In this document: in pieces, positions 1-15,521 of the stretch
Layout: the number at the start of each line of letters is the position of its first letter
Position numbering within the stretch: the stretch's first letter is position 1
DNA from: Fimbriimonadales bacterium
GTDB taxonomy: Bacteria; Armatimonadota; Fimbriimonadia; Fimbriimonadales; JABRVX01
DNA: 15,521 nt
Direction of reading: 5' to 3'
NCBI GenBank assembly: GCA_045862955.1
Contig: BTVI01000060.1
Location: 1-15,521, forward strand
The notes under the pieces: model-generated
Database searches by the model: none
The model's input: the letters and a program-made list of their open reading frames with translations, nothing else
What the model was told of the DNA's origin: nothing
Program-made: the position numbers and the translations under genes

Positions 1-621
1 AAGCATGCGACCGGACGCCGCTCCCTTCCGTGTTGGAGCGCCACGTTCCCACGCACACCCGACCCCGTCATGCTGAGCTTGTCGAAGCACGGGGTCGCTG
101 GCCGCAAGCCCTGCGCCTGCAGACGAATCCGTGCGTCGCTCAAGGTCATGCTTCGACAGGCTCAGCATGACGGTGTATGGGGGTTAGGCACAACCCGTGT
201 GCTTTCTTCTAGTGCCTCCAGAGCCCTCGGTCGGGGGCTCCACCTACGACAGGCTCAGCATGGCGGCACTTGGGCCAGGCAGGCGGCGCGGCCGCCTCTA
301 CCGCGATGGCTCCTGCAGGTGCGACCATCGTCACGGTCGTCATGCTGAGCTTGTCGAAGCATGCGACCGCTCGCCGCTCCCTTCCGTGTTGGAGCGCCAC
401 GCCCCCTCGCACACCCCGACCCCGTCATGCTGAGCTTGTCGAAGCACGGGGTGGCTGGCCGCAAGCTCTGCGCCTACAGACGGATCCGTGCGTCGTCCCA
501 GGTCATGCTTCGACAGGCTCAGCATGACGGTGTATGGGGGTTAGGCACAACCCGTGTGCTTTCTTCTGGTGCCTCCAGACCTCTCGGTCGGTGGCTCCAC
601 CTTCCAAGGGCTCGGCATGAC
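1..621. repeat. REP-like repeat field 1 (core GTCATGCTGAGCYTGTCGAAGCA) arranged as a ~357-bp tandem duplication
   Basis: Forward copies at 67-89, 339-361 and 424-446; reverse copies at 149-171 and 506-528; degenerate reverse copies near 242-264 and 599-621; partial copy at position 1. Segment 1-~264 recurs at 357-~621 (offset 356-357). The core can form a CATGCT/AGCATG stem. Confidence 0.9.
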
Positions 622-955
622 GGACGGGGACATCCAAGCGTGTCACGTGCCGCCTCTCGTCCGCGAAGAGCGAGCAAGGATACGAGACACTGCCACCCGC
701 CGTGGGCGCTGTTAGCTCTTCGTACACTCCCACTGCCCATGGAGCGCCGTGTCATCTGGTTACACGTTTTGCATGCGGCGCGTCAGGTCGATCCGCGCGC
801 GGTGAGAAGAGCCGTGGGGTGACAGTCTCTGGGGAGAACCCCGGTATCTGGTTGCGAGGGTTCTCACCGTCTGCGAACACCTGTAGCCTGTGTCCTTGTT
901 CCACACACCCTGTGAATGGGGACGGAGGAGTGTGCTCGTCTCTGGCGAGCCTCGC

Positions 956-1390
956 CTATTCGGGTGGGATGTAACCGATGGTGACGAAGGCGTTGGAGTA
1001 GATGCGTTGTTCCCCCGTTGCCACCGTTAGACAGAGTTGGCGCGAATCGATGGCCTCTCTCACCGCACCGTAGAACCCGAATCGGTCGTGCGGCGTAAAG
1101 GGCACATCCGGGCCGAGGATAGCTCGAAACTCGCTCACGATCGGTGGCGTGCTGCCGTCCGGCGGGACCACGTGCTCTAGCGCCTCGATGGGTACCACCT
1201 CGGCGATGAGATCCAGCACCTCGGTCACGGTGGGCTTGCCGGGGCTTAAGTTCAGGTAAACCAGCTTCCCGTTCGGCGGCGTGGCCATCGCGAACGGGTA
1301 GTTCAGGTCGGCGATGAGCACTTTCATGCCGTGCCCAGCTCCTGCGAGCGCAGCCAGGATTTCGGGATGTTGAAGGCGCGTTTTCAGCAT
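956..1390 (-). CDS. RbsD/FucU family protein (ribose pyranase / fucose mutarotase-like), 144 aa
   Basis: N-terminal MLK..LQHPEILAALAGAGHGMKVLIADLNYP and C-terminal TGEQRIYSN match the RbsD/FucU motifs; the length is typical. Confidence 0.88.
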   Translation of the reverse strand: MLKTRLQHPEILAALAGAGHGMKVLIADLNYPFAMATPPNGKLVYLNLSPGKPTVTEVLDLIAEVVPIEALEHVVPPDGSTPPIVSEFRAILGPDVPFTPHDRFGFYGAVREAIDSRQLCLTVATGEQRIYSNAFVTIGYIPPE

Positions 1391-1502
1391 GATTCTGGGT
1401 TCGGCTCCGCGGGACGCGCGTCCTCTCGGGGAGCGGCTTCGGGCTTTCGCGCAGAGATCGCAGAGCGGTAGCCGAGATTGCAGGGCGACCCACTGCCCTG
1501 CA

Positions 1503-1598
1503 CCCCCTCACCCCGGCCCTCTCCCCCGGCATCGGGGGCGAGGGAGGGTGCTGCCCCCTCACCCCGGCCCTCTCCCCCGGCAACGGGGGCGAGGGAGG
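1503..1598 (+). repeat. Two tandem copies (period 51) of a second palindromic repeat family, CCCCTCACCCCGGCCCTCTCCCCC..GGGGGCGAGGG (BoxC-like)
   Basis: 1503-1547 and 1554-1598 differ at one loop base. A related copy in the opposite orientation lies at 14758-14803. Confidence 0.85.
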
Positions 1599-1634
1599 CC
1601 GCATTGCGCTAGCACCACTGGGTAAGGTAGCCGC

Positions 1635-2825
1635 ATGAGCTTTCTGTTCCGCGAAAAGCTACGCCATCGTCTGCCCGAGCTAATGCGTCGTCATCAGATA
1701 GACTGCTGGCTGACGCTCACCCGCGAGCTCGCGCCAGACCCCATGGCCGACCTGCTAGGACTCTCCGGCGCGGGCGTGGCAGCCGGCGTCTTCGTGCAGG
1801 ATGGCGACAGGGTGCACGCCCTTGCGCTCGGGTCCGTGCTGGACGCGGCGTTGCTGAAGGAGTCCGGGGTCTACGATGAAGTGCGCTGCCCCTCCGAGCC
1901 GCTTCCTAAGGCGGTCGCGGACATCGCGAAGTCGTTCGGGGCACAGCGCGTGGCAGTCAACTCTGCGGAGCCTGCGCTAGCCGATGGGCTTTCGCACAAT
2001 CGCTACGTCGCCGTCGCCCAGGCACTGCGAGAGGTGGGGTTGCCGGAGCCATGCTCTAGCGTGGACATCATCACCGACCTGCGATGTACCAAATCGCCCG
2101 AAGAGATCGAAGCGCTGCGCGAGGCCGCCCGACTGAGCCACGAGCTGATGATGGAGGCGCTGTCCGCCAAGCACATCCAACCCGGTCGGACCACAGAGCG
2201 CGAGATCGCATCGCGACTGCTCTCGCGCGCCCGCGAAGAAGGCCTGACGCCTAGCTGGAGCCCCGCCTTCTGCCCCATCGTAAGTAGCGGCGAGACCCGA
2301 GAGCACGCCGCACCCTCGCCGACCGTGCGAGTGGAGCCTGGCCACATCGTGATCATAGACTTCGGGGTGAAGGTGCAGGGCTACGGCGCGGACCTCCAAC
2401 GCTGCGCCTACGTGGCTAAGCGAACCGAAGACAGCCCACCCGAGTGGGTGCTGCGGCTATTCGAGACCTGCCGCACCGGCATTGATATTGGTCTGGAGGC
2501 AGTGAGGCCCGGTGTGGTGGCCGGCGACGTGGACCGAGTCGTGCGCGAGTACGTCCTTTCGCAGGGTTATCCAGACTATCCGAACGCCACGGGGCACCCC
2601 ATCGGGCTAGTCGTACACGAGATCGGGCCGATGATCGCGCCGAAGAAGGAGGGGCGGACGGCACAGGCGCTCGAAGTCGGCCAGGTGTTCACGATGGAGC
2701 CGAGTGTGTACCGGAGCCTGGAGCATCCCGACCGGGTTCGAATCGGCTTGGAGGAAGACTTCGTGGTCACTGCCCGCGGCGCCGAGGTGCTATCCCCGCG
2801 CCAGACCGAACTGATCGTGCTGTAG
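1635..2825 (+). CDS. M24 family Xaa-Pro aminopeptidase / prolidase-like peptidase, 396 aa
   Basis: Pita-bread metal ligands are present in order: IIDFG, YGADLQR, GHPIG..VHE, TMEP, IGLEED. There is a creatinase/prolidase-like N-terminal region. Confidence 0.92.
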   Translation: MSFLFREKLRHRLPELMRRHQIDCWLTLTRELAPDPMADLLGLSGAGVAAGVFVQDGDRVHALALGSVLDAALLKESGVYDEVRCPSEPLPKAVADIAKSFGAQRVAVNSAEPALADGLSHNRYVAVAQALREVGLPEPCSSVDIITDLRCTKSPEEIEALREAARLSHELMMEALSAKHIQPGRTTEREIASRLLSRAREEGLTPSWSPAFCPIVSSGETREHAAPSPTVRVEPGHIVIIDFGVKVQGYGADLQRCAYVAKRTEDSPPEWVLRLFETCRTGIDIGLEAVRPGVVAGDVDRVVREYVLSQGYPDYPNATGHPIGLVVHEIGPMIAPKKEGRTAQALEVGQVFTMEPSVYRSLEHPDRVRIGLEEDFVVTARGAEVLSPRQTELIVL

Positions 2826-2885
2826 CTCGCCTGCTGTTGCCGCCCACGTGTGGGCCTGGAGTGGGCCGATTCTTGGCTCGTCTCG

Positions 2886-2891
2886 TATACT
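2886..2891 (+). promoter_or_regulatory. Putative -10 box TATACT for a leaderless dop transcript
   Basis: TATACT (5/6 match to TATAAT) ends 6 nt before the dop GTG at 2898. There is no clear Shine-Dalgarno and no -35 match. Confidence 0.45.
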
Positions 2892-2897
2892 TCGTAG

Positions 2898-4376
2898 GTG
2901 AAACGCTTGTTGGGTCTGGAAACAGAGTACGGTATCGCCGTCGAGGGGCGGGAGGTGCGCGACCAGGTGGAGGAGGCGGCAGAGTTGGTCCGCTCGTTCC
3001 CTGGTCCTTGCGTCCCCTCTTGGGACTACCGGTTCGAGGACCCCAGGCGAGACGCGCGTGGCTTTCGCGCCGAGCAACTGCGCACCGACCCCGTGGACTC
3101 CCAGTTCGACCGGCCTGGTACCCTGCCGGCAGAAGCGTTGCGCTGCGACCGCGTGTTGGCTAACGGCGCAAGGCTGTACAACGACCACGGTCATCCCGAG
3201 TACTCCACGCCAGAGTGCCTCTCGCTCGCGGACCTCGTCGCGCACGACCGGGCGGGCGAGAGGCTGCTGCTGCAGTGTGCCGAGGCCTACTCCGAACGAA
3301 CGGGCCGCAGGGTCCGCCTGTACAAGAACAACACGGATTTCCAGGGCGCAAGCTACGGCACCCATGAGAACTACCTGGGCCTACGGAGCGTGCCTTTCGA
3401 GCGGTACGCTGAGGCGCTGCTCGCCTTTCTGCCCACCCGCATCGTGTACACCGGCTCGGGGAGAGCGGGCTCGGACAGGCAACGCGAACCGGCGTTCCGA
3501 CTCTCCCAGCGCGCCGAGTTTTTCGCCGAGCCGATCGGAATCGACACTCTTTATCGCCGGCCCATTGTAAACACCCGGGACGAGCCTCATGCCGACCCGA
3601 ACCGATGGCGACGCATTCACGTGATCGCAGGCGACGCCAACATGCAGCCCTTCGCCACCGCCCTCAAGGTGGGCGCCACGAGCCTGGTGCTAGAGCTCGT
3701 GGAGGAGGGCTGGGAATGCCCGATGAGACTTGCGGACCCTGTACGGGCCATGGAGAGAATCTCGCGTGACGAAACCTACCGCTGGAACGTAGAACTGGCG
3801 GAGGGGAGCATCGTGGGTGCTGTCGCAGTGCAGCGCGAGTTTCTGTCGGCAGCAGCCGAGCGATTCGGCGGACGGGATGCCCAAACCGACTGGGTTCTGG
3901 GCGAGTGGGAACGGACGCTAGGGATGTTGGAAGAGGACCCGCTGCTCCTGGCCGACCGCCTGGACTGGCCCGCGAAGCTTGCTCTACTGCGGACCTTCAT
4001 GGAAGCAGAAGGCGTGGAGTGGGGTTCGGACCGGGTAGTCGCCGCAGACCTGGAGTATCATAACTTGGACCCCGAAGAGGGGCTCTTCTGGGTCCTAGAC
4101 ACCGAGCAAATGGTGTCCGAGGAGCGGGTTGCCGAGGCTGCACAGCGCCCTCCGGTGGACACGCGGGCTGCCCTTCGAGGGCGGTGCGTTCGGCGATTCG
4201 GGGAGGCGGTGCGCGAAGTCAGCTGGAGCGGCATGACGCTGGACGACGGAGCACAATCCAAGCGGCTGGACCTCAGCCGCATGGTCGGGGAGGTCCCGCG
4301 AGAGCTGGTCGATGCGGTCGAAGGCGCGGAGTCGTTGGAGGAATTTTTGCGGATAGCATCGGGGAGTGCGAAATGA
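2898..4376 (+). CDS. dop: Dop/PafA2-type deamidase/depupylase of the Pup-like system, 492 aa
   Basis: GLETEYG, Dop-loop WDYRFEDPRRDARGF, NGARLYNDHGHPEYSTPEC, KNNTD..GASYGTHENY, RPIVNTRDEPHAD, RIHVIAGDAN, DLEYH. It lies immediately upstream of the modifier gene. Confidence 0.92.
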   Translation: MKRLLGLETEYGIAVEGREVRDQVEEAAELVRSFPGPCVPSWDYRFEDPRRDARGFRAEQLRTDPVDSQFDRPGTLPAEALRCDRVLANGARLYNDHGHPEYSTPECLSLADLVAHDRAGERLLLQCAEAYSERTGRRVRLYKNNTDFQGASYGTHENYLGLRSVPFERYAEALLAFLPTRIVYTGSGRAGSDRQREPAFRLSQRAEFFAEPIGIDTLYRRPIVNTRDEPHADPNRWRRIHVIAGDANMQPFATALKVGATSLVLELVEEGWECPMRLADPVRAMERISRDETYRWNVELAEGSIVGAVAVQREFLSAAAERFGGRDAQTDWVLGEWERTLGMLEEDPLLLADRLDWPAKLALLRTFMEAEGVEWGSDRVVAADLEYHNLDPEEGLFWVLDTEQMVSEERVAEAAQRPPVDTRAALRGRCVRRFGEAVREVSWSGMTLDDGAQSKRLDLSRMVGEVPRELVDAVEGAESLEEFLRIASGSAK

Positions 4377-4561
4377 CAGTATTGGGACAGGAGCGCAGGA
4401 CGATACCCAAGCCGTTCGAGCGCACCACTAAGCCGGACGAAGGGGACGGCCCGAGCAAGCCGGACGTGCGCAGACCGGGCGGCTCGGACGAGCTGCTGAA
4501 GCGGTTGCGCAAGATCGACCCCGACCAAGCGAAGCGGTATCGGCAGCGAAGCGGCGAGTGA
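4373..4561 (+). CDS. ubact: UBact-type prokaryotic ubiquitin-like modifier, 62 aa (MTVLGQERR...AKRYRQRSGE)
   Basis: ATG at 4373 overlaps the dop stop (ATGA), with GGGGAG upstream. The sequence is low-complexity and charged, and ends in RQRSGE, matching the UBact R[ST]G[EQ] tail. It occupies the pup position between dop and prcB. The ORF track start at 4184 is an over-extension. Confidence 0.9.
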   Translation: MTVLGQERRTIPKPFERTTKPDEGDGPSKPDVRRPGGSDELLKRLRKIDPDQAKRYRQRSGE

Positions 4562-5331
4562 ACGGCGACTTCCACGAACTGCTCAAGAGTGAGGGCAGGC
4601 TGCCGGAGTTCCACAGGTTCGTCGGCCCCGCGGCGCCCGAGGAGATTCACGGCACCACCGTGCTCGCGATGCGCTATAAGGATGGCGTGCTGAACCTGGG
4701 TGACCGGAGGGCCACCACCGCCAACCTCGTGATGTACGACCGGGCCGAGAAGATCCTGCCGCTGGACGACTTTACGCTGATTGCGGTCGCGGGCGCGTTC
4801 GGCAAGGCGATGGAAGTGGTGCGCTATCTTCAGCACTCGTTCAAGTACTTCGCTCGCACGCAGCTACACCAGATCAGCCTGGAAGGGAAGCTGCAGGAAG
4901 TGAGCCGAGCCCTCGCGGGCAACCTACCGAACGCCTTGCAGGGCATCGGCTTGTTTATCCCCGTGCTAAGCGCGTGGGACGAGCGGGAGAATGCCGGGCG
5001 CATCTTCTTTTACGACGGGTCGGGTGCGCGTTTCGAGTCGGGAGATTTCGGAGCCGCTGGTTCGGGCTCGGAGCGCATCCGCGGGGCGTTTCACTACATC
5101 GAACGCGTGAAGGGGCCGTTCCACGAGCGCCCCTTCGACGAGGTGCTGGCCGATGGCCTTCGCCTGCTGGACATAGCCGCAGAGCTGGATAGCGCAACCG
5201 CGGGCTACGCCAAGATCCTGCCGACTGCCAAGACCGTCGGACCCGAGGGAGTGCGCGAGGTGAGCGAGGAGACCTTGCGGGCTGCCATCGAAAGCTTGGA
5301 CCAACCGGCGAAGGGAAGGAAGCGAGCGTGA
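4558..5331 (+). CDS. prcB: 20S proteasome beta subunit, 257 aa, with a 32-aa propeptide
   Basis: HG|TTVLA autoprocessing site; mature Thr1, Asp17 (GDRRAT) and Lys33 are present, plus GSGS. GTG overlaps the ubact stop (GTGA). Confidence 0.93.
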   Translation: MNGDFHELLKSEGRLPEFHRFVGPAAPEEIHGTTVLAMRYKDGVLNLGDRRATTANLVMYDRAEKILPLDDFTLIAVAGAFGKAMEVVRYLQHSFKYFARTQLHQISLEGKLQEVSRALAGNLPNALQGIGLFIPVLSAWDERENAGRIFFYDGSGARFESGDFGAAGSGSERIRGAFHYIERVKGPFHERPFDEVLADGLRLLDIAAELDSATAGYAKILPTAKTVGPEGVREVSEETLRAAIESLDQPAKGRKRA

Positions 5332-6080
5332 TCACGCCCTACGATTGGCAACAGAGCATCGCGCAGCGGGCGCAGTACGTGGAGGGCAGGCTGCAGGGCG
5401 GTAGCCCGGTGGTCGGCCTGAGCTGCCGCCAAGGCGTGTTGCTCGCTACGGTCCGGGCCGGCGTTCGAAAGGTGTTCGAGGTGTACGACCGGTTGATATG
5501 TGCGGGTATCGGGAGCCAAGCCGATCTGGAGGCAGTGCGCCTGCGGGCGATAGACTTCGCGCACACGGAAGGCTTCGTGCGTAGCGAAGACGACGTCACA
5601 GTACAGCGTGTGGTCGGGTTCGCTCTCAGCCCAACGCTCAAGCGCGCTTTCGCCGACCCCATGACCGCACCTTTCGTCGCGCGAACCGTCTTCGCCGAGA
5701 TGGGAGACAGTCAGGAGCGTGACAGTTTCTATGTGCTGAACTTCGACGGGGAATACACCCCCTATTCCGGCAGCGTGATCATTGCGGGCTCGCGCGCGGG
5801 TGAGGAGGCGGGACGGATCTTTTTGGCCGAGAGCGAGGTCGCAGATAGTCCGGACCAGGCAGCGCGCACCGCGCTATTAGCCTGGGCGGCGGCAAGGCTC
5901 GCTCAAGAGGACTCGGACAAGAGCTCCCCAACCCGGGAGGATTCGGCTGCTCGACTTCGGAGCGAGCTGGAAAACGCGACACCCGAGGTCGGCTGGCTGG
6001 AGCGCGACACCCCGCGCCAGAGCAAGTTCTCCCTGTGGAGCCGCGAGCGGATCGAGCAGGCGCTCGGCGATCTGAAGTGA
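5328..6080 (+). CDS. prcA: 20S proteasome alpha subunit, 250 aa
   Basis: ITPYDW..R..YVE..L..GSPVV, RKVFEVYDR, GIGSQADLE, G..RSEDDVT, typical of bacterial PrcA. GTGA overlap with prcB. Confidence 0.9.
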   Translation: MITPYDWQQSIAQRAQYVEGRLQGGSPVVGLSCRQGVLLATVRAGVRKVFEVYDRLICAGIGSQADLEAVRLRAIDFAHTEGFVRSEDDVTVQRVVGFALSPTLKRAFADPMTAPFVARTVFAEMGDSQERDSFYVLNFDGEYTPYSGSVIIAGSRAGEEAGRIFLAESEVADSPDQAARTALLAWAAARLAQEDSDKSSPTREDSAARLRSELENATPEVGWLERDTPRQSKFSLWSRERIEQALGDLK

Positions 6081-7585
6081 GCCTCGGCAAGCGCGTCTAC
6101 GGCGTGGAGACGGAGTACGGCTGTCTCCTTCGCGACGATAACCTCGACGGCATCGAGCACGTCGTGGACTGTGTCAAGAACCACATCTTCTACCACTGCA
6201 AGCTCGGCGCGATCGACGTACTCGCGCGCAACGAGGCGTTCGAGCCCTCGCGAGCGGGTGGGTTCCTGCTGAACGGTGGCCGGCTGTATGTGGATGCAGT
6301 GGGCAGCCATCAGGAGTACGCTACGCCGGAGTGCTCGAGTCTGCGCGACCTGATCGCCTATGACCGCGCAGGGCATCTGCTCCTCTTGCGTGCGCTGCAA
6401 GAACTGGGATGGGAGGACCGGGTCTCCTTCTATGCTAACAGCGTGGACCACTTCGGGGGTCACACCTTCGGCTGCCACGAGAACTATCTGGTTACTATGG
6501 GAGAAGACTTCTTCGGCGAGCCGCTGCAGTCGCTGTTCCCGTTCTTGGTCACGCGTCAGATCTTCGCGGGCGTCGGTCGAGTGGGAGGCCACATCCTGGA
6601 TCGCACGAGGGTGGTGCTGGACCCTCGCACGGTCATGGAGAACCCCATAGACTACGTTTGGGTGCCCAATGTGTACAACGTACTGCCGGACGATAGCGTG
6701 CAGTATCAGCTGTCGCAGCGTGCCGATCACATCATTCGCGCGGCTGCCACGCGTGTCCGTTTCAACCGCGCCATCGTCAACCCCAAGTGGGACGATTTCT
6801 ACAGCTTCAACACGATGGGTCGCCTGCATCTGCTGTTCGGCGAAGCGAATATGTCCGAATACGCCTATGCGCTGAAGATCGGCACGACGTCGCTGGTGCT
6901 GGACCTGATAGAAGACGACGCGGTGCCCGAGGGTCTCGGCTTCGACACCGAGTCGGCGTGCATCCGCGCCCTCCACACCGTGTCGCGAGATGCCACGTGG
7001 AAGTGGCTGGTGGAGTTAGGGAATGGGACAGTGATAGGTGCGGTGGATTTGCAGCGGATGTATCTTGCCGCCGCGCAATCCCTGTATCGTGGCAGGGACC
7101 CGGAGACCGACTGGGTGCTAACAGAGTGGGAAAGCACTCTCGACGGGCTAGAGAAGGACCCCATGTCGTTGGGGGATCGTTTGGATTGGGTGGCAAAGCG
7201 ACAAGTGCTAGAGGCCTTCATGGCAGATGCAGGCGTGGGATGGGAAGACGACTCGCTGCACTCCGTGGACATGGAGTATCACAACATCGACCCGCGCAAT
7301 GGGCTCTACCACTACTTGCAGTCGAGTGGCAAGATGCGACGGCTGTGCAGCGACTTGCAGATTCTGGACGCGGTGACGGAACCGCCCGAGGGCACGCGTG
7401 CTCGTGGCCGTGGAATGGTCGTTCGGGAGATCGTAGCGCGACGGGTACACCGCTACTGGATCGACTGGGACATGGTGGCAGTGGACGGAGGCAAGCAGCT
7501 CGCCTTCCGTGACCCGCTGAAGACCTATCACCGTGAGGCCGAGACTTTCATCTCCTACCTCCCCAACCGGCGTGGGAAGGCGTAG
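6077..7585 (+). CDS. pafA: PafA-type modifier-protein ligase, about 502 aa
   Basis: GVETEYG, NGGRLYVDAVGSHQEYATPEC, FGCHENY, SQRADHI, LKIGTT, DWVAK, DMEYHNI, TRARGRG, DWD, DP; no Dop-loop. The likely start is GTG 6077, overlapping the prcA stop, rather than 6035. Confidence 0.9.
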   Translation: MSLGKRVYGVETEYGCLLRDDNLDGIEHVVDCVKNHIFYHCKLGAIDVLARNEAFEPSRAGGFLLNGGRLYVDAVGSHQEYATPECSSLRDLIAYDRAGHLLLLRALQELGWEDRVSFYANSVDHFGGHTFGCHENYLVTMGEDFFGEPLQSLFPFLVTRQIFAGVGRVGGHILDRTRVVLDPRTVMENPIDYVWVPNVYNVLPDDSVQYQLSQRADHIIRAAATRVRFNRAIVNPKWDDFYSFNTMGRLHLLFGEANMSEYAYALKIGTTSLVLDLIEDDAVPEGLGFDTESACIRALHTVSRDATWKWLVELGNGTVIGAVDLQRMYLAAAQSLYRGRDPETDWVLTEWESTLDGLEKDPMSLGDRLDWVAKRQVLEAFMADAGVGWEDDSLHSVDMEYHNIDPRNGLYHYLQSSGKMRRLCSDLQILDAVTEPPEGTRARGRGMVVREIVARRVHRYWIDWDMVAVDGGKQLAFRDPLKTYHREAETFISYLPNRRGKA

Positions 7586-7652
7586 CGGTTCTGGATCCTC
7601 CGCCTGCTCGGGAGTGGCGTCGGTAGGCATGTCAGGTTGAATGATAGCGGTT

Positions 7653-7989
7653 CCATGCCTAGACGTTTTCCTGTGCCTCACCACTCGCAGAGGATGGGGC
7701 ACTGGTGACGTCATGCTGAGCCTGTCGAAGCATGGGTTTCGCCATGCCTAGACGTTTTCCTGTGCCTTACCACTCGCAGAGGATGGGGCACTGGTGACGT
7801 CATGCTGAGCCTGTCGAAGCATGGGACCGCCGGCCGTACCTTTCCATGCCTAGACGTTTCGGCTGTCGTCTGCCGCCACGCTCTCGCCCGGTGACCCCCC
7901 CAGCAGTCGAACGTCGAGGTACCCAGCCGTCTCCATGCCCTGGCCCGCGTCCGCCAAGCGAGTGCATGCTTCGACAAGCTCAGCATGAC
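7653..7989. repeat. REP-like repeat field 2, between the convergent pafA and xerD genes
   Basis: Core copies forward at 7710-7732 and 7799-7821, reverse at 7967-7989. An 89-bp tandem unit starts at 7653 and 7742. 7752-7923 is an inverted copy of 14103-14274. Confidence 0.9.
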
Positions 7990-8084
7990 GGGAACCCCTA
8001 CCGCACCGCTTGCCGCGTAACGCCACGGCTGAACCTGCGTCTCGAGCAGCACGCTGCGTGGCACACAGCCGGCAAGCATGTGGT

Positions 8085-8990
8085 TCACCCCCTCGGGTGG
8101 CAGCGACGGTGAATCTCGCGCAACCGCTCGTTGGTCACGTGCGTGTATATCTGCGTGGTAGATATGTCTGCGTGACCCAGAAGCTCCTGCACCACACGCA
8201 GGTCGGCCCCGCCAGAGAGCAGGTGTACGGCGAACGAGTGACGCATGGAGTGCGGGCCAAGCCGCTTGGTGATACCCGCAGCATGGGCATGCTCGCGCAG
8301 CAAACGCCATAGCCCCGAACGACTCAGCGGTGCCCCGCGCGTGTTGAGAAACAGCGCCGCAGTCGGGCGCTTGCCGACGAGCGCGGGCCGTCCGTCCTCG
8401 AGGTAGCGCTGCAGCCACGCTTCGGCTGCACGACCGTAGGGCACGATACGCTCCTTGCCTCTCTTGCCGGTGACACGTATGAGCGGCTCCGGCTGCGTCA
8501 CGTCCTCGACAGTTAGTCCTAACAACTCGCTGACCCGTAGACCCGTCGCGAATAGCAGCTCCAGCATGCAGCGGTCCCGCAATCCGAGGGGCGTAGTGGT
8601 GTCCGGCTGAGCTAACAACGAGTGGATCTCTGCAAGCGAAAGGTATGACGGAAGCCGACGATGCAAGCGACGCCCACTCTCGGTCTTCATGGGGGGCTCC
8701 TCCAAGTCGCCGTGCCGATACAAGAAACGCAGAAACGCTCGCACCGCACACACCTTCCTTGCGATGGAAGTTTCCCCCAGCCCTTCCTTGCGCAGAGCAT
8801 GCGAGAAGCTCTCGATCGTCGCGGCATGGTGCAACCGCTCGAATCGAATCTGCGCGGAGCGACACAGTGCCAGAAAACGCTGTGTGTCTCGCGCATAGGC
8901 CGCTACCGTGTTGGGACTCGCTCGGCGCTCGCGCTCTAGGTGCAGCAGGAACCGATCCCGCAGCGCTTCTAAGGTGTCTTCCGCTTCCAT
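8085..8990 (-). CDS. xerD: Tyrosine recombinase XerD-like, 301 aa
   Basis: SPNTVAAYARD N-terminal domain, ELLFATGLRVSEL, GKRGKERIVP, PHSMRHSFA, GADLRVVQELLGHADISTTQIYTHV, terminal HPRG. The R-K-H-R-H-Y catalytic set is complete. Confidence 0.88.
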   Translation of the reverse strand: MEAEDTLEALRDRFLLHLERERRASPNTVAAYARDTQRFLALCRSAQIRFERLHHAATIESFSHALRKEGLGETSIARKVCAVRAFLRFLYRHGDLEEPPMKTESGRRLHRRLPSYLSLAEIHSLLAQPDTTTPLGLRDRCMLELLFATGLRVSELLGLTVEDVTQPEPLIRVTGKRGKERIVPYGRAAEAWLQRYLEDGRPALVGKRPTAALFLNTRGAPLSRSGLWRLLREHAHAAGITKRLGPHSMRHSFAVHLLSGGADLRVVQELLGHADISTTQIYTHVTNERLREIHRRCHPRG

Positions 8991-10594
8991 ATCACGATGT
9001 GCGGTGAGATGTATTGCATGTCATGAGACATCTGCCCACGATATCCCAGGCTCTTGACCACCTCGTAGCGCTCCTTCAGCAGCGCCGTGGTGTCCACGAA
9101 CCCCGGCAGCCGCACCCGCTCGGCGTCCACGTACTCGAAGGAGGAATAGACCACGTACTCGGGGTGCAGTGCAGTGATCAACCTGGGGTCCCACTCGGTC
9201 AGTGTGCCCCCTTCACCCAGGTAGTAGAGTAGCCGGTACTCCGTTACCTCCTCCATGCGCTGCAGGCGATACCTCGCACCCGCTTCCCCGAATCCTGCCC
9301 CCGTCTCAGGGAAAAGCGGCGGGGTGTAGTACCACGGGGGAGTGGGGAACCCGATCGATGCTCCCTTGGCGTTCGTTGCAAGCCACCTCGCCGCTGCATC
9401 CCTCGGGTCCTCACGCAACATCAGTTCCGTCACTACGGCGGCGTTGTTGCCGAAAGTGGCACCAAAGACTAACACGGCGGCGGCTACCGCGGCAGGGCGA
9501 CTTGCTAGCAGGCTCTCCCGCATGCCTGCTGCTACGGCGCACCCGGCTAGGACGCACAGTGGTGGACCGAGCGGCAAGACGTACCGCAAGAACTTGACTT
9601 CGACCGACCCGATGAGTACGTAGTAGGGAACAGCGAAGGCGAGCAACACCCACACCGCGGTTCGCTTCTGTCTGATTGCCAAGACCAGCCCTACCAACGC
9701 CATAGCTGGCACCACTAGCCCGAACGCCTCGACCATGTTGCCGAGATGATACACCCATCCCGGCGCCGTGGAAGCGAACACGAGTCCATGGCCTTCCTTC
9801 ACGTGCCGCATCTCGAACAATACGTCGCGCAGGAACTGCTCGGATGCGAGAATCGCGCCCGGCGTGGTCACCAGGAATGCAACCACGCAGCTGATCAACC
9901 CCAGCACGGCGTACATCGCTTTGCGCTGGCCCGGCATGGAGCGCAGCATCAGCGCAAGTAGTGGGCACAGGAGCACGAGCACCATGTTGTACTTCACGGC
10001 TGCCGCCAAACCAGCCATAGCACAGCCCCACAACGCAAAGCGGACCGCCCGTCGGAGCTCTTCTTCCTGGAGCCCTTTCACTGCTAACAGCATGGCGCAT
10101 GCGACGAAGAACGTGGCAGGCACGTCCACCGTATGAAACCGAGAGTGCACCACGTGTCCGGGTGCCACCAGGAGCAGCAGTGCCGCCGTGATGCCCGCCG
10201 CCGGCCGCCACACCCGAGCTCCGATAAGGTAACACAGCGACACCGTGGCAGCACCCATGCCCGCCGATACCACACGACATCCGAGCTGTATCACGGCCAC
10301 CGAACCCTCCGGAGCGAGCCCCCATCCGGTTAGAAAAACCGACACGAGGTGCATCACGTACAACCATAGGGAGCCATAGTTGTAGAAGCCGGGGTTCCAC
10401 ACACCGTGTGGTAGGTCCAGGCTACCCACCGCGTACACGAGTAGCAGGTACTCGTCAGGGTGGTAAGACTGATGGTGCAGCTCGTTCGGTAGGCCCCATC
10501 CGATACCTAGCAGCCGCAGTAAGAAGGCGAGGACTCCGGCCGCAATCGGGATCAGCCACTGCGGCACCCGCCTGCGCTCAGTATCGGCCGGCAT
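8969..10594 (-). CDS. GT-C fold membrane glycosyltransferase (ArnT/PMT, family 39/83-like), 541 aa
   Basis: First TM followed by WGLP...SYHPDE acidic loop, many hydrophobic segments, HSRFHTVDVP, GLAAAVKY, RYVLP, and a soluble C-terminal domain. Overlaps xerD by 22 nt and the upstream gene by 17 nt. Confidence 0.85.
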   Translation of the reverse strand: MPADTERRRVPQWLIPIAAGVLAFLLRLLGIGWGLPNELHHQSYHPDEYLLLVYAVGSLDLPHGVWNPGFYNYGSLWLYVMHLVSVFLTGWGLAPEGSVAVIQLGCRVVSAGMGAATVSLCYLIGARVWRPAAGITAALLLLVAPGHVVHSRFHTVDVPATFFVACAMLLAVKGLQEEELRRAVRFALWGCAMAGLAAAVKYNMVLVLLCPLLALMLRSMPGQRKAMYAVLGLISCVVAFLVTTPGAILASEQFLRDVLFEMRHVKEGHGLVFASTAPGWVYHLGNMVEAFGLVVPAMALVGLVLAIRQKRTAVWVLLAFAVPYYVLIGSVEVKFLRYVLPLGPPLCVLAGCAVAAGMRESLLASRPAAVAAAVLVFGATFGNNAAVVTELMLREDPRDAAARWLATNAKGASIGFPTPPWYYTPPLFPETGAGFGEAGARYRLQRMEEVTEYRLLYYLGEGGTLTEWDPRLITALHPEYVVYSSFEYVDAERVRLPGFVDTTALLKERYEVVKSLGYRGQMSHDMQYISPHIVIWKRKTP

Positions 10595-11264
10595 GCGTCC
10601 CCGTCCGCACTGGCTCCTCTTCCAGGCCGAACGGCCCCTCCAGTTCCAAGAGCAGGTCTACCACCATCGGATCGAACTGCGTCCCGCGTCGCTCGGCAAG
10701 TCGCTCGATCGCGCGCTCTTGGCCATACTGCGCTGCAGTCTCCCCGAACTCGGCGGCCGCAGCCAGTATCCTGGCCTCGATGGGTATCGCGATCGCCTTG
10801 GGTAGGTGCGGCCCTTTGCTCCCATCCCACCACGCATCGAGGTCTCGCACCAGAGTTGACACTGAGCGCAGCGATGGGATCAGCGCTACCATTCCGGCCC
10901 CGCGTTCCGTGTGCGTGTCATAGGTGGCTTGCTCCGCAGGTGTCCGCTCTTCGGGGGGCGTGTTGATGATGGAGTAGGGGATCGCGGTGAGGCCCAGATC
11001 GCGAAGGTACGCTGCCATCTCGAGACGTATCAGCTTGCGACGTGACAACTTCAGACGGTGGCCGATCGCTAGTGCCAACGCCGCGATATCCTCGGATCGT
11101 CCCAGTCGGTGGTTGGCGCGACACTCTACTGCGTGCGACACAGCGCGAAGACTGTCTCGCAGCCGGCGTCTGGCCTCCCGCGGAAGGCTCCAAAAAGCAC
11201 TGTAACACAGCCAGCCCGTCACCAAGATGGAGATGATTAGGCTGAGATATACTGGCCAGGTCAT
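10578..11264 (-). CDS. One-TM HD-GYP-like protein with degenerate active site, about 228 aa
   Basis: ATG at 11264 overlaps the upstream stop (ATGA), with GAGGGGG upstream. N-terminal TM WPVYLSLIISILVTGWLCY. The HD-GYP scaffold is retained (IPIEARILA, GTQFDP), but HD is RD, HHE is DLD, GYP is KGP and the final D is A. Confidence 0.8.
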   Translation of the reverse strand: MTWPVYLSLIISILVTGWLCYSAFWSLPREARRRLRDSLRAVSHAVECRANHRLGRSEDIAALALAIGHRLKLSRRKLIRLEMAAYLRDLGLTAIPYSIINTPPEERTPAEQATYDTHTERGAGMVALIPSLRSVSTLVRDLDAWWDGSKGPHLPKAIAIPIEARILAAAAEFGETAAQYGQERAIERLAERRGTQFDPMVVDLLLELEGPFGLEEEPVRTGTHAGRY

Positions 11265-12544
11265 GCCGCCCCCTCTTCTGCTAGCGTGGCAGCGAACTCC
11301 TCCACCACGCGCGCATCGAACTGGGTGCCAGCGCACCGGCGCAGCTCCTCCAGGGCTTCCTGGGGCGTCAAGGACTTACGATACGGTCGCTGCTCTCCTG
11401 GTCTATCACCTCCTACCATCGCATCGTAGGCATCCACGACGGCGATGATCTTCGCTTGAATGGGGATCTCGGCATCGTGCAACCCGCTCGGATAGCCTTT
11501 TCCGTCCGGACGCTCGTGATGGGCACGTATCCACGGCACGATCGGCTCTAGTAACTGGATTCGAGCGAGGATTTCGGCACCGACTTCGGTATGCTTGCGT
11601 ACCGCCTGCCACTGCTCCTCGTTCAGAGGTCCGGGGAAGTTCAGGATCGCCTCATCCACCGCGATCTTGCCCACGTCGTGCAGTAGGGCAGCGTCTTGCA
11701 TCAGGTCCACGTCGCTCGCCGGCAGGCCCAATCGTTCCGCAGTCCTCACCGCTCGGTGCGCTACGCGATCTAGGTGCCCGCCGGTGTAAGGGTGGGCTCT
11801 CTGAATCATCAGGCCGAGCGCACGAATGGTTTCCCGATAATCGCGCTCGTAGCGAGCGCGCAGCTGGAAGCACTGCCAAGCCGCCCACATGGGTAGCAAG
11901 AACAGAGCTGACACCCAGACGCGCTGTGTGGCTGCAAGGTGCATTACCAGAATGGCTAACAGCGCATAGAGCAAGTACTGGTAGCCAATCACTCGCCGCT
12001 TCTCGTCCAGCTTCGCCGTCACGCTCGAGCCCGACAGCGCGGCTTCCATCGAGGCGACGATGAGCGAGTTGAGAACGATGTAGACTAGGGTGGCGACCAG
12101 AGCCGCCACGACGAGCGCGAGCCCGTTGGAGAGCAGGGATCGGGTCGAGACCGCAGCCAATCCCGCCGCGCATGCACACATGGCGGCCTGCGAGCAGTTG
12201 AAAAGCAGCCACATCCAGCGCCGGCGTGACCGCGACCGCACAGTTCGAGTTGCGCCTGCCGCGACCGTACCGAGCACGTCCATCAGACCGGCAACCGCTG
12301 GACCGTAGAGAACCGCCACCGCCGCCACCACGGGCAGCGACACGCTCACCTGCACGCCGCGCTCGCCGATGGGGATCGTCAGCCACTCGGACAGCACGAA
12401 CATCGTGGCGAACACGATCAACGGTCCCCATTCGATGCTTTGCGGGGGTGACAGGACCCAGCTCGTCGTGAACAACACCGCGCCGAGCAGGCCGGAAGTC
12501 CAGATGAGACGTTGTAAGGCGGCCGAGAGGCTTCCCGATGACAA
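11261..12544 (-). CDS. Membrane-sensor HD-GYP phosphodiesterase (putative c-di-GMP PDE), 427 aa
   Basis: About 225 aa of hydrophobic N-terminus (roughly 6-7 TM by eye), then HPYTGGH, LLHDVGKI, HHERPDGKGYP, IIAVVDAYDAM, RPYR, GTQFD. TTG start with GGAG 7 nt upstream. Confidence 0.9.
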   Translation of the reverse strand: MSSGSLSAALQRLIWTSGLLGAVLFTTSWVLSPPQSIEWGPLIVFATMFVLSEWLTIPIGERGVQVSVSLPVVAAVAVLYGPAVAGLMDVLGTVAAGATRTVRSRSRRRWMWLLFNCSQAAMCACAAGLAAVSTRSLLSNGLALVVAALVATLVYIVLNSLIVASMEAALSGSSVTAKLDEKRRVIGYQYLLYALLAILVMHLAATQRVWVSALFLLPMWAAWQCFQLRARYERDYRETIRALGLMIQRAHPYTGGHLDRVAHRAVRTAERLGLPASDVDLMQDAALLHDVGKIAVDEAILNFPGPLNEEQWQAVRKHTEVGAEILARIQLLEPIVPWIRAHHERPDGKGYPSGLHDAEIPIQAKIIAVVDAYDAMVGGDRPGEQRPYRKSLTPQEALEELRRCAGTQFDARVVEEFAATLAEEGAA

Positions 12545-12595
12545 TGCAGGGCTCCGAACTCCCCTAGTTGGGCATTCGCGGGGGAGGGCGCAGGG

Positions 12596-12612
12596 GGCAG
12601 GTGGCTCCTGCC
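12596..12612 (-). other. Stem-loop immediately after the small peptide ORF (no U-tract)
   Basis: GGCAGG-AGCCA-CCTGCC on the minus strand, a 6-bp stem starting 1 nt after the TAG stop. Confidence 0.45.
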
Positions 12613-12613
12613 T

Positions 12614-12739
12614 CTACCGTTGTCCACCCATTACGGGCGGAGCGGACACGTCGAGGTCGTCCGGGGGATAGATGGTGAACTTAGCCCCCAACAGGGCCGA
12701 CAGCGCCGCGAGCAGCGCTAGGATCTGAGCCCAGAACAT
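12614..12739 (-). CDS. Small 41-aa peptide, putative secreted/signalling precursor: MFWAQILALLAALSALLGAKFTIYPPDDLDVSAPPVMGGQR
   Basis: Translated by hand; not listed in the ORF track. ATG at 12739 with GAAGGGGG 8 nt upstream, TAG at 12614-12616, GC-rich third positions, co-oriented with both neighbours, hydrophobic residues 2-17. Confidence 0.72.
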   Translation of the reverse strand: MFWAQILALLAALSALLGAKFTIYPPDDLDVSAPPVMGGQR

Positions 12740-12840
12740 AAGCGGTACCCCCTTCGAATTGGGTTAGTGAGGTCTCCGCTCTGTTTCCGCTTCGCTTCGC
12801 GCCCGTCGCCCCGCGAATTCGATTACCGGGATCTCAATTG

Positions 12841-13551
12841 TCAAATCGTGACCCGCTCGGGAGGCTCCGCCTCCACGGCTTCGTCCGCTTCCTCGCTCGC
12901 TTCCGTGGGAAGCCGCTCGAGCCGCCGGTTCAGCGCATCCAGTGTAGCATGTACGACGGCTCGATGAACATCGCCGTCTTGAACTAACGCCGATCCTGTG
13001 AGAACTTCCTCCGGCCCGCAACTCACCAAACTCAGTGCGACAACCGCCACCTGCCGCCCGCCCAACGTCACGTTCGTCGTCAAGTCTTGAAGCGCGAAGC
13101 GGTCTGGCAAGCCGCAGGCGCGCTCCACCACGTCAATCGTCGCCTCGCTGAGGATGCGCAACAGGTTGAAACTGGAACGCTGTCCCTCGGCCGTACCGGT
13201 AAACATCCTCCCGTGCCGCTCCACTTGAACCGCTGCGCGCGCCCGGCGGCCCTCCTGCCAGTGACTCACCTCCACCAGCTTCAGCCTGCCGCGCAGATAC
13301 GAGCGTTCTTCTACCTGGGCGACGCTGATGGTCTTGTGGTCGACCTGAAGCCCGAACCTAGCCTGGAGGGCGGACTCGATGTCCCTCACCACTTGCTTGG
13401 GCGTACGGTCGCCTTCCGTTAGGGCGTGAATCTCGCGCACGCCGTTTTTCGCGTCCACGATGACCCGCGCCGACACCACGCTCCTCAGCTGAGCGAGGGC
13501 CTGCTCTAGTTGTGAAGCGGTCCAGACAGTCGCCATCTGTCTCTCATTCAC
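12841..13551 (-). CDS. Hypothetical protein with a C-terminal LeuA (isopropylmalate synthase) regulatory-domain-like region, about 236 aa
   Basis: AAVQVERHGRMFTGTAEG and LTGSALVQDGDVHRAVVHATLDALNR resemble the two halves of the LeuA allosteric domain (by eye). The N-terminal domain is EIHALTEGDRTPKQVVRDIESAL. Start is uncertain: GTG 13551 (GAGG 6 nt upstream) or ATG 13536; ATG 13575 falls inside the predicted -10 box. Confidence 0.75.
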   Translation of the reverse strand: MNERQMATVWTASQLEQALAQLRSVVSARVIVDAKNGVREIHALTEGDRTPKQVVRDIESALQARFGLQVDHKTISVAQVEERSYLRGRLKLVEVSHWQEGRRARAAVQVERHGRMFTGTAEGQRSSFNLLRILSEATIDVVERACGLPDRFALQDLTTNVTLGGRQVAVVALSLVSCGPEEVLTGSALVQDGDVHRAVVHATLDALNRRLERLPTEASEEADEAVEAEPPERVTI

Positions 13552-13573
13552 CCGCATCCTCAACAGTAAACAC

Positions 13574-13602
13574 ATACTATCACATTCGAGCGTTCACCGC
13601 AA
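13574..13602 (-). promoter_or_regulatory. Putative sigma70 promoter TTGCGG-N17-TAGTAT with extended -10 TGn
   Basis: On the minus strand: -35 at 13602-13597, 17-nt spacer ending in TGA, -10 at 13579-13574. It lies in a locally AT-rich patch heading the minus-strand gene block. Confidence 0.55.
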
Positions 13603-13686
13603 GATTGCCAGTGAAAGTTTGCTGCGATTCGATAAGTTCTGTCGCCTATGGTCGAGCGGGACTCTCCTCCAACGCGGCTCAGCCCG

Positions 13687-13710
13687 GGTTCCCGCCTTCG
13701 CGGGAATGTC
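13687..13710 (-). repeat. Single copy of a third palindromic element, GACATTCCCGCGAAGGCGGGAACC
   Basis: 7-bp stem TTCCCGC/GCGGGAA (13689-13706). It resembles the widespread GTCATTCCCGCGAAGGCGGGAATCC REP-type motif. Only one copy in the window. Confidence 0.6.
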
Positions 13711-13746
13711 ACCACGGATACAGGAGTCTCTTGGTAACTGTCTCGT

Positions 13747-15521
13747 ATGCCCCGGCCCGCGTCCGCCGGCTAGCAGCCACCGACGGCATGGTTCGACCCT
13801 AAGGACCGCGCCGGGGCAGGGTCGCGGGCGGCAGCAGGCGCATGCTTCGACAGGCTCAGCATGACGGCTGCGGGTCGCTGTTTTCTCTATGCCCCGGCCC
13901 GCGTCCGCCGCTTGGCAGCCACCGACGGCATGGTTCGACCCTAAGGACCGCGCCGGGGCAGGGTCGGGACGGCAGCAGGCGCATGCTTCGACCGGCTCAG
14001 CATGAAGTTTGGGCGAGTGGTGCGATGGGTGTATATGAGGTGGGTAGCGTGGTGGGGGGGGGGGGTGGGGGGGGGGGCCCCCATCACCAGCCTCTGACCT
14101 CGGGTGCCTCGACGTTCGGCTGCTCGGGGAGTCGCCGGGTGAGAGCGTGGCAGCAGACGGCAGCCGAAACGTCTCGGCATGGAAACGTGTGGGCGGCGGT
14201 CCCATGCTTCGACAGGCTCAGCATGACGTCACCAGTGCCCCATCCTCTGCGAGTGGTGAGGCACAGGAAAACGTGCGGTCGGCGGTCCCATGCTTCGACA
14301 GGCTCAGCATGACGTCACCAGTGCTCCATCCTCTGCGAGCGGTGAGGGCACACAACATGCCCTTTGCCGCGTCATGCTGAGCTTGTCGAAGCATGCCCCC
14401 GCCCCCAGCACGCTACCGACCTCGGATACTACCATCGCGGCAAGTGCCGTAACGTCATGCTGAGCTTGTCGAAGCATGCGCCTGCTGCCGCCCGCGGCCC
14501 TGCCCCGGCGCGGTCCTTAGGGTCGAACCATGCCGTCGGTGGCTGCCAAGCGGCGGACGCGGGCCGGGGCATAGAACTACCATCGCGGCAAGTGCCGTAA
14601 CGTCATGCTGAGCCTGTCGAAGCATGCGCCTGCTGCCGCCCGCGACCCTGCCCCGGCGCGGTCCTTAGGCACGAGCCATGCCGTCGGTGGCTGCTAGCCG
14701 GCGGACGCGGGCCGGGGCATATACACACGTGCTCGCGGGCCGGGGCATGGAATCGCCCCTCCCTCTCCCCCGTTCGCGGGGGAGAGGGTTGGGGTGAGGG
14801 GGGCCATCACCAGTCGCTGGCGTTCGGTGCCTCGACGTTCGGCTGCTAGGTGGGTCGCTGGGCGAGAGCGTGGCGGCAGACGACAGCCGAAACGTCTAGG
14901 CATGGAAACGTGCGGTCAGCGGTCCCATGCTTCGACAGGCTCAGCATGGCGTCGCTAGTGACTCATGCTTTGCAGCTGGTTAGAGATATGAAAGTGGTGA
15001 GGGCACACAACATGCCCTTTGCCGCGTCATGCTGAGCTTGTCGAAGCATGACCCCGCCCCCAGCACGCTACCGACCTCATATACTACCATCGCGGCAAGT
15101 GCCGTAACGTCATGCTGAGCCTGTCGAAGCATGCGCCTGCTGCCGTCCCGACCCTGCCCCGGCGCGGTCCTTCGGGTCGAACCATGCCGTCGGTGGCTGC
15201 CAAGCGGCGGACGCGGGCCGGGGCATAGAGAAAACAGCGACCCGCAGCCGTCATGCTGAGCCTGTCGAAGCATGCGCCTGCTATCGTCCCGACCCTGCCC
15301 CGGCGCGGTCCTTAGGCACGAGCCATGCCGTCGGTGGCTGCTAGCCGGCGGACGCGGGCCGGGGCATAGATAAAACAGCGACCCGCAGCCGTCATGCTGA
15401 GCCTGTCGAAGCATGCGCCTGCTGCCGCCCGCGACCCTGCCCCGGCGCGGTCCTTAGGCACGAGCCATGCCGTCGGTGGCTGCCAAGCGGCTGACGCGGG
15501 CCGGGGCATAGAGAAAACAGC
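13747..15521. repeat. REP-like repeat field 3: mosaic of 141-bp units and other modules, running off the window end
   Basis: Core copies reverse at 13843, 13984, 14205, 14291 and 14928; forward at 14371, 14454, 14602, 15026, 15109, 15250 and 15391. Period 141 at 15109/15250/15391 and 13843/13984; period 86 at 14205/14291; 14341-~14574 recurs at offset 655. Confidence 0.92.
14758..14803 (-). repeat. BoxC-like palindromic repeat, same family as 1503-1598
   Basis: 12-bp perfect stem CCCTCTCCCCCG-TTCG-CGGGGGAGAGGG followed by TTGGGGTGAGGGGGG. Confidence 0.8.

Follow-up and report, generated by a model that had tools for sequence, protein, structure and literature searches.

A conserved peptide gene within a folded RNA beside a membrane HD-GYP enzyme of Armatimonadota, with the peptide as a candidate ligand of the sensor domain

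The window analyzed here is a 15,521-nucleotide stretch of DNA from a Fimbriimonadales bacterium (contig BTVI01000060.1, assembly GCA_045862955.1). It carries an operon whose parts all share one orientation, on the minus strand, and in which a short peptide ORF is enclosed by a long-range RNA helix, P1. The features are listed below in the direction of reading.

13574-13602, minus strand: promoter-like site, TTGCGG-N17-TAGTAT with an extended TG, found by eye
12841-13551 from a GTG, or from an ATG at 13536, minus strand: gene A, a soluble protein (AF2 model and fold searches)
12572-12828, minus strand: folded RNA with the peptide ORF inside, delimited by the outermost RNA-run contig ends
12799-12818, minus strand: 5' arm of the P1 closing helix, from covarying pairs
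12777-12800, minus strand: AGCG boxes, AGCG-R-AGCG ... AGCG, from the alignment
12614-12739, minus strand: peptide B ORF, 41 amino acids, unannotated
12574-12591, minus strand: 3' arm of the P1 closing helix, from covarying pairs and RNA-run contig ends
11261-12544, minus strand: gene C, 427 amino acids, a MASE9-like membrane domain and an intact HD-GYP domain of the binuclear type
10578-11264, minus strand: gene D, 228 amino acids, a degenerate HD-GYP with one N-terminal hydrophobic helix
8969-10594, minus strand: gene E, a PMT-type membrane glycosyltransferase (Pfam PMT, E 1e-9)

The end of peptide B and the start of gene C are 69 nt apart, the ATG of gene D overlaps the stop codon of gene C (ATGA), and genes D and E share 17 nt. 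This layout makes it probable that A, the peptide, C and D share one transcript. An earlier, sequence-only reading had placed a promoter at the head of the operon; the site seen by eye is a plausible one, identical in the same-genus relative L082 and similar in L083 and L091 among eight relatives compared, whereas a consensus scan of positions 8000-14200 returned no sites. The same reading had described the four co-oriented genes A, peptide, C and D, and this arrangement recurs across Armatimonadota. Among the 30 best gene-A loci, the MASE9-like membrane HD-GYP gene lies downstream in all 30, and the peptide ORF and the AGCG box are each present in 29. Gene E is a common, yet not universal, neighbor of the module in relatives.

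Gene C had been described as a multi-helix membrane protein with an intact HD-GYP site, and the residues of that site are indeed kept: the metal ligands, GYP and RxY[K/R] motifs are represented by H257, H289-D290, K293, H318, H342-H343-E344, G350-Y351-P352, D371 and R386-x-Y-R389 (RPYR386-389). The KPG motif reads FPG in gene C of this genome. Since a tyrosine occupies the E185 position, the domain is assigned to the binuclear type, and gene C is predicted to hydrolyze c-di-GMP. Gene D is the degenerate copy it was taken for, being 27% identical to gene C and having lost the first metal histidine, the histidine of HD, HHE, GYP and RxxK. The genome also has six GGDEF matches.

Ahead of its enzyme domain, gene C has eight helices in which N116, Y155 and N159 are conserved, in keeping with the description of MASE9 as eight membrane segments, two of them short, with conserved Asn/Ser and aromatic residues. 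Gene C of the window itself does not match the Pfam MASE9 family (PF20972), and ten of 24 aligned orthologues do at E of 1 or less (best 2.5e-11). In structural comparisons, residues 6-211 align with the ECF S-components NikM (Z 14.6, rmsd 3.4, 188 aligned), CbiM (Z 13.3, rmsd 4.2, 178 aligned) and RibU (Z 13.1, rmsd 3.2, 160 aligned) and gene C also with FolT (Z 11.7), against 8.6 or less for unrelated membrane proteins, where helical bundles may reach a Z of about 13 by chance. The modeled domain fits the six-helix S-component fold with its L1 lid. In solitary FolT, L1, L3 and L5 are placed outside, with L1 and L3 capping the pocket (PMC4820897). Over 106 relatives of gene C, these three loops average 1.43, 3.04 and 2.86 Lys+Arg, versus 0.48, 0.08, 0.86 and 0.44 in the alternate loops. 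Given this excess, and with the catalytic domain at the C-terminus necessarily in the cytoplasm, L1, L3 and L5 are predicted to lie inside, the reverse of the transporter arrangement. The pocket and lid loops of gene C are predicted to face the cytoplasm, a topology based on charge counts and on an assumed helix-for-helix correspondence with S-components over the aligned ranges. Putative residues of this pocket include E53, N116, Q119, Y155 and N159, and the loops concerned span residues 55-69, 100-109 and 170-185 of C.

Turning to peptide B, the ORF follows a G-rich ribosome site (12748-12754) and encodes a 19-residue hydrophobic leader ending in G-A, a core of K-F-T-I-Y-P-P and a variable tail. 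Since homologues with a start codon and ribosome site occupy the same position in relatives, and since no opposite-strand control window scores above 7.5 bits, where the window peptide (itself among the 19 seeds of the model) reaches 55.7, the peptide is beyond chance. The 72 peptide loci considered below include 11 added by hand, and the peptide HMM missed divergent amphipathic members (scores -0.6 to 5.9), which makes its absences soft. Codon differences in the core are 318 synonymous to 121 non-synonymous in one family (91 pairs) and 206 to 0 in another (11 loci), while the tail shows 201 to 471. By this comparison the core that follows the leader is under purifying selection and is the most constrained part, and the unannotated 41-residue gene, which the sequence-only reading had picked out with its ribosome site, is real. 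It matches no Pfam or NCBIfam peptide model, and tblastn found no second copy in the genome.

The peptide varies considerably in form and occurrence. In one family the leaders are amphipathic instead of hydrophobic, and in three relatives the core is kept without a hydrophobic leader. Leaderless ORFs with K-L-[ST]-I-Y-P directly before C occur at 3 of 33 loci, against a background of 5 in 788 windows from the same loci; all three seem to belong to a single clade and may be relics. At no fewer than 12 Fimbriimonadaceae-type loci C and D are intact with no detectable peptide, so the peptide appears dispensable. Among 23 long proteins (692-871 amino acids) with the same membrane domain, none has an upstream peptide above 3.3 bits.

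Modeling of the peptide with the enzyme, which had been suggested as a check, gave a score of 0.57, where the best control reached 0.00, with a partner pLDDT of at least 53 and agreement between runs in at least 74% of contacts. The mark it passes is reached by 116 of 157 solved pairs and 2 of 215 mismatched pairs, and scores of 0.60 or less comprise only 18 of those solved pairs and both mismatched ones. A pass in this weak range, for which no contacts are given, lends weak support to a peptide-enzyme contact. The reading we favor, at a little short of an even chance, is that the peptide is an internal ligand or subunit which binds the membrane domain of C from the cytoplasmic side and sets the predicted breakdown of c-di-GMP.

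A second way for the peptide to reach C would be as a quorum-type signal, its leader cut after G-A or S-A and the released core meeting C outside or after re-import, the mode of action of Phr and SHP peptides. Such a signal is unlikely. Signal peptidase I recognizes a basic N-region, an h-region and small residues at -3 and -1; the leaders hardly vary in length (19-21 residues), many have an N-terminal Lys/Arg and an A-x-A end, and 47 of 61 (counted by eye) have a fitting small residue at -3. The core differs between lineages yet is fixed within them, in the manner of a pherotype, and a separate, stable mini-mRNA would permit overproduction. However, a basic N-region is missing from the window peptide, whose -3 residue is Leu, other peptides carry Tyr, Phe, Asn or Gln at that position, and the amphipathic and leaderless variants fit poorly with export. 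The neighbor of the peptide is an HD-GYP protein and not the adjoining histidine-kinase receptor of Agr systems. The 97.6%-complete genome gave no match to AgrB (a weakly controlled search, in which the control responded in 1 of 14 genomes only, at a score under the cut-off) or to a C39 peptidase exporter of the kind that handles double-glycine leaders (control positive in 7 of 14 genomes). A search of it for DUF5317 likewise gave no match; a DUF5317 gene lies downstream of C in L012 and L013 by Pfam, and similar genes, by appearance, in other Aerophobetes and Atribacterota loci. Together with the pocket predicted to face inward, these points tell against the earlier proposal of an exported signal read from outside, though re-import after export is conceivable; of the peptide being "exported or membrane-inserted", the second alternative fits better.

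The peptide ORF lies within a covarying fold. P1 shows two-sided changes at 10 of 14 pairs across 16 sequences, although the cognate helix is better than every non-cognate pair in only 39 of 72 loci, and the fold z is -2.2. An AGCG box is present in 65 of the 72 peptide loci and in none on the opposite strand; loose box-like strings number 46 in the genome. The RNA evidence consists of contigs from 8 of 24 listed runs and carries no strand or level information. Contigs from six of the eight runs (six studies) end at 12572-12584, at or beside the 3' arm of P1; run X2 continues into gene A, X3 holds an inner 151-nt piece only, X9 has no listed piece at the folded RNA, and most of A, C and D is without contig cover. 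This is a weak hint of a discrete RNA of 225-260 nt (about 240 bases) holding the peptide ORF. Rfam models, c-di-GMP riboswitches included, gave nothing at gathering score, with three weak matches in 10000-15521 at E 0.93 or worse. The genome encodes RNase III.

The enclosure of the ORF by P1 may also mean that translation itself is what counts: by opening or keeping P1 it would set how C and D are processed or translated, and the peptide would not bind C. The contig ends at the 3' arm suit such leader-ORF control, as does the overlap of that arm with a purine run ahead of the C start in L209, L213 and L216. In many members the core ends in aromatic-Pro-Pro, a possible ribosome stall site. Yet the 3' arm in the window stops some 30 nt short of the start of C and is followed by no U run, the short members lack PP and end in W, WG or WP, and peptides persist at L012, L015, L032 and the leaderless loci despite a weak or missing helix and box. 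With the complex model passing, if weakly, control of this kind is improbable.

The AF2 model of protein A (pLDDT 82) has a small N-terminal alpha/beta domain, BolA/CDF-CTD-like in fold searches, and a C-terminal domain with the LeuA/CimA regulatory fold (Foldseek E 5e-6; VIA Z 10.6, rmsd 3.0, 109 aligned), which bears out the LeuA-like assignment made earlier. No Pfam or NCBIfam family scores above cut-off, and the ESM Atlas holds unnamed clusters only. Weak A-profile matches in proteins of 440-590 amino acids were considered as LeuA; those inspected were CBS-GGDEF proteins with a LeuA-like tail. Relocation of A and the peptide elsewhere in families f2 and f5 is unsupported, A being found in none of 30 genomes. 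Gene A and the AGCG box are lost together in relatives, in two independent events at most, and this co-loss makes protein A a candidate binder of AGCG-box RNA. A very unlikely reading gives the RNA itself the leading part, as an abundant sponge or scaffold with many boxes for protein A, the peptide being secondary. The excess of AGCG (268 versus 63 in shuffled sequences), its frequent placement in hairpin loops, the co-loss and the dsRNA-binding domains among the fold matches of A speak for it, but RNA binding by A is putative, the dsRBD likeness is common to LeuA regulatory domains, and selection on the core and its linkage to C would go unexplained.

Returning to the peptide as an internal ligand of C, a possible sequence of events starts from the common transcript suggested by the layout. 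P1 would likely be a mark for cutting or stopping, with RNase III as a conceivable agent, leaving a stable peptide mRNA of 225-260 nt. If co-loss is a guide, the AGCG boxes next to the peptide ribosome site are a probable target of protein A, which would in this way adjust how much peptide is made; its LeuA-type domain might respond to an amino-acid-like ligand. The peptide leader likely rests in the inner membrane face, from which the core, G-A-x(4-6)-aromatic-P, could dock beneath the L1 beta-hairpin, in the pocket of the S-component-like fold. C, probably paired with its dead copy D, would then turn c-di-GMP into pGpG, as the tyrosine at the E185 position predicts.

A bolder version, unlikely as a whole, sees an upside-down vitamin-transporter fold serving as receptor for the cell's own peptide, which would be made from an excised mini-mRNA, with protein A, as RNA binder and amino-acid sensor, controlling its translation. 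The lineage-specific cores would be private codes, exported and re-imported in some lineages and leaderless and internal in others, within a widespread second-messenger circuit. If the favored reading of an internal ligand is right, a peptide would feed straight into c-di-GMP turnover. For MASE9 sensors no ligand is known, and peptide B, as a candidate, would offer a way into this orphan sensor domain. The candidate ligand, the fold and sidedness of its proposed binding site, the discrete RNA that may supply it and the candidate regulator are each testable by standard assays. The structured RNA, the S-component fold, the leaderless peptides and the overlapping fifth gene E lay beyond the sequence-only reading.

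That reading knew of no characterized system of this kind. Literature searches yielded no published description of the peptide, the RNA, gene A or the whole module, whereas the enzyme pair does have a counterpart. TM1467 and HdgA share the eight-segment membrane domain joined to HD-GYP (bioRxiv 10.1101/2021.11.05.467447; PMC6205966). In Streptomyces, hdgA is followed in a likely operon by a degenerate HD-GYP gene, hdgB; HdgB has six membrane helices, unlike partner D with one. The hdgA and hdgB mutants show no developmental phenotype, which the authors attribute to a missing activating signal (PMC6205966). The main text of the MASE9 paper (bioRxiv 10.1101/2021.11.05.467447) does not contain the word "peptide", and the available parts of both papers make no mention of a small ORF, an RNA or gene A. 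In C. difficile, riboswitch-controlled small membrane proteins act downstream of c-di-GMP on sporulation (PMC13724677). They resemble what is proposed for peptide B in being membrane-associated and in having an RNA element as their link to c-di-GMP, and differ in the riboswitch, to which nothing here matches.

The membrane domain of C shares with NikM, CbiM, RibU and FolT the same helical fold, including the extra first helix of NikM, but it is fused to an enzyme, is predicted to be inverted and has only 10-15% sequence identity to them, and a shared fold shows no function. In Agr-type and Phr/SHP quorum sensing, a short precursor gene lies beside that of its receptor. The module is similar in that the precursor gene adjoins the candidate receptor and encodes a leader and a lineage-specific core, one family even recalling AgrD with G-C-x5-aromatic-P and an amphipathic leader; it departs from these systems in having no AgrB or C39 match in its genome and a candidate receptor that is neither a kinase nor an RRNPP protein. 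MgrB is a small protein that modulates the membrane sensor PhoQ, and peptide B is proposed here to be a comparable case, likewise very small, associated with the membrane and directed at a sensor there, set apart by a predicted output of c-di-GMP hydrolysis, a gene located within a folded RNA and the existence of leaderless forms.

The four genes proposed by the sequence-only reading share the minus strand and are listed here together with the helix P1 that encloses the peptide ORF and with the flanking genes.

Features of the window
12841-13551, minus strand, gene A, LeuA-like protein
12614-12739, minus strand, gene B, 41-aa peptide
11261-12544, minus strand, gene C, membrane HD-GYP protein
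10578-11264, minus strand, gene D, degenerate HD-GYP protein
12574-12591 and 12799-12818, the two arms of P1
8085-8990, minus strand, tyrosine recombinase (XerD-like), its start overlapping the end of a glycosyltransferase gene by 22 nt
2898-7585, plus strand, UBact-type proteasome cluster in the left part of the window: two Pup-ligase-family genes, a UBact gene (4373-4561) and two proteasome subunit genes

All four genes are present where they had been predicted. The promoter ahead of them can be recognized by eye but was undetected by a promoter scan. A TTGACA word at 12839-12844 overlaps the end of gene A, and similar words occur in L119, L166 and L174; it is a possible internal promoter element, though no -10 lies at the usual spacing. 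Gene A has no family match above cut-off. The C-terminal domain of its model (pLDDT 82) resembles the LeuA/CimA regulatory domain, as had been suggested, and the N-terminal alpha/beta domain resembles BolA and CDF C-terminal domains (Z 7-9, model comparison). The uncalled peptide ORF ends 69 nt upstream of C. As claimed, C retains all metal ligands, GYP and RPYR; Tyr occupies its E185 position, a substitution that the HD-GYP survey 10.1101/2021.11.05.467447 ties, with exceptions, to a two-metal HD-GYP site stopping at pGpG. Gene D overlaps the stop of C and has lost most catalytic motifs. Overlapping D in turn is a PMT-type glycosyltransferase gene, which lies downstream of C-D in 9 of the 11 first loci and had no match in 20 of the 30 loci L081-L110, these extending only 1.5 kb beyond C. 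The contig (C60) belongs to a genome of 97.6% completeness, and the nearest named relatives of C are Fimbriimonadales (Armatimonadota) records. A short repeat element occurs in many copies at about 1-900, 7600-8000 and 13650-15521, with spurious ORF text recurring in several frames; by appearance it is a REP-type repeat or a miniature mobile one.

Linkage of the genes is borne out in relatives. At a threshold of E 1e-15 or better, the gene A profile matches 66 of 251 Armatimonadota genomes, some through the C-terminal domain only. In the 30 best A loci, a gene with a MASE9-like domain (the membrane sensor domain of C) comes next in all 30, the peptide ORF is found in 29, and an AGCG-repeat box is present in 29. 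A D-type partner lies downstream of C in most Armatimonadota loci and is least intact in Fimbriimonadales. In L134, L138, L166, L168 and L184 the one-helix partner is replaced by another complete MASE9-type protein, similar to HdgB, and L184 has a gene resembling DUF5317 downstream of the pair. The peptides share a leader of 19-21 residues that ends in G-A, S-A or G-C and is followed by 4-6 variable residues and an aromatic-Pro; Atribacterota, Aerophobetes and Clostridia loci encode shorter peptides with a W or WG end. Tandem duplicated peptide genes precede the membrane HD-GYP gene in Aerophobetes/Clostridia (L032:3702-3901; L013 near 3800-3978; L027:1-185). Family f32 (L009, L135, L136, L167, L169, L170) has peptides with an amphipathic leader and G-C-x5-aromatic-P, AgrD-like by appearance. 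By codon differences, counted between loci that are kin and not independent samples, the peptide core is the most constrained region: synonymous against non-synonymous differences in f4 (91 pairs) are 318 vs 121 in the core, 328 vs 311 in the leader and 201 vs 471 in the tail, and the core of f18 (11 loci) has 206 vs 0.

The peptide ORF appears to lie within a folded RNA. The arms of P1 differ in sequence between lineages, and the cognate arm pair outscores every non-cognate pair in 39 of 72 peptide loci; in the window the pairing score is 39 (non-cognate mean 23.1, maximum 35). RNAalifold recovers P1 from 16 sequences, with two-sided changes at 10 of 14 pairs. The box, R-AGCG-R-AG, lies upstream of the peptide in 65 of the 72 loci and on the opposite strand in 0. 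Rfam has no match to this RNA. Eight of 24 listed RNA runs had their contigs compared with the window.

Extent of RNA-run contigs
X7, 12578-12809
X6, 12579-12808
X16, 12578-12824
X19, 12580-12804, loose end adapter-like
X14, 12572-12828
X2, begins 12584 and continues into A

Run X3 has just one internal piece, and for X9 there is none among the pieces listed. These contig ends, which carry neither strand nor level and have no DNA-run control, hint weakly at a discrete RNA around the peptide ORF. Since the 3' arm of P1 is not followed by a U run, processing seems likelier than intrinsic termination; an RNase III gene is present in the genome. Contigs of X2, X6, X14, X16 and X19 carry C>A at 12698, in the third position of a peptide codon; it is probably a strain variant.

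Pfam MASE9 matches 10 of 24 orthologous membrane domains and does not match that of the window's own C. TM1467 and HdgA are the proteins on which MASE9 was defined; the domain had no known ligand, and binding within the membrane was suggested for it (10.1101/2021.11.05.467447). In the model of C (pLDDT 87), residues 6-211 match ECF S-components, best NikM (Z 14.6). The pocket of the S-component FolT is described near the outside, beneath loops L1 and L3, in PMC4820897. Since the equivalent loops carry a Lys+Arg excess among 106 relatives of C, and eight helices precede a cytoplasmic enzyme, the S-component fold appears inverted in C, with conserved polar residues E53, N116, Y155 and N159 toward the predicted pocket side; aligned ranges and charges, not coordinates, suggest this arrangement.

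Tentatively, and with a little less than even confidence, we favor a reading in which the peptide is an internal ligand or subunit of C. A folded mini-mRNA would supply it to C inside the cell, and A would likely gate that supply. This covers most of the facts. The complex model of peptide and C scores 0.57 against 0.00 for the best control; contacts agree to 74% or more, though none is named individually, and the partner pLDDT is 53 or higher. Among solved pairs 116 of 157 attain the score mark, as do 2 of 215 mismatched pairs; since 18 solved pairs and both mismatches lie at 0.60 or under, support for the complex is weak. A possible partner of A is a CBS-CBS-GGDEF protein on contig C12 of the same genome (L255:1812-3197). 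Its GGDEF motif is intact, and the gene A profile matches its LeuA-regulatory-like C-terminal tail at E 3e-8. It may link A to c-di-GMP synthesis; the genome has 6 GGDEF matches, and L143 has a similar protein with CBS and GGDEF (Pfam).

Weighing against an internal ligand, most leaders are compatible with signal peptidase I (47 of 61, author's count). Export, with or without re-import, is close to one form of the original proposal, an exported peptide read by the TM domain of C, and we consider it doubtful. Many relatives also carry C and D without any peptide, which again counts against the internal ligand.

In families f2 and f5 (33 loci, including three duplicates and about four non-orthologues), none of 30 genomes yielded gene A, with 2 of 2 controls matched, and the box is absent from all 33 loci. 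Three loci have a leaderless ORF immediately before C; it has a start codon preceded by a purine-rich run and encodes K-L-[ST]-I-Y-P (background 5 of 788 windows of the same loci). The other loci retain C, in most cases with D, and lack the peptide. Five Aerophobetes and Clostridia genomes of unestablished completeness likewise yielded no gene A (0 of 5, no positive control), and the box was absent from the three loci tested. Among 23 long proteins (692-871 aa) sharing the membrane domain, 0 have an upstream peptide above 3.3 bits, by an HMM that also missed divergent true peptides.

Leader-ORF control, in which the ORF would act as a regulatory leader, is unlikely. By codon differences, counted between loci that are kin and not independent samples, the peptide core is the most constrained region: synonymous against non-synonymous differences in f4 (91 pairs) are 318 vs 121 in the core, 328 vs 311 in the leader and 201 vs 471 in the tail, and the core of f18 (11 loci) has 206 vs 0. 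That the RNA is a sponge for A is quite improbable.

No published description of the peptide, RNA or gene A was found in the freely accessible literature searched, where one paper treats MASE9 as a sensor domain. The C-D pair, whose activity is predicted, can be likened to Streptomyces HdgA/HdgB, described in PMC6205966 as membrane-bound and likely co-transcribed, with no developmental phenotype. Of the tests for Agr-type and double-glycine systems, the module fails those for a histidine-kinase receptor and a C39 peptidase exporter, and a weakly controlled search of the genome gave no AgrB match. The module is real and undescribed in that literature, and it would be a variation on the control of membrane sensors by small proteins.
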